A DNA stretch of 64,000 nt, from positions 1 through 64,000 of the forward strand of contig JBMNIW010000004.1 of the NCBI GenBank assembly GCA_050951325.1, written 5' to 3'. The position numbers and the translations under genes were made by a program. The notes under the pieces were generated by a model. The model saw only the letters and a program-made list of their open reading frames with translations. It searched no databases and was not told the DNA's origin. Every line of letters begins with the position of its first letter. The stretch's first letter is position 1. Positions 1-64,000 of the stretch are shown in pieces. The stretch is from Clostridia bacterium (GTDB lineage: Bacteria > Bacillota > Clostridia > UBA1212 > DUPL01).

Positions 1-208
1 AAAACCTGCAGTTTCTTGTACACTTGTTTCCAAGAATCATGAATGTGGCTGTTTTCCTCCCAAAACACTCACCACAATTGGGACAGCCTGCTTCTTCACA
101 TACGGTATGAAGATTAAGATCCCGCAGCATGTTCATGACTCTTTGGTTTTCCTCTCCCGTATTAGACTTTACTTTCAGCCATGACGGCTTTCTTACAAAC
201 TCTTTCAT
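1..208 (-). CDS. lipA: Lipoyl synthase, N-terminal part (runs off window start)
   Basis: Manual translation [14 protein letters not shown]...[17 protein letters not shown]...[17 protein letters not shown] contains the LipA CX4CX5C motif and the start of CX3CX2C; ATGA overlap with the lipB stop. Confidence 0.95.
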
Positions 209-885
209 ATTAGCTCCTCAACTTTCTTCTCAACAAAATCACAATCAAACTCTTTTGAAAAATAATCCCTTACGTATTCAAACATTCTATTCATATCCTG
301 ACTGACACCTGTAAGACATTTTAGTGAAACAACACCTTTGTTTAGCCCGCAAGGGTTTATCCATGCAAAATGAGACAAATCCGTATTCACATTAAAAGCA
401 AATCCATGCATTGTTACCCATCTCTTGACAGCTATGCCAATTGCCATGATTTTTTTGTCTCCTACCCACACTCCAGTAAACCTGCCCTCATCCCTATACG
501 CATCTATTTCAAACTCTTCTTTTAGCAGCTCAATAATGAACTTTTCAAGCCTGTATACAAACCATCTTATGTCCTTGCCAAAACCATTCAAACCAAAAAT
601 AGGATACCCTACAATCTGTCCAGGACCGTGATATGTAACATCCCCTCCCCTGTTAACCTTGACCACCTTTATACCTAGAAGCTTCAGCTCTTCTTCTGAA
701 AGATATATATTGTCGGATTTGCCCCTTGTCCCTAAGGTTATAACCGGGGGATGTTCAAGAAGCAATAAAGTATCATCCATCTCATTGTTCATTCTCCTTT
801 CCTGCAGCGTATACTGCAGCTCCAAAGCCTTTTCATAATCCATTCTGCCCGGCATGCATAGATTTACCTTCAATTCTGCCATCAC
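205..885 (-). CDS. lipB: Lipoyl(octanoyl) transferase
   Basis: [37 protein letters not shown] and INPCG motifs; coupled to lipA. Confidence 0.93.
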
Positions 886-1020
886 CTTTGTTTTTTTTAG
901 AGAAAACTATATCATGACACAAAACCAAAAGTCAAATCTAATACGACAAAACTTGTTTTAAAATGTCGAGTATTACACCCTGCACTCTGGTATAATCACT
1001 AATGAGAGGAGTGAAAATTA

Positions 1021-1869
1021 ATGGACCTCAACAAAGTTATTGATTATATTGAAAAAAACCTTACAAACGACATAACATTAGCCGATATATGCAAAGTTGC
1101 AAGCTGCTCAGACTATGCTTTGCGCAATGTCTTTTATTACCTTACCGGTTTGACTCTGAGTGAGTATATAAAATACAGAAAACTCTCAGAAGCAAACAAG
1201 GATCTGTTAAACAACGAAAAAGTTACAGATGTGGCATATAAATACGGTTATGAGTCAGTGGATGGGTTTAGCCGGGCTTTCAAAGCCTGGAGTGGATTGC
1301 TTCCATCAGAAGCTGCAAAACTAAACATATGCAAAACCTTGCCAAAACTGACTTTTAATATAGATGTAAAAGGAGGAAATAGTATGGATTATCGAATAGT
1401 TGAAATGCCAGGATTTTTTATAGCCGGCGTTAGCAAAAGAGTTCCCATGAAATTTGAGGGTGTGAACAACGCAATAATGGAACTTGCACAAAGCATAACC
1501 CAGGAACAAAGAGAGGAAATGCATACCCTTAAGAATATTGAGCCTTTTGAAGTTGTAAACGCATCATATGAGCATGATTACGACTTCCAAAAGGATGCAG
1601 GCGAACTCACCCACATGATTGGAGTTTTGACAACAAAGGAAAACATAAGCAGCAATCTTGATAAAGTCAGAATCCCTGCCTGCACCTGGGCTGTCTTTCC
1701 CAACAAGGGACCTTTCCCGGAAACCTTGCAGAACACCTATGCTAGAATCTACTCGGAATGGCTGCCTGTATCAGGTTATGAACTGGAAAAGGCGCCTATG
1801 TTCTCTTTTTCCAAAATGGACAATGAACAGGCATATAGCGAGATTTGGGTTGCAGTGAAAAAGGCATAA
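1021..1869 (+). CDS. AraC-family regulator with GyrI-like effector-binding domain
   Basis: N-terminal AraC double HTH (YGYESVDGFSRAFK), C-terminal GyrI-like domain (IYSEWLP...SEIWVAV); GAGGAG RBS. Confidence 0.9.
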   Translation: MDLNKVIDYIEKNLTNDITLADICKVASCSDYALRNVFYYLTGLTLSEYIKYRKLSEANKDLLNNEKVTDVAYKYGYESVDGFSRAFKAWSGLLPSEAAKLNICKTLPKLTFNIDVKGGNSMDYRIVEMPGFFIAGVSKRVPMKFEGVNNAIMELAQSITQEQREEMHTLKNIEPFEVVNASYEHDYDFQKDAGELTHMIGVLTTKENISSNLDKVRIPACTWAVFPNKGPFPETLQNTYARIYSEWLPVSGYELEKAPMFSFSKMDNEQAYSEIWVAVKKA

Positions 1870-1890
1870 GTGCATAAAGCTTATGCCTTT

Positions 1891-2187
1891 TCAACAACTA
1901 ACAACAATCCATTTGTTAACCGGCATCAGCCCAACTTCCTCATCATGCTCAAAATCCATCAAATGCATGATTAAAAATCTTATGGGTTCGAATTTAAGAA
2001 GCATTCCTTTTTCTGAAAACAGCATTACATTTCTTCTCTTGCCTTTAAGCCTTACAAATGATTTTTGATATATTCTCTTTGCCCTTTCATTTATACCCGG
2101 ATTGTCAATTTCAAAGTGATACACGTCATATTCATCCCATAACTCCTGCATTTCCTTTTCAGCCTTTTCAAAATCATATTTGTCCAT
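1891..2187 (-). pseudogene. Probable remnant of a class I aminoacyl-tRNA synthetase (ValRS-like N-terminus) fused to unrelated sequence
   Basis: First ~28 aa (MDKYDFEKAEKEMQELWDEYDVYHF) resemble ValRS/LeuRS N-termini; GGAGG RBS; lies behind a T-box; no HIGH motif follows. Confidence 0.6.
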
Positions 2188-2209
2188 TTCAACACCTCCA
2201 GAATAATAT

Positions 2210-2495
2210 ATAAAAAAAGTCCGCCTTATGCATTATGCTTAGGGCGAACCAATAATCTGCGGTACCACCTAAATTCAAGTATAAACACATCTGCACTCTG
2301 CCAATACGGGATAACTAAAGTCATCCGATATTGCTTCCCTTTTAACGGTGGGAATTTCCGTTGGAGCCTACTAAGACCAAAGTCCGTTCAGTCCACAGCT
2401 CAAAGGCTATTTCAACACTTCCCTCTCGAAGATTTGCACCACCCATCTTCTCTCTACGCTTCAAGACAGTATCTACTTCTCCTTATCAACGCCAT
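2210..2495 (-). ncRNA. T-box riboswitch leader
   Basis: Minus strand shows Stem I with GA motif, AGTAG loop-E, AGAGAGA bulge, GGTGCAA loop and GAA-ATA-G specifier loop; T-box AATTTAGGTGGTACCGCAG (2257-2275); terminator hairpin followed by a T run. Confidence 0.92.
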
Positions 2496-2527
2496 TTTGT
2501 AATTTAAATTTAAAACATCTCTAAACC

Positions 2528-3595
2528 CTATTTGAAAATCCCATTTTCATGAACAATTATTATATTGCACCCCTTTTCATTCAACTCCATTGCTTTCATT
2601 ACTTTTGAGAAATACGTACCATAGCTCCAGGCTTTACTGCCAAGTCCACCTACGATCACGATATCAGTACTTTTGTTAACACTGTTCTTACATGTAGCAC
2701 CCATACTTGTAAGTAACTCCTCAACTTGTTCTTTCGAGCCCAATTCAAAGTTTCCAGTCAGACACACAGTTTTATTCTCTAAATCTATATCTCCAGAAAT
2801 TCCAGAATTATGAACAGGACACACAAATCTTTTCAACTCGTATAACATTTCATCATCATTTACCATATAATTAAGCAGTCCACATATTTTGTCATACAAA
2901 TAATTGCCTGCAAGTTTACTATTGAGCAGATAATCTCTTGAAGCTTTCGAAGTCCAAGGGTTTCAACGCTCAAATTTATTTCGCCATCTTGGTCCTTTTT
3001 TAGAGTTGCTATCAGTAAAATAATTCTTGAGTTCCATATGTTTCATTTTTTCATAACATTTATATGTCGTTATGCAATCATCCAATGCGCGATGTTTGAA
3101 CTTGACTTGTACTCGCAGGTAATCTGCAATGGAAGACAATGTATAACTTTCCTGTCCATGGATGCAACATCTTGCCAGATACATTGTGTCTACAAAATCG
3201 TTGGATAAAACATGTCCATATAGATTTAACGAAGCGTTATTAAGAATATTCAGATCAAAGATATTTATATTGTGCCCAACAAGAACTGAATCTCCAAGAA
3301 AATCAAGATAATCACACAATACAGAATCAAGCTTGGGAGCGTCTTTAACCATTTCATTAGTTATGTCGTTGATATATGTAACCTCCAACGGTATTGGGTT
3401 GTCTGGCTTAACAAGTGATTGAAAAGTATCAACAACTTCCCCATTAACAACTTTTAAAGCCGCAAGTTCAATTATTTCTGATGTATAAATATTAACACCT
3501 GTTGTTTCTGTGTCTATGACAACGTAATCATTTTGCGGGCATACTAATCTGTTCCCTTTTTGTCCCTTCACGCCAATCATCCTATTCAATTTCAC
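2528..3595 (-). pseudogene. DEDDh 3'-5' exonuclease (DnaQ/PolC-like) plus BRCT domain protein, interrupted
   Basis: ORF 2963-3595 has DTETTG, VGHN..FD and HRALDD; ORF 2528-2899 is BRCT-like (VCLTGNF...KSTDIVIVG...KVMKAMEL); same frame, separated by one TGA at 2963-2965. Confidence 0.75.
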
Positions 3596-3827
3596 GTTAT
3601 GTTACTATTCCCTATATATTACATTCAACTTACATTTATGTCAACTTTTGCATGTATTGACTCTGCTTTACCAAGCAATAACAGAAGTAGTTAATGCAGT
3701 TATTAGCCATAAGCTGTGTCTATGCCATATATAAAAATTATTAACTTTACTTATAAGTCAAAAACACATATAATAACTATGGTGTGCCAAAGTGCAAACA
3801 CCACATATTTTTTTCATGGAGGCTACA

Positions 3828-5018
3828 ATGAAACGAACAGTAGGTACAGTAGTAAGAGGTGTGAGAACACCGGTAATTAGTGAAGGCGATAACCTTGTTG
3901 AAATCGTTGTAAACAGTTTGCTTGAATGCAGCAATGAGCAAAAGTTCGATTTCCATGACAGGGACGTAGTAGCCGTAACAGAAGCAGTCGTTGCAAGAGC
4001 ACAAGGAAACTATGCAACAATTGATAATATAGCAAAGGACGTAAGAGCCAAATTTGGCACTGATGAACTTGGTCTTGTTTTCCCTATTTTAAGCAGGAAC
4101 AGATTCGCAGTATGTCTTAAAGGCATTGCAAAAGCAGTAAAGAAGATTTACTTGCAATTAAGCTATCCTGCAGATGAAGTGGGTAACCACCTTTTCTGTG
4201 CAGAAAAGCTCTTTGAAACCGGACTTAATCCATATGCAGATGTACTAGACATCACCAGGTACAGAGAACTATTCGGATATGAATTGCATCCATTTACAGG
4301 TATCGATTATATCGAATACTACACTCAAATAGTCAAGGAACAAGGTTGCGAAATTGAAATAATATTCTCAAACAACCCAATATCAATACTTGATTACACA
4401 AAAAATGTTCTCACCTGCGACATACATTCAAGACACATGACCAAGAAGATGCTGCAAAAGAATGGCGTTGATAAGATATATAACCTTAGTGAAATCCTTA
4501 CTTCATCCATAGATGGTAGTGGCTACAATGAGCAGTACGGTTTGTTAGGTTCCAACAAAGCCACAGAAGAAAAGGTAAAGCTCTTCCCGAGAGACTGCCA
4601 CAACTTTGTATTTGAACTGCAAAAACGCCTGCTTGAAAAGACCAATAAACATATAGAGGTATTGGTATATGGCGACGGAGCCTTTAAAGATCCTGTAGGA
4701 AAGATTTGGGAGCTTGCGGATCCTGTTGTATCCCCTGCATACACTCCAGGTCTTGAGGGTACTCCAAACGAGTTCAAGCTGAAGTTCCTTGCAGACAACG
4801 ATTTTGCCAATTTGAAAGGCGAAGCTTTGGAAAAAGCCATTAGAGAATATATTGCAAACAAAAAAGAGGACTCGATAGATTCAGACGCATCCCAGGGAAC
4901 CACTCCAAGACAATTGTCTGACTTGCTTGGTTCTTTAGCGGACCTTACATCCGGCAGCGGAGACAAAGGAACTCCGGTTGTATTGATTCAAGGATACTTC
5001 GACAACTTTTCGTCATAA
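3828..5018 (+). CDS. Coenzyme F420-0:L-glutamate ligase (CofE)-like protein
   Basis: RTPVISEGDNL, VTEAVVARAQ and DLTSGSGDKGTPVVLIQG motifs; ATG 3828 preceded by GGAGG. Confidence 0.8.
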   Translation: MKRTVGTVVRGVRTPVISEGDNLVEIVVNSLLECSNEQKFDFHDRDVVAVTEAVVARAQGNYATIDNIAKDVRAKFGTDELGLVFPILSRNRFAVCLKGIAKAVKKIYLQLSYPADEVGNHLFCAEKLFETGLNPYADVLDITRYRELFGYELHPFTGIDYIEYYTQIVKEQGCEIEIIFSNNPISILDYTKNVLTCDIHSRHMTKKMLQKNGVDKIYNLSEILTSSIDGSGYNEQYGLLGSNKATEEKVKLFPRDCHNFVFELQKRLLEKTNKHIEVLVYGDGAFKDPVGKIWELADPVVSPAYTPGLEGTPNEFKLKFLADNDFANLKGEALEKAIREYIANKKEDSIDSDASQGTTPRQLSDLLGSLADLTSGSGDKGTPVVLIQGYFDNFSS

Positions 5019-5045
5019 GAAAGCAGACCATCTGCTTTCTTTTTT
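5018..5045. terminator. Intrinsic terminator between convergent genes
   Basis: AGAAAGCAGA-CCA-TCTGCTTTCT stem followed by a T run. Confidence 0.8.
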
Positions 5046-5049
5046 ATAT

Positions 5050-6405
5050 TTATACTGTCAGATGGTCTACTCTTTTTCTTATCAGGATAATATACCAGGC
5101 TGTTAATACTGTACCTTTTAATATGCTTGATATGCTTATTGCCCACCATATTCCATTAAGTCCAAGACTTGTTGCTGACAACCCAATTGCCATTGGAATT
5201 CTAAGAGCATTAAAAGATATTCCTACAATTGGGGGTGGAAAAGGTTTTCCAAGACCATAAAATGCTCCAGCTGTTGTTATCTCTATACACATAAACAACT
5301 GTGAAGCAGCAAGAATTCTCAGGTAGTCAATACCCAGAGTAATTGTTTCACTTTCTTCAACAAAAACAGCAAACAAAGGCTCTGCAAAGAAAAACAACAA
5401 AACTGTTGCAAAAACCCCTATAACAGAAACTATCGCAAGGCCTACAAAATAGCCTGTTTTTACCCTGTCCAGTTTTCTGGCGCCAAGATTCTGCCCAATA
5501 AATGCGCTCATGGCAGATTGAAATCCGCCTGCGGTTAGCCAGGATATTGACTCAATCTGGGAGCCCACTTTTTGAACCGCTATGGCAGTTGTCCCCCAGC
5601 CAGCAATTATGCGCGCTATAATCATTGCAATTATTGCAAACAAGCCACTCTGCAAAGCAGAAGGAATGCCAATTTTCGATATCCTGAGTACATATTCAGC
5701 CTTTGGTCTTCTGAAGAAATGTATATCTGAGAAGACATCGGGCAGTTTTCTCGCCTTTAAGAGGAAGATACTCGAAGCTATTACCTGAGCTATTACTGTA
5801 GCTATGGCAGCTCCTTTTACTTCAAGTCTTGGAAAAGGACCAATTCCGAATATTAGAAGTGGGTCAAGTAAAACATTAATAACAAGACCTATTGAATTGA
5901 TTAAGAATGGAGTCCTGCTGTCTCCGTGTCCGTTAAATATTGCGGTAAATACAGGGTTAATAAAGAAACAGACAAAACCCAAGGATACAATAACTAGATA
6001 ATCCACCGCATCCTTGATAACATTCTCGTCCCCCAAATTAAAAAAAGCAATCAGCTGGTTTCTGAATACAATCATGACCATTCCATATAACAATGCGAGG
6101 AAAACACCTATCTGAAGGCTCTGCCTTACATACTCTTTTACTCTTTCATGGTCTTTCATACCAACTGCCTGGGCAACATTTACCTCCGCCCCTATTTTCG
6201 GAACTAAAACAAATGCGCTTGCAAGCCAGGTGAAAAATCCTACCGTACCAACAGACGCCACCGCATCAGAACCAATCTTGCCAACCCAAATCATATCTAT
6301 AAAGCTGTAAGCCATTTGAACAAAGCTTGTCCCCATAATCGGCAGTGCCAGCTTGAAAAGTGTTTTTGCAATATGTCCTTCCGTCAAGTTTGCAGTTCTT
6401 TTCAT
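5050..6405 (-). CDS. MATE family efflux transporter
   Basis: ~12 hydrophobic segments; NLTEGHIAKTLFKLALP, GDSRTP and GAAIAT signatures. Confidence 0.93.
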   Translation of the reverse strand: MKRTANLTEGHIAKTLFKLALPIMGTSFVQMAYSFIDMIWVGKIGSDAVASVGTVGFFTWLASAFVLVPKIGAEVNVAQAVGMKDHERVKEYVRQSLQIGVFLALLYGMVMIVFRNQLIAFFNLGDENVIKDAVDYLVIVSLGFVCFFINPVFTAIFNGHGDSRTPFLINSIGLVINVLLDPLLIFGIGPFPRLEVKGAAIATVIAQVIASSIFLLKARKLPDVFSDIHFFRRPKAEYVLRISKIGIPSALQSGLFAIIAMIIARIIAGWGTTAIAVQKVGSQIESISWLTAGGFQSAMSAFIGQNLGARKLDRVKTGYFVGLAIVSVIGVFATVLLFFFAEPLFAVFVEESETITLGIDYLRILAASQLFMCIEITTAGAFYGLGKPFPPPIVGISFNALRIPMAIGLSATSLGLNGIWWAISISSILKGTVLTAWYIILIRKRVDHLTV

Positions 6406-6529
6406 TCGTATCTTTTCTTCTCCTTATAGTGCATTTGTGTGCAAAAAAAATTAGACTTATGTAAGCTGCATAAGTCGTATTATATCATTTCTTTTGTAAA
6501 ACAGGGAGAATAATGTGTTAATTTGATTC

Positions 6530-6571
6530 AAAAAGAAAGTGCCTAAAGTTTCTAAACCTCAGGCACTTTTT
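6530..6571. terminator. Intrinsic terminator after the glycoside hydrolase-like gene
   Basis: AAAGTGCCT...AGGCACTTT inverted repeat with A/T runs on both sides. Confidence 0.65.
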
Positions 6572-6575
6572 ATAA

Positions 6576-8474
6576 TTATTTCTCACCAACGTACAGGTAG
6601 TTAAGTCTTCCATAGGGTGCTGCATTGCCATCAGTATAGAATGTGAAAATATCACCGTCTCCACTGAAGTTGTCAGCCCATTTGAAGCTGATGGAAAACT
6701 CCTTGTCGGAAACACCTAAAGTTTTGCGAGGAATGGAAAGCATCAACATGTTCTCTGACAGCTTGTATTCCGCTTTTCCAACCTCTTCCCATTCGTAACC
6801 GCCCTTGCACTTCTCAATAATCATATCGGACCCACCGGTTCTATGAACCGCAAAGTCGTACCCGTACCAGTTAGTCTTTGAACCGGTGTTGATAAACAAG
6901 GTCATGCTTCTTTCTCCTTCAAAGTTTGCAACCGGCTCAACCGTATCCACATAGAAATACACATTGTTCTTATCCGAAGTCACTTTTACGGTCTTTATGT
7001 CATTTTGACCTGTGGTGTTTGTATACTTCAAACTCCAGTTATGAGCTGATGTTTTGTTTCTATCGAAAACATCATCAACGTAATCAACGTATGTAAGGAT
7101 GTTTTCATTATCCCACTGGTCAAAATCACCTTTGACATCAATACTTATGGATGAAGCTGGCTCATTTTTTACATTTCCATATTTAAACTTGCTGATATAA
7201 TGGCAAAGCTGCATGTAGTAGTTGTCACCATATCCACCATTCATAGGTTCTATGTCTCTACTGTTGTTTATATCTGCAGCATCCACGAAGCTAATCTCAC
7301 CATTGGAGCGAATCTGAAGTTGTGCAATCCATTCATTCCATCCGGTAACAAAGATCATATCCGGATCTTCTTTAATGGCATACTCAAACTGTCTTTTAAA
7401 GTTGTAGCCATAAAGATAGGCATCCTCTTCGCCCTTCTTCCAGTTCCTGTTCTCCTTACCATCAAAGCTTCGGGTCCTGTCCCTGCTATCCTCAAACCAC
7501 TGGGCGGACGCCCTGTTGGTTACAGATATTTCAGAGACGGAAACACAGCAGAAGGAGAATCCGTCTCCATCTGTTACCTTGCTGGGATTTACCCTGAAAT
7601 CCAAATACAAGAAGCTGCTGCCAAAGTCATTGTTGTTCTTCGTTTCATGCGGGAATGCAAGATCTCTGAAATCAAAGAACTCTCTTGCTCCTTCAGAGTA
7701 GCTTGCCAGCTTTGATTCAGTATCAATAAATCCTGTAGCCTTTTTGTTGTAACCCTCAATATTGTCAAACATTAGGGGTTTTTCGCTATCTTTCCAACGA
7801 TAGAACAAATGGTCATATTGTGGATTCTTTGAATAGAACCTTGAATACAGTTCATCAACAGTTCGTGGGCTATCGTCGTATGCGGCGCAAACCACCTTTG
7901 GCACACTAAAACCTTGCTTGTGAAACTTGTCAAGCACCTTAAACAGTACTTCTAGTCTGTCTATGTAATCAGACCAAACACCGTTTGTAAAGTCGATCAT
8001 CAAAAAGTCCACACCTGCATCGGTAAGCATCTTTACATGCCTTGTAACAACCCACTCATCGGCAATATCGTAGTAGCCAAACAAAGGCTCTCCCCACCAA
8101 TGGAAGTCTCCTCGTCCGCCGCCTCCTGCTTCAAGCCATTCTTCAGGGTTTATACTTTTCCGTCCACCTGAAAAATCAATATTCTTCAGTATCTTACTAT
8201 TGTCATAATTGGTTCCGTAGGAAGAACCAAGTCCTGTACCATGCCAGATGAAATAGAACATGCCAACTTGTTTGTCGGTTTCCAGTTCTCCATACATGGA
8301 AACCTTAACTCCTGTATCAGACGTTCCTGTGAGGGTTCTGCTACCCTTGTTTATCCTCTGGTCTTCGTCCTTGGGTTTTGCTATTCTTCCACCCTCACAG
8401 GAAACAAGAAAAACAAATACAGGAAGACACACAAGCATGAATAATAGTCTCAAAACCTTTTTTCTAATTGTCAT
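6576..8474 (-). CDS. Lipoprotein, putative GH99/GH71-like TIM-barrel glycoside hydrolase with C-terminal beta domain
   Basis: Signal peptide ending LVSC; VGMFYFIWHG, WWGEPLFGYY, HVKMLTDAGVDFLMID and VTGWNEW motifs; start taken at ATG 8474. Confidence 0.65.
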   Translation of the reverse strand: MTIRKKVLRLLFMLVCLPVFVFLVSCEGGRIAKPKDEDQRINKGSRTLTGTSDTGVKVSMYGELETDKQVGMFYFIWHGTGLGSSYGTNYDNSKILKNIDFSGGRKSINPEEWLEAGGGGRGDFHWWGEPLFGYYDIADEWVVTRHVKMLTDAGVDFLMIDFTNGVWSDYIDRLEVLFKVLDKFHKQGFSVPKVVCAAYDDSPRTVDELYSRFYSKNPQYDHLFYRWKDSEKPLMFDNIEGYNKKATGFIDTESKLASYSEGAREFFDFRDLAFPHETKNNNDFGSSFLYLDFRVNPSKVTDGDGFSFCCVSVSEISVTNRASAQWFEDSRDRTRSFDGKENRNWKKGEEDAYLYGYNFKRQFEYAIKEDPDMIFVTGWNEWIAQLQIRSNGEISFVDAADINNSRDIEPMNGGYGDNYYMQLCHYISKFKYGNVKNEPASSISIDVKGDFDQWDNENILTYVDYVDDVFDRNKTSAHNWSLKYTNTTGQNDIKTVKVTSDKNNVYFYVDTVEPVANFEGERSMTLFINTGSKTNWYGYDFAVHRTGGSDMIIEKCKGGYEWEEVGKAEYKLSENMLMLSIPRKTLGVSDKEFSISFKWADNFSGDGDIFTFYTDGNAAPYGRLNYLYVGEK

Positions 8475-8487
8475 CTTTTCTACCTTT

Positions 8488-9672
8488 CTATTTTTTCTTG
8501 CGTACAATTATAACTACAACGACTGCTGCAATAACAACCAAACCAATAACAACACCTATAATAATACCTGTGTTGCCACCCTTGCCATCCTCATCCTTGG
8601 GTGTTGAGTCAGGCTTTTGTGTTTCTTTAGGTTTCTCGTCAGTAGGCTCTGGAGTTTCAGAAACATCTTCACCTATTGTAAACTCATAGACAAGAATACC
8701 ATTTGCCACATCTTCGGACGTTCCAAGCCATGCTCTATCAAACCAGTAACCGTCCTTTAACTTAACTTCAATTCTGTATTCTCCATCTTCCTGAGGGGTA
8801 CCCTCCATGGCTTTCCACTCACCATCAACATTCTCATAGAAGGTTACGCTTTCAGCATTTTCATCATCCAAAGTGTATTTAACTTCCTCTCCGGATGTAA
8901 AGTTCTTCTTCATCGAGAACATAACAGGAGGAGTGGTTCTTAAGTCTTTTACCACATCTTCAGTTATTTTATCCATGGTTCCTAGTCCAGCATGGTCCTC
9001 AAACAATGCAATACTCTTCAATACAACTGATCCGTTCGATATTTTATCCTCAAGAGAAGTACGTATAACCTTGATATTCGTCTTTTCTCCATCATACTCT
9101 ATAGAAGTCATTTTATCAGTCCAGGAAATCCTTGCAAAGCTAAGGAGCCATTCGCCATCCTGGATTGTAGGCATTCCTGCAGCTGTTAATGACTTCAGCA
9201 CCCTTCCACCTGAGTTTGCCGGAGACCAGTTGTTAACAGAAGAATATCCCGTTAGCAGCTGTGTGGGTGACAAGAATCCACCTTCAGTATCGCCCAGATA
9301 CTTGTACCTGAATACAATATAGTATGACTTGCCTTCACTTACCTCAAAAGCTTCTCTGAGACTTAACCACAGACAAGAACCGTTAGTAACCATGTCGCCA
9401 TTAAAGTTTATCTGCAAAGCCTCGTACTCTTCGTTGAATACAAACTCTATCTTGTCTTCGTTTGTTCCAGTTGGCCTGAGCATTCCGTTTTCGCCCTGCC
9501 AGCTATAATACTTGTTTGTTGCAGTTGGCCCTGAAATCGCTCCATCTATTGAAAAATCAAAATATTCGAGAGGTTCGTTTTCAGCATTTCCTGTCTGACC
9601 AAAAACACCAAGCTGGCAAACAGAAAGAACAACTATCAATATTATTAGCAATAAATTTATCTTCTTTCTCAT
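8488..9672 (-). CDS. Secreted, C-terminally membrane-anchored surface protein
   Basis: N-terminal signal peptide, P/E/T/K-rich linker, C-terminal TM helix and RKKK tail. Confidence 0.8.
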   Translation of the reverse strand: MRKKINLLLIILIVVLSVCQLGVFGQTGNAENEPLEYFDFSIDGAISGPTATNKYYSWQGENGMLRPTGTNEDKIEFVFNEEYEALQINFNGDMVTNGSCLWLSLREAFEVSEGKSYYIVFRYKYLGDTEGGFLSPTQLLTGYSSVNNWSPANSGGRVLKSLTAAGMPTIQDGEWLLSFARISWTDKMTSIEYDGEKTNIKVIRTSLEDKISNGSVVLKSIALFEDHAGLGTMDKITEDVVKDLRTTPPVMFSMKKNFTSGEEVKYTLDDENAESVTFYENVDGEWKAMEGTPQEDGEYRIEVKLKDGYWFDRAWLGTSEDVANGILVYEFTIGEDVSETPEPTDEKPKETQKPDSTPKDEDGKGGNTGIIIGVVIGLVVIAAVVVVIIVRKKK

Positions 9673-9810
9673 ATTTTCACCCCTTAAATCAAATCCTCAA
9701 AATCAATACCCATGAAATCAGTACCACTTAAAGTAATCATATCCTCAACTTCAAACTGAATTATATCAAAATCAGGCTCTTCATAATACATCTTCATTGT
9801 ATAAACCTCC

Positions 9811-11855
9811 TCAATCATTGATGAACCATTCAGCTACTTCGCCACCCAACTGGCTCTTTGCATTGTCATCCATCCTATTGTAAACACTGCGAAGTGAATC
9901 TTCTTTGGTTTCACCATAGAAATAGTATGTATTGCCATCCTCATCAACACACTCAAGATAAACTCTTGCTACAATGACAGTGTCAACATGTTCCCTTGGA
10001 ATATTGTAAATATATACCGCTTTGGAGTTATCGCCATATTCAAGAAGTTCTTCAAGTATGGCAGGTGCAATTGAACTGTTGCTTAAAGTAAGTTCACCAG
10101 TTAATTTGCTTTTGAGCATTACCAATGCGGAATGTTTTACGACAGTATACTCCTTGCCATTGAATGTCATTACTGAATCTACTTCAGGCACATCATCAAA
10201 TACAAACCTTAATCCCTGTCTTGTTTCACTCTCATCAATCTGTCCATTTTTGTAATACGGAACCAAAACTGTCCTAATCTGTGAACCCTGATACTCAGCA
10301 TACCTTTCAGGCAAAGGCATTTTCTCATCAGTTGGCAACTCATACTCCATTGCAGCAAGAGCTTCAAAGGATGTGTTTCCGCTTGAGAAGCCATATATAT
10401 CCTTGAATACAGTTATGGTTTGAATTGTGAAAGGTGAACTTTCCATTATGCAAAGCCTTATCTTTTTTACTACAGCAACTTTATTATCACTGTTTTTTAT
10501 TGATGATAATGCATCTTCGAACGCAATTCTTATGAAGCATACATTCCAACCATCGGCAAGTCGGATTACATTATAATGATTAACGCTTTGTGCAAGAGCC
10601 TTAAAATGCCTTGACACTGCAGAGTTGTATTCTCCGTTTGCTTCAGCATCTGACAAAATTGAAGAGCCATTGGTAAAGAATGAATATTTTCCACCATCAT
10701 CGTACTTATACTTTATTGCCATGTAATAATCGTTTCCAGGGGTGACAGTTATCTTCTCCGGAAAAACAAACTGCATAAAATTCTTTAAATGTGCTGAAAT
10801 ATCTGTAACATTGGCAACATACAAACCTTCTTCAGTACGCTCTATGACAGTTTCTGAACCAAGACCTATTTCCGTGTAATATTTGTTAAGAACAGACTCT
10901 TCTCTTAAATCCAAATATGTATGGACATTGTTCTCCTTTATTTCCGGAATCTCAATTTTCATTTTAATATTGTCAACATAATGTCCCACATAATCACCAA
11001 AATTTCTTGTAGCATATGCAATTGTGCCATTGTGACGCGGATACAAATGCATTGTTTACTTCCGTTACGTTTTTGTTGTCAAAGAAGTCGATGTCAGGAG
11101 AAAACTCAGCTTTCAGTTTTGTGTAAAACACTGCTGTTCTTGTACCGTCTGACAGCTCCTTTTCCTCAGACAAAGTAAATGTAACATAAAGAATGTCGTC
11201 AAGATAAATCTTAATAACTCCCTTTCCGTCATCCGTTACCTTTACATTTACATAATCATTCCTTGCATCCTTTCCATTGGGAAGACGCATGTTTCCAAAG
11301 TCGGCAACGGGACCTACAGTATTGCTTGCCTCATCAAACGTTCTTACAGTAATATTTATATTGTTCTGCCACAGATAAATTATAATACCTGATGTTCCAA
11401 GCTGTCTTCCTTCTTCAGGATACGACTCATATACAGGCTTTCCTGCCATGTTCTCACGATTGACACGAACAAGCAAAGCTGTACCGGTACCATGGGTTGA
11501 CTTGTCGTTGGTAGGATCAATCTTCATATCCGCAGAAAACTCATATCTACCAAGAGCCTCGTTCCACAACATGCCACTGAAACTGTTCATATACAGGATA
11601 CTGTTATTCCCATTCAGAGGATCTGCGATCAAGGTATGAGCATTTGCATTTGTTGGATCCAGTAAAGTCCAGTTGTGCAAGTGCTGTTTTCATTGCAGCA
11701 GTATTTGAATATCCTTCAAAATTCTCTGTGTACACTATTGTGTTGTCACTTCTGTCGACAGTTTTTCTACCTGTTGCGTTATATTGGACAACCCCAACAT
11801 CCAACATGGAGAAAATCATCATAACAGCAAGTATTAATACTAATCTCCTTTTCAT
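9811..11855 (-). pseudogene. Large secreted multidomain protein broken by two frameshifts
   Basis: ORFs 11604-11855 (signal peptide, GGAGG RBS), 10994-11680 and 9811-11052 overlap successively, each shifted by +1; internal ORFs lack an RBS. Confidence 0.75.
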
Positions 11856-12025
11856 AATATAACATCCTCCCTAAAATAATTCTATCCTCATGCAGGTATC
11901 TGATACTAGTAAACCACATTAATTTAAAGAACTCCATAATATTTTTGTCAAAAAAGTATACTCATCTTGAATTTTTTGCTCTATTTCTGTATAATGCAAT
12001 TATAAAACCGGAGAGGACAGATATA

Positions 12026-12875
12026 ATGGATAACAGAATACTAAGAATTAATTTTGAAACTTCACCTGACACTATCTTTATAAAACACATAAAAAAGCAA
12101 TACCCGACCGTACAGCCTCCTGTAGAACACTCGCACAACAGATACGAGCTGTTTGCCATATTGCAGGGAGTATGTACATTCTTCGTACAAAACACGCTTT
12201 TGCACATGGAAGCTGGAGACTTATGCATAGTTCCTCCATACTGCATACACTCCATGTCGTATCCAAACACATATCATGAACATATAGTGATTAACTTTTC
12301 AGAGCAATATGTGGATAAGAAGATTGCAGATGAACTTAATGAAGTCATCAGCTGGGGAAAATATACGCCTACTCCTGAAGATACCACATATATCAGTGGA
12401 TATTCTTGAAGATATTTTTGCAAATTCCGAAAGCATAGAAGAATACAATTCTCTTTACTTAAAAACATGCTTTGACAGACTTTTTGTCAAAATGCTGAGA
12501 ACAAAAGAGCAGTTCAACAAAAACATAAAAACAGACACACTTTCAAGAGATATTTCAAGAGTATTGGAATACATAAGCCACAATTATTATCAAGATATAA
12601 CATTGGTGGAAATGGCCGAATCCTGCCATGTATCACCCTCATACTTCTCAAAATTCTTCAAAAAAACAATTGGTATGGGATTCAAAGAGTATGTGACTTT
12701 TACAAGACTTACCGTAGCGGAGAATCTTCTGAAAACCACGGATTTGTCGATAGCTGACATTGCCTATGAAACAGGCTTCAATGACAGCAATTATTTCTCC
12801 CTGGTTTTCAGACAGCACTATGGTACTCCCCCTACGGATTACAGAAAGAAAAGAAGGAAAAAAACCACGCTTTAA
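12026..12875 (+). pseudogene. AraC-family regulator (cupin + HTH), frameshifted near 12390-12405
   Basis: Cupin part (HSHNRYELF...PPYCIH) in ORF ending 12409; HTH part (SPSYFSKFFKK...GFNDSNYFS) in the +1 frame; GGAGAGG RBS before ATG 12026. Confidence 0.82.
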
Positions 12876-13910
12876 TCACAACTTCTCTATATCTCTTACT
12901 AACATATATACATTTTCCGGTCTTGTAGCAAAGCTGGTGCAAAAGCGCACCACATGTCTGTTGTCATCTATTTTTGCAATATAGCTGAAAAGATATTTCT
13001 CTTTCAGTTTGTCATACTGTAAATTATCAAGTATCGGGAACTGCTGGTTTGTCGGAGAATCGCAGTAAAAGTCAATCCCTTTGTTGTTAAATGCTTCTTT
13101 GATTCTCATTGCCATTTTGACTGCATTGTCAGCGATTTTAAAATACAGGCTGTCCTCAAAAAGGACAAGAAACATAATGCCCATAATCCACCCCTTTGCC
13201 AAGAGAGCTCCCTTTTGCTTTATCAGATACCTGAATTCTTTCTTAAGATTTGTATTTGTAATGCAAACTGCCTCTCCGAACAAAGCTCCTACCTTCGTCC
13301 CGCCAATATAAAAGACGTCGCACAAGGAAGCAATGTCTGCCATGGTCAAATCGTTTTCCTCAGCACACAAGCCATATCCAAGCCTAGCTCCGTCCAGGAA
13401 TAAATAAAGGTTGTACTTGTTGCATACCTCCCTTAGTTCTTCCAGTTCCCTCTTCAAATAAATCGTACCCAGTTCCGTAGGATTCGATATATACACCATT
13501 CCAGGCTTTACAGTATGTTCCCTGTCACCATCCTCATAATGAGCTTGACACATTTTCTCTACCATTGCAGGTTTTATCTTTCCATCTTCCGAGTCAATAA
13601 CAAGAACTTTATGTCCCGTATTCTCAATCGCTCCTGTTTCATGCACATTGATATGTCCTGTATTGGCAGAAATTACACCCTCATGGGGCCTTAATGCAGA
13701 AGAAACAACAATAAGGTTGGTAAGAGTACCACCTGCTATGAAATGCACATCCATATCAGGAGAGCTGCAAACTCTCCTGATATGGTTTCTTGCTTCTTCA
13801 GAATACTTGTCCATTCCATACCCCGTATTCTGCTCAAAATTGATTTCTTCAAGCTTCTTCAGTATCGCAGGATGTGCTCCTTCCGAGTAATCGTTGTTGA
13901 AAAGAATCAT
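12876..13910 (-). CDS. ltaE: Low-specificity L-threonine aldolase (PLP)
   Basis: FNNDYSEGAHP, HINVHETGAIE, LDGARL and FYIGGTK motifs. Confidence 0.9.
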   Translation of the reverse strand: MILFNNDYSEGAHPAILKKLEEINFEQNTGYGMDKYSEEARNHIRRVCSSPDMDVHFIAGGTLTNLIVVSSALRPHEGVISANTGHINVHETGAIENTGHKVLVIDSEDGKIKPAMVEKMCQAHYEDGDREHTVKPGMVYISNPTELGTIYLKRELEELREVCNKYNLYLFLDGARLGYGLCAEENDLTMADIASLCDVFYIGGTKVGALFGEAVCITNTNLKKEFRYLIKQKGALLAKGWIMGIMFLVLFEDSLYFKIADNAVKMAMRIKEAFNNKGIDFYCDSPTNQQFPILDNLQYDKLKEKYLFSYIAKIDDNRHVVRFCTSFATRPENVYMLVRDIEKL

Positions 13911-15616
13911 GGCAGCCTCTTTCCCAATTTCTCAATTTCTTCAAATACCCTCTTTGTAACTTTCTCAACTGTTCCCTCTTCAAAGGAGTTTGACAGATTT
14001 GCAGACTCAAGAAGTTCGAAGTAGCCAATACTGCCTCCTCGTTTGCATAGGGCAAGATAGTCTGAAAATGCTTTTTCCCTGTCGTCAAGGTATCTTGCAA
14101 AAAGCTCCATGGCATTCATCTGCGCCAACGCATAGTCGATATAATAGAAGGGGTCCAGGAAGATATGCTGCTTCTGCATCCAGAAACCACCCTTCTCCAA
14201 AAATTCAACGCCATCGTAATCTCTTCCAGGCAAATACTCCATCTCAAGTTCTTTCCACACCTGGTACCTCTCCTCTGCAGTCATGGAAGGATTGTCATAA
14301 ACCCTGTGCTGGAACTCATCCACACAGATAATATAAGGGATGAATAAAACATTTTCACACAAGTGGAAGTACTTGTATAAATCAGCCTTGTCGCCAAAGA
14401 ACTTGTCCATCCAAGGATACGCAAAATACTCCATAGTCATGGAGTGTACCTCGTTTATCTCGTTGGTTGAGAAGCTGAGGCTGTCAAGAGGAACATTCCT
14501 TGATGATACATAGTATTGGAATGAATGTCCTGCTTCATGCGTAAGAACGTCCACGTCAGCGGAAGTTCCATTGAAGTTGGAGAATATGAAAGGAGCCTTG
14601 AAGGTAGGCATGACCGTGCAGTAACCACCCAGGTGCTTCCCGGGTCTAGTCTCAAGGTCAAACAAGTCGTATTCCACCATGAAGTTGAAAAACTCCCCTG
14701 TTTCCTTGCTCATCTCATTGTACATCTCCTGAGCCCATGCAATCATCTGGTCCTTGTTGCCCACAGGGTTCGGATTGCCTTCAGGGAACATGAAACTTTC
14801 ATCGTAATACTTTATCTTGTCCACACCTATCCGCTTTGCCTGCTCCTTTCTTATCTTTTCACAGAAAGGAACAATCACCCTTTTTACCTGCTGTCTGAAT
14901 TTTGCAACATCTTCCCTTGTATAATCCATCCTCTTATTATTCAGATAACCAAGAGCTGTGTAATTGTCAAAGCCCAGTTTTCTTGCCATTTCAACCCTGA
15001 CTTTTACAAGTTCGTCGTAAATCCTGTCAAGGTCCTGGGATATTCCTTCATAAAGACTTGCCCAAGCCAAATACGCTTCTCTTCTAACATTTCTGTCAGG
15101 ATTCTGCATGTGTTTCAGAAGCCCATAGAAGTTACATGTCTCCCCCATAAATTCTGTACTGCAGGAAGCGGCAAGCTTCTGGTATTCAACACCCAGTCTT
15201 GATTCCTCCACAAGATCGTCAATAATCGCTTCATCTTGTGTTTTTTCCTCGGCTTCATTAATTCTAAAAAGTTGCTTTCCAAAGTCCTTTTCCAAGTCTT
15301 CTCTGAACCTAGAGTTAAGAAGTGCCTTTCTGTACTGCTTGAATAAGGGAATCAGTTTTGGATATTCATTGTTGAAAAACTCAATTTCACTTTCATAAAA
15401 CTCGTCCTGAGTATTCATTGTATTTCTAACATACGCAACAGTGTGTGCTGTATACAACTCATTGGATGTTTCTTCACACTCTATAATACCTTCCTTTGCT
15501 TCTTCAATAGTTTGAGCTTCTTCAAGTTTTTTTACTCCTTTTAAATATGCATCGCTGAGCTTTTCAAGGTCAGGTCTAACATATTCTATCTCATGAAATT
15601 TCTGCATAAACAACAC
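13907..15616 (-). CDS. M3 family oligoendopeptidase (PepF-like)
   Basis: HEAGH zincin motif, EVHS and HIFLDPFYYIDY. Confidence 0.92.
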   Translation of the reverse strand: MLFMQKFHEIEYVRPDLEKLSDAYLKGVKKLEEAQTIEEAKEGIIECEETSNELYTAHTVAYVRNTMNTQDEFYESEIEFFNNEYPKLIPLFKQYRKALLNSRFREDLEKDFGKQLFRINEAEEKTQDEAIIDDLVEESRLGVEYQKLAASCSTEFMGETCNFYGLLKHMQNPDRNVRREAYLAWASLYEGISQDLDRIYDELVKVRVEMARKLGFDNYTALGYLNNKRMDYTREDVAKFRQQVKRVIVPFCEKIRKEQAKRIGVDKIKYYDESFMFPEGNPNPVGNKDQMIAWAQEMYNEMSKETGEFFNFMVEYDLFDLETRPGKHLGGYCTVMPTFKAPFIFSNFNGTSADVDVLTHEAGHSFQYYVSSRNVPLDSLSFSTNEINEVHSMTMEYFAYPWMDKFFGDKADLYKYFHLCENVLFIPYIICVDEFQHRVYDNPSMTAEERYQVWKELEMEYLPGRDYDGVEFLEKGGFWMQKQHIFLDPFYYIDYALAQMNAMELFARYLDDREKAFSDYLALCKRGGSIGYFELLESANLSNSFEEGTVEKVTKRVFEEIEKLGKRLP

Positions 15617-15623
15617 ACCTTTC

Positions 15624-17513
15624 TCATTTTGTTTTTTCCAAATAATATATTAATGCCTCAATATTAATTCCACTTTCCCACGGCCTGCATCTGCAGTTGA
15701 AAGGAACCTTGTCATCATAGTATTCTACCCATGCTCCTGTATCATCCACAATATCCAGCATGACTTTAAGCACCTCTTCCTTGAGAGGAACATCAAGATA
15801 TGCCAAATTGCAGAGCAAAAGTCCAAAGTCATATCCCAACGAGCGGTTTCCTTCCACATTTGACGGAATGAATCCTTTTTCCTTGAATAGACGAGCAAAT
15901 CTTTTAACATTTGTCCTTATCTCATCATCAGAGAACAAATCACTGTCGTAATAGACAGGCAACAAACCTGTAGAACCTAAAATATATCTCTTGCTTGGGT
16001 CTAGAATCATATCTATTTTCTCATCAAAGCAGTCAGGACATCTGTAATATCCATGTTCGCCTCTCTCAAGCCACATTAGAGGAGCAGGTCTTTCAAGAAG
16101 CTGGTCCACATCGCAAAAACCTCTGTGAACCCTGGGTTTTTCAAACCCTTTTTCCCTCTCCGGATTGTTTCCATGAATGACTCCATCTATTACAAAGTTC
16201 TTTTTGTACAAATCACTGGCTTCTTTGACAGCACTTTCATACCTTGACATCTCCTCATCATCCAAAAGCCCTTCTTCTCTGCAAAAATCCAAAAAGCGTC
16301 TTCCACCTTCAATAAACAGCAAAGTGGATTCAGCAGAACCGTGGTAAATAAAAGGTCTGGGGAATACAAAGCCTGCAATATATGTTTCATCTCCGCTGAA
16401 ACTGGTCATTCCCTTAACCAGATGAGGCATTTGCACACTGAAAGCCCATCTTAGCATATCATTGATTTCAATTAAAAAGTCTTTGTCTTTCGTTGCGTTG
16501 TAATAGTACATGGCGCAGTAAACAATGTATGCAGGTACTTCCACCTCATCATTCGAAAATAGTAGCCTGTCCTGATTGTGTCCCATGCTTTCTGCATTCA
16601 CCAAATTTCCAAAATGTTTCCACTTGTTGAACCAAAATTCAAGCACATTTTTGCCTTCTTCCACATACCCCGACTTAACAAGTGAACGCATGGTTCCAGC
16701 CATGTCCCTTACATACGCCAGTGGATAGTAGTGTCCTGCAAGAATACCTCCATCATAGGATTGCTGGCACTTTGTCAAAACAGCAACGCTTTCAAGGACA
16801 TCCTTTATCCTCTTCGCTTCAGGATGATCCTCTGGAACAGACTCCAAAATCCGGTCTCCTTTTTTGAGGTAGTCAGCAAAGTAGTGACCGCTTCTTTCCT
16901 CTATATCTGCACCGGAGAAATAGAAGGAAAGATGCTTGTCAATTTTCTTGGGATGGTCAGAAACCAAAGCCAATTGTCCGGAACCCTTTTCTAAAACAAA
17001 CGAATTCTCTTCCTTAATGTATTTTGCATCTCCATCCCAGAGAATGTACATTCTTAGCTCGTCCATTAAGGCAAAATTCGTAAAGTACCGAGTCCCTATT
17101 GTCATCACCAACATGACACATTCCTTCCTAACTCCGTTTCCAAAGTCGTAATCGCTGTAGTAGTATACTTTGGAATGAGGAAATAAAACAGGCTTTATGC
17201 AAATACTTTTCTCCATCTCAAAAGAGCGGACAAACACATTGTATTCAGGATCCATAAAATCCTTAAAAATGCCAATCTGTTTTCCATCCTCATATATATT
17301 ATGAATCCACTTCGAGTCTCTGGGTGCCCTTTGGGACCTTGACTCAATGTTTCTATCAGGTTCATTTATTTCAAAAGAGCCATAAACTGGTGATGAATAT
17401 GGAGGACCTTGTACCTGATTAATATTCGGACCTCTCCCATAAACAATCATTCTGCCGTTGCCTATGGCGTGAATACTTCCGTCATCTTCCTTCTTGTTGC
17501 ACCAGTATCGCAT
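15624..17513 (-). CDS. Six-hairpin glycosidase-like protein (GH15-like fold), paralog 2
   Basis: YPLAYVRD and EVEVPAY motifs, helical C-terminal half, no signal peptide; close paralog of the adjacent gene. Confidence 0.6.
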   Translation of the reverse strand: MRYWCNKKEDDGSIHAIGNGRMIVYGRGPNINQVQGPPYSSPVYGSFEINEPDRNIESRSQRAPRDSKWIHNIYEDGKQIGIFKDFMDPEYNVFVRSFEMEKSICIKPVLFPHSKVYYYSDYDFGNGVRKECVMLVMTIGTRYFTNFALMDELRMYILWDGDAKYIKEENSFVLEKGSGQLALVSDHPKKIDKHLSFYFSGADIEERSGHYFADYLKKGDRILESVPEDHPEAKRIKDVLESVAVLTKCQQSYDGGILAGHYYPLAYVRDMAGTMRSLVKSGYVEEGKNVLEFWFNKWKHFGNLVNAESMGHNQDRLLFSNDEVEVPAYIVYCAMYYYNATKDKDFLIEINDMLRWAFSVQMPHLVKGMTSFSGDETYIAGFVFPRPFIYHGSAESTLLFIEGGRRFLDFCREEGLLDDEEMSRYESAVKEASDLYKKNFVIDGVIHGNNPEREKGFEKPRVHRGFCDVDQLLERPAPLMWLERGEHGYYRCPDCFDEKIDMILDPSKRYILGSTGLLPVYYDSDLFSDDEIRTNVKRFARLFKEKGFIPSNVEGNRSLGYDFGLLLCNLAYLDVPLKEEVLKVMLDIVDDTGAWVEYYDDKVPFNCRCRPWESGINIEALIYYLEKTK

Positions 17514-17517
17514 TTTA

Positions 17518-19416
17518 CTATTCTCCTTGTTGCAATTTTTCCAGATAGTAGATTAGCGCCTCAATATTTATACCACTTTCCCAAGGTCTGCATCTGCAGT
17601 TGAACGGAACCTTGTTGTCATAATATTCAACCCAGGCTCCCGTTCCATCCACAATATCCAGCATGACTTTCAACACCTCTTCCTTGAGAGGATCGTCAAG
17701 ATATGCAAGATTATACAAAAGAAGTCCAAAGTCGTATCCCAATGAACGGGTTCCTTCAGCATGGGATGGAATATATCCTTTTTCCTCGAAAAGACGGGCA
17801 AAGAAATCTACATTTTTCCTTATTTCTTCCTTATTGAACAAGTCGCTATCGTAGTAGACAGGCAAAAGACCTGTGGAACCTAAGATATATCTCTTGTTAG
17901 GGTCGTGAACTTCCTCAATTTCCTCGTTAAGGCAGTTAGGACATCTGTAATAGTCGTGCTCGCCAAGTTCAAGCCAGGTATACGGGGCGCCTCTTTGCTT
18001 TAGCAAATCCACATCACAGAATCCTTTGTGGAATCTTGGTTTTTCAAAACCTTTTTCCCTCTCAGGGTTGTTTCCATGAATGACTCCATCAATTACAAAG
18101 TTTTCTTTGTACAAATTACGCGCTTCATCAACAGCACCTTCAAAGTTTGCCAGTTCCTTGTCATCCAGAAGACCTTCTTCCTTTGCAAACTCAATAAAAC
18201 GCCTTCCGCCTTCAATAAACAGCAAAGTGGATTCAGCAGAGCCATGATAAAGGAACGATCTGGGGAACACCCACCCCGCAATATATGTTTCGTCTCCACT
18301 GAAGCTGGTCATTCCTTTTACAAGATGCGGCAGCTGCACGCCAAAGGCCCACTTGACCATGTCGAAGATCTTAAGCAGGAATTCCTTGTCTTTGGTTGCA
18401 TTGTAATAGTACATGGCACAGTAAACTATGTAAGCTGGCACTTCCACCTCGTCATTGGGAAAAAACAATCTATCTCTGTCATGTCCCATGCTGTCAGCAT
18501 TCACCACAGTGCCAAATATTTTCCATTTCCTGTACCAGTATTCAAGCACATTTTTGCCTTCTTCCACATAACCGGATTTGATAAGAGAGCGCATGGTGCC
18601 CGCCATGTCCCTGACATAAGCCATTGGATAGAAATGTCCTGCCAAAATTCCTCCGGTACGGGCGGTTTGGCATTTTGTAAGGACTGCAACGCTCTCCAGA
18701 ACATCCTTTATTCTCTTTTCTTCAGGATGTCCCTGCGGAACAAGGGATAAGGTCTTGTCTCCCTTTTTCAAGTATTCATCAAAAAAGCCCCTGCTTCTCT
18801 TCTCAATATCAGCTCCTGAAAAGTAGAATTTAAAATGCTTTTCAATTTCACCTGGAACGGCGGATATGAATGCCACTTTTCCTTTGCCACCTTCAAAAAC
18901 AAGCGAATGGTCTTCCTCCAGGTATCTTACATTGCCATCCCAGATAACATACATCCTTATTTCTTCCTGCAGCGCATAATACATGAAGAACATAGTGCCG
19001 TCTCCAATCGCAAGCATTAAACAGTCTTTCCTGCCACCATCACCAAAGTCATAATCTTTGTAGTAGTGTACACGAGTATGTTGAAACAAATTCGGCTTGA
19101 TGCGTATACTCTTATCTCCCTCAAAGGAGCGAACAAACACGTTGTATTCAGGATCCATGCAGTCTGTAAACGTTCCTATGTGTTCTCCATCTTCATAAAT
19201 GTTATGGATCCATTTACTATCTCTGGAAGCTCTTTCAGATTTGGTCTCAATCGTTCTGTCAGGCTCGGATACTTCAAAACCCCCGTAAAAAGGCACCGAG
19301 TATGGAGGACCCTGCATCTGATGAATATTGGGTCCCCTGCCATAGACGATAAACCTGCCGTTGCCTATGGCGTGGATGCTTCCGTCATCTTCTTTCTTGT
19401 TGCACCAATATCGCAT
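17518..19416 (-). CDS. Six-hairpin glycosidase-like protein (GH15-like fold), paralog 1
   Basis: YPMAYVRD and EVEVPAY motifs; same N-terminus MRYWCNKKEDDGSIHAIGNGR as paralog 2; AAGGAG RBS. Confidence 0.6.
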   Translation of the reverse strand: MRYWCNKKEDDGSIHAIGNGRFIVYGRGPNIHQMQGPPYSVPFYGGFEVSEPDRTIETKSERASRDSKWIHNIYEDGEHIGTFTDCMDPEYNVFVRSFEGDKSIRIKPNLFQHTRVHYYKDYDFGDGGRKDCLMLAIGDGTMFFMYYALQEEIRMYVIWDGNVRYLEEDHSLVFEGGKGKVAFISAVPGEIEKHFKFYFSGADIEKRSRGFFDEYLKKGDKTLSLVPQGHPEEKRIKDVLESVAVLTKCQTARTGGILAGHFYPMAYVRDMAGTMRSLIKSGYVEEGKNVLEYWYRKWKIFGTVVNADSMGHDRDRLFFPNDEVEVPAYIVYCAMYYYNATKDKEFLLKIFDMVKWAFGVQLPHLVKGMTSFSGDETYIAGWVFPRSFLYHGSAESTLLFIEGGRRFIEFAKEEGLLDDKELANFEGAVDEARNLYKENFVIDGVIHGNNPEREKGFEKPRFHKGFCDVDLLKQRGAPYTWLELGEHDYYRCPNCLNEEIEEVHDPNKRYILGSTGLLPVYYDSDLFNKEEIRKNVDFFARLFEEKGYIPSHAEGTRSLGYDFGLLLYNLAYLDDPLKEEVLKVMLDIVDGTGAWVEYYDNKVPFNCRCRPWESGINIEALIYYLEKLQQGE

Positions 19417-19449
19417 TTTTATCCATCTCCTTTATATAATATTTATATC

Positions 19450-20397
19450 TTACAAAAACCTTACATACTGTCCGTACCCTTCCTCTTCCATATTGTCTAC
19501 AGGTATGAATCTTAAGGAAGCATTGTTTATGCAATATCTGCGTCCTCCTTTTGACTCAGGACCATCATCAAAAACATGACCAAGGTGTATATCTCCTACC
19601 CTGCTTCTAACTTCAATCCTCCTCATGCCGTGGCTTAAGTCATCAACCTCCACTATTACATCTTCAGATATTGGATTGGAAAAACTTGGCCAACCGCAAC
19701 CTGCATCAAACTTGTCCTTTGATAAAAACAGCGGCTCACCCGTTGCAATGTCCACATAGATTCCCTTTTCCTCTACTTTCCAGTATTCATTATCAAAAGA
19801 TCTCTCAGTAAAGTTCTCACAGGTTACCTTGTACTTCAAATCATCCAGCCTTTCTCTTAACTCTTCCCTTTCCACATGTTTGTAAACCCTTGCATCAACA
19901 AAAGGTATCTCCTTTACTTTCCTCATATCTATATGGCAGTAACCGCCAGGATTGTTGTCCAAATAGTTCTGATGGTAATCTTCAGCAAGATAATAGTTGT
20001 CAAGCTTCATGATTTCGGTAACAATGGGCTCTTTATACTTTCTCTGCTCCATTCTTACCCATGCGTTAATTGTTTCAAGATCTGCGTCATCCACATAATA
20101 TATTCCGGTTCTGTACTGGATACCCACATCCCCACCTTGTCTGTTCATCAATGTAGGATCGATTATATTAAAAAAATGTTTAAGAAGGGTTTTAAGGCCA
20201 ACTATGCTTTTATCATACACCACACGCACTGTCTCCGCATGCCCTGTATGACTTAGTTCCTTGTAGGACGGATTCTTTGTTTTGCCGTTGGCATAACCCA
20301 CATCCGTCTTAACAACACCGGGAACTCTGTCAAAATAAGCCTGGGTGCCCCAGAAACATCCTCCTGCAAAATATATTTCCTTTATGTTATCGCTCAT
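19450..20397 (-). CDS. msrAB: Peptide methionine sulfoxide reductase MsrA/MsrB fusion
   Basis: GGCFWG (MsrA); GCGWPSF, HLGHVF and RYCIN (MsrB). Confidence 0.96.
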   Translation of the reverse strand: MSDNIKEIYFAGGCFWGTQAYFDRVPGVVKTDVGYANGKTKNPSYKELSHTGHAETVRVVYDKSIVGLKTLLKHFFNIIDPTLMNRQGGDVGIQYRTGIYYVDDADLETINAWVRMEQRKYKEPIVTEIMKLDNYYLAEDYHQNYLDNNPGGYCHIDMRKVKEIPFVDARVYKHVEREELRERLDDLKYKVTCENFTERSFDNEYWKVEEKGIYVDIATGEPLFLSKDKFDAGCGWPSFSNPISEDVIVEVDDLSHGMRRIEVRSRVGDIHLGHVFDDGPESKGGRRYCINNASLRFIPVDNMEEEGYGQYVRFL

Positions 20398-20410
20398 TTA
20401 TTTCTCTCCT

Positions 20411-21523
20411 TTACTTTAGCTTGTCCTCTATTGCCGATATAATAGGATACATCTCATTATAATGTTTGTGAATGAACAAAGCATTCTTTTTTTTGTACAA
20501 TTTGCGAGCTATTGTGTCGGATATTTCAATAATCATCCTCTCATGCTCGCATTGAAGTGGTGACACTTTGTCAATATATCCACTTGCACTAATGTTAGCA
20601 CAAGAACAATAGTTTCTGCACCTGTCATACAAAGCGCACCCCTCGCAATCAGAGGCAATACTTTTGCTTAGTTCATGAACCTTTTTTCTTTTCTCATCTG
20701 AAATACCCGTATCCAAATGCCCCAGATGATATTCATCCCGGTCAACAAGCTGAAGACATGGATACAAATCTCCCTCGGGAGTTACTGAAATATGCCTTTC
20801 TCCTAGTGAGCAGGTTTCCTTTGAACTTTTGTTGAAAATATAGTTGCTGATTTTTATATCAAAGGGAGCAAAATAGAATTTGTCTTCCTTTATTGTCTTT
20901 TCATAATACAAATCCGCAATCCTGCCATACTCTTCCTTTAACACTCTCAAATCCTCATCCGTCCAGGGTGCAAAATGATTTATCGTGCAAACAACATAGG
21001 TAAATCCCAAATCATACAAATACTTTACCGAATCAGAAAGATAAGGTGCAGTCTCCGGATTTACAGTTGCCATGCAAACTGCATTCGGTTTGTACTTTAA
21101 AAGCATTTTTGCAGCATTAACAACCCTTTCATGGCTTCCCTGACTGTTTAAATCCACTCTGCACATATCATGCACATTTTTGTCGCCATCGATACTGATG
21201 GCTATAAGGAGCCCGAAATTCTTTGCAAACAGGCACATCTGCTCATCCAATAACAGACCATTCGTAGTCAGACTGAAGGAAAAACGTCTGTCAGGATACC
21301 TTGCTTTGGAATACAAGACAGTATCATATATTAAATTCTTCATGAGGAGGGGCTCTCCTCCATAAAAGGAGATGCCAATGTTTTCTTTCTCAAGGGAACG
21401 TCGAACTACAAAATCGACAGCTTTAAAAGCTGTCATTCTGTCCATGAATCTTTCGCATTTGTCTACAAAGCAATATGAACATTTCAAATTGCAGCTGTTT
21501 GTTAGATGTAATGTAATATTCAT
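20411..21523 (-). CDS. Radical SAM/SPASM-domain protein
   Basis: CNLKCSYC, YGGEPLL and ISIDG; SPASM C-x12-G-x4-C ... C-x2-C-x5-C-x3-C-x-C ... C; no N-terminal RRE extension. Confidence 0.93.
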   Translation of the reverse strand: MNITLHLTNSCNLKCSYCFVDKCERFMDRMTAFKAVDFVVRRSLEKENIGISFYGGEPLLMKNLIYDTVLYSKARYPDRRFSFSLTTNGLLLDEQMCLFAKNFGLLIAISIDGDKNVHDMCRVDLNSQGSHERVVNAAKMLLKYKPNAVCMATVNPETAPYLSDSVKYLYDLGFTYVVCTINHFAPWTDEDLRVLKEEYGRIADLYYEKTIKEDKFYFAPFDIKISNYIFNKSSKETCSLGERHISVTPEGDLYPCLQLVDRDEYHLGHLDTGISDEKRKKVHELSKSIASDCEGCALYDRCRNYCSCANISASGYIDKVSPLQCEHERMIIEISDTIARKLYKKKNALFIHKHYNEMYPIISAIEDKLK

Positions 21524-22179
21524 AAAATACCTTGCTCTTCCATCATTTTAATAAAGTCTCTTACCTGCTGACGAAGCTCTTCTTCCATTGAACCGTAGTC
21601 AAAACCTTGAGTGTTGTAAAATGCAGCAACTATTTCACCATTTTCCGTCTCGAACATGCCATCTTCAAAAAACTCCTTCAGGAATTCTCCTCTTGTAAAA
21701 TAATCGTCTATCAAGACTTTATCATCCGTCCATTTGGAAAAGTCATGATGAGACACAAATTCAAAGTAGATAGTTCCATCCTTGCTCATACCATCCACCT
21801 CTAGTTCTGCCTTTAAGGTGTGGTACTCGAATTCTTCTTCATACTCCACATCCACAGGCAGCTCGGCATTTACTTTTACTCTATAGGCGTGTTCAAACTC
21901 GATACCTTGAGCTAAAAATTCGTCAATTATTATTTCAACACCCTCATCCTCTGCAAAAGTCAGAGTAACATACGCATCTCCCGCCAATACAACAGGAACT
22001 GTTCTATTAAAAAGAGTTCTTGGATCGCAGCTTGCCAAAAGAACAGATGAAAAAAGAGTGCCAGAGACCAAAAGCCCTTTCCATCTTTCAGGCATGTTCT
22101 TTAGTAATTCGGGATTGATTAATGTCTCTTCCTTTGTAGGATACCCTGCATTGTATCTCCTCGCCTTACAGATTTTCAT
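21520..22179 (-). CDS. Lipoprotein with long conserved leader, paralog A
   Basis: MKICKARRYNAGYP...PERWK, hydrophobic stretch, LASC lipobox at Cys51; stop overlaps the rSAM start; GGGAG RBS. Confidence 0.82.
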   Translation of the reverse strand: MKICKARRYNAGYPTKEETLINPELLKNMPERWKGLLVSGTLFSSVLLASCDPRTLFNRTVPVVLAGDAYVTLTFAEDEGVEIIIDEFLAQGIEFEHAYRVKVNAELPVDVEYEEEFEYHTLKAELEVDGMSKDGTIYFEFVSHHDFSKWTDDKVLIDDYFTRGEFLKEFFEDGMFETENGEIVAAFYNTQGFDYGSMEEELRQQVRDFIKMMEEQGIL

Positions 22180-22208
22180 AGTAATCTCCCTTACCAAATT
22201 AAATTATA

Positions 22209-22892
22209 TTATATCACACCTTGATATTCCAACATTTGAATGAAATCTCTTACCTGTTTTCTTAAATCCTTTTCCATATTGTCAACATTAGTGTGTTTGC
22301 TATAAAATGCAAGAACTATCTCATCGTTCTTCGTATTGAACTTTCCGTCCTCAAGGAATCCCCTCAAGAAGGTCGTTGAGTAGTAAGGATACATGTTATC
22401 CTGCCCGGCCCATTTGGAAAAGTCTTCTTTGGATATGAATTCAAAAGAAATACTAAGGTCCTCACTTGTTCCGTCAACAATAAATTCAGAAGTCAGAGTA
22501 TAATATTCGAACTCCATGGAATCTCCAATACTTTTTACATCCACAGGCAGCTCTGCAACAACCCTCTTTGTATTTTCAGAATCAAACATAATACCATAAG
22601 CTTTAAACTCATCTACAATAATGTCTATTGCCTCTTCATCAATGTAATAATACGGGATTGAAATTACAACTCCCTCAATTAAAGGGGGAGTTGGTGTAGG
22701 TTTTATTTTATTCCATAAGTCCTGCGGACTGTTTATACCACAACTGGCAAGTATTACTGATGACAGGATTGTACCGGAAGCCAATAACGCTTTCCATCTG
22801 TCAGGGGCATTCTTTAATAGATTGGGATTTTTCAAAGTCTCTTCCCTTTTAGGGTAACCTGCATTGTATTTTTTAACTTTATGTATTTGCAT
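22209..22892 (-). CDS. Lipoprotein with long conserved leader, paralog B
   Basis: Start at ATG 22892 by alignment to paralog A (MQIHKVKKYNAGYP...PDRWK...LASC). Confidence 0.82.
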   Translation of the reverse strand: MQIHKVKKYNAGYPKREETLKNPNLLKNAPDRWKALLASGTILSSVILASCGINSPQDLWNKIKPTPTPPLIEGVVISIPYYYIDEEAIDIIVDEFKAYGIMFDSENTKRVVAELPVDVKSIGDSMEFEYYTLTSEFIVDGTSEDLSISFEFISKEDFSKWAGQDNMYPYYSTTFLRGFLEDGKFNTKNDEIVLAFYSKHTNVDNMEKDLRKQVRDFIQMLEYQGVI

Positions 22893-22909
22893 ATCCTGCC
22901 CCCGAATCT

Positions 22910-23605
22910 TCACAATACTCCTTGTTCCTGTAGCATCTGAACAAACTCTCTCACCTGCTGCCTGAGTTCCTCTTCCAGCCATGTAGGGTCATGATGCGAA
23001 CTGTTGTAAAAGGCCATGACAAGTTCACCATTCTTTGTTTCAAAAATTCCTTCTTCCAAGAACTCATCAAGAAATTTTCCTTTAATATGTTCAGAGTTCA
23101 TGTTCTCATCAGTTGTCCATTTGGAAAAATCCTCTTTTGATACATACTCAAAAGAAATTTTGTAATCCTTGTTGATGCCGTCCACATTTAGCCCGGTGGG
23201 AAGGGTGTAATATTTGAATTTATCGTTCCTAACATCAAACTTCACATCCACCGGCAGCTCCGCCACAACCTTGTCAGTATTGACTGTATCAAAAGCAATG
23301 CCGCTGTTTGCAAACTCGTCAACAATAACGTCAATAGCCTCCTCATCGGTGAAGTAATACTCTTAAATTACAATCATCCCTCCGAAAAAGCCTTGTTGTG
23401 GTGTTGGTGTTGGTATAAGTTTGTTCAATAAATCCTGAGGGCTGTTCACACCACAGCTTGATAATATTACTGAGGACAAAACAGAACCGGATACCAGAAG
23501 GTTTTTCCACCTGTTAGGCGTATTCTTTAAAAGATTCGGATTATTCAGTGTATCTTCCCTTCTGGGATACCCTGGCTTCTATTTGTATACTTTACAAATT
23601 TTCAT
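22910..23605 (-). pseudogene. Lipoprotein with long conserved leader, paralog C; two in-frame stops
   Basis: Manual translation MKICKVYK*KPGYPRRE...PNRWK...LSSC...GMIVI*EYYFTDEEAID continues in frame into ORF 22910-23266; TAG at 23579-23581, TAA at 23363-23365; AAGGAG RBS. Confidence 0.85.
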
Positions 23606-23743
23606 AATATTCTCCTTGCAGATATTTGATACAATTATATATCATCTTTACAAAAAACACAAAATTTATTTAATTGTTATAAGCGTGCCGTTATGATATT
23701 ATTATCTAGTAAGAATCAAATCAGGAGGAAAGGAGAATTACAT

Positions 23744-24727
23744 ATGAATTACAACCAACAATACGGACAATTCAACAATCCGTTCAACAACATTACACCT
23801 GAGCAGAAAAAAACGATAAAAAGAGTTGTTATAGCAGTTGTAATAGTTATAATAGCCTTAATAATTGGCACAACCAGCTGGTATACAGTTGAAGAAAAAC
23901 AGATGGGTGTTGTGACCACTTTCGGAAAGGTTACAAAAACCACAGAGGCTGGTTTTCATTTAAAACTTCCCTTTGGCATACAAAAGGTATATAAGGTGGA
24001 TGTTAATGTCCATCAGAAAATTGAAATTGGATATGTATACGATGAGAATACAGGAGAGTACAAGACATTAGGCAATGAAAGCAAGATGATTACAGGAGAT
24101 TTCAATATTGTAAACATCGACTTCTTTGTGGAGTACAAGATATATGATCCTGTAAAATATCTTTTCTCATCCATCAATCCTGAAGGAATATTGAAAAGCC
24201 TTATTCAGAGCCAGATACGTACCGTTGTCAGCGCTTACAAGGTAGAAGACGTACTTACCACGGAAAAGGCCAGCATCCAGATGGAGTGTAAGGAACTAAT
24301 TACTGATGAACTTGAGAAATATGACATAGGACTTCAATTGATAGACGTCAAGATTCAGGATGCGGAAGCTCCTACCGAAGAAGTAATTGCAGCCTTCAAG
24401 GCAGTTGAGACTGCAAAGCAGGACAAGGAAACTGCCTTGAATGAAGCAAAAGCCTACGAGAACCAGAAACTGCCCGAGGCTCAGGCTGAAAGCGACAAGC
24501 TCAAACAGGAAGCAGAATACAAGAAGCAAAACAGAATAAACGAGGCAAGACAGCAAATCGCCATGTTCAATGCCATCTACAAGGAATATGAGATAAATCC
24601 AAATATTACAAAGCAGAGGATGTACTACGAGGCTATCGAAAGCATTCTCCCGGGAGTTAAAATCATAATCATAACAGACGAAAACGGCACACAAACGCTT
24701 CTGCCGATAGACAAATTCACATCGTAA
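23744..24727 (+). CDS. hflK: FtsH protease modulator HflK
   Basis: N-terminal TM and SPFH domain, MITGDFNIV, ITKQRMYYE; paired with hflC. Confidence 0.9.
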   Translation: MNYNQQYGQFNNPFNNITPEQKKTIKRVVIAVVIVIIALIIGTTSWYTVEEKQMGVVTTFGKVTKTTEAGFHLKLPFGIQKVYKVDVNVHQKIEIGYVYDENTGEYKTLGNESKMITGDFNIVNIDFFVEYKIYDPVKYLFSSINPEGILKSLIQSQIRTVVSAYKVEDVLTTEKASIQMECKELITDELEKYDIGLQLIDVKIQDAEAPTEEVIAAFKAVETAKQDKETALNEAKAYENQKLPEAQAESDKLKQEAEYKKQNRINEARQQIAMFNAIYKEYEINPNITKQRMYYEAIESILPGVKIIIITDENGTQTLLPIDKFTS

Positions 24728-24740
24728 GGAGGTATTTGAG

Positions 24741-25625
24741 ATGAAAAAGAAAGTAACACTTACACTGGCAATCGTTATTGCATTCATACTAATCATATTG
24801 GCTGCCTCTTCCCTATATACTGTAAAAGAGGACGAATACGCCCTCATTCTTCGCTTTTCAAAGGTTGAGTCAATAAAAAGCGAGTCGGGACTCTACTTCA
24901 GAATCCCTTTTATTGAAACCATTCTGAAATTTCCTAAGAATCTGCAGCTTTACGATCTCAGACCTTCTGACGTTCTGACAAGCGACTCAAAGGCAATGAG
25001 TGTGGACAGCTATGTACTTTGGAAAATATCAGACCCGCTCCAGTTTTACAAAACATTGGGTTCAATAGCAGAAGCCCAGGTAAGACTTGATGCTAGTACA
25101 TACAACGCACTTAAGAATGTAATAGGAAGAAAAGAACAAAATGCAATAATAACTCAGCAGGATACCGGCAGAGATACCTTGAACGAAGAAATATTCCAGA
25201 ATGTGAAAAACACATCAACAGGTTACGGAATTGAAATAATGGACGTAAAGGTTAAAAGATTTGATTTGCCTCAAGCCAACGAGGAAGCTGTATACAGAAG
25301 AATGATATCAGACAGAAATCAAATTGCAGCAAGATATCTTGCTGAAGGTCAGTCTGAAGCAAACATGCTGAAGAACGAAGTTGACAAGAAAGTAAGCCTC
25401 CTCATTTCAGAGGCAAGAGTAACAGCTGAAGAATTGATAGCTGAAGGTGAAGCGGAATACATGAGACTTCTTGCAGAAACCTTTGATACAAAGGAAAAGC
25501 AGGACTTCTACATATTCATGCGTTCTCTTGAAGCATTGAAGGCATCCCTCACTGGAGATGACAAGACTGTTGTTCTTGGCAGGGATTCGGATATAGCGAA
25601 AATCCTTATGGGGATTTCCGAATAA
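24741..25625 (+). CDS. hflC: FtsH protease modulator HflC
   Basis: SPFH domain, AVYRRMISDR and FYIFMRSLEA. Confidence 0.9.
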   Translation: MKKKVTLTLAIVIAFILIILAASSLYTVKEDEYALILRFSKVESIKSESGLYFRIPFIETILKFPKNLQLYDLRPSDVLTSDSKAMSVDSYVLWKISDPLQFYKTLGSIAEAQVRLDASTYNALKNVIGRKEQNAIITQQDTGRDTLNEEIFQNVKNTSTGYGIEIMDVKVKRFDLPQANEEAVYRRMISDRNQIAARYLAEGQSEANMLKNEVDKKVSLLISEARVTAEELIAEGEAEYMRLLAETFDTKEKQDFYIFMRSLEALKASLTGDDKTVVLGRDSDIAKILMGISE

Positions 25626-25634
25626 TATGGGGAG

Positions 25635-26150
25635 ATGATAGACAGTATGCAAAAAATGCAACATCCTGACAAGAAAGTCATGAAGGTATGGAGATTCAAA
25701 TACTATGTTCTTTTGGCATTACAGATTATAGCGTATGTAATAGCACTAGTATTTGCCCTCACTTCCGGGAACAAGGATTTTGCAATATTCGCAACCACTG
25801 TGTTTGTATTAACTGCAGCTGCGGTAATTGCCGCAGCTACAAGTTTACCAAAACTAAGTTACAAGCGCAGAAAATATTTGTTCACGGAGGACAAGATAGA
25901 AATAGTAAAAGGAATCATATTCATTGAAACATCCATGATACCCATTTCAAGAATCCAGCACCTGACAATTGACGAAGGACCTCTTCTCAGACGCCACAAT
26001 CTGGCGTCCATAGTCGTGTACACAACTGCGGGCTTCTTTAAAATGGAAGGTCTGGCACGTGAAGACGCATACAAAATAGCGGATTTTCTAAAAAACACCG
26101 TCAATATAAAAGTAAGAAATGAGGATGAAAATGATAAAGAGGCGCAGTAG
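25635..26150 (+). CDS. YdbS-like membrane protein with bacterial PH domain
   Basis: Two TM helices then IPISRIQHL...GPLLR...YTTAG. Confidence 0.8.
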   Translation: MIDSMQKMQHPDKKVMKVWRFKYYVLLALQIIAYVIALVFALTSGNKDFAIFATTVFVLTAAAVIAAATSLPKLSYKRRKYLFTEDKIEIVKGIIFIETSMIPISRIQHLTIDEGPLLRRHNLASIVVYTTAGFFKMEGLAREDAYKIADFLKNTVNIKVRNEDENDKEAQ

Positions 26151-27549
26151 TTTTGTAACTGTAATAGACAACACCTGGAAAGGTGCTATCGGCTTCACAG
26201 TGTTCATTATATTGGAGCTTTTTGAGAATGGTGTAAGTTCAAATCTAAAGTATGTAGTACTTGTTCTGGCATTAGTTATTGCGCCAATCCTCTTCCTGTT
26301 GCAGTTCATAAGATGGCGTATAACGTATTTCATCTATGACGGAGATACAGTTACCCTCGAAAAGGCGGGTATCTTTAAAAAGAAGCTGACAATCCCTGTA
26401 GATAAGATATCGACGGTGGATATAAAAAAGAATATTCTCGGACACCTTACAGGTACCTCAAGAGTGAAAGTTGACAGTGGCGGAAAACAAATGGGCAACG
26501 ACAACAGCGGCGCTGAAATCAACCTGATATTCGATGATGAGTTTGCAAGGCAGATAAAGGCATACATCTTCAAGGAAGAAGTTGAAGTACACACAAAGGG
26601 CTTCAGAATGTCGGGCATGGAATTGTTCATAGATGGTCTACTTAGAAGAAAACTAATCTATGCAATCCCTTTCTTCTTTTCGATTTACGTGCTGGCAACT
26701 GCAGTACTAAATGAAAAAACCGTAGACAGCATTACATCCAAGGCATTAACGTATATTAAAAGCCTTGAATTTTTCGTCATTTTGATTCTTGCTGTAATAT
26801 TTATTATTATCACCAATATCACTTCAATAGTAAAGGAACTCATAAAATATCACAACTTCACATTGCAAAAGCAAAGAGACGTGATTGCAACTAGCTTTGG
26901 CCTTTTCACAACTCAAAACTATTCACTGCCAATAGAAAAGATAAGGGCAGTAATACTAAGACAAAATACTCTCTTCAGACTTCTTGGCTACTGGTCCATA
27001 TCGGTGGTATGCATTGGTTTGGGTGATGAAAAGAATGAAAAACCAGTTATCTTTCCTCTTGCCAACAAGGAAAGACTTAAAAGCATTCTGTCCATGATTG
27101 ATCCTGCAATCGTTGTTGACGACCCAATTCACAAGGTACCAAAAAGAGGCAGAGTTTTCTACTATCTGCCCCTTGTAGTATACCTGATACTTGTGCTCAT
27201 CATTTTTGCGGTAACCAGCATCATTTTCGAAGTAAAAACCATATACTTTGTCGCACCGGCACTTGTTCTGCCCCTTCTTCTGGTTGTTGCATTCTTGTCC
27301 TTGAAAAACGCAGGACTGTTGTACAATGAAAACTATGTAACTGTAACAAACGGAATCTTCACAAAAACCACTACCATTGTTCCAGTAAGACATGTGCAAT
27401 CGGTGGGCATGAGGGAAGCTTTTTACAAAAGAAAGAAAAATTTGTGCAATCTGCATCTTAAGTTCTATCCAGGATTCACAAATCCCAGTCTTTCAAGTTT
27501 TGACAAGGTGCATTTTGCAGCCATTGCAGAAATGCTGGAAAAGGGTTAA
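26131..27549 (+). CDS. YdbT-like membrane protein with three bacterial PH domains
   Basis: Three TM-pair + PH repeats (IPVDKI, LPIEKI, VPVRHVQ); overlaps the YdbS-like gene. Confidence 0.8.
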   Translation: MIKRRSSFVTVIDNTWKGAIGFTVFIILELFENGVSSNLKYVVLVLALVIAPILFLLQFIRWRITYFIYDGDTVTLEKAGIFKKKLTIPVDKISTVDIKKNILGHLTGTSRVKVDSGGKQMGNDNSGAEINLIFDDEFARQIKAYIFKEEVEVHTKGFRMSGMELFIDGLLRRKLIYAIPFFFSIYVLATAVLNEKTVDSITSKALTYIKSLEFFVILILAVIFIIITNITSIVKELIKYHNFTLQKQRDVIATSFGLFTTQNYSLPIEKIRAVILRQNTLFRLLGYWSISVVCIGLGDEKNEKPVIFPLANKERLKSILSMIDPAIVVDDPIHKVPKRGRVFYYLPLVVYLILVLIIFAVTSIIFEVKTIYFVAPALVLPLLLVVAFLSLKNAGLLYNENYVTVTNGIFTKTTTIVPVRHVQSVGMREAFYKRKKNLCNLHLKFYPGFTNPSLSSFDKVHFAAIAEMLEKG

Positions 27550-28397
27550 TCAAACACAAAAGGGAGCACAATCTCATGGGTGCCGTCTTTATCTATAAAG
27601 TGATGTTTGACACCCAATTCCTGCATCCAGTCCCTTACAACCAATGTCTGCCAGGGACCAGAACCATAACCCTTTCCAATGTCGTTATCATAAAGCCACA
27701 AGGGAGTCGGCCAAAGACATGCCTTGGGCTTTATTGCTTCATACACTTCTTTTGTAACACCATTTTGTCCATGATGAGCCATTTGCACAAAATCGCTTCT
27801 CAATTCCTCACCATGTTTCTCAAGCAGAACCTTCCCCTGCTCCACTCCTGCATCTCCCAAAAACAAAACAGTCTGTCCTTCCACTTCCATCCTGATAATC
27901 GAGCAGCTGTTGTTGACCACATTTGAGTTTCTCATAAAGCTTTCATCATAAACAAGCAATACTTCAAAATGCACATCTCCAAATGAAAACTTATCACCGT
28001 TCTGTAGAATAACAACCTCTGTATCGGAAAGCTTCTCTACTGCCTTGTAAAACTCATCCATGGTCAGTACAGTAGAATCAGTATAATCATATTGTGAAAC
28101 CAATTCCCTGTCCGGGAAATTATACAGAACCTTGTTGACAAAAAACTCATCCATTTTTGAGTTTACCAATGTTACAAAGGCATTCACATGATCCGAGTGC
28201 ACATGGGTAAAGAACCATGCATCAATATTTACTTTTTCACTGTTTGTCTTGTCCTTTAGGAACTCCAATAAGTAGTCGGCATCTCCCGCATTTCCACCAT
28301 CAATGACTATACACCTGTTTTCCCTTGTAATTATCACATAAGACATCATCTGTTGTGTGGTCCTGGTTTGCAGCTGATACATTTTTGTCAAGTTCAT
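27546..28397 (-). CDS. Metallo-beta-lactamase fold hydrolase (ComEC-like subgroup)
   Basis: IDGG, THVHSDH, FLGD and AHHG motifs. Confidence 0.85.
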   Translation of the reverse strand: MNLTKMYQLQTRTTQQMMSYVIITRENRCIVIDGGNAGDADYLLEFLKDKTNSEKVNIDAWFFTHVHSDHVNAFVTLVNSKMDEFFVNKVLYNFPDRELVSQYDYTDSTVLTMDEFYKAVEKLSDTEVVILQNGDKFSFGDVHFEVLLVYDESFMRNSNVVNNSCSIIRMEVEGQTVLFLGDAGVEQGKVLLEKHGEELRSDFVQMAHHGQNGVTKEVYEAIKPKACLWPTPLWLYDNDIGKGYGSGPWQTLVVRDWMQELGVKHHFIDKDGTHEIVLPFVFD

Positions 28398-28453
28398 CCA
28401 CTCCCTATATAAATTTCAAGGTTATATTATCACTTGCAGAAATCTTAATCAAT

Positions 28454-28481
28454 AAAAAAAAGAGCGAGGTTTCCCTCGCCC
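28454..28481 (-). terminator. Intrinsic terminator of lon
   Basis: GCGAGG-n4-CCTCGC stem followed by a T8 run on the minus strand. Confidence 0.8.
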
Positions 28482-28484
28482 AAA

Positions 28485-30932
28485 TTAATTCTGAATCGCA
28501 TACTTTGCATCGCTAAATGTATTGTAGCTGTCTACAGTAATCTTTCTAACCTTCTCTCTTATACTTGAACTTAATGCCACATCCAGCACCTCATCCATGT
28601 GGGATACATATACAATCTCCAGCTCGTTCCTTACCGCCTCAGGAAGTTCAGGCTCCATGTTCCTGTTCTTATCGGGAATAATGACAGTCTTAACACCACT
28701 TCTTAAAGCGGCCAGCGTCTTCTCCCTGAGTCCTCCAATTGGAAGCACCTTGCCCCTCAAAGTAATCTCACCAGTCATGGCCACTGTAGATTTCACAGGA
28801 ATGCCAGTGAGGGCTGATATAATGGCGGTCGCCATGGTTATACCTGCTGATGGACCGTCCTTTGGCGTAGCTCCTTCAGGAACGTGAATGTGGACATCAT
28901 TGTTTTTGTAGAAGTCCTTGTCAATACCAAGCTTGTCCGCTCTGGAACGAATGTAGCTTATTGCAATCCTTGCAGACTCCTTCATTACATCTCCAAGTCT
29001 GCCAGTGAGTTCGATGTTGCCACTGCCGGGCAATATGTTTACTTCCACTGCCATGGTAACGCCGCCAAATGCCGTCCATGCAAGACCATTTGCAATGCCT
29101 ACTTCATCCTTGTCGGATATCTTGTCCCGCTTCCTCGAACTTGCACCAAGCATCTCCACAAGAAGCTTTTCATCAATTGTTATCTTCCTGGTCTTGTCCT
29201 CGGTCATAATCTTGACTGATTTTCTAAGCACTGCGGCAATGTTTCTTTCCAACTCACGCACACCGGACTCTGCAGTATACTCTGTGATTATGCTTCTTAG
29301 GATTTCATCACTGATATAAACTTTCTTTGAGGTAAGTCCGTGTTCTGCAAGCTGCTTTGGAATCAAATGCCTTCTTGCAATTTCAAACTTTTCGTCCTCA
29401 GTGTAGCTTGGCACCTCTATAATCTCCATCCTGTCAAGCAGTGCAGGAGGTATGGTATCAAGATTGTTTGCCGTCGCTATAAACAGCACTCTGGACAAGT
29501 CATAAGGCAGTTCTAGATAGTGGTCTCTGAATGTACTGTTCTGCTCTCCGTCCAAAGCTTCAAGAAGAGCGGAGGACGGGTCTCCCCTGTGGTCTGCTCC
29601 GACTTTATCAATCTCGTCAAGAAGCATTACAGGATTTGACTTGCCTACCTGTTTTATTGCAGCAATAATTCGACCAGGCAATGCTCCTACGTACGTTCTT
29701 CTATGACCTCTGATATCAGCTTCATCGCGAACACCACCAAGAGCAATTCTCACATACTTCTTGCCCAATGCTTCTGCTATGGATCTTGCAATGGAGGTCT
29801 TTCCCACTCCAGGAGGTCCGTAAAGGCAAAGGATGGGCTCGCTTGGAGACTTCTTTGTAAGTCTGACAGCAAGGAATTCAAGAATTCTGTCCTTAACCTT
29901 CTGCATGCCATAGTGGTCTCTGTCCAAAATCTCAGCTGCTTTTGCCAGATCCTTGTTTTCCCTTGAATAGGACATCCAGGGTAGATCAAGCACTGTCTCT
30001 ATGTATGTCTTTATCATTTGGGATTCAAGAGAGCCTGCCATTCTGGACACTCTCTGTATTTCCTTTCTCAGCTTCTCAACAACTTCCTTTGGATACTTCT
30101 TCTCCTGAAGTCTTCTCTCATAAAGATCTATTTCTGATTCATCATCTTCTCCAAGTTCGCTCTTGATAGCTTTAATCTGCTCACGCAGGAACATGTCCTT
30201 CTGGAGCTTGTTCAGCTTCTGGTTGACCTTGCTACCAATTTGCATCATGAGGGACATAATCTCATTCTCATGCCCGATATAAGATACGAGAAGCTCAAGA
30301 CGCTTGATTACATTGCTCTCCTCCAGGATTGCCTGTTTCTTATTGACCTCGACAGACAGCTGGTTTGCCATCTCATAAGTCAGTCTTGAAATATCCAGAT
30401 CTTCATAAAAGGAAAAGCCCGAAACTACAAAGCTGTGTGTCTTCTCAACATACTGCCTGTACTCCCTGAAAATCTGGATGGCATGCTTCTTTAGAGCTTC
30501 CGCATAATCTCTTCTGCTTATTGGAACAATCTCGTCCTCAAGAACTTCTACCTCAGCCAAATAAAAAGGCGTTTCTGTCACAATCTTCTTAAGGCGTGCC
30601 TTGTAGAGTCCTTTAAGAACAACCTTGTATTTGCCATCGTCATATTTATAGTTTTGATATATCATGCAAACAGTGCCAACAGTATAAATATCATTTTCTG
30701 TAGGCTCCTCCAGAGCGCCATCCCTCTGGGTAGCAAGGAATATCAAAGAGTCCCTCCTTATTGCCTCGTTTACCGCAGCAATGGAAGCCCTCCTGCCTAC
30801 ATCAAATGTAACCTCTGTATTGGGGTATACAACAAGACCCCTGAGACTCATTAGGGGCAGTACACTGTTGTCACTTTTATTTATATAATTGCTATTTGCA
30901 TTATGTACATTATCCAATCTATTATCATTCAT
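28485..30932 (-). CDS. lon: ATP-dependent protease La
   Basis: LON N-domain, GPPGVGKTS, LLDEIDK and PKDGPSAG catalytic Ser motif. Confidence 0.97.
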   Translation of the reverse strand: MNDNRLDNVHNANSNYINKSDNSVLPLMSLRGLVVYPNTEVTFDVGRRASIAAVNEAIRRDSLIFLATQRDGALEEPTENDIYTVGTVCMIYQNYKYDDGKYKVVLKGLYKARLKKIVTETPFYLAEVEVLEDEIVPISRRDYAEALKKHAIQIFREYRQYVEKTHSFVVSGFSFYEDLDISRLTYEMANQLSVEVNKKQAILEESNVIKRLELLVSYIGHENEIMSLMMQIGSKVNQKLNKLQKDMFLREQIKAIKSELGEDDESEIDLYERRLQEKKYPKEVVEKLRKEIQRVSRMAGSLESQMIKTYIETVLDLPWMSYSRENKDLAKAAEILDRDHYGMQKVKDRILEFLAVRLTKKSPSEPILCLYGPPGVGKTSIARSIAEALGKKYVRIALGGVRDEADIRGHRRTYVGALPGRIIAAIKQVGKSNPVMLLDEIDKVGADHRGDPSSALLEALDGEQNSTFRDHYLELPYDLSRVLFIATANNLDTIPPALLDRMEIIEVPSYTEDEKFEIARRHLIPKQLAEHGLTSKKVYISDEILRSIITEYTAESGVRELERNIAAVLRKSVKIMTEDKTRKITIDEKLLVEMLGASSRKRDKISDKDEVGIANGLAWTAFGGVTMAVEVNILPGSGNIELTGRLGDVMKESARIAISYIRSRADKLGIDKDFYKNNDVHIHVPEGATPKDGPSAGITMATAIISALTGIPVKSTVAMTGEITLRGKVLPIGGLREKTLAALRSGVKTVIIPDKNRNMEPELPEAVRNELEIVYVSHMDEVLDVALSSSIREKVRKITVDSYNTFSDAKYAIQN

Positions 30933-31072
30933 TGTTATTCATCCTTTCCTGGTTAGTATAACAACCCGGGGGGATATAAGCAATAGTAATCTGTTGCCAT
31001 AGAATATACATTATACTACAATTTTCTCATTTTGTCATATAAACAATTTCGAAATTTTGTTTTAACTTGATA

Positions 31073-31106
31073 TTGTATATAGAACAGATTTTTGGTATAC
31101 TGTTCT
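31073..31106 (+). promoter_or_regulatory. SigA-like promoter with inverted repeat flanking the -10
   Basis: TTGTAT-17-TATACT with extended TG; AGAACAG-12-CTGTTCT. Confidence 0.5.
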
Positions 31107-31133
31107 TGAAATCTTCAAAAGGAAGGAAATCAT

Positions 31134-32486
31134 ATGCCGAACAACGATCTACTAAGGAAACTGAACATATTGGGCGCTGCAGCAAAATACGATGCATCCT
31201 GTGCTTCCAGTGGTGTTGAGCGAAGAGGAAGCTCAAAACAAGGCGCTATGGGAAACAGTGTAGCCTGCGGAATATGCCACAGCTTCACCCAGGATGGAAG
31301 ATGCGTGTCCCTATTAAAGGTTCTTCAAAGCAACGACTGCGTCTACGATTGCAAATACTGCGTTAACAGGCGAACAAATGATGTGGAAAGAGCAACATTT
31401 ATGCCCAGGGAAATCGCCATGCTGACATACGAATTCTACCGTAGAAACTATATCGAAGGTCTTTTCCTAAGCTCTGCAGTAATACTGTCTCCCGACAACA
31501 CCATGGAGATAATGTACGAAACTTTGAGACTTTTGAGGCAGGAGTTCTGTTTTTATGGATATATACACGTCAAGGCCATCCCTGGAGCTGATCCTCTTCT
31601 CATAGAGAGAGCTGGCCGTCTTGCCGACAGAATGAGCGTCAACATAGAACTGCCTTCAGAAGCAAGCCTGACAAGACTTGCACCCCAAAAAAAGAAGAGG
31701 AGCATCTTCAGCTCAATGAGATATATCTCAGGTAGAATCGAAGAAGACAAAAGCGGCAAATTTCTTCTAAGAGACAATCTGCCTGCTCCCCTAGGAGAAA
31801 CCATGCCCACAAGTTATGGAACAGGCAGCAGCAATAAAAGGACTTTTGTTCCTGGAGGTCAAAGCACCCAACTCATTATCGGAGCAACAGACGATACGGA
31901 CCACGATATACTGACTTTAACCGAAAATCTGTACAACAAGATGCAGCTAAAGCGCGTATACTACTCGGCCTATGTACCTGCTGTAAAAGACCCAAGCCTT
32001 CCTTCACTGGCAGAACCTCCCCTTTTAAGAGAACACAGACTTTATCAGGCGGACTGGCTATTGCGGTTTTATGGGTTTCGGAGCAGTGAGCTTTTAAACG
32101 AAAGAAATCCTAATCTTAATCTTAAATATGATCCGAAATGTGATTGGGCCGTAAGGAATCTGGATTTGTTTCCTGTTGAGGTCAACAAGGCGGATTACGA
32201 CACATTGCTAAGGGTTCCAGGAATCGGCACCATATCTGCACGAAAAATAGTTTCTGCAAGAAAAGTTGGTTCTTTGGGGTTTGAGGAACTCAAAAAAATG
32301 GGTGTTGTTCTTAAAAGAGCCCAGTATTTCATAACCTGCAGAGGGAAAATGATGCCGCATATAAAGTTTGACCCGAAATTCATAGACGCAAATCTTAGCC
32401 TGGATAAAAGAGCAATACCCATTTTCAGCAATTACGAACAGCTATCCTTATTGGATTACATTAATGGTGGTGATTCCTTATGCTGA
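31134..32486 (+). CDS. Putative DNA modification/repair radical SAM protein with HhH (TIGR03916-like)
   Basis: AKYDASCASSG, GICHSF..DGRC, CVYDCKYC, REHRLYQADWLLRFYGF and LLRVPGIG. Confidence 0.92.
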   Translation: MPNNDLLRKLNILGAAAKYDASCASSGVERRGSSKQGAMGNSVACGICHSFTQDGRCVSLLKVLQSNDCVYDCKYCVNRRTNDVERATFMPREIAMLTYEFYRRNYIEGLFLSSAVILSPDNTMEIMYETLRLLRQEFCFYGYIHVKAIPGADPLLIERAGRLADRMSVNIELPSEASLTRLAPQKKKRSIFSSMRYISGRIEEDKSGKFLLRDNLPAPLGETMPTSYGTGSSNKRTFVPGGQSTQLIIGATDDTDHDILTLTENLYNKMQLKRVYYSAYVPAVKDPSLPSLAEPPLLREHRLYQADWLLRFYGFRSSELLNERNPNLNLKYDPKCDWAVRNLDLFPVEVNKADYDTLLRVPGIGTISARKIVSARKVGSLGFEELKKMGVVLKRAQYFITCRGKMMPHIKFDPKFIDANLSLDKRAIPIFSNYEQLSLLDYINGGDSLC

Positions 32487-33235
32487 ACATATATATCTAC
32501 GATGGCTCATATCACGGTCTTTTGACCAGTTGTTTTGATGCATGGAAAGATAAAGACATATATTCAATTCGAACAAAAGAAGAAAACAAGGATGTCAACC
32601 TGCTTGAAAAAGTTGTATATATCGAAACAGATAATGAAAAAGCTGAGAGAATCATAAAATGGGTTGGCAAGGAAGCTTGTTATGAGGTTCAAAGAAAACT
32701 CTACAGAGTCTTTCTTACAGAACATCCTGAAAGGGGCATGTATATCTTCAGATATCTAAAACTTCTTAACCAGCTGGGTAGAAATGTTGAAAACCACCTG
32801 TACAATGACGATGTGCGAAATATAAACAAACTGAGCAGAATGCATGCATCAGAAACCCACAGGCTTTATGGATTTGTAAGGTTTGAAGTAATAGGCAACA
32901 ACATACTCTATGCACGAATAGAGCCTGATTTCAACCAGTTGGAAGTCATTGCCCCCTACTTTGCAGACAGGTACAACGGCCACTTGTGGATCATACACGA
33001 CCTTGCAAGGAATATGGCTGCTATCTTCAATGGTAGCCAATATATCATAACGGAGTATAACGGAAATATGCTTGATAATGAATCAAAGACGGAAATCTCC
33101 TTTCAAAAAATGTGGGTTGAATATTTGGATGCTTTGACAATTAAAGAAAGACTGAACCTTGATTTGCAAAAACAGAAAGTTCCGCTGAAAACCAGAAAGC
33201 ATTTAACAGAATTTATGTTTAAAAGTAAAAATTAA
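32480..33235 (+). CDS. DUF4130 / TIGR03915-like putative DNA repair partner protein
   Basis: YDGSYHGLLT, HRLYGFVRF and FADRY...WIIHD; canonical partner overlapping the rSAM gene. Confidence 0.88.
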   Translation: MLNIYIYDGSYHGLLTSCFDAWKDKDIYSIRTKEENKDVNLLEKVVYIETDNEKAERIIKWVGKEACYEVQRKLYRVFLTEHPERGMYIFRYLKLLNQLGRNVENHLYNDDVRNINKLSRMHASETHRLYGFVRFEVIGNNILYARIEPDFNQLEVIAPYFADRYNGHLWIIHDLARNMAAIFNGSQYIITEYNGNMLDNESKTEISFQKMWVEYLDALTIKERLNLDLQKQKVPLKTRKHLTEFMFKSKN

Positions 33236-33236
33236 T

Positions 33237-33265
33237 CACACATTTTCTCTCTTCTCCATACAATG
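33237..33265 (+). promoter_or_regulatory. Mother-cell sporulation-type (SigK/SigE-like) promoter
   Basis: CACA-16-CATACAATG upstream of the small Cys-rich ORF. Confidence 0.5.
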
Positions 33266-33302
33266 ATATTGTAATGTAGATGGAGCACAAGGAGGTTAAA
33301 CA

Positions 33303-33431
33303 ATGAGTTGTTTCGGACTTGATGACGATTGCATCCTTTGGATCATATTACTTCTCGCCCTGTTGGGTATACTGAATGACTGTAATCGTAGAGGTGTGTT
33401 AGGCACCAGAGACAAGGATTGCTGCTGCTAA
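33303..33431 (+). CDS. Small 42-aa Cys-rich single-TM protein (not in ORF track)
   Basis: AAGGAGG RBS; MSCFGLDDDCILWIILLLALLGILNDCNRRGVLGTRDKDCCC*; followed by a terminator. Confidence 0.8.
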   Translation: MSCFGLDDDCILWIILLLALLGILNDCNRRGVLGTRDKDCCC

Positions 33432-33473
33432 TTTGATTAATTAGCTAACTAATTGATGGCAGCGAATGAGTCA

Positions 33474-33505
33474 GGGGCTATCGCTTATGCGACAGCCCCA
33501 TTTTT
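33474..33505. terminator. Intrinsic terminator
   Basis: GGGGCT.TCGC-TTAT-GCGA.AGCCCC stem followed by a T run; lies between convergent genes. Confidence 0.75.
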
Positions 33506-33526
33506 GACGTATCAACTCATATAACT

Positions 33527-34015
33527 CTAAAGTTTTATTCTCTTTGCCACAGGTATGAAAAGCATACCCATAACCACTCCGCACAAACCTTGAATTCCAT
33601 TGTATGCGATGCCTAATAATGCAGGGGCAATTCCATCGTAAATTAACAGCTCATAAAAGAAGTATCCGGCAATCATGATGATTTCAGCAAGTATGAATAC
33701 CACAAGGTTTCTTGCTGGCTTGTTGCCATCTTTCAGGGCAAATCCTGCAAATAATCCCATTAAACCTTTAATAACAAATGTCGCTGGCGCATATAGAGCA
33801 TAACCTAGAATCAAATCTGCAATGCAGGAACCAATTGCCGCTGGTACGAAAGCCATGGGTCCAAGCAAAAAAGCTGCAGTAAATATGAAACCGTCACCCA
33901 TATGTATATAGCCACCATAAACAGGTACTGCGATCTTCATGAATGCTGTGGCGACAATAATCATTGCCGCCAAAGCACTGTGATAAACAAGTTTTTTTAC
34001 ATTTTTGCTAGCCAT
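33527..34015 (-). CDS. ECF transporter S component
   Basis: Hydrophobic 162 aa; GGYIHMGDG, GSCIADL and APATFVIKG. Confidence 0.85.
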   Translation of the reverse strand: MASKNVKKLVYHSALAAMIIVATAFMKIAVPVYGGYIHMGDGFIFTAAFLLGPMAFVPAAIGSCIADLILGYALYAPATFVIKGLMGLFAGFALKDGNKPARNLVVFILAEIIMIAGYFFYELLIYDGIAPALLGIAYNGIQGLCGVVMGMLFIPVAKRIKL

Positions 34016-34030
34016 ACAAGACCTCCGTTT

Positions 34031-35095
34031 TTAACCGTGAAGCCTGACTTCCTCCCAAGCTTCGTTGTAATATTTCACAGCGTCACCCAAATCAATAAAC
34101 GATTCGCATCTTTCAATAACTGACTTTGGAGGATTGTAAACCTCACTTTCCCTAAGACTTGCATCAAGCTGACTCAAAGCCTCCTTCTGTGGAGTTGAGT
34201 ACTGAATATATTCAGCATTCATCTTCGCAATATCCGTTCTGCACATGAAATCAATAAACAGGTGTGCAGCTTCGATATTCTTGCCTGTTTTTGATATGAC
34301 CATTGCATCAGCCCATATATTGCTGCCCTCATCAGGTACGGCATACGCCAAATCAGAATTCTCATTCATCATCCATACGGCATCTCCGGACCACGCCACC
34401 ATAAGGGCATAATTGCCTGCAATCATCATATCCTTCAACTTGTCAACACCATAATCAGCCACCAGATCTATCTGGTCAATCAAAGCTTCTTTTGCAGCCT
34501 TAATTTCATCAAGATTTGTGGAATTCATTGAATAACCAAGCTTTCTCAAGGCCACACCCATGGTGTCTCTCATGCTGTCAAGCATTAAAATCTTGCCCTT
34601 GTACTTTGAATCCCACAGTATGGACCAGCTGTTAACAGGTTCGGTAACCAGCTTTTTATTGTACAGAATTCCCAATGTTCCCCACATATATGTTACTGAG
34701 TATTCTTCATCAGGATCGTACGCAAGCCCTCTGAAGGAGTCGTCAATTTTGTCATAGTTGGTCAGCTTGGAAAAATCAATTTTATGGAGCCTATCCTCCT
34801 TTATGAGACGTTCAATCATGTAGTCTGATGGAATCAGAACATCATAAGGTTCTTTGCTGTTTATGAGTTTCTGATACATGATTTCGTTTGTATCAAAAGT
34901 ATCATAAACTATCCTTATGTGCGGATACTCCTCCATGAACATGTCGAGGACACGCTCGTCAATGTAGTCTCCACAGTTGAACACATAAAGTGTTTCACGG
35001 TCGTCCTTGCAGCCTGTCAGGAATATGACTCCTACAAGGGACAAAACCAACAAAATTGAACTGACAATTCTTACTGTCTTTTTCATTTCAAGCAC
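34031..35095 (-). CDS. potD: Spermidine/putrescine ABC transporter substrate-binding lipoprotein
   Basis: LTGC lipobox; PSDYMI, YMWGTLGI, WSGDA and EGSNIWAD. Confidence 0.92.
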   Translation of the reverse strand: MLEMKKTVRIVSSILLVLSLVGVIFLTGCKDDRETLYVFNCGDYIDERVLDMFMEEYPHIRIVYDTFDTNEIMYQKLINSKEPYDVLIPSDYMIERLIKEDRLHKIDFSKLTNYDKIDDSFRGLAYDPDEEYSVTYMWGTLGILYNKKLVTEPVNSWSILWDSKYKGKILMLDSMRDTMGVALRKLGYSMNSTNLDEIKAAKEALIDQIDLVADYGVDKLKDMMIAGNYALMVAWSGDAVWMMNENSDLAYAVPDEGSNIWADAMVISKTGKNIEAAHLFIDFMCRTDIAKMNAEYIQYSTPQKEALSQLDASLRESEVYNPPKSVIERCESFIDLGDAVKYYNEAWEEVRLHG

Positions 35096-35903
35096 TCCTT
35101 TCCTTAATCAAAGCTTTATTTCCATTAGGTCGTTTTCTAAGGTTGTTAATAACTAGTATTACAAATACCACGATCATAATAATCGTCGACAGCGCATTTA
35201 CAGACAAAGGAATCCTTCTCTTTGTCAGAGTGTTTATCTCCACACTGAGAGTTTTGAATGCGGCTCCCGCTGTAAAATAGCTGATAATGAAGTCATCAAG
35301 CGACAGTGTAAACGCAATCAAAAGGCCGGATATGATACCAGGCAGTATGTCTGGAAGAACAATCTTCCTAAAGGCCATGGCGGGTGTAGCTCCCAAATCC
35401 AACGCCGCTTCATAAGTACTTTTGTTCAACTGCCTCAGTTTAGGCAGTACTGATAGTATAACATACGGCACATTGAAGGTAATGTGTGCAATAAGTATTG
35501 TTGAAAAACCCAAAGGAACACTTATGGCACCAAAAAACAGCATGAACGCAATACCTGTCACAATCTCTGCATTAAGCATTGGGATGTTGGCAACCTTTAT
35601 CGTAGAGTTTCTCATAATGCCGGGCATCTTGTGGATGACAATTGCAGCATAAGTACCTATAAGTGTTGCAACAACACTCGCAATAGCTGCCACTATAAGG
35701 GTGTTTCGGAATGAGCCGAGCAGGGCGTCTCTATTCACAAGGTCCTTGTACCATCTTAAAGAGAAACCTGCAAACTTGCCTCTTGACTCGCCTGCATTGA
35801 AGGAAAAAAGTATCAGGACCGCTATTGGCGAGTAAAGAAACAGCATGATAAGCGCAATGTATATGCGGTGAATTGCTTTCGATATTTTCCCCCTCCTTTT
35901 CAT
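35088..35903 (-). CDS. potC: Spermidine/putrescine ABC permease
   Basis: EAALDLGA and FTLSLDDFIISYF; operon position. Confidence 0.9.
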   Translation of the reverse strand: MKRRGKISKAIHRIYIALIMLFLYSPIAVLILFSFNAGESRGKFAGFSLRWYKDLVNRDALLGSFRNTLIVAAIASVVATLIGTYAAIVIHKMPGIMRNSTIKVANIPMLNAEIVTGIAFMLFFGAISVPLGFSTILIAHITFNVPYVILSVLPKLRQLNKSTYEAALDLGATPAMAFRKIVLPDILPGIISGLLIAFTLSLDDFIISYFTAGAAFKTLSVEINTLTKRRIPLSVNALSTIIMIVVFVILVINNLRKRPNGNKALIKERSA

Positions 35904-36778
35904 ACGACACCTCCTGCATCATTCTCCTTGTCCACAAGATTAACTATGGACATCATTGCAATTACAATTATCATCAATAGAAACGACAATGCGCTTCCAT
36001 CGCTTGAAACTCCAGCTCCGGCACCCGCCTCATGCATGAACTTGTATTCTATGAGGCTGCCCACTGTCCATTTCTTGTTCGCCAGAAGCTGCGGAATTAC
36101 AAAGGTGGTTACTGAAGGAACAAACACCATTGTTATTCCCGAAAGTATTCCTGGCAGAGACAAGGGAAGAAGAATCTTGCTGAAAACAACAACTCCACTT
36201 GCTCCTAAATCCCTTGCAGCCTCGATAAGGCTGTAATCTATCTTCAAAAGCGATGTATATATCGGCAGTACCAGGAAAGGTAGAAAGTTGTATACCATTC
36301 CTATGATTATTGCTGTGGTTGTGTTTGTAAGAGTGCCATTCTCAAGCCCCACAAACTTGAAAAATCCGCTGAGTATGCTTTGCTCGTCAATCAGTGCTTT
36401 CAATGCATACGTCCTGATAAGTATGTTCATCCACATTGGCAGCATCAACAGTATCATCAAAAGGTCCCTTGCTCCGTTGGACAATTTCGTCATTACATAG
36501 GCAAGAGGATACCCCAGTATGAAGCAGACGACGGTACTAATGAAAGCATAGTACAATGAGTCGTAAAAGGCGCTCTGGTATCTTTCATTGGAAAGAACAT
36601 TTACAATATTGCTTATTGTAAACTTCAGTCCCTCATCTGTAACCTCCACGAAAGCATAAAAAAAGATCATTACAAGGGGGACAATAGTGAATACAAGAAG
36701 CCATGCATGAATAGGTATTGACAGAAGTATGTTGTTAATTCTGCTCTTCTTTGTCATTCTCAAAATCGCCTCCTTCAT
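35900..36778 (-). CDS. potB: Spermidine/putrescine ABC permease
   Basis: [19 protein letters not shown] and EAARDLGA. Confidence 0.9.
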
Positions 36779-38186
36779 ATACGCTCATCTCGTCCTTGTC
36801 GTGGACATCCACCCTCTTGCGGATCTTGATGCTCTCTCTTGGTATATAGAGGCATACTTCCACGCCTATTGCCATCTTCCTGTCAGTGTGAACAAGAAAA
36901 TCAGTATCGGAACATCTTACAATAACTTCATAGTCAAGCCCCTTGTCTTTTACATTGACAATCTCGCCGTTGATTGTTCCACCAGGCATTTCCGTCTCAA
37001 AATTCTTCTCCTTAATCTCTATATCCTGTGGGAGAATATATACGCTTACTGTCTCATCCTGCTCAAAACCGCTGGCATTACAGTCAAACATGCTGTCGAC
37101 GATTTCCACTTTGTTATCCTCAACCATCCATCCCGTCATGATATTATAAGGGATTCTCATAATATGTATGTCATAGGGATCTATGCAGAGGCCGACCACG
37201 CTGCCAGGTTTTGAATATGCCGTGGTGTGAACTTTCCATTTGAATCCATTGGCTTCAACAGTGATTTCATAGTGGACACCTTTAAACAGAGTGCTCAAAA
37301 CCTCTCCCTGCAGCATGCCTTTTTCAGGCTCCACAATCTTTATATCCTCAGGTCTTACTACCACGTCCACATCCTCGTCTTCTCCAAAACCCTTGTCCTC
37401 GCATTGAAATTCCTTGTTTGCAAACTCGCAAAGGTAGTCTCTTTTCATGACGCCGGAAAGAATGTTGCTTTCGCCAATAAACTGGGCAACAAATGCATTG
37501 CTAGGCTCATTGTATATGTCCGTGGGCTTTCCTATCTGCTGAATAACACCATGATTCATAACAATAATGGTGTCGGACATTGTAAGAGCTTCTTCCTGAT
37601 CATGGGTTACATATACAAAGGTTATTCCCGTCTTCTTTTGAAGGTTCTTAAGCTCATACTGCATTTCCTTGCGCAACTTGAGATCAAGAGCTCCAAGGGG
37701 TTCGTCCAGAAGAAGTACCTCAGGTTCATTTACAATTGCTCGTGCAATGGCAATTCTCTGCTGCTGTCCTCCGCTCAATGAATGGGGCATTCTTTTTTCA
37801 AAACCGGACAATTCAACCAGTTCCAATACTCTTGCGACATTTTCCTTTATATCCGTTTCCTTCATCTTCTTTATTCTCAGGCCGAAAGCAATGTTCTCAT
37901 AGATATTCATGTGTGGAAACAAAGAATATTTTTGAAATACAGTATTAATAGGTCTTTTATGCGGAGGCACGTCAGTAATATCCACATTATTGAAGAATAT
38001 GCGGCCTGAATCAGGTTGCTCGAATCCACCAATAATACGCAGGGTTGTTGTCTTGCCACAGCCCGACGGACCAAGCAGAGTCAAAAACTCATTCTTCCTG
38101 ATGTATAATGTCAAATCCTTTATAACTTCAGTATCTCCATAGCTCTTTGTAATGTTGTACAAGTCAATTATATGTTCCGACATCAA
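36735..38186 (-). CDS. potA: Spermidine/putrescine ABC ATPase with extended C-terminus
   Basis: [16 protein letters not shown] and [14 protein letters not shown]; duplicated TOBE-like region. Confidence 0.93.
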
Positions 38187-38217
38187 GATCCCCCTTATTC
38201 ATCATATCATATATTCT

Positions 38218-38766
38218 CTAAAAGCTGGGAGGTGTAACTACCCATAGCACTTTTGCACTTTTTGTTGTGTTGTTCGCTATATAATGCCTGGAAAAAGGTA
38301 AAAAATAAAAGCTCTCGCCCTTCTTCACCTTGTATGCCTTATCACCAATATGTAGCATAACCGTTCCTTGCAAAACTATTCCAAACTCTTCCCCGTTGTG
38401 AGGCTCTTCTTCCGAGGACTTCCCACCAGGTTCCAGAGTAAGTATGATAGGCTCCATATCGTTCTTTTGACAGTTGGGCACTAGCCATGTTATTTTGTTT
38501 CCTTGGTCAAGATTCTCAGTTTCAAAATAGTCCTTTTTTGTGAAAACAATCTTTTCTTCGGTTGCTTCATTAAAAAAATCCCTTAAATTGGTCCCCAGAC
38601 ACTCAAGTATGTCTACCAGTGTTGCAATCGAAGGTGATGTCTGTTCACTTTCTATTTGAGAGATGAAACCTTTTGACAACTCGCTTCTGTTTGCCAGCTC
38701 TTCCTGTGTTAGCCCGTTCCTTATCCTGAGCTCCCTTATCTTTGCTCCAATTGCAAACCCTGACAT
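38218..38766 (-). CDS. XRE HTH + cupin transcriptional regulator (PuuR-like) heading the pot operon
   Basis: LTQEELA...SKGFISQIE HTH; HNGEEFG cupin. Confidence 0.9.
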   Translation of the reverse strand: MSGFAIGAKIRELRIRNGLTQEELANRSELSKGFISQIESEQTSPSIATLVDILECLGTNLRDFFNEATEEKIVFTKKDYFETENLDQGNKITWLVPNCQKNDMEPIILTLEPGGKSSEEEPHNGEEFGIVLQGTVMLHIGDKAYKVKKGESFYFLPFSRHYIANNTTKSAKVLWVVTPPSF

Positions 38767-38795
38767 GGGAAATATCCCTCCTTTTCGTTTCTACG

Positions 38796-38876
38796 AGTTT
38801 TACTGATAGTAAACTTTAAGTTTACCTTTACTAAACTCACGACGGATATTGTACTAACATTTTAGCCGCATGTCAA
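38796..38876 (-). promoter_or_regulatory. SigA promoter with two downstream palindromic operator-like sites
   Basis: TTGACA-17-TACAAT (38848-38876); TTTACT-GAT-AGTAAA (38799-38813) and AGTTTA-n7-TAAACT (38819-38837). Confidence 0.65.
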
Positions 38877-38968
38877 CTGTTTTTTAAGATTTAACATTCT
38901 ATATACAATTTATATAAAAACAGCCTCCGGATCGCTCCGAAGGCATTTAAAACAATATAAACCGATAA

Positions 38969-40033
38969 CTAATTGTATGAACCAACTTCCTTTACAGTAC
39001 TGATAATCCTTGAAAAATTCTCAAAACTCACGCTATTTGGAATTGAATGATCCGATGCGAAAATATAACCTCCGTTTTCCTTCAACTTGGGAACTACCCT
39101 TTTAATCTCCTCAATGATTTTCTCAGAATCACTCCAAAGTACTGCATTAACTCCCCCATGCAGACTCAGCTTCTCGCCGTACGCCTTCTTTATCCTTAAG
39201 GGGTCCATTCCCGCCTTGACTTCCAGAGGGTTCAGTATATCCACCCCTATTTCCACAATATCGGGCAAAAAGTTCATTACATTGCCGCAGGAGTGCAAAT
39301 GTGCAAATACACCCTTTTCATGTGCGTAATCCACAGCTCTCTTGTGAAAAGGCTTTAGGAGCTTTTCATAAAGATCCTTGGAAAAGAAAGTGGTGTTTTT
39401 GTATCCCATATCATCCGGCCAGTAGATGGAATCAAATTTAAAACCTCTATCCCAAACCATGTCAAAATATTTGATGCAGCAGGTCAGATATGTATCAAAA
39501 ATATCCATAACCCATTCAGGTTCCTCAAGCATTGCAACGAGGATGGTTTCAGTACCTGACATCCATGAATGAGCTACATCAAAGCCAAACCAGAAATCCG
39601 CTTGAATAAAACTTCCGTTTTCTACCCATCTTGGGTAATTGGCTTCAAGATATGCAAAATCTACCTTCCCCTCATTTATGTCCAGCATTCTCTTTTTGGC
39701 ATCCTGCCACGCAGCGGACGAGTTTACCTTGAAATCAATAAAGTCGGGGGTTGAATCCTCTTCCTTGAACTGCTTCAGGGTTACTCCCCAGCCAGTTGTG
39801 TAGATAACATATCTGTCGGTCTCTTCAACTAGCTTGGCAGGGTATCTGGGAGAAATGTCAACTCCAATTCTTTCAACTTTGTCTATATTGAAGTAATCCC
39901 TGTAATCCACATTATCAGGCATTCCTTCCCTTATCCACCTTCTTATCGTTCCAGCCCAAGGTTGATCCACAATAGGCACCCTGTCAGCTTCCTTGTGATT
40001 AAGTATGCGATACATCCTCTCTCTTGTGGTCAC
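38969..40033 (-). CDS. Uroporphyrinogen decarboxylase-like (URO-D/MtaA-CmuA) family protein
   Basis: TTRERM...EADRVP, DDMG, HSCG and GGYIFASDHSIP; GTG start after GGGAGG. Confidence 0.82.
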   Translation of the reverse strand: MTTRERMYRILNHKEADRVPIVDQPWAGTIRRWIREGMPDNVDYRDYFNIDKVERIGVDISPRYPAKLVEETDRYVIYTTGWGVTLKQFKEEDSTPDFIDFKVNSSAAWQDAKKRMLDINEGKVDFAYLEANYPRWVENGSFIQADFWFGFDVAHSWMSGTETILVAMLEEPEWVMDIFDTYLTCCIKYFDMVWDRGFKFDSIYWPDDMGYKNTTFFSKDLYEKLLKPFHKRAVDYAHEKGVFAHLHSCGNVMNFLPDIVEIGVDILNPLEVKAGMDPLRIKKAYGEKLSLHGGVNAVLWSDSEKIIEEIKRVVPKLKENGGYIFASDHSIPNSVSFENFSRIISTVKEVGSYN

Positions 40034-40084
40034 TATGCACAACCTCCCATTCAAAAATGAAGCTCAGGTCAAACTGACCCGAGC

Positions 40085-41449
40085 CTATTCATCATAACTC
40101 AATTTAACAGGACCAAAGGCAGGAATCGAATATCCTTCCTCATCCGTAATGTTACACCTTGGATTCAATCCGTATCCATAGGCGATATGTACATCGTTCT
40201 GCAGTATAAAATCAATAGACATATTAACGCGCACAATAGCGGTTTCTTCAATCAAGGAGACATTGTAAATGAAGTCTCCCAGCTTTCTGCCTCCGGAAAC
40301 CAGTTCAAAACCCATGGCACTCGGTTCTGCCTTCAATTTGCCGTGCAGATTGGAAAATGTGACTACGATATCCGTCCACAAAGGCTCATGGCTGTTCATT
40401 TTCATCTTGATACTGTCAAGGCGGATGCCGGGCAGGCAGCTCTTTGCGTCATATCCATGTATCAAACCGTACATGAGCTCCGCCGCATTTCTTCCAATAA
40501 CCTTCTGAGAGTTGCTTGACACATGAATAGGATCAGAAAGCTCATAAGATATGGTATACACTGTATCCAGCCCCTTGATCTTTTCATGCAGTGTCCTCTG
40601 CACTTCCCTTATCTTGGTCCAGCTTTTGTCGGCATTTTCATCTCCAACAGCTGCAAGTCTTGAAATCTGTACCTGAACGAAAGGCAGATTCTCACCAAAG
40701 TCCCTTCTTACGCAGCTTACAAAGTTTATCATCTTCTCTTCAAAAACTTCCGAAAGCTCAGGAGACGCATCGGAGCAGCCCTGGTACCAGAACATACCCT
40801 TTACCCTGGAACCATTATGAACAAACCTTCTATACATCGCGCCGTAAAGACTTTCATCTCCGCCCAGGTCCCTTCCTTCCGGCGACCACTGGTCCATGCT
40901 TGTTCCACCATGGGCACAGCAAATAACGCCCTGGGGAACCTGTTCGTAGTCATACATCTTCTGGGCAAAAAACAAACCAGGACCAACACATCTGACTCTG
41001 GGACCTGCTGGAGGCGGCACATCAGGAAGCAGTTTTCTATGTACCTTGTCCTTTGCATTCCATAAATCATGCATACGTATTAATTCTGCCGCACCCCACT
41101 CATCATCCATGTAGAATGCCCGTATATGATCCTCCGCCTTCATTTTTATATCCTCGCTGGTGAGTTCACCAACACCTTCCATGTTGGACTGGCCACCCAA
41201 AAGCCATACATCTCCCACATAAATGTCCGTATAAGTCTTTCCGTCAATATTTACCGAGTACGGACCGCCGGTGGGAATGCCGCCTAAAATATATGCGCCA
41301 TTATCAGCCTTATGCAAATCCAACTCTTTGAATAAGCCATCTTCCTTGAAATATTTTGCGTTTTTGATCTCTTTTTCCGGGTAGATTATTATTTCCGCCA
41401 CATTATGACGATTTCTCTGCATAACCATACCGGATACTATTCCAATCAT
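40085..41449 (-). CDS. Sialate O-acetylesterase (SASA/SGNH) family carbohydrate esterase
   Basis: GDVWLLGGQSNM, GGTS, WYQGCSD and DPIH. Confidence 0.85.
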   Translation of the reverse strand: MIGIVSGMVMQRNRHNVAEIIIYPEKEIKNAKYFKEDGLFKELDLHKADNGAYILGGIPTGGPYSVNIDGKTYTDIYVGDVWLLGGQSNMEGVGELTSEDIKMKAEDHIRAFYMDDEWGAAELIRMHDLWNAKDKVHRKLLPDVPPPAGPRVRCVGPGLFFAQKMYDYEQVPQGVICCAHGGTSMDQWSPEGRDLGGDESLYGAMYRRFVHNGSRVKGMFWYQGCSDASPELSEVFEEKMINFVSCVRRDFGENLPFVQVQISRLAAVGDENADKSWTKIREVQRTLHEKIKGLDTVYTISYELSDPIHVSSNSQKVIGRNAAELMYGLIHGYDAKSCLPGIRLDSIKMKMNSHEPLWTDIVVTFSNLHGKLKAEPSAMGFELVSGGRKLGDFIYNVSLIEETAIVRVNMSIDFILQNDVHIAYGYGLNPRCNITDEEGYSIPAFGPVKLSYDE

Positions 41450-41594
41450 GATGTAATTCTCCTTTGCATTAAGATTCAGCAATATATTAACCCTAAAACA
41501 ATTGGCTTGTCAACATAAAGATAATTCAACAAATATATTTTTTATGATATAATTGGAGATATTCGCAAATAAATATCAAGAAGGAATGAAACAT

Positions 41595-42596
41595 ATGGAC
41601 TATAGAAATGTAAAAAAAAGACTTGTATTCTCTACATCAAACAACCCATGGTTCAATCTGGCTCTTGAGGAGTATCTTTTCAACACCATGGAAGACGACA
41701 CAGTTATTATGTACTTGTGGCAGAATGAAAACACAGTAGTTATTGGAAAAACACAGAATGCATGGAAGGAATGCAGAACCGCCCTTCTTGAAGAGGAAGG
41801 CGGATACCTCGCAAGACGCAGCACAGGCGGCGGTGCGGTTTACCATGACCTCGGCAACATGTGTTATACATTCATGGCGTCTTCCAATTTGTACGATCTT
41901 GAAAGGCAGCTCAAAGTGATTCTTGGTGCTGTTAGGGACCAAGGTATTGAAGCCCAGTTCACCGGTAGAAACGATATAACTTTAATGGATGGAAGAAAGT
42001 TCTCCGGTAATGCATTCAAGTTCATAAAGGACAAGGGACTCATGCACGGCACGTTGCTTCTCAATACAGATTCGTCTGTAATGGCAAGATATCTGCAGGT
42101 GTCGAAAGCAAAAATGCAGGCAAAAGGAGTGGAATCAGTCCGTTCCAGGGTTGCAAACCTTATAGAATTGAACCCCGATATTACTCCTGAAAAGATATCC
42201 GAATCATTAAAAAAGGAATTTTCAAAAGAGTACGGTTCTTGGGAAACCGAAGAAATATACGGCATGTATGACGATATCCCCGAGGAACTAAAGAAACTGT
42301 ACGAGAAGTACTCATCATGGGAATTCAGATACGGTGAAACCCCTTCCTTTGACATGGCATTTGAAAACAGGTTCACATGGGGTGGAATAGACATTAACTT
42401 GTCGGTTGAAAAAGGCGTTATAACGAAAGCGTATGTTTACTCTGATGCAATGGACACAGCTGTTGCAGAAACACTAGCGGATTTGCTTCCTGGAATCCCT
42501 CTTGACAGGGATGAGATACTTGATAAATTAAATGAAGCAGGTATAAATCTTACTGAACTTAAAGATGTGAAAAACTGGCTTGCGGAAGTCCTTTAG
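41595..42596 (+). CDS. lplA: Lipoate-protein ligase A
   Basis: [32 protein letters not shown] and SVRSRV. Confidence 0.93.
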
Positions 42597-43099
42597 GACT
42601 TACCGCAACATTTTTTATACTTCTTTCCACTGCCGCAAGTACAGGGATCGTTTCTTCCAACAGTATTTTCTCTTACTGCCTGTCCTTCCCTTCTGTACTC
42701 AAACAAAAGATCGCGTCTTTTTTCTTCATCGAAGATGCCTTCCCATTCAGGTAGATTGTAAAGCCAGTCAGCCTTTGCCTTGTGCATGTTCTTGTACAGC
42801 CTTGCCCAGTCAACAGTTGCACAAACCTCTGTTTCAGGTCCCAACTGCTCCGCATCAATGGAAGGGTCAACTGACTCAGCGATGCCGTCCATAAACGCAG
42901 CAAACTCGTAATCTTCCATTCCAAATTTCTCTGCAAGTTCGGAAACTATTCCCGATATCTCAGGATTCTTTTCTCCGAGAATTCTTGCATATGCATTTTC
43001 CTCTTTTTTGTAATACCCTTTAATATACTCGTTTAGTGCATTACCTCTTAAATTTTGCAAATTATCTTTCCACTTTTCAAGCAAACTCAATTCAATCAC
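42593..43099 (-). CDS. SEC-C motif domain protein
   Basis: C-terminal [19 protein letters not shown]; [12 protein letters not shown]. Confidence 0.9.
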
Positions 43100-43892
43100 T
43101 CTTTCTTACAACTTCATATATCATAAGTGCGGCAGCTACCGACGCATTTAACGATTCCGCTCTTCCCGGCATGGGAATATATATCTTGTAATCGCAAACT
43201 GAAAGCATTTTATCGCTAACACCATTTGCCTCGTTTCCAATCACAATGCAGTTGTGATTTCCAAACTCTGTTTCAAAAGAACTCAAGTCTCCCCTGGGAT
43301 GAGCACAGTACAGTTTAAAACCTCTTTCTTTAAGTTTCACAGCAAAATCTTTTGTATCCTCATCCAGCATGACAATATCTATGCGAAAGATGGATCCCAC
43401 TGTCGACCTGAGCACTTTCGAATTGTACACATCTACCGTACCTTTAGAACACACAACCGCATCAAAACCCGCCGCATCTGCTGTTCTAATAATTGTACCC
43501 ATGTTGCCCGGGTCCTGCAGATTTTCCAAAAGCACAATATTCCTCATATTGGATAAAGCACTTTTATTAATAACTGGAATTTGAAAAACTCCCCCAATAC
43601 CTTGAGGAGTTTTCGTATCACTCAACTGTGAAAACACCTTGTCATTTGCTATCAATAAAACTTGCTTCGCATCAATTCCTTGTGCGAAGCAAATATCCAA
43701 AAGTTCCACATATGAGTCTTGTTTTGTGTAGGATTCCGAAACCAGCAGCATTTGCGGTCTTTTACCTAACAGAATGCCTTCTGTTACGGCTCTGTGACCT
43801 TCGATGTAAAAGCAGTTGTGCTTTTCCCTGAATTTTCGCTTGCTCAGACTCCTTACAAATTTAATCTTCGTGTTTTGATCACTGGTAATCAT
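43092..43892 (-). CDS. TrmH/SpoU family RNA methyltransferase
   Basis: [19 protein letters not shown] and ESLNASVAA. Confidence 0.92.
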
Positions 43893-43893
43893 G

Positions 43894-44244
43894 TTACTTT
43901 GCTTTTACAGTCTCAACCAACTTTGCAAAAGCTTCCATATCATTTACAGCCATGTCAGCAAGAACTTTTCTGTTCAGGTGGATGTTTTTCTCCTTAAGTC
44001 CATGCATGAACTTGCTGTAGGACATGCCGTTCATTCTTGCAGCGGCATTGATTCTTGTAATCCAGAGTCTTCTGAAGTCTCTCTTCTTGCGTCTTCTATC
44101 TCTATATGCATAATTAGCAGATTTGATAACAGCCTGGTTTGCGGTTCTGAACACTTTGCTCTTTCTGCCAAAATAACCTTTTGCCAGCTTCAGGACTTTT
44201 TTACGTCTTGCTCTTGTTTGTACTGAATTCTTAACTCTTGCCAT
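43894..44244 (-). CDS. rplT: 50S ribosomal protein L20
   Basis: MARVK...AKGYFG...[21 protein letters not shown]. Confidence 0.98.
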
Positions 44245-44259
44245 TTTCACATTCCTCCC

Positions 44260-44457
44260 TTACGAATATGGAAGCAGTTTCTTAACAACTGCTGAATTTG
44301 ATTTTGCTGCAAAAGTTGGCATCTTGTGTCTTTTCTTTGCACTCTTTGACTTACTTACCAGTCTGTGACGTCTATTCGCATGACTCATTTTTACTTTACC
44401 ACCAGCAGAGATCTTGAATCTCTTCTTAGAAGAACTGTGGGTTTTCAATTTTGGCAT
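44260..44457 (-). CDS. rpmI: 50S ribosomal protein L35
   Basis: MPKLKTH...KRFK; lies between infC and rplT; GGAGG RBS. Confidence 0.95.
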   Translation of the reverse strand: MPKLKTHSSSKKRFKISAGGKVKMSHANRRHRLVSKSKSAKKRHKMPTFAAKSNSAVVKKLLPYS

Positions 44458-44515
44458 AATAATTCCTCCATATCGCTTCATAATATTATAATAACAACAC
44501 TTGTTGGGTAATCTG

Positions 44516-45025
44516 CTATTTTGGATTGATGATAACAGACATGCGTCTTCCTTCGAGTTTTGGTTTCTTTTCCATAGTCCCTACTTCAGACACGCACTCA
44601 ACAAAGCGGTTGATTAATTCGTGTCCTCTGTCTGTAAAATTCATTTCTCGTCCAACAAACCTAACGGTCAGCTTGACCTTGTCCTCACTCTTCAGGAACC
44701 GGATTGCTTGTTTGACCTTAACATTAAAATCATGTTCGCCTATGTCAAGACCAATTCTAACCTCTTTGACATTGACAATCTTTTGATTCTTTCTGACCTC
44801 TTTTTCCTTCTTGGCCAAATCGAACATATACTTTCCATAGTCCATTATCTTGCACACTGGCGGATTCGCATTCGGTGCAATTTTGACCAAATCCAGGTTT
44901 TTCTCATAGGCAATTTTCAGCGCTTCCTTCGAAGAAACAATTCCAAGGGCTTTTCCGGTCTCATCGACAAGCCTAACTTCCCTGTCTCTGATTTCTTCGT
45001 TTATCATCAGTTCATTCTTGCTAAT
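44516..45025 (-). CDS. infC: Translation initiation factor IF-3, ATT start
   Basis: INEEIR..EVRLV and PPVCKIMDYGK; GGAGG RBS followed by in-frame ATT at 45023-45025. Confidence 0.96.
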   Translation of the reverse strand: MSKNELMINEEIRDREVRLVDETGKALGIVSSKEALKIAYEKNLDLVKIAPNANPPVCKIMDYGKYMFDLAKKEKEVRKNQKIVNVKEVRIGLDIGEHDFNVKVKQAIRFLKSEDKVKLTVRFVGREMNFTDRGHELINRFVECVSEVGTMEKKPKLEGRRMSVIINPK

Positions 45026-45039
45026 AGCAGACACCTCCA

Positions 45040-45172
45040 AAAAGATATAGCGGATTAGAATAAAGTCTAATCCGCTTGAACTCAAACAAAACAAGATACA
45101 TTTAATATCCTTTGTCAGTAACCTGGGCTGCCAATGGCACCAAGGTGAGAAGCGGAAGACTTCTTCTTAAAT
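45040..45172 (-). ncRNA. Ribosomal protein L20 leader
   Basis: AGAAG...CGCTTCTCACC...CAGGT motif then AGCGGATTAGA...TCTAATCCGCT terminator-like stem, directly upstream of infC-rpmI-rplT. Confidence 0.75.
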
Positions 45173-45180
45173 CCTTTAGT

Positions 45181-45209
45181 ATTCTATCATCAATATGCAA
45201 TTGTGTCAA
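45181..45209 (-). promoter_or_regulatory. SigA promoter of the infC operon
   Basis: TTGACA-17-TAGAAT with extended TG. Confidence 0.75.
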
Positions 45210-45220
45210 ACACTTTTTTT

Positions 45221-45250
45221 GCATAAAATTATGCAAAATCATTCATACTA
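45221..45250 (+). promoter_or_regulatory. Forespore SigG-like promoter
   Basis: GCATA-18-CATACTA upstream of 45273. Confidence 0.6.
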
Positions 45251-45272
45251 TTAAAAAATCCCGGAGGAAATC

Positions 45273-45701
45273 ATGAAAAAAGACGCAGACCTTCTAAACA
45301 ATATATACCAAAACTCCCAGATGGGAGTCAATACGATGAAACAGCTAATTGAAATAACAGAGGATGAAAATTTCAAAAAGCAGCTGGAAGAGCAGTACAA
45401 GGAATACAAAGAGATAAGAAAGCTTGCAGAGCAAAAATTAAATGAAAGAGGATATGACGAAAAAGGAATCAATACCTTCGACAAGATTAAGACATACCTT
45501 ATGATAAACTTTCAAACATTAACCGACAAATCCACATCCCATATTGCAGAGATGCTTATGATTGGCAGCATGATGGGAATCATTAATGCTGTAAGGAATC
45601 TAAAGGAGCATAAAGATTGTGAAAACGACATCCTCGACCTTATGGAACGTCTATTAAAATTCGAAGAACACAATATCCAAAAACTGAAAGAATACTTGTA
45701 A
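45273..45701 (+). CDS. Conserved helical (ferritin-like) hypothetical protein, possibly spore-associated
   Basis: GGAGG RBS; YQNSQMG and DKSTSHIAEMLMIGSMMG; own terminator. Confidence 0.7.
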   Translation: MKKDADLLNNIYQNSQMGVNTMKQLIEITEDENFKKQLEEQYKEYKEIRKLAEQKLNERGYDEKGINTFDKIKTYLMINFQTLTDKSTSHIAEMLMIGSMMGIINAVRNLKEHKDCENDILDLMERLLKFEEHNIQKLKEYL

Positions 45702-45729
45702 TCCTGAATGCATGACGCATTCAGGATTT
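45701..45729. terminator. Hairpin terminator
   Basis: ATCCTGAATGC-n5-GCATTCAGGAT perfect stem. Confidence 0.7.
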
Positions 45730-45863
45730 AACCTTCATTACTCATACACCTTTCAACTCTTCCGTCCTAACTAAGTTTTCTACAGTACATCCACCCGAAT
45801 TCCATTTTAGAAATAAAAGGTACTCTTCACCGAAATCCATAAAAGAATCACCACTTAAGGCAT

Positions 45864-46735
45864 TCAAGATTGTTCAAGTTCAACAACAAACGGCATAGGT
45901 TCAGACAAATTATTTCCTCTAACCTTTGAAAATACTGTGGTGTTAAAATAGGCACAGCTTTTACCATCCCCGGATATTAAAACATATATGTTTTCCACCT
46001 TAATCCAGCATTCCGTTTTGAAGTAATCACTAATACTTTTTACCATTGCCTTCTCGCACTCTTTTACATCAATATTGAACTCTCTGTTTTTAAACTCTTG
46101 CAGGTATTCCATGTTTGGAAGAAAAACTCCTACAATCTCGCCCTGGGCGGTGACCGATACCTCTGGCATGGTTGCACCGGCCTTGTAACCGTCAAACTCC
46201 ATAGAATAGCTGTAAACTCCAATGTCACTAAAACTGTTTGCATTGCGGCGCGGCATGTTAACTTCATCCACCTTGAAATCTCCCAAATCAACATACTTGC
46301 TCAGAAACTCATTTGCTATCTCTGCCAGATCCTGTTTATTTTTTATAGACCTCGCCTCTGTCACTTTTAAATTATGAATTCTGTGCAGTTTATCTGTTCC
46401 TGAAACGAAAAAGATCATCGGCTTGTTGATGCTTCCGTTAAAATACGGTTCGGCATTCAACACTGAATAAACATCGACATCATAACCAAAGCTTACCCCT
46501 TTTGGCCTGGTATATTCGTACTGAAGCTCATATGTAACACCATTGATTTCATATTCCATTCGTTTTCCCGACAACTTATCCAAAACAACCTTATCCGGAT
46601 GCAAATCCTTATCATGCACACGGCAATTGTAGACTGTTAAATAACTTTCTTCAACTTCCACTTCAGCTTCTTCACAGGCTGATGCGGCAAACAATAAAAC
46701 AAGACACAAGACAAAAACATGCACCGCTTAATCAT
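45864..46735 (-). CDS. Hypothetical lipoprotein; probable 1-nt indel in the signal peptide
   Basis: ASAC lipobox; the ATG with GGAGG RBS (46735, MIKR) is out of frame with ORF 45864-46724. Confidence 0.6.
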
Positions 46736-46824
46736 TACAAGCCTCCTGTAATTCTTTTACGTTATTGCTATTATCAGTATAGCAATTTTTGGTTTTTGCC
46801 GTGTGTCCTTTATGTAAATATTCC

Positions 46825-48564
46825 TTATTCAAACTGTGAATAGTACATCTCGTAGTACATGCCCTTTTTCTTCAAAAGGTCCTCATGTGTTCCCATTTCC
46901 ACAATGTTGCCTTCATCCACCACAAGTATTACGTCAGAATTCCTTATGGTGGACAACCTGTGGGCAATAACAAAGCAGGTTTTGTCCTTCATCAGGTTTC
47001 TCATGGCTTTTTGAATCTTAATCTCGGTATTCGTATCCACATTGGATGTGGCTTCGTCAAGAATCAGTATTTTTGCATCTATCAGCATGGCTCGTGCAAT
47101 AGTAAGAAGCTGTTTCTGCCCTTTGGATATGTTGGCAGCATCATCACTGAGGACTGTATCATATCCCTTTGGCAATTTTTCAATAAAGGAGTGTATCATT
47201 GCAGCTTTTGCAGCTTCCTCGACTTCCTCTCTTGATGCATTTTCCTTCCCATACGCAATGTTTTCAAATACTGTTCCGCTGAAAAGCCAGGTATCCTGAA
47301 GCACCATGGCATAAGACTTTCTCAAACTCGCCCTGGTTATGTCTTCAACAGGAACACCATCAACAAGTATTATTCCATCATCCACATCGTAAAATCTCAT
47401 AAGAAGATTAATGAGGGTTGTTTTTCCCGCACCAGTCTTCCCCACAATTGCAACCAAACTTCCTTTGGGAGCAATCAAATTTAAATTCTTTATAACCAAC
47501 TTATCCTTTGTATACCCAAAGTTTACATCCTCAAGCTTTACATCTCCTTCCACACCATCAAGAACAACTGCATCCTTGGAGTCTTCCTTCTCAGGTTCCT
47601 CGTCTAGCAATCGAAAGACCCTTTCAGCAGCAGCCAGTGCTGACTGCAATTCTGTTGCAATATTGGCCATCTCGTTAATCGGTCCCGAGAACTTCCTGGA
47701 GTACAATACAAAGGATGCGATATCTCCAAGACTTATCGTTCTGTATAGGTACATGATGGCACCAAACACACTGATAAGCGAGAGCGACAGGTTGTTGACA
47801 AAGTTTATGGAAGGGCCTGTCATGCTGCCGTAATATTCTGACTTATAGTAAGCGGTGGCAGTCTTTTCGTTATAGTCCACAAACTTGTCAATTGTAGAAT
47901 CTTCACTATTGTATGCCCTCAAGGTTTTTTGTCCGGTTACCATTTCCTCGACAAAGCCATTCATTTCGCCCAGTCTTGCAGACCTTGCCTTGAAAAGTGG
48001 ACTCGTTCTTTTTGTTATGAACCTAGTTAAAAATATGGATGTGGGTACTGTAAATGCAAACACAAGCACCAGATATGGAGATATCACCAGCATCATGACA
48101 AGAGATCCTATGACGGTTATAAAGCTGGCGGATATCTGTACAAGGTCCGATGACAGCGAAGTATTTATAGTATCAATGTCATACGACATCCTGCTGATAA
48201 TGTCTCCCGTAGGATTCACATCGAAAAATCCTACCGGAAGCGTTGTTATCTTCTCAAACACATCTTTCCTCATGTTGTAAACAACCTTTCGGCTTATGTA
48301 AACCATGAGCAAGGATAACAGATACGTAAGAATCGAGGACAAAAGGTAGACAACAAGCATCAAAACAGCTATTTGAAAAACTTTTTGAAAATTGACACTA
48401 CCCGTTCCCGGCTCAATATAGCTGATGGCTTTACCAGACATCATGGGACCAATGAGGTTGAAGGCATTGCCGATTATGGTAAGCACCAATGCCAGAACGA
48501 GATGCCATTTGAAATCCTTCATGTATTGCAAAAGCCTAATAACCGTATGCTTTTTTTTCTTCAT
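46825..48564 (-). CDS. ABC exporter, fused permease/ATPase (heterodimer subunit)
   Basis: TM domain; GKTGAGKT, ISKGQKQ and LDEATS. Confidence 0.93.
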   Translation of the reverse strand: MKKKKHTVIRLLQYMKDFKWHLVLALVLTIIGNAFNLIGPMMSGKAISYIEPGTGSVNFQKVFQIAVLMLVVYLLSSILTYLLSLLMVYISRKVVYNMRKDVFEKITTLPVGFFDVNPTGDIISRMSYDIDTINTSLSSDLVQISASFITVIGSLVMMLVISPYLVLVFAFTVPTSIFLTRFITKRTSPLFKARSARLGEMNGFVEEMVTGQKTLRAYNSEDSTIDKFVDYNEKTATAYYKSEYYGSMTGPSINFVNNLSLSLISVFGAIMYLYRTISLGDIASFVLYSRKFSGPINEMANIATELQSALAAAERVFRLLDEEPEKEDSKDAVVLDGVEGDVKLEDVNFGYTKDKLVIKNLNLIAPKGSLVAIVGKTGAGKTTLINLLMRFYDVDDGIILVDGVPVEDITRASLRKSYAMVLQDTWLFSGTVFENIAYGKENASREEVEEAAKAAMIHSFIEKLPKGYDTVLSDDAANISKGQKQLLTIARAMLIDAKILILDEATSNVDTNTEIKIQKAMRNLMKDKTCFVIAHRLSTIRNSDVILVVDEGNIVEMGTHEDLLKKKGMYYEMYYSQFE

Positions 48565-50273
48565 ACCAGCATCTCTCCCATCTGCGTGCTTGCAATCTCC
48601 TGATACAGCTCGTTGGATTTAATCAGTTCATCATGCGTGCCATACCCCAGTATCCTTCCTTCATCCAAAACAATAATTCGTTCTGCATGTTTTATGGAAC
48701 TTATCCTCTGAGCAATAATAATTGTGGTAGTACCTTTGTAGTGTTTCTTGAGTTCCCTTCGCAGCGAAGCATCCGTCTTGTAGTCAAGAGCACTGGATGC
48801 ATCGTCCAGTATCAATATTTCAGGCCTTCCCGCTAGTGCCCTTGCAATTAAAAGTCTTTGCTTCTGTCCACCTGAGAAATTGGCTCCCTTGATGGACAGC
48901 ATGAAATCAAGACCTACACCTTTTACAAAATCAGACGCCTGGGCATGCTCTATCGACCTGCTGATATCCTCAATACTGATTTCCCTTCCAAGCTTAATAT
49001 TCTCAGCTACTGTATCTCTGAAAAGAGCATCGTTTTGGAATACAACGCCAAACCTTCTTCTAAGATCCTTAAGGTCATAGCTTCTTACATCCTTGCCATC
49101 AATTCTGATGGAGCCTTTGTCGGGGTCGTAGAATCTCATCAACAGTTTTAACAAAGTGCTTTTACCAGAACCTGTCGCCCCGATAATTCCCAAAGTCTCA
49201 CCCTTTTTAATCCCAAAGGAAATATCCGAAACATCATCCTTCACTTTGTTGTATGAAAATGACACGTTTTCAAAGGTAATGAAATCCTCATCGTCTTTTT
49301 CCAGGATGTTTTCAAAAGATGTTGTATCAGATGGCTTAACTTCCAGAACTTCCTGAATTCTATTGGCAGAAGCAATGGACCTTGAGAATACCGTAAATAT
49401 TCTTGTAATGGAAAGCATGGCATTTAGAATAATAGTGAAGTATGTAAGGAAAGCAACAATCTTTCCAACCTCTGAAACACCTGCATTTACTCTAAAGGCT
49501 CCCAACAATATTACTCCCACAAGACCGCCCTGAAGGAGAAAGTTCATGGCAGGCTTTATTGTATTGAGAACCATGTTTGCCTTGTTCTCATCATTCATTA
49601 CCTTTTTATTCACCTTGTCAAACCTATCTTTTTCATAATCCGACTTGGATAATGCTTTAATAACGCGTACACCGGTAATGTTTTCTCTAAGAACCCTTAT
49701 CATATCCTCCGTGGATTCCTGCACAGTTCTAAACAGAGGAATGCCCTTGGAAGACACTGTGTATGTAATAAAAACTAGAAATACAAGTACAACCACCAAT
49801 ACAAGGGTAAGAACCGGATCAAGAGTTAACGTGACCAAAAGGCCCCCTATTAATAAAATTGGAGCCCTTATGCCAATTCTCTGCATCATTCCCACCATTC
49901 GATGCACGTTGTATGTATCCGATGTCATTCTGGATATCAATGATGGAATGGTGAACTTATCCACATAATCATTTGAAAGATACATGATTTTAGTAAAAAG
50001 ATCATGCCTGATTCTTTGGGTTGTGTACCTTGCCACCAAGGAAGCCATTCTGTTGGCTATAATATTTGTAAGCATGGCAATAATGGAGCAGACTACCATA
50101 AGACCGCCCCAGGCAAGTATTTCCTTAAGATTCTCTTTAGCTATTACATTATCTATTATATATGCCAATATCCATGGCAGTAACAAATCCATTATGGTTC
50201 CAGTAAATTTGATTAGAAACCCAATCGACATTCTGAAATAATATGGTTTTAAATATCTAAAAACAGTGCGCAT
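48561..50273 (-). CDS. ABC exporter, fused permease/ATPase (degenerate-site subunit)
   Basis: GATGSGKS, FSGGQKQR, LDDASS and IAQR. Confidence 0.93.
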   Translation of the reverse strand: MRTVFRYLKPYYFRMSIGFLIKFTGTIMDLLLPWILAYIIDNVIAKENLKEILAWGGLMVVCSIIAMLTNIIANRMASLVARYTTQRIRHDLFTKIMYLSNDYVDKFTIPSLISRMTSDTYNVHRMVGMMQRIGIRAPILLIGGLLVTLTLDPVLTLVLVVVLVFLVFITYTVSSKGIPLFRTVQESTEDMIRVLRENITGVRVIKALSKSDYEKDRFDKVNKKVMNDENKANMVLNTIKPAMNFLLQGGLVGVILLGAFRVNAGVSEVGKIVAFLTYFTIILNAMLSITRIFTVFSRSIASANRIQEVLEVKPSDTTSFENILEKDDEDFITFENVSFSYNKVKDDVSDISFGIKKGETLGIIGATGSGKSTLLKLLMRFYDPDKGSIRIDGKDVRSYDLKDLRRRFGVVFQNDALFRDTVAENIKLGREISIEDISRSIEHAQASDFVKGVGLDFMLSIKGANFSGGQKQRLLIARALAGRPEILILDDASSALDYKTDASLRRELKKHYKGTTTIIIAQRISSIKHAERIIVLDEGRILGYGTHDELIKSNELYQEIASTQMGEMLV

Positions 50274-50321
50274 ATCATCTCGCCTTCAAAGTGAAGACCC
50301 TCAAAAATCACCGCCCTTTCC

Positions 50322-51446
50322 CTATTTTCTCCAAACAAACTCATTTATTATCTTTGAATAACCCTGTATTATCTTTACTACCTTGATGGAAACATTGTCA
50401 TCTTCGTAATCCAACGGCTCTGAGAAAACATCTCCATTTTCCCAAATCCCCCTTACAAGTTCAATGGACTGAAGGACATCCCTTTCAGTTATTCCACCAA
50501 TTACAATGCTTCCCTTGTCGACAACCTCAGGTCTTTCAGTTGAAGTCCTTATAAGTACTGCAGGGAACTTAAGCATCGAAGATTCTTCCGACAGTGTTCC
50601 ACTGTCGGAAAGGACACAGAAAGACTCCTTCTGAAGCTTGTTGTAATCAAAGAATCCAAAAGGTCTTAGCTGCTTGACCAATGGATGGAACTTGAATTCC
50701 CTTTTCTCGATCATCTTCTGACTTCTTGGGTGAATGGAATAAACAACAGGCATGTTATAAGTTTCCGCCACCTCGTTTATTGCATTCATCAGCGAGAAAA
50801 AGTGTTCCTCATTATCTATATTCTCTTCCCTGTGGGCAGATATCACGAAATATCTATTTTTCTCCAAAGATAACTCCTCAAGAACATTGCTTTTTTCAAT
50901 CTTCTCCATATTCTTGACAATTACTTCTTTCATGGGCGAGCCGGTTACAAAAATATGCTCTTTTCTTATGCCCTCACTCAAAAGATACCTTCTGCTGTGC
51001 TCAGTATACGGAAGATTAATATCACTTATATGGTCTACAATCTTCCTGTTTATTTCCTCAGGAACATTCTGGTCGAAACAGCGATTTCCCGCCTCCATGT
51101 GGAAAATGGGTATCTTGAGCCTCTTTGCCGGAATTGCACTTAAAGCAGAATTGGTGTCTCCAAGTATCAATAGCGCCTCAGGCCTTTCCTTTTCAAGAAC
51201 TTCATACGCCTTTGCTACAATATTGCCTATGGTTTCACCCAGATTACTGCCTGCAGCATTTAGATAATAGTCAGGCTCTCTTAATCCAAGATCTTCAAAA
51301 AACACCTGGTTCAAAGTATAATCCCAGTTCTGGCCCGTGTGTACAAGTATGTGATTGAAATATTTGTCACAAGCCTTTATACATTCCGACAACCTAATAA
51401 TCTCCGGTCTTGTTCCAATAATAGTCATTACCTTCAGCTTTTCCAT
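50322..51446 (-). CDS. fnlC: UDP-sugar 2-epimerase, FnlC/CapG/WbjD type
   Basis: GTRPEIIRL, HMEAGNRCFD.NVPEEINR and SDSGT; follows fnlB. Confidence 0.85.
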   Translation of the reverse strand: MEKLKVMTIIGTRPEIIRLSECIKACDKYFNHILVHTGQNWDYTLNQVFFEDLGLREPDYYLNAAGSNLGETIGNIVAKAYEVLEKERPEALLILGDTNSALSAIPAKRLKIPIFHMEAGNRCFDQNVPEEINRKIVDHISDINLPYTEHSRRYLLSEGIRKEHIFVTGSPMKEVIVKNMEKIEKSNVLEELSLEKNRYFVISAHREENIDNEEHFFSLMNAINEVAETYNMPVVYSIHPRSQKMIEKREFKFHPLVKQLRPFGFFDYNKLQKESFCVLSDSGTLSEESSMLKFPAVLIRTSTERPEVVDKGSIVIGGITERDVLQSIELVRGIWENGDVFSEPLDYEDDNVSIKVVKIIQGYSKIINEFVWRK

Positions 51447-51456
51447 ATTCTCTCTC

Positions 51457-52572
51457 CTACACCTCTTCATAATATGTATCCGGTCTTTCCGGGTCAAAAC
51501 ACTCATTCGCCCACATTATAGTTACCAGATCCGTCTGTCCCACGTTCTCAATTGAATGGGTGTATCCTGGTGGTATGTCTACAACTCTTAGCTCCTTGTC
51601 CGACACACGCACCTCGATAATATCCTTTTCCCCAATTTTTCTGAACCTGATTACTGCCTCTCCGCTGACAACCAGAAATTTCTCATTCTTGGTGTGATGC
51701 CAGTGATTTCCCTTTACAATGCCTGGTTTTGATACGTTTACCGACACCTGTCCTCTTTCAGGCGTTTTAAGGAACTCGGTAAAAGCTCCTCTGTGATCCA
51801 CATTCATCTTAAGAGGATAACTAAAATCATCTTCCTTGAGATAGCTAAGATATGTGCTGTAGAGTTTCTTGCACAATTCATCGTCCATGTTGGGAACAAG
51901 CAGATTCTTTCTCGACTCCTTGAAGGATTGTATAAGTATTGCAATTTCACCCAACGCTCTTGTATATGTTATGGGTACATAACAAAATCCGTCTTCCTTG
52001 ATATTTGCCCTTCCCTCAATGGCATTTATGAATTCATCCACCACATCGTCAATGTAGGCAACATTCATGACATAATTAGGATCATTTACAGTTATGGGCA
52101 AATCCCTCGCAATATTATGACAGAAGGTTGCAATAACGCTGTTGTAGTTGGGTCTGCAGCACTTTCCAAACAAGTTTGGAAGCCTGTACACAAAAACTTC
52201 TGCGTTGTTTCTTCTGCCATAATCAAAAATGACCTGTTCCGCATTTCTCTTGCTTGTTCCATAAGGATTGTCCTTTTCAGCGTGAATGGATGACGAGAAG
52301 ATTATGCTTGTCCTTTTATCACGCTTCTCAAGCATATCAATTATCTGGCTTGTAAAGCCGTGATTGCCTGTTTCAAACTCCTTATCCTCCTTGGGTCTGT
52401 TCACGCCTGCCAAATGAACGAGAAAGTCAGCCTGCATGATAAATTCTTCAAGCAAGCTTTCTTCCGTATCCACATCATATTCCATAACTTCATACTTTTC
52501 ACTGTTTTTCAGAGAAAGACACAAATTCTTTCCAACGAAACCTTTTGCTCCAGTAACCAGAATCTTCTTCAA
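51457..52572 (-). CDS. fnlB: SDR + cupin reductase/epimerase, FnlB/CapF/WbjC type
   Basis: TGAKGFVGKNL, HLAGVNRP, RPNYNS and KGNHWHHTKNEKF. Confidence 0.88.
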   Translation of the reverse strand: MKKILVTGAKGFVGKNLCLSLKNSEKYEVMEYDVDTEESLLEEFIMQADFLVHLAGVNRPKEDKEFETGNHGFTSQIIDMLEKRDKRTSIIFSSSIHAEKDNPYGTSKRNAEQVIFDYGRRNNAEVFVYRLPNLFGKCCRPNYNSVIATFCHNIARDLPITVNDPNYVMNVAYIDDVVDEFINAIEGRANIKEDGFCYVPITYTRALGEIAILIQSFKESRKNLLVPNMDDELCKKLYSTYLSYLKEDDFSYPLKMNVDHRGAFTEFLKTPERGQVSVNVSKPGIVKGNHWHHTKNEKFLVVSGEAVIRFRKIGEKDIIEVRVSDKELRVVDIPPGYTHSIENVGQTDLVTIMWANECFDPERPDTYYEEV

Positions 52573-52609
52573 AAAACCGCCACCTTTTCCAAAACACTAC
52601 TTAAATATA

Positions 52610-53833
52610 TTAACGCAGCGATTCCTGCAAGTCAACAAATATGTCAAAAAGACTGTCAAAAAAACTGTCTTTTGTAAAATTATCAAGATAATATTTTCTT
52701 CCGTTATGACCTTTTTCCTTGTATGTTTCAAAATCCAACATGATTTGAGCCATGATGGAAGCCAGTCCTTCATGATCGCTTCCTCTTACACACAAACCAC
52801 AGTCTGCCTCATTTATAACTTCCATGGCAGCCCCATCTATTGCTCCTGCAATGGGTTTGCCCACACTTAAATAACTCTGGGCCTTGCCAGGCAGTGTCAT
52901 GCTTATGAAATCTCCGCCACGCATTGTCAGGAGAAAGCAATCCGCCATTTCGTAAAACCTCTTCATTTCAGAAAGAGGGTGTCTTCCATGGAAAACCACT
53001 TGATTAACAACATCAAGTTCTTTTGTGAGATTTTTGCAGTTCTCTAGATTTATCCCATCCCCAACAATATGGACCTTGTATTCCTTTCCATTGTTCAAAT
53101 TATTATCTTCAATATGTTTTACCGCTTTAATAATGCACTCAATATCCTGTACGGAACCTATATTGCCTGCAAATAAAAAATCAACAACTCCGTTTTCAAG
53201 ATATTTTCCTGCAATATTTTCGTACAAATCCTCCGCATACTGAGGCAGATAAACAATCCTTTCATCATCCACTCCGATTACTTTGGTCAGATACTCCCTA
53301 AAAGGCTTTGATGATATAAGTATCAGATCACATTTTCTGTACAGTTTCTTACTCAAAGCCATGGCACATCTGAAAAAAAGAGAACTCTCTTTAATATCCC
53401 AGGCTTTCAAAACTTCGGGCCATATATCCATGCAGTAAAGAACCACAGGTTTTTTTATTCTCTTTCCCAGCGACAGGGCAGGTATGGCCTGCAGTATGGG
53501 GGTAATCTGATTTACGAATATTACATCACAGGATGGTTTCCTGCAAAGCTTTGTATGAATAAAACCATTGAATGCAAAAGACGAGTACGTAAGAATTCTG
53601 AAAAAAGCGCCTGTTCTTCTTGAAACGGTAGATACTCTGACAACCTTTGCTCCATCAACTGTTTCTTTTCTCCTTCTAAAAAACCTGTACTCTTTCCTTA
53701 CAGTACCGGTCTCGTAATCAGGAAGGCCTGCCAGTGTGGTTACATTGTGACCTCTTTGAACGAACTCCCTTACCATATCGTTAACCTTGAAGTTGTCCGG
53801 GTAATAGTATTCAGAAACCACATAAATGTCCAT
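52610..53833 (-). CDS. GT4 glycosyltransferase (WbuB/CapL-like)
   Basis: SEYYYPD, DIWPE, FAGNIG..Q and LPGKAQSYL. Confidence 0.85.
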   Translation of the reverse strand: MDIYVVSEYYYPDNFKVNDMVREFVQRGHNVTTLAGLPDYETGTVRKEYRFFRRRKETVDGAKVVRVSTVSRRTGAFFRILTYSSFAFNGFIHTKLCRKPSCDVIFVNQITPILQAIPALSLGKRIKKPVVLYCMDIWPEVLKAWDIKESSLFFRCAMALSKKLYRKCDLILISSKPFREYLTKVIGVDDERIVYLPQYAEDLYENIAGKYLENGVVDFLFAGNIGSVQDIECIIKAVKHIEDNNLNNGKEYKVHIVGDGINLENCKNLTKELDVVNQVVFHGRHPLSEMKRFYEMADCFLLTMRGGDFISMTLPGKAQSYLSVGKPIAGAIDGAAMEVINEADCGLCVRGSDHEGLASIMAQIMLDFETYKEKGHNGRKYYLDNFTKDSFFDSLFDIFVDLQESLR

Positions 53834-55201
53834 CTACCGTTTCTCATCTCCTTTGTTGAATCCTTCAGTACTCTCGGGTTTAAATAGTATCTTTATCGTA
53901 GTCAGCATAAGCTTCAGGTCCAGAAGAAGCGAATAGTTCTCAATGTAAATCAGGTCAAGTCTCAGTTTGTCATATGGGCTTGTATTGTACTTGCCAAGAA
54001 CCTGGGCATATCCTGTAAGTCCGCCCTTTACCTTCAGTCTGTATCTGAACTCTGGAATCTGCTCGCTGTACATATCCACATGTTCAACCCTCTCCGGCCT
54101 TGGCCCCACAACACTCATGTCTCCTTTCAGGATATTGAAAAGCTGCGGAAGCTCGTCCATGCGAATCTTTCTTATAACCTTTCCAACTGGTGTAATCCTG
54201 GGGTCGTTGTCTTCGGCCGGTATTACCTCTCCATCTTTTTCTGCATCCACAATCATACTCCTGAACTTCAGTATGTTGAACACCTTTCCATCTTTGGTAT
54301 ATCTTTTTTGTTTGAAAAGAACAGGGCCCTTGTCATGCAATTTTATCGCAGCAGCAATAACTATCATGACAGGTGAAAACAGTATGATCAGTACAAGGGA
54401 TAAAATCATGTCCATCAGTCTTTTAATTATCCTCTGCCCTATTGTCAGGCCTTTGTTGCTGCAGTAATATATGGGAGAATCGAAAAGCTCCAATCGTGAC
54501 GCTCCTCTTATCATCAAATCTGACAACTTTGGAGATATATATACGCTTATCCCTTTTTCAAAGCAGTACTTAAGTATGTTCTCCCTCAAAGGTTCTTTTT
54601 CACTGGCAAGAGCAACCACACCGCATTCATCCAAGGCCTTCTTAACTGCCTCAAAATCTTCATCGGAGCTTAATACCACTTTTAAGTTGAACTTGTCCTT
54701 CCTCATATTGAGTTTGTCCTCAACCTCTATCAGGTCAAAAGGGTTGTCGTATATTAGAGCAATGTCCCTTGGGGGATACATTTTCTTGTACACTGCATCC
54801 GCAATGTACGCCCATACAATAATTATAACTATATCCACCAGAGTAAGAATAACAATGGGCAGTGCTTTTGAAATTACAAGAGTCCTTTCCATCAAGCTGA
54901 TTTGCAGATACGTAATAGCATTTACAAACAAAATGGAGATTATCTGTGAATTAATCACATCAAGTCTTTTGAGCTGCCCTATTTGATAGCCACCGTACAA
55001 GCTTGTAAAGGTATACAGAAGTATTGCATACACGCCCAGTACGGTAAAGTTTCCACCAAAAGGAAATGGCATGGACAGCTTTTCTGAAAACCATGCAAAA
55101 CCGTATGCAAGGGTAAGAAGGGTCAGGTTTACTAATGTAAACAAACCCTCCACAACACCGTACATGTTGTCCATATGCTTTTGGCCATTTCCTTTTTTCA
55201 T
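53834..55201 (-). CDS. Initiating polyprenyl-phosphate sugar phosphotransferase (WcaJ/CpsE-like)
   Basis: KFRSM, DELPQLFNILKGDMSVVGPRPE and GLTGYAQV. Confidence 0.92.
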   Translation of the reverse strand: MKKGNGQKHMDNMYGVVEGLFTLVNLTLLTLAYGFAWFSEKLSMPFPFGGNFTVLGVYAILLYTFTSLYGGYQIGQLKRLDVINSQIISILFVNAITYLQISLMERTLVISKALPIVILTLVDIVIIIVWAYIADAVYKKMYPPRDIALIYDNPFDLIEVEDKLNMRKDKFNLKVVLSSDEDFEAVKKALDECGVVALASEKEPLRENILKYCFEKGISVYISPKLSDLMIRGASRLELFDSPIYYCSNKGLTIGQRIIKRLMDMILSLVLIILFSPVMIVIAAAIKLHDKGPVLFKQKRYTKDGKVFNILKFRSMIVDAEKDGEVIPAEDNDPRITPVGKVIRKIRMDELPQLFNILKGDMSVVGPRPERVEHVDMYSEQIPEFRYRLKVKGGLTGYAQVLGKYNTSPYDKLRLDLIYIENYSLLLDLKLMLTTIKILFKPESTEGFNKGDEKR

Positions 55202-55202
55202 A

Positions 55203-55937
55203 CTATCCCCTACCCAGCGCTTTCAAAACCCTGTCGGGCACATTGGTAATTATACCCGTAGGTTCCATCTCTATTGCTTTCTGTATGTCTTCAGGACTGT
55301 CAACAGTCCACACATTACATCCTATTCCATGTCTCTTGCACTCATCCACTATAGCCTTGTTCACACAAGATAATGCCGGATGAATGAAGTCTGCATTGTT
55401 TGTCCTAACCATTGCCACCGTCTCTTCAGGACTTAAAACATGTCCATACAGTAGAGAGGTTTTAAGTTTTGGGAACAACTCCTTCAGTTCTTTGAGAATA
55501 TTGTGATCGAAGCTTGAAATCATGGATTTCTCAAGACACTTGTATGAGACTATAGTGTCATAAAGGATTGTGAAAGCCTTTTTTCTGTCTTGTGGGTTGA
55601 AAGGCGTTTTTAACTCAATGTTTATGACATCCATATCCTTCACAGTCTCCATAAACTCCTCCAACAGAGGAATTTTCGTTCCCTCATATTCTTTCCCAAA
55701 CTTTGTTCCGTAATCAAAACGGTTTAAATATTCATATGTATTTTCCGAGATCTTTCCTGTGCCTGTTGAGGTTCTTGCAATCTCATCATCGTGACAAACC
55801 ACATATCTGTAATCATTAGTCAGATGAATATCGTTCTCAACACCGTCCGCCTTCATTCTGACTGCCAGTTCAAAAGCAGGCAATGTATTTTCAGGCGCAT
55901 ATGCGGAAGCTCCCCTGTGTGCCTGTACCTGTATCAT
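55203..55937 (-). CDS. Glycerophosphodiester phosphodiesterase
   Basis: AHRGAS..APENT, ENDIH, NIELK and WTVD. Confidence 0.92.
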   Translation of the reverse strand: MIQVQAHRGASAYAPENTLPAFELAVRMKADGVENDIHLTNDYRYVVCHDDEIARTSTGTGKISENTYEYLNRFDYGTKFGKEYEGTKIPLLEEFMETVKDMDVINIELKTPFNPQDRKKAFTILYDTIVSYKCLEKSMISSFDHNILKELKELFPKLKTSLLYGHVLSPEETVAMVRTNNADFIHPALSCVNKAIVDECKRHGIGCNVWTVDSPEDIQKAIEMEPTGIITNVPDRVLKALGRG

Positions 55938-55940
55938 AGA

Positions 55941-57200
55941 TTAGTCCTCCTGTGCTTTTCTCTTTCTTATTACACTACCCGGTGCAACAAAAATTGGCAC
56001 CCTTAATCTTGTCACCATCATGGCCTTTGCAGCCCTGTCAATTGCGTTATCTTCCTCATCATACATTTCATTTATTGTTACCTTAAAAACTCCGTCTCCA
56101 GGAGCTACAAATTCCAACGTATCTCCCCTGTTAAAATCTCCCCTTAAATAAAACATGATTTCGTACATATTATCGGCTATTTTATCACACTTTTCAATAG
56201 TTCCAATAAATTGTGTGTCACGAATATATGAGGCGCTGGCATAAATCTGGCTGCCCCTCTCTCCCAGATAGAATCCGGTGGAGTAATTCCTGTGACTTAC
56301 ACTGGAGAGTTCCCCAAGAAGCTCCTTGTGAAGTTCCACATTATTCTTGTAACCAGTAGGATTCTTGTAATATTCGTCAATCGCAATCCTGTAAGCCCTT
56401 ACAACCACAGCGGTATAAAATTCACTTTTCATCCTTCCCTCAATCTTAAGAGAAGATATTCCACTTTCTATCATCTTGTCTATATGCTCAACCATGCACA
56501 AATCCTTTGAGTTGAATATGAAGGTTCCATGCTCAGTTTCCTCAACAGGCATATACTCCCCAGGTCTTTTTTCTTCAACCAGACTGTACTTCCAACGGCA
56601 AGGCTGGGCGCAGTCTCCCCTGTTTGAAGGCCTGTCCGCAAGGAAGTCGCTAATCAAACATCTTCCAGAGTAAGCCATGCACATGCTTCCATGAACAAAT
56701 GCTTCTAGTTCGCAGTCAATGCCGTCCTTTAACAGAGTTGAGTTTATCTTCCCAATCTCTGATAACGACAGCTCCCTTGCCAGATTTACTCTTGTCGCCC
56801 CATTCTTTGCCCAAAACTTTATGGTCTGAGAATTAAGATTGTTTGCCTGCGTGCTTACATGTATATCAAGTTCCGGTATTTCTTCTCTTACCAGATTGAA
56901 AAAACCAATATCACTGATTATGACGGCATGTACTCCAACTCCATGCAGCTTTCTTACATAATTCAGCATCTGTGACATATCGTCATCTCTTGGTAGTATA
57001 TTTACCGTCACATATATTTTCTTATTCAACCTGTTTGCAATTTCCACCGCTTCCTTCATTTCTTCCAAAGTGAAGTTGTCGGCTTTTGCTCTTAAACCAA
57101 ACTGGCTGCCACCAAGGTAGCAAGCATCAGCACCAAACAAAAATGCCGTTTTCAGTTTTGTCATATTGCCTGCAGGAGCAAGCAATTCAACTTTTTCCAT
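55941..57200 (-). CDS. U32 family protein (TrhP/YrrO-like tRNA hydroxylation)
   Basis: ELLAPAG, HGSMCMAYSGRC, NRGDCAQPCRW and LKIEGR; mltG-methyltransferase-U32 synteny. Confidence 0.88.
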   Translation of the reverse strand: MEKVELLAPAGNMTKLKTAFLFGADACYLGGSQFGLRAKADNFTLEEMKEAVEIANRLNKKIYVTVNILPRDDDMSQMLNYVRKLHGVGVHAVIISDIGFFNLVREEIPELDIHVSTQANNLNSQTIKFWAKNGATRVNLARELSLSEIGKINSTLLKDGIDCELEAFVHGSMCMAYSGRCLISDFLADRPSNRGDCAQPCRWKYSLVEEKRPGEYMPVEETEHGTFIFNSKDLCMVEHIDKMIESGISSLKIEGRMKSEFYTAVVVRAYRIAIDEYYKNPTGYKNNVELHKELLGELSSVSHRNYSTGFYLGERGSQIYASASYIRDTQFIGTIEKCDKIADNMYEIMFYLRGDFNRGDTLEFVAPGDGVFKVTINEMYDEEDNAIDRAAKAMMVTRLRVPIFVAPGSVIRKRKAQED

Positions 57201-57212
57201 CTTTATCTCCTT

Positions 57213-57839
57213 CTATTTAATCCTTGTAGATATTGCTATTCCATCCCCTGTTTCCAAAATGCTTGTAACAAATCTGTCATCTGATGTAAGTCTCTCCAGA
57301 AAACTGCGCAGATTTGCCACAATAGTTCTATGTTTTCTATCAACAAACTTTGGTTCGTCATATATTTTTCCATGGTAGGATATGTTGTCACAAAGCAAAA
57401 CCCCGCCAACCTTCAGCAGCCTCAGAATATCATCATACACGTCTATATACCTGCTTTTTGCTCCATCTAGGAAAATCATGTCGTACTTTATGTCAAGGCA
57501 TGCAAACACATCCTGCATGTCGCCCGCAATTACATGAATCCTTTCTTCCAGGTTTGCCCGCTTAATATTCTCTCTAGCAACAACCACTAGGTCAGGATCA
57601 ATCTCAACAGTGTCGATAATACAGTCCGAGCTGGATGCCTCTGCCATAAGGATGGAAGAGTATCCAATGGCAGTGCCTGCCTCAAGTATCCTGCCAGGCT
57701 TCATCATGTGAACAATAACCTTGAGAAGGCTTGCCATATCCTCCCTTACTATGGGTATGTGATTTTTTACTGCCTCATCATATATCTTATTCAAACAGTC
57801 TGATCTGTCTGTTATCAATCCAATCAAATAATCGTTCAT
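57213..57839 (-). CDS. O-methyltransferase (TrmR/YrrM-like)
   Basis: ILEAGTAIGYS, IFLDGAK and GDG; synteny. Confidence 0.88.
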   Translation of the reverse strand: MNDYLIGLITDRSDCLNKIYDEAVKNHIPIVREDMASLLKVIVHMMKPGRILEAGTAIGYSSILMAEASSSDCIIDTVEIDPDLVVVARENIKRANLEERIHVIAGDMQDVFACLDIKYDMIFLDGAKSRYIDVYDDILRLLKVGGVLLCDNISYHGKIYDEPKFVDRKHRTIVANLRSFLERLTSDDRFVTSILETGDGIAISTRIK

Positions 57840-59128
57840 CAGCTGTTCTTCGCCTTCAAATGTTCTTCGTAAGTTCTTGAGAATATATGTCCTCCGGAAC
57901 CGTCTTTCCTTAGAACGAAGTAATAGTAGTCGTGCTGCTCTGGTTTTAGAGCAGCTTCAATGGATGCAAGACCAGGATTGCAAATCGGTCCTGGAGGAAG
58001 TCCCTTTGCAACGTATGTGTTGTATGGATCCTGAATCTTTTCGTGTTCTTCTGTAATGTCTCCATCCAGAGTTTCATTATATATCTTTTTATACGCATAT
58101 CTGACGGTCGCACAGGACTGGAGATATGCCATGTCAGGATCCGAGCTTTTCAACCTGTTGTGAAATACTCCGGATACCGTTATTCTCTCTGAAGGAACTT
58201 TTACTTCCTTCTCAATAATTGACGCCAGCTTTATAATATCATCCACCGTGTATCCAAGATTTCCCGCCATGTCATAGTATGCTGGCTTGAATACCTCGTT
58301 GAACCTGTTAAGCATCTTGTATATTACAGAGTTTACATTCGCATCCACGTCAAACTCGTAAGTATCAGGGAAAAGATACCCGTCAAGTCGGTAATCCCTT
58401 CCGTTGGCGTCTGGTATGAAGGGATACGAGGATAAGTCGATAGTCTGTACCGCCTTGAGAAACTCATCGGCGCTGCACACACCATTCGCCTGAAGCCTCT
58501 GGGCAATCTGCTCTGTGGTAAACCCTTCGGGAAATGTCACCTTTACACTTTCGGGATAGCTTGTAAGGATTATCATAATCTCGTCATAGCTAAGCCCTTT
58601 ACTCAATGTGTAGGTTCCAGCTTTGTATCTTCCGTCATAGCCGTTGAACTTTGATAAAAAGCGGTACACTTCCGTGTTTCTAATAAGGCCCATTTCCTTG
58701 AGATTGTTGGCAATATCCTTTGTAGTTGCTCCTCTTTCTATCTTGAACTTGACCTCGGTTTCAGGGTCAATGTAAATACTTTCTATACTTGTTGGATTGT
58801 TGTATTTGTCAACAAGATAGGTGTAGGACAAAAAGCTTGAAAAAAACACCACACAAACGCAGAATACAACAAACAGAAGCAGGTAAGGCAGATTACTCCT
58901 GTTTTTGACTTTCTTTTTATGTGAAACTTTCCTTATTTTAACTTTCTGTCTTTTTTCGCCTGTCGCTGCTTTGGGTATTCTTGTCTGTTTAAGTGCAGTA
59001 GATGAAGTTGCATTCGACTGCGTCCTTCTTGCTGCACCAGGTTTTCTGATACCCTTCGTTTGCGGCAATACGCCTTTTGTGTTGGCTCTTTGAGATCCAA
59101 GCTTGTTGTCAGGCATATCCTTTTTCAC
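57839..59128 (-). CDS. mltG: Endolytic transglycosylase MltG with basic N-terminal extension
   Basis: TFPEG, GYLFPDTY, ASIIEKE and YNTY...GLPPGPICNPG. Confidence 0.93.
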   Translation of the reverse strand: MKKDMPDNKLGSQRANTKGVLPQTKGIRKPGAARRTQSNATSSTALKQTRIPKAATGEKRQKVKIRKVSHKKKVKNRSNLPYLLLFVVFCVCVVFFSSFLSYTYLVDKYNNPTSIESIYIDPETEVKFKIERGATTKDIANNLKEMGLIRNTEVYRFLSKFNGYDGRYKAGTYTLSKGLSYDEIMIILTSYPESVKVTFPEGFTTEQIAQRLQANGVCSADEFLKAVQTIDLSSYPFIPDANGRDYRLDGYLFPDTYEFDVDANVNSVIYKMLNRFNEVFKPAYYDMAGNLGYTVDDIIKLASIIEKEVKVPSERITVSGVFHNRLKSSDPDMAYLQSCATVRYAYKKIYNETLDGDITEEHEKIQDPYNTYVAKGLPPGPICNPGLASIEAALKPEQHDYYYFVLRKDGSGGHIFSRTYEEHLKAKNS

Positions 59129-59352
59129 CTCTATACATCAGCTCTTGCAATCCTCTTTGAAAAATATCTTTTTCGTATGTATCATACCCATCAAAGATAC
59201 GATTCATTATACCATTACCCATAATATCGGTCAAGAATTCCCACAATCAGGCAATTATCCTACGTAATAGAAATATAAAAAGTCTGTACAAATTATACAA
59301 ATAATGTTATCATAATGTGAAAGGTTCAATATAAGTGCAAGGAGTTGGCAAC

Positions 59353-59748
59353 ATGGGGGAAAAAAAGAGAATAACTGTAACCATTAACGGCAGAAATTAC
59401 ACACTACGTCACGACGAAACAGACGAATACGTGCATAGAATCGTCCAATATTTGAATAATAAGATTGCGGACGTTTCCCGCGGCGGACTTCAGCTTGGCG
59501 AACACATTGCGCTTGTTATGGCAGCCATAAACATAACGGATGAGCTTTTTAAAACCCAGAAGAACTTCAATACGCTTAAGAACGAAATAAAGCGCATGAT
59601 GGATGAGTACGACAAGCTGAAACTTGAAAAGCAAGAGCTAGAAAAGCAGTACATGCAGCTTTCCGAGGAATACGACGAAGTCAATAAAAAACTACTTATT
59701 AAGCAGATTGAATTCAATGAATACAGAAAATCTGTTGAGGGAAGATGA
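59353..59748 (+). CDS. zapA: Cell division protein ZapA
   Basis: ITVTINGRNYTL...VMAAINITDEL plus coiled coil; AAGGAG RBS. Confidence 0.85.
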   Translation: MGEKKRITVTINGRNYTLRHDETDEYVHRIVQYLNNKIADVSRGGLQLGEHIALVMAAINITDELFKTQKNFNTLKNEIKRMMDEYDKLKLEKQELEKQYMQLSEEYDEVNKKLLIKQIEFNEYRKSVEGR

Positions 59749-61313
59749 AAAGAATAGAATTATTGTCCCCTGCCGGTAATTTCGAAAGCCTTAAGTTCGC
59801 AGTACAAAACGGCGCAGATGCCGTTTATCTTGGACTTAATAAATTTAGTGCAAGGGCATCCAGTGATAACTTTGACATTGAAAAACTTAAACAGGCAATA
59901 TCATACGCACATCCAAGAGGTGTGCTCGTTTATGTCGCCATAAACACGCTTCTTGATGACAATGATCTTGAAAATGCCATTGAACTTGCTAAAATGGCGG
60001 ACATGCTGCATGCGGACGCATTCATCGTCCAGGATCTTGGTTTGGCTAGGATGTTGAAAAAACATGTAAAGGCTCCATTGCACGCCAGCACCCAGATGAC
60101 TGTATACAACGAGGAGGGAGCAAGACTCCTTAAGGATTTGGGGTTTTCAAGATGCATTCTGTCAAGAGAACTTTCTCTTGACGAAATAGTCACTATTTGC
60201 TCAAAAAACATAATGGAAATGGAAGTATTCTGCCACGGTGCAATCTGCATAAGCTATTCCGGTCAGTGTCTGTTGAGCAGCGCCATAGGTGGAAGAAGCG
60301 GCAACAAGGGACAGTGCGCACAGCCCTGCAGACTTATGTATTCGGTTCTAAGAAACGGAAAGGAAGTTTCCAAAAGAGCCTACAGAATAAGTCCTGGCGA
60401 TTTAATGACACTTCCCTATCTTGCACAACTTGTCAATACAGGCATAACTTCCTTGAAAATTGAGGGAAGACTTAAAAGCCCTCAGTATACAGGCATTGTT
60501 ACCGCAAAGTACAGAAAAGCCCTCGATATTATTCAAAACAGGGAAATCGAAGAATACCCTACACAAAAAGACATGGAAGATCTCTCCGTGATTTTCTCAA
60601 GAGGCAGATTTACGTCATACCATCATTTTGAGAAGATGCCTTTTGTCGATATAACATTTAGTTCATCAGGCCATATAGGGCTTGAATGTGGTGAGATTTT
60701 AAAAGTAAAAATCTTCAAGACAAAAGGTAAAAGGAACTCTCCAGACATATTCGAGCTGAAGGTAAAACTTTCATCCCCTGTCAGTAAAGGTGATGGTATT
60801 GCCATAGAAAATACTGAAGATGGCGGAAAGGTAAATTCAATAAAAACAGAAAGCCATAAAACAATCCTTTCTGCGGACGCAGGGGATACAGTCATACTGA
60901 ACCTTGCAGGCAGATTGAAAAACAACGTCCGCTCGGGCATGCATATATACAAGACACATGACGAGCAGTTGTCAAGTGAAATCAATCAGAAAATGCAGAA
61001 GGAAAACAGAAAGGTGCCTGTTAGTGTTCATGCTGGTATAAAACAAGGTTCCCCGGTTATAATTACTATGAGTGACGGAAAATACGAAGTATCAGCCTCT
61101 GGAAACCTTGTTGTTGAGAAAGCCTTGAACAGGGCTGTCAATGCAGACGATGTAACGAGGCAGATGTCAAAACTTGGCGGTACAGTGTTTGAGCTGGATT
61201 ATATTACTGTCGATATTGATGAAAACATATTTGTGCCTATGTCGGAGCTGGCAAATATCAGACGAGAACTTGTCGAAAAACTGATGGAAAAGAGAACGGA
61301 AGGTGCCATTTGA
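59745..61313 (+). CDS. U32 family protein with DUF3656 (RlhA-like), N-terminal part
   Basis: ELLSPAG, HGAICISYSGQC, GRSGNKGQCAQPCR and KLGGTVF...ELANIRRE. Confidence 0.85.
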   Translation: MKRIELLSPAGNFESLKFAVQNGADAVYLGLNKFSARASSDNFDIEKLKQAISYAHPRGVLVYVAINTLLDDNDLENAIELAKMADMLHADAFIVQDLGLARMLKKHVKAPLHASTQMTVYNEEGARLLKDLGFSRCILSRELSLDEIVTICSKNIMEMEVFCHGAICISYSGQCLLSSAIGGRSGNKGQCAQPCRLMYSVLRNGKEVSKRAYRISPGDLMTLPYLAQLVNTGITSLKIEGRLKSPQYTGIVTAKYRKALDIIQNREIEEYPTQKDMEDLSVIFSRGRFTSYHHFEKMPFVDITFSSSGHIGLECGEILKVKIFKTKGKRNSPDIFELKVKLSSPVSKGDGIAIENTEDGGKVNSIKTESHKTILSADAGDTVILNLAGRLKNNVRSGMHIYKTHDEQLSSEINQKMQKENRKVPVSVHAGIKQGSPVIITMSDGKYEVSASGNLVVEKALNRAVNADDVTRQMSKLGGTVFELDYITVDIDENIFVPMSELANIRRELVEKLMEKRTEGAI

Positions 61314-62194
61314 TGAAAATCTCTTTGTACTTCTATACAATCTCCCAATATCTGAAATGCCTTTCCGTTATACAGGAAGCGGACTTTGTATACCTTCCCT
61401 ATGAGTACTTTTTGTCAGGAAGTACAAAATCCAAGGGAAAAACAGTCTATGTGGCTGGACCCGACAGTACAATTAGCTACAATGCGGAAGACCTGTCCAG
61501 GGAAAAATACTTCATGACTTTCCCATATATTCTAAAAGGAAAAACGAAAACCAGATTCATAAACGACTTTGGTGCAAACACTCTTTGCAGGCACAGCTAT
61601 TTATTGCAGAACCTTGGCGACATAACCGCACTGCAGGATTTGTGTAAAAGTCATGATTACAACATCCATGCGGACTACAGCTTCAATGTACAGAATACAA
61701 AAACCATGGATGTATTGTATGACATGGGTTTCAAGTCAGTTACCCTATCCCCCGAACTTGCAACTGATAAACTTTTGAATCTTTCAACACATGCAGAATC
61801 CGACTTTCTGGTTAATGAGAAATATACCGAAACAGTGTGCTATGGTAGAATAATACTAATGAGAAGCGAGCACTGCTATCTATCCGATGAGAAAGGCTAC
61901 AAATGTGGAAAGTGCATAACTGACGACGAGTACAGTCTGAAGGATGACAATGGAAATGTATATCCGGTTCTGTCCAATCCAACAGATTGCAGAAGCATCC
62001 TTCTTGACAGGGCGCCCTACATGATAAAGAACACTGATTTTCTTGAAAAAATGAGAAACATGAGGTCCACTATTCTAAGACTTAACATATATGATGAGGA
62101 TGCCAGTACAATCTCAGCATTAATAAAATATTTCAAATACGGTCTGTCCAGCAGTGAAACTGACAGAATAAAACCTTATTGCGGAAGAAATTAG
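61313..62194 (+). CDS. C-terminal module of an RlhA-like U32 protein encoded as a separate ORF
   Basis: ADYSFNVQN, VTLSPEL and LMRSEHC...CGKC...LKD...YP; TGATG overlap with the upstream ORF. Confidence 0.72.
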   Translation: MKISLYFYTISQYLKCLSVIQEADFVYLPYEYFLSGSTKSKGKTVYVAGPDSTISYNAEDLSREKYFMTFPYILKGKTKTRFINDFGANTLCRHSYLLQNLGDITALQDLCKSHDYNIHADYSFNVQNTKTMDVLYDMGFKSVTLSPELATDKLLNLSTHAESDFLVNEKYTETVCYGRIILMRSEHCYLSDEKGYKCGKCITDDEYSLKDDNGNVYPVLSNPTDCRSILLDRAPYMIKNTDFLEKMRNMRSTILRLNIYDEDASTISALIKYFKYGLSSSETDRIKPYCGRN

Positions 62195-62203
62195 GAGGTA
62201 CCA

Positions 62204-62653
62204 ATGAGAGAAAAAATTGAAGTTTATGTGGAAAGATGCAGAGACGACGTCATTCTGCCTACATATGCAAACAAATATGATGCTGGCATGGATATTCGTA
62301 GCTGTGTAGATATTACTATAAAGCCAAATGAAACGGTAATTGTTCCTACCGGTCTCAAGTTTGCCATACCTGAAGGGTACGAAATACAGGTGCGTCCCCG
62401 CTCCGGTTTGTCGTACAAAACTCCACTCAGAATTTCAAACGCACCCGGTACAATTGATGCAGGCTATAGGGATGAAGTTGGCATTATTGTCACAAACATA
62501 TCGCAAACAGAAACTATTGAAATAAAAAAGAACGACAGGATTGCCCAAATCGTTCTTCAAAGAGTTCCTGAAATTGTTTTCAGGGAAGTTGATGATGTTT
62601 CAAAAATCGGCTTCAACAGGGGCGGAGGCTTTGGCTCAACAGGTAAAGAATAG
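62204..62653 (+). CDS. dut: dUTP diphosphatase
   Basis: AGMDI, RPRSGL, GTIDAGYR, RIAQ and RGGGFGSTG. Confidence 0.96.
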   Translation: MREKIEVYVERCRDDVILPTYANKYDAGMDIRSCVDITIKPNETVIVPTGLKFAIPEGYEIQVRPRSGLSYKTPLRISNAPGTIDAGYRDEVGIIVTNISQTETIEIKKNDRIAQIVLQRVPEIVFREVDDVSKIGFNRGGGFGSTGKE

Positions 62654-62664
62654 GAGGAATTTTA

Positions 62665-63141
62665 ATGGAATTCAGATGTGCCATAGGACAGGATTCTCAT
62701 AGATTTTCTGATAAAAAAAACAAGCCTCTTGTTCTGGGAGGCATAGAATTTGAAGGAAAACCTCTTCTTGCCAACAGTGACGGCGATGTGGTCCTGCATG
62801 CAGTTACAAACGCAATCTCAGGCATAACAGGTGTTAATATTCTGGGAGATATTGCTGATAGCATGTGCCAGCAAGGTATAACCGATTCAAAGGAGTATTT
62901 GAAAGAAGCTTTGAAATATCTTGATTGGGAGATTGTAAACCTTTCAATCTCCATTGAGTGCAAAATTCCTAAAATATCGCCAAGAATCAAGGAAATGAAA
63001 TTATCAATTGCTAGTCTTTTAAATATATCTGAAAACAGAATAGGAATAACAGCTACAACTGGAGAAGGCCTTACCGCATTCGGGCAAGGCCTTGGTATTC
63101 AGGTTTTCTGTATACTTACCGTAAAACGATCATTGTCTTGA
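62665..63141 (+). CDS. ispF: 2-C-methyl-D-erythritol 2,4-cyclodiphosphate synthase
   Basis: IGQDSH, SDGDVVLHA and ATTGEGL. Confidence 0.9.
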   Translation: MEFRCAIGQDSHRFSDKKNKPLVLGGIEFEGKPLLANSDGDVVLHAVTNAISGITGVNILGDIADSMCQQGITDSKEYLKEALKYLDWEIVNLSISIECKIPKISPRIKEMKLSIASLLNISENRIGITATTGEGLTAFGQGLGIQVFCILTVKRSLS

Positions 63142-64000
63142 CGGGAACATATCCTCTTTCATTTCTATGAATACGCTAAACACAAAGTTTATATACGGGA
63201 AGATGATAGCGAGTTTCATTATCCAGTTCAAGAACAGTGCGAATATTGCATAACCGGCAGAACCTCTACCATAATTCAAAGCCAGCATTATCACTTCAGA
63301 AATGCCTATTGCAAATATGAAAAGTGTTGCTCGCGGCATTAGATACCAGCAGTATCCGTTAACCATCCTTAAGGCAACAAGCACTCCTCCTCGCTTGAAT
63401 CCAATGATTCCAGGCACTGAAAACGACCAGTACATTACATAGAAAACGAGGGCAAAATACAATAGCATTACTGTAAGGATAATCAAAAGCATCATCTGGA
63501 AAAATATTCTTGAATCACCCGCAAAGAATATTTTTATGGACATGATTGCAGGAACCACCGTATATGCCATTAATACGATGAATATAATCGTAAAGAGTAC
63601 AAAAAAGATAAACAGTAGACTCATTTTAATAAAGTGTCTGTTAATTCCGCTTTTGAAATCTCCTTTTTTAGGCTTATACCCAAGTACGGATAAATACAGA
63701 ACCTGTGCATATCCGGAGAAAAACACTGCAAATATGCTGGCACATGCACTTATAAGCAATATGAAAACAATTATGCTGGTAACCATTATACCTGGGGTCG
63801 CTGCACTCGCTTTTACATCCTGTGCAAACTTTGCAAGGTTCTCCATGTAATCCAATGTTATCAAAGTTTTAAGCGAACCATACTTCTCTACAAAAGGGTT
63901 GAACTGCTCGATTATGCACAACAAAAGTGTTGCAATTGCTGGAAATATTAATATTAAAGGTCTGTTCCTTACCCTTGCGAAGGCCTCCCTTAGTGTCTTC
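63130..64000 (-). CDS. Multi-pass membrane protein, 5' end outside window
   Basis: Frame stays open to the window edge (KTLREAFARVRNRPLILIF...); several TM segments. Confidence 0.75.
   Translation of the reverse strand, partial: KTLREAFARVRNRPLILIFPAIATLLLCIIEQFNPFVEKYGSLKTLITLDYMENLAKFAQDVKASAATPGIMVTSIIVFILLISACASIFAVFFSGYAQVLYLSVLGYKPKKGDFKSGINRHFIKMSLLFIFFVLFTIIFIVLMAYTVVPAIMSIKIFFAGDSRIFFQMMLLIILTVMLLYFALVFYVMYWSFSVPGIIGFKRGGVLVALRMVNGYCWYLMPRATLFIFAIGISEVIMLALNYGRGSAGYAIFALFLNWIMKLAIIFPYINFVFSVFIEMKEDMFPSRQ

Follow-up and report, generated by a model that had tools for sequence, protein, structure and literature searches.

The window analyzed here, the whole 64,000-nucleotide stretch (positions 1 to 64,000 of contig JBMNIW010000004.1 of a Clostridia bacterium), contains an unnamed two-gene pairing that recurs in many anaerobic bacteria and points to an undescribed modification of surface proteins before their export. 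The pairing is probably a two-component maturation module, in which one radical SAM (rSAM)/SPASM leader-guided maturase serves one to several tandem substrates that are exported proteins, mostly lipoproteins.

Organization of the locus

Three paralogs, C, B and A, were found in tandem on the minus strand, followed directly downstream by the rSAM/SPASM enzyme gene (20411..21523, 370 aa). Paralog A (21520..22179, 219 aa, ATG preceded by GGGAG) and paralog B (22209..22892, 227 aa; P0007) were assigned as precursor lipoproteins from their sequences and a three-way alignment, and paralog C (22910..23605, 231 codons, ATG preceded by AGGAG) is a pseudogene in this assembly. The TGA of paralog A overlaps the enzyme ATG as ATGA; both the tandem array directly upstream of the enzyme gene and this overlap had been described in the original prediction. 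Longer ORF calls (TTG 22197 and ATG 22982) arise merely because an ORF is extended to whichever start codon comes first after a stop.

The conserved Tyr at codon 9 of paralog C is replaced by a TAG (23579-23581), as had been noticed before, and a TAA at codon 81 (23363-23365), absent from the earlier account, is a second stop in a reading frame that is otherwise intact. Codon 9 is TAC (Tyr) in one DNA run in which the TAA is still present, and an intact version of paralog C was found in the protein collection (P0005). The locus is present in RNA libraries: in two metatranscriptome runs, each from a different study, contigs span 20300-23578 with 0 mismatches. Such RNA-library contigs are possibly DNA-derived and cannot prove a single transcript.

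A conserved N-terminal extension precedes the signal segment

Each paralog begins with a 33-residue N-extension, followed by a hydrophobic segment and a lipobox Cys that is residue 51 in all three (LLAS-C, ILAS-C and ILSS-C), the late position claimed originally. In paralog A, the hydrophobic signal segment and lipobox LLAS-C51, read from the sequence, occupy 22027..22077 (minus strand). The pattern [LVI][ASTVI][GAS]C was found after a segment of 16 hydrophobic or small residues, and by this criterion the paralogs are predicted lipoprotein precursors that would be lipidated. Of 153 family proteins, 111 had a lipobox-like motif after the Trp in a pattern search; many of the other 42 had signal-peptidase-I-like or AxA-like sites by eye. 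The proposed lipoprotein nature fits the window paralogs but not about a quarter of the family, in which the pattern found no lipobox-like motif.

The leaders of paralog A (22078..22179, minus strand) and paralog B (22791..22892, minus strand; leader profile E 4.5e-12) comprise codons 1-34, and no other region of the family is as conserved as the leader: pairwise identity was 43% in the leader compared to 36% in the mature domain and 29% in the hydrophobic region. The residues invariant in A, B and C within the first 34 positions (M1, I3, K5, G12, Y13, P14, E17, T19, L20, N22, P23, L25, L26, K27, N28, P30, R32, W33 and K34) agree with the n-region motif given originally. The family consensus is a proline-rich presequence of 33-34 residues, M-x-x-x-P-V-x-x-Y-x-x-P-x-Y-P-T-x7-P-E-L-L-x3-P-x-R-W-x-x-N; among 150 proteins P30 and W33 were invariant, and P14 and R32 nearly so.

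The distance from Met1 to the Trp of P-x-R-W is fixed across the family, the Trp being residue 34 in 107 and residue 33 in 11 of 153 proteins. Met29 of paralog A, which had been raised as a possible downstream start, sits in an alignment column of V, L or I and is therefore not a conserved start; on both grounds the start is not downstream. In the 3.08-Mb genome, the leader profile matched only these three ORFs (E 8.5e-14 to 4.3e-9), the next match having an E of 0.052. With profile matches this specific within the genome, and with its wide recurrence, the pairing of leader and enzyme is more than chance.

The putative substrate family is linked to the enzyme across genomes and metagenomes

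The family consists of 603 representative clusters (50% identity) at E<=1e-3. It is covered by no Pfam or NCBIfam model, and the adjacent proteins were without a Pfam match. Judged by the labels of metagenome-assembled genomes (Clostridiaceae, Armatimonadota and Myxococcota) and by the taxa of look-alike ESM Atlas clusters, in which Planctomycetota and Bacillota were the commonest phyla, it would be widespread among anaerobes from more than one phylum, several in all.

Seven of 398 same-class genomes contained the substrate family, and all seven had an enzyme ortholog beside it (adjacent coordinates in G047, G086, G273, G307, G351 and G255). The enzyme search matched 12 of the 398 genomes. In four of the five remaining ones, all of one genus (g74), one to three tandem mini-lipoproteins with a shortened version of the same N-terminus are encoded directly upstream, and in the fifth the enzyme ORF is truncated. 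Beyond the first ~14 residues, only the hydrophobic segment and the lipobox of the g74 proteins are visibly like those of the full-size family. A leader-only profile matched eight of the 398 genomes; six matches were real, and an ortholog of the enzyme was adjacent in 6/6. The other two (G247 and G222) were rejected as the antisense frame of a SecDF-like ORF, a call for which only the G247 locus was inspected. At G222 the match shares the internal TAA and scores almost identically. Among enzyme relatives on genome contigs (36-39% identity), three of five had two to three tandem leader-bearing genes directly upstream; for L004 and L006, a leader-bearing gene was not found in the DNA examined.

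When 80 metagenome loci were picked by the C-terminal motif of the substrate, the enzyme was present in 62, and 15 of the 18 loci without it have less than 400 nt downstream. The enzyme gene was absent from the other three (L054, L062 and L103) despite 888-4997 nt of downstream room. Where the enzyme lies downstream (55 loci), it starts no more than 100 nt from the last family gene in 54, with a median gap of 2 nt. No third gene was conserved, neighbour clustering having found no other family in more than seven enzyme-bearing loci. Extra family copies away from the enzyme were seen in two genomes (G273 C5 and G351 C8). These copies, the three enzyme-less loci with downstream room, and L004 and L006 count against the proposed module. 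The linkage is near-obligate, with the gene linkage across lineages that marks a maturase and its substrate (7/7 genomes, 62/80 loci and 6/6 leader-only matches), and the suggestion that leader homologs might mostly occur without the enzyme was not borne out in either the class genomes or the metagenome loci.

The enzyme is an rSAM/SPASM protein outside the curated families

The enzyme carries the SAM-cluster motif CX3CX2C at residues 11-18, with C11, C15 and C18 invariant in 55/55 orthologs, and SPASM cysteines at C238, C256, C293, C296, C302, C306, C308 and C325. These include the seven-Cys SPASM pattern (C238-x12-G-x4-C256, C293-x2-C296-x5-C302-x3-C306 and C325). The Pfam Radical_SAM model scored 58.6 bits (cut-off 29.5) and the SPASM model 19.7 bits, just below its cut-off of 21.5. 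On these signatures the enzyme can be assigned to the radical SAM superfamily with a SPASM domain. Its orthologs scored 241-385 bits, and the other rSAM/SPASM genes in those genomes reached no more than 148 bits.

All curated family cut-offs were missed. The best NCBIfam match was the PapB family of ranthipeptide maturases (NF047865, 228.6 bits against a cut-off of 340), and the SCIFF maturase model (TIGR03974), in which the match begins only at profile position 99 but already at enzyme residue 3, gave 180.9 bits against 425. The anaerobic sulfatase maturase model (TIGR03942) gave 124.2 bits against 349.45, and the adjacent proteins had no Pfam family, so that the enzyme is not a sulfatase maturase, a possibility raised originally. 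The closest solved chain was CteB (5wgg, 207 bits, aligned from CteB residue 99), followed by anSME (4k37, 118 bits). In the cyclopropyl synthases TvgB and TigE, a Gly-Tyr-Trp motif reportedly provides auxiliary cluster I with a tyrosyl ligand (PMC10878394). At the candidate site the window enzyme has G315-Y316-I317 instead, and the consensus of its family has no majority residue after the Gly; by this motif the enzyme is probably not a cyclopropyl synthase.

The C-terminal tail, singled out originally by its FIHKHYNEMYP motif, is specific to the family (20423..20482, minus strand; residues 348-367, ALFIHKHYNEMYPIISAIED) and forms part of the predicted leader-binding surface. It is kept in 51 of 55 aligned orthologs and absent from the four g74 enzymes. 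The tail goes with full-length leaders, and the four tail-less orthologs pair with leaders without the P-E-L-L...P-x-R-W half; this co-variation counts as one evolutionary event, since it is confined to one genus.

The leader is predicted to dock on the SPASM domain and tail

The enzyme was co-folded with leader residues 1-36 in three runs alongside control pairings. The ipSAE, which is a model confidence and not a measurement, was 0.70, 0.71 and 0.69, compared to 0.01 for the best control; in a calibration that is rough with our own alignments, that value is reached by 58 of the 80 complexes with solved structures and by 2 of the 110 mismatched pairs. At least 97% of contacts agreed between runs, and partner pLDDT was at least 75. 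The co-fold, a check proposed with the original prediction, thus passed its controls. The leader was placed on the SPASM domain, the C-terminal helix and the tail. The predicted interface includes tail residues A348, L349, I351, H352, Y355, N356, I362 and E366, and outside the tail W187, E213, C293, C296, R301 and D336; these last six and Y355, N356 and E366 are invariant or nearly so in the enzyme family. The prediction supports docking of the leader on the enzyme. The proposed role of the n-region as a maturase-docking leader is in this way supported by prediction, but not its second proposed role as an export signal, the extension preceding an otherwise ordinary signal peptide.

The N-extension could also be read as the substrate (core) itself, modified for example at Tyr9, Tyr13 or Trp33 and yielding either a peptide freed on signal-peptide cleavage or the cytoplasmic tail of an anchored protein. 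That it is the best-conserved region suits this reading, as do the g74 mini-lipoproteins (74-133 aa), which resemble the full-size family in their first ~14 residues (M-K-I-x-P-x-K-x-Y-x-K-P-L-Y), and the predicted position of leader residues 1-9 near C325 and the CxxC loop of the SPASM domain (residues 292-298). We nevertheless consider it quite unlikely. The predicted interface contains no enzyme residue before 187, and hence none of the rSAM core, so that the leader is not placed at the SAM cluster; the lipobox-like or AxA-like sites indicate a cleavable presequence in most members, with which the extension would be discarded; and the large conserved mature domain and its tandem diversification would be left unexplained.

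A proposed leader-guided maturation module and its known counterparts

Under the preferred reading, the N-extension would be a recognition leader and the first part of the chain to leave the ribosome. It would be bound in the cytoplasm, in extended form, by the SPASM domain, the last helix and the family-specific tail, which may together substitute for the missing RRE. A radical modification initiated by H-abstraction would then take place on the C-terminal side of the leader while the chain is still unfolded. Sec would export the precursor, and signal peptidase II (or I) would cleave off leader and signal peptide together; this would account for the lack of genes for a dedicated protease or transporter. 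The end result would be an extracytoplasmic alpha/beta protein that is modified and tethered to the membrane. The docking-leader proposal thus found support, and none of the computer-testable outcomes that would speak against it was encountered; the modification itself, in its occurrence, site and nature, is what we infer.

CteB and PapB, the best sequence matches of the enzyme though below the curated cut-offs, resemble the window system in having a three-cluster rSAM/SPASM enzyme, a substrate gene directly upstream, and the logic of a leader with a downstream target. Unlike CteB/SCIFF, the window enzyme has no N-terminal RRE and carries the family-specific C-terminal tail instead; unlike the short Cys-rich peptides of CteB and PapB, the substrates are exported proteins of 215-400 aa, paralog B with a single Cys. 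The enzyme is like anSME in size (about 370 aa), in its rSAM/SPASM architecture and in the lack of an RRE. anSME acts before export on a full-size protein carrying an export signal, but the window system has non-sulfatase substrates and apparently recognizes an N-terminal leader and not just a motif local to the target residue. TIGR04133/TIGR04134 (rSAM_w_lipo/lipo_with_rSAM) likewise combine an rSAM/SPASM gene with a putative lipoprotein gene. TIGR04134 had 0 matches in the whole genome, and TIGR04133 had none at the window enzyme and five weak ones elsewhere (61 bits or less, cut-off 425); the leader/enzyme pair is distinct from these families, as the original prediction had suspected.

The rSAM/SPASM maturases described so far act mainly on short peptides, with few protein-sized substrates (sulfatases, QhpC and recently CrpA). 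To these the present system would add a large unannotated family with export signals. CrpC/CrpA of Methanococcus voltae also combines an rSAM/SPASM enzyme and a protein-sized substrate in the same cluster, but CrpC has a predicted RRE and CrpA is Cys-rich with ranthionine cross-links (PMC13692751), whereas here there is no RRE and the substrates are Cys-poor and exported. Bufferins are described as carrying a Sec signal peptide, rare on bacterial RiPP precursors, and as being modified in the cytoplasm and exported by general Sec without a dedicated transporter (PMC11626156). The window system shares the Sec-type export signal, and its modification would likewise be cytoplasmic, without a dedicated transporter. 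In the same study, bufferin enzymes are multinuclear non-haem iron oxidases (MNIO) and the signal peptide is dispensable for modification (PMC11626156); here the enzyme is an rSAM protein, and a separate conserved extension, predicted to dock, precedes the signal peptide. We tentatively propose a new maturation class, with a RiPP-type leader before the export signal, an RRE-less enzyme whose tail catches the leader on nascent lipoproteins or secretory proteins, a Cys-independent radical modification and signal peptidase as leader peptidase. It would bring a new substrate recognition, in which a C-terminal tail replaces the RRE and the signal peptide is preceded by a leader, and a simple two-gene test case for the coordination of cytoplasmic radical chemistry with Sec/Lsp export; sequence profiles could name thousands of 'hypothetical' proteins.

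The mature domain and the proposed modification

In the AF2 model of paralog A (mean pLDDT 84.7), residues ~72 to 219 form a compact alpha/beta domain. Our best guess for the modification site is the mature protein's first conserved segment, [VI]-A-P-[IV]-F-x-H-G-x-G-x-G-x-F-G-C in the main branch and V-P-V-V-L-A-G-D in paralog A. The length of the spacer between leader and mature domain varies widely in the family, which is awkward for a reaction measured from the leader. Since paralog B has no Cys besides its lipobox Cys51, the usual core-Cys thioether is impossible for the window system. As the window substrates have no core Cys, this enzyme clade probably carries out a chemistry new to it; it could be Cys-independent, for example an epimerisation, or formation of a C-C or C-O link, within the first motif of the mature protein. 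PapB, SCIFF/CteB, QhpD and anSME all act on Cys, anSME also on Ser. That these are the nearest named relatives counts against the preferred reading, as the window substrates offer the lipobox Cys only. Some family proteins (P0018, P0038 and L085_759_1460) are entirely Cys-free.

It is very unlikely that there is no covalent modification at all, whether because the N-extension signals special targeting or timing and is bound by the enzyme in the role of a holdase or export checkpoint, or because the enzyme has another target, for example a small molecule or lipid employed together with the lipoprotein, which would account for the gene linkage. The cysteines of the SAM cluster and of auxiliary cluster II (four) and the G-G-E-P motif are invariant in 55 orthologs, which argues for retained catalysis, and the tight gene coupling and predicted peptide-like docking are typical of maturase-substrate pairs; rSAM/SPASM enzymes with a chaperone role alone are not known. 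Such a role would fit the lack of a conserved Cys or invariant candidate target residue common to all branches, the sub-clade that lost an auxiliary cluster yet stays paired, and the orphan family genes.

For the main, ancestral branch, a thioether linking the F-G-C Cys with an acceptor close by, for instance the almost invariant Glu in L-S-E-E-E-A, was also considered; the Cys-less paralogs of the window would then be unmodified or modified otherwise. The Cys of H-G-x-G-x-G-x-F-G-C was found in 80 of 121 classifiable family proteins, 11 residues before that Glu, and the closest named families (PapB, 228.6 bits; SCIFF maturase, 180.9 bits; CteB, 207 bits) form thioethers. In CteB, auxiliary cluster I binds the substrate Cys. 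Six of the 55 orthologs are without all four auxiliary-cluster-I cysteines (C238, C256, C306 and C308) and pair only with F-G-C-less substrates or were found without a substrate gene in the sequence examined, and the first auxiliary-cluster-I motif (C-x9-15-G-x4-C) is present in the enzyme of every F-G-C locus. We judge the thioether unlikely all the same: enzymes with a full auxiliary cluster I also occur with only Cys-less substrates (the window, L085, L089, L092 and L104), one such substrate being Cys-free over the whole protein; both substrate types are mixed in tandem arrays under one enzyme (L056 and L081); and the proposal concerns the chemistry of relatives, leaving the window system's own action unexplained. 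In L046, an F-G-C locus, the later auxiliary-cluster-I Cys was not matched by the pattern, and L100, first classed as Cys-less by pattern, does carry the F-G-C Cys.

Organization of the gene array

The original prediction described leader-bearing tandem lipoproteins encoded next to a radical SAM (rSAM)/SPASM gene, and this observation was found to be real, with coordinates, ATGA overlap and Cys51 all confirmed. On the minus strand lie paralog C at 22910-23605 (231 codons, AGGAG before the ATG), paralog B at 22209-22892 (227 aa), paralog A at 21520-22179 (219 aa, GGGAG before the ATG) and the rSAM/SPASM gene at 20411-21523 (370 aa), the TGA of paralog A and the ATG of the enzyme gene forming the ATGA. 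Paralog A shares 51% identity with B and 50% with C. The presequences of all three start with a 33-residue leader, hydrophilic and rich in proline, that closes with P-x-R-W-K; next come 16 hydrophobic or small residues up to a lipobox whose Cys is residue 51. These are the only three copies detected by the genome-wide search. No family was found for A, B or C in the Pfam and NCBIfam scan, except for two sub-threshold matches to fragment C, which we take to be chance. The promoter/terminator scan found 18 promoter-like sites, where shuffled sequences gave 14.0 ± 3.7, and no decisive signal between genes.

Paralog C carries an in-frame TAG at codon 9 and a TAA at codon 81 in an otherwise intact frame. 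A database protein, P0005, represents the same paralog without a stop at either site. There is also a strain polymorphism at 23579 (C on the plus strand), where a G in one DNA run makes codon 9 TAC (Tyr) instead of TAG; this run retains the TAA at codon 81. Because both the intact P0005 and a TAC-carrying run still bearing the TAA exist, paralog C is a decaying copy with several alleles.

Linkage of leader genes to the enzyme

Among 398 genomes scored within the class, the family profile matched seven and the enzyme search (E ≤ 1e-55) matched 12, and the enzyme adjoined one or more family genes in 7/7 family-positive genomes. Four of the five remaining enzyme-positive genomes belong to one genus, in which one to three tandem mini-lipoproteins (74-133 aa, with the first half of the leader only) are encoded directly upstream of a tail-less enzyme, that is, one missing the family-specific C-terminus; in the fifth, the enzyme ORF is truncated. 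The expected co-occurrence of leader and enzyme was borne out by a leader-only profile, which matched eight of the 398 genomes, six of them with real matches, all six beside the enzyme. The matches in G222 and G247 were rejected: inspection of the G247 locus showed the match to run antisense to a SecDF-like ORF, and G222 was judged to be the same case because its match scores almost identically and shares the internal TAA.

Among 80 metagenome loci chosen by the substrate C-terminal motif, some of them on near-duplicate contigs and therefore partly non-independent, the enzyme was present in 62. It was located downstream in 46 complete and nine contig-end-cut cases, upstream in six and between family genes in one, with a median gap of 2 nt. 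Fewer than 400 nt remained downstream in 15 of the 18 enzyme-less loci, and there was room in three (L054, L062 and L103). Minimum counts of family genes per locus were one (54 loci), two (16), three (6), four (3) and six (1). Neighbour clustering of the enzyme-bearing loci gave no third gene family in more than seven loci, and therefore no dedicated protease or transporter in the system.

In the genus with mini-lipoproteins (L035-L038, from G109, G401, G359 and G191), the leader is shortened to M-K-I-x-P-x-K-x-Y-K-K-P-L-Y, and the mature parts are acidic with repeated [VIL]-x-L-[GAD]-G motifs; these loci resemble a scaled-down form of the same system, with peptide-sized products. At L039 2623-3051 (G255), a leader-bearing gene was found downstream of the enzyme, and its 142-aa product has the leader and two hydrophobic segments with the usual mature domain absent.

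The putative substrate family

First homolog searches (60 close relatives) reached near-species only, and the family became visible by search with a profile built from six close relatives, which gave 603 representative clusters at E ≤ 1e-3, of which 195 also passed E ≤ 1e-10. The N-terminal motif was present in 153/155 proteins (the best 150 matches listed plus the window's close relatives), with Trp as residue 34 in 107 of these 153. P30 and W33 of the leader are invariant, and P14, R32, L26, P23 and P11 nearly so. By alignment, the leader is the most conserved region of the family, with pairwise identity of 43% compared to 36% in the mature domain and 29% in the hydrophobic segment. A lipobox-like motif was found in 111/153 family proteins, and many others showed AxA-like sites by eye. 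Where members carry a label, their MAGs of origin are Clostridiaceae, Armatimonadota and Myxococcota; Planctomycetota and Bacillota were the commonest phyla among look-alike ESM Atlas clusters.

Cu_amine_oxidN1 was found at the C-terminus in 13 of 35 scanned diverse relatives, the long ones, and the rest had no match. Members carrying this domain are named after it in their sources, and family members are otherwise called 'hypothetical protein'. The predicted mature-domain model had a mean pLDDT of 84.7 (88-98 in most blocks starting with residue 71). Foldseek of this model against the PDB returned nothing at E ≤ 0.001 (top E 0.28). The top row of VIA-align wide was homing endonuclease I-Bth0305I (Z 5.5, rmsd 3.3, 87 residues aligned). 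PD-(D/E)xK-type nucleases recurred in the top VIA-align rows, all below the tool's 'common' level, and the domain was given neither a fold nor a function.

The enzyme and its predicted binding of the leader

The enzyme has CX3CX2C at residues 11-18 and a complete SPASM cysteine pattern. Its N-terminus is directly the rSAM core, and an N-terminal RiPP recognition element (RRE) is judged absent because position 99 is where both the SCIFF maturase profile and CteB first align with the enzyme. None of the curated family cut-offs was reached: the enzyme scored 228.6 vs 340 for PapB, 180.9 vs 425 for SCIFF maturase and 124.2 vs 349 for anSME. The TIGR04133/04134 pair, mentioned in the original prediction as an rSAM-lipoprotein pairing that exists elsewhere, was ruled out by profile searches. 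The tail consensus of orthologs is M-F-I-Q-K-H-Y-N-[DE]-x-[FY]-P-x-x-S-x-x-E-D.

Co-folding used a 55-row alignment of the enzyme and a 150-row alignment of leader residues 1-36; ipSAE was 0.70, 0.71 and 0.69, compared to 0.01 for the best control. In the calibration of the tool this mark was met by 58/80 solved complexes and 2/110 mismatched pairs, counts that are only rough, per tool, with user-supplied alignments. At least 97% of contacts were common to the runs, with partner pLDDT of at least 75. The predicted contact residues are 1-9, 11-17, 19, 25-26 and 28-33 on the leader, and Y228-N231, D292-L298, R301, C325, the last helix (R329-K346) and the tail (A348-E366) on the enzyme, with no enzyme residue before 187; many of these enzyme residues are invariant or nearly so in the family. 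That this pass merely reflects memorisation by the folding model seems unlikely, since no solved complex of this kind is known to us, and peptide binding by CteB is partly via the RRE that is absent here. The original interpretation, a leader-guided maturase of lipoproteins, withstood every computational test run; the modification itself we infer.

Possible chemistry

The main branch of the family has, after the tether, the motif [VI]-A-P-[IV]-F-x-H-G-x-G-x-G-x-F-G-C-x-x-V-x-P-P-x-F-L-S-E-E-E-A, and its F-G-C Cys is kept in 80/121 classifiable proteins. All four cysteines at the auxiliary cluster I positions are missing in 6/55 enzymes, and the substrates paired with these six, where present, all lack the F-G-C Cys, which hints that auxiliary cluster I and this Cys may act together in the main branch. 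Substrates lacking the F-G-C Cys are also served by enzymes with all auxiliary cluster I cysteines, including that of the window, and one substrate of such an enzyme has zero Cys in the whole protein. In paralog B the sole Cys is that of the lipobox. Our best guess is that the window enzyme acts independently of cysteine on the first segment of the mature protein, which in paralog A is V-P-V-V-L-A-G-D.

A V-V-L-A-G-D-like string was also seen in a mini-lipoprotein. In one enzyme sub-clade (L004-L008 and L019/L028) all four auxiliary cluster I cysteines are lost and the tail is kept, and the substrates have H-H-G-G in place of H-G-x-G-x-G-x-F-G-C. A cyclopropyl synthase identity, prompted by the hydrophobic-Gly-Gly motifs of the mini-lipoproteins, was dropped as the GYW motif is absent.

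Relation to known systems

The logic of the system is close to that of RiPP maturation guided by a leader and to the way anSME acts on exported sulfatases, and like bufferins it would use the general export pathway. The signal peptide of bufferins, however, is dispensable for modification (PMC11626156). CrpC/CrpA is a recent demonstration that rSAM/SPASM substrates can be protein-sized (PMC13692751). New here are a separate leader placed before the signal peptide, an RRE-less enzyme with a tail, exported Cys-poor substrates and tandem arrays. A literature search of main texts in non-subscription journals found analogies but no description of this system; in the same scope rSAM was not found together with lipobox and leader peptide or, among the papers listed, with lipoprotein signal peptide, and rSAM plus copper amine oxidase N-terminal occurred only in two papers with unrelated titles.

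Expression, habitat and neighbouring genes

Runs containing this stretch carry the metagenome labels bioreactor, sludge, anaerobic digester or biogas fermenter. Two metatranscriptome runs, from two studies, have contigs that covered 20300-23578 with zero mismatches. One contig spans the enzyme start, the whole of paralog A and part of B, and another crosses the junction of the enzyme and msrAB genes; such RNA-library contigs may include DNA and are no proof of a single transcript. Contigs of both runs end at 23578, adjoining the polymorphic site 23579, and we take this end as an assembly break, not a transcript end.

The fused msrA/msrB gene (19450-20397, minus strand; 315 aa with PMSR and SelR domains) begins 13 nt past the enzyme stop, and was rejected as a conserved partner because no neighbour family occurred in more than seven loci. 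Beyond it, on the same strand, are two tandem paralogs at 15624-17513 and 17518-19416 (629 and 632 aa), both with the N-terminus MRYWCNKKEDDGSIHAIGNG; the Pfam and NCBIfam scan of the 632-aa protein was without match. On the other side, an hflK/hflC-like pair (SPFH/Band 7) at 23693-25625 on the plus strand is divergent from the paralog array and is followed by two membrane-protein ORFs at 25635-27549.
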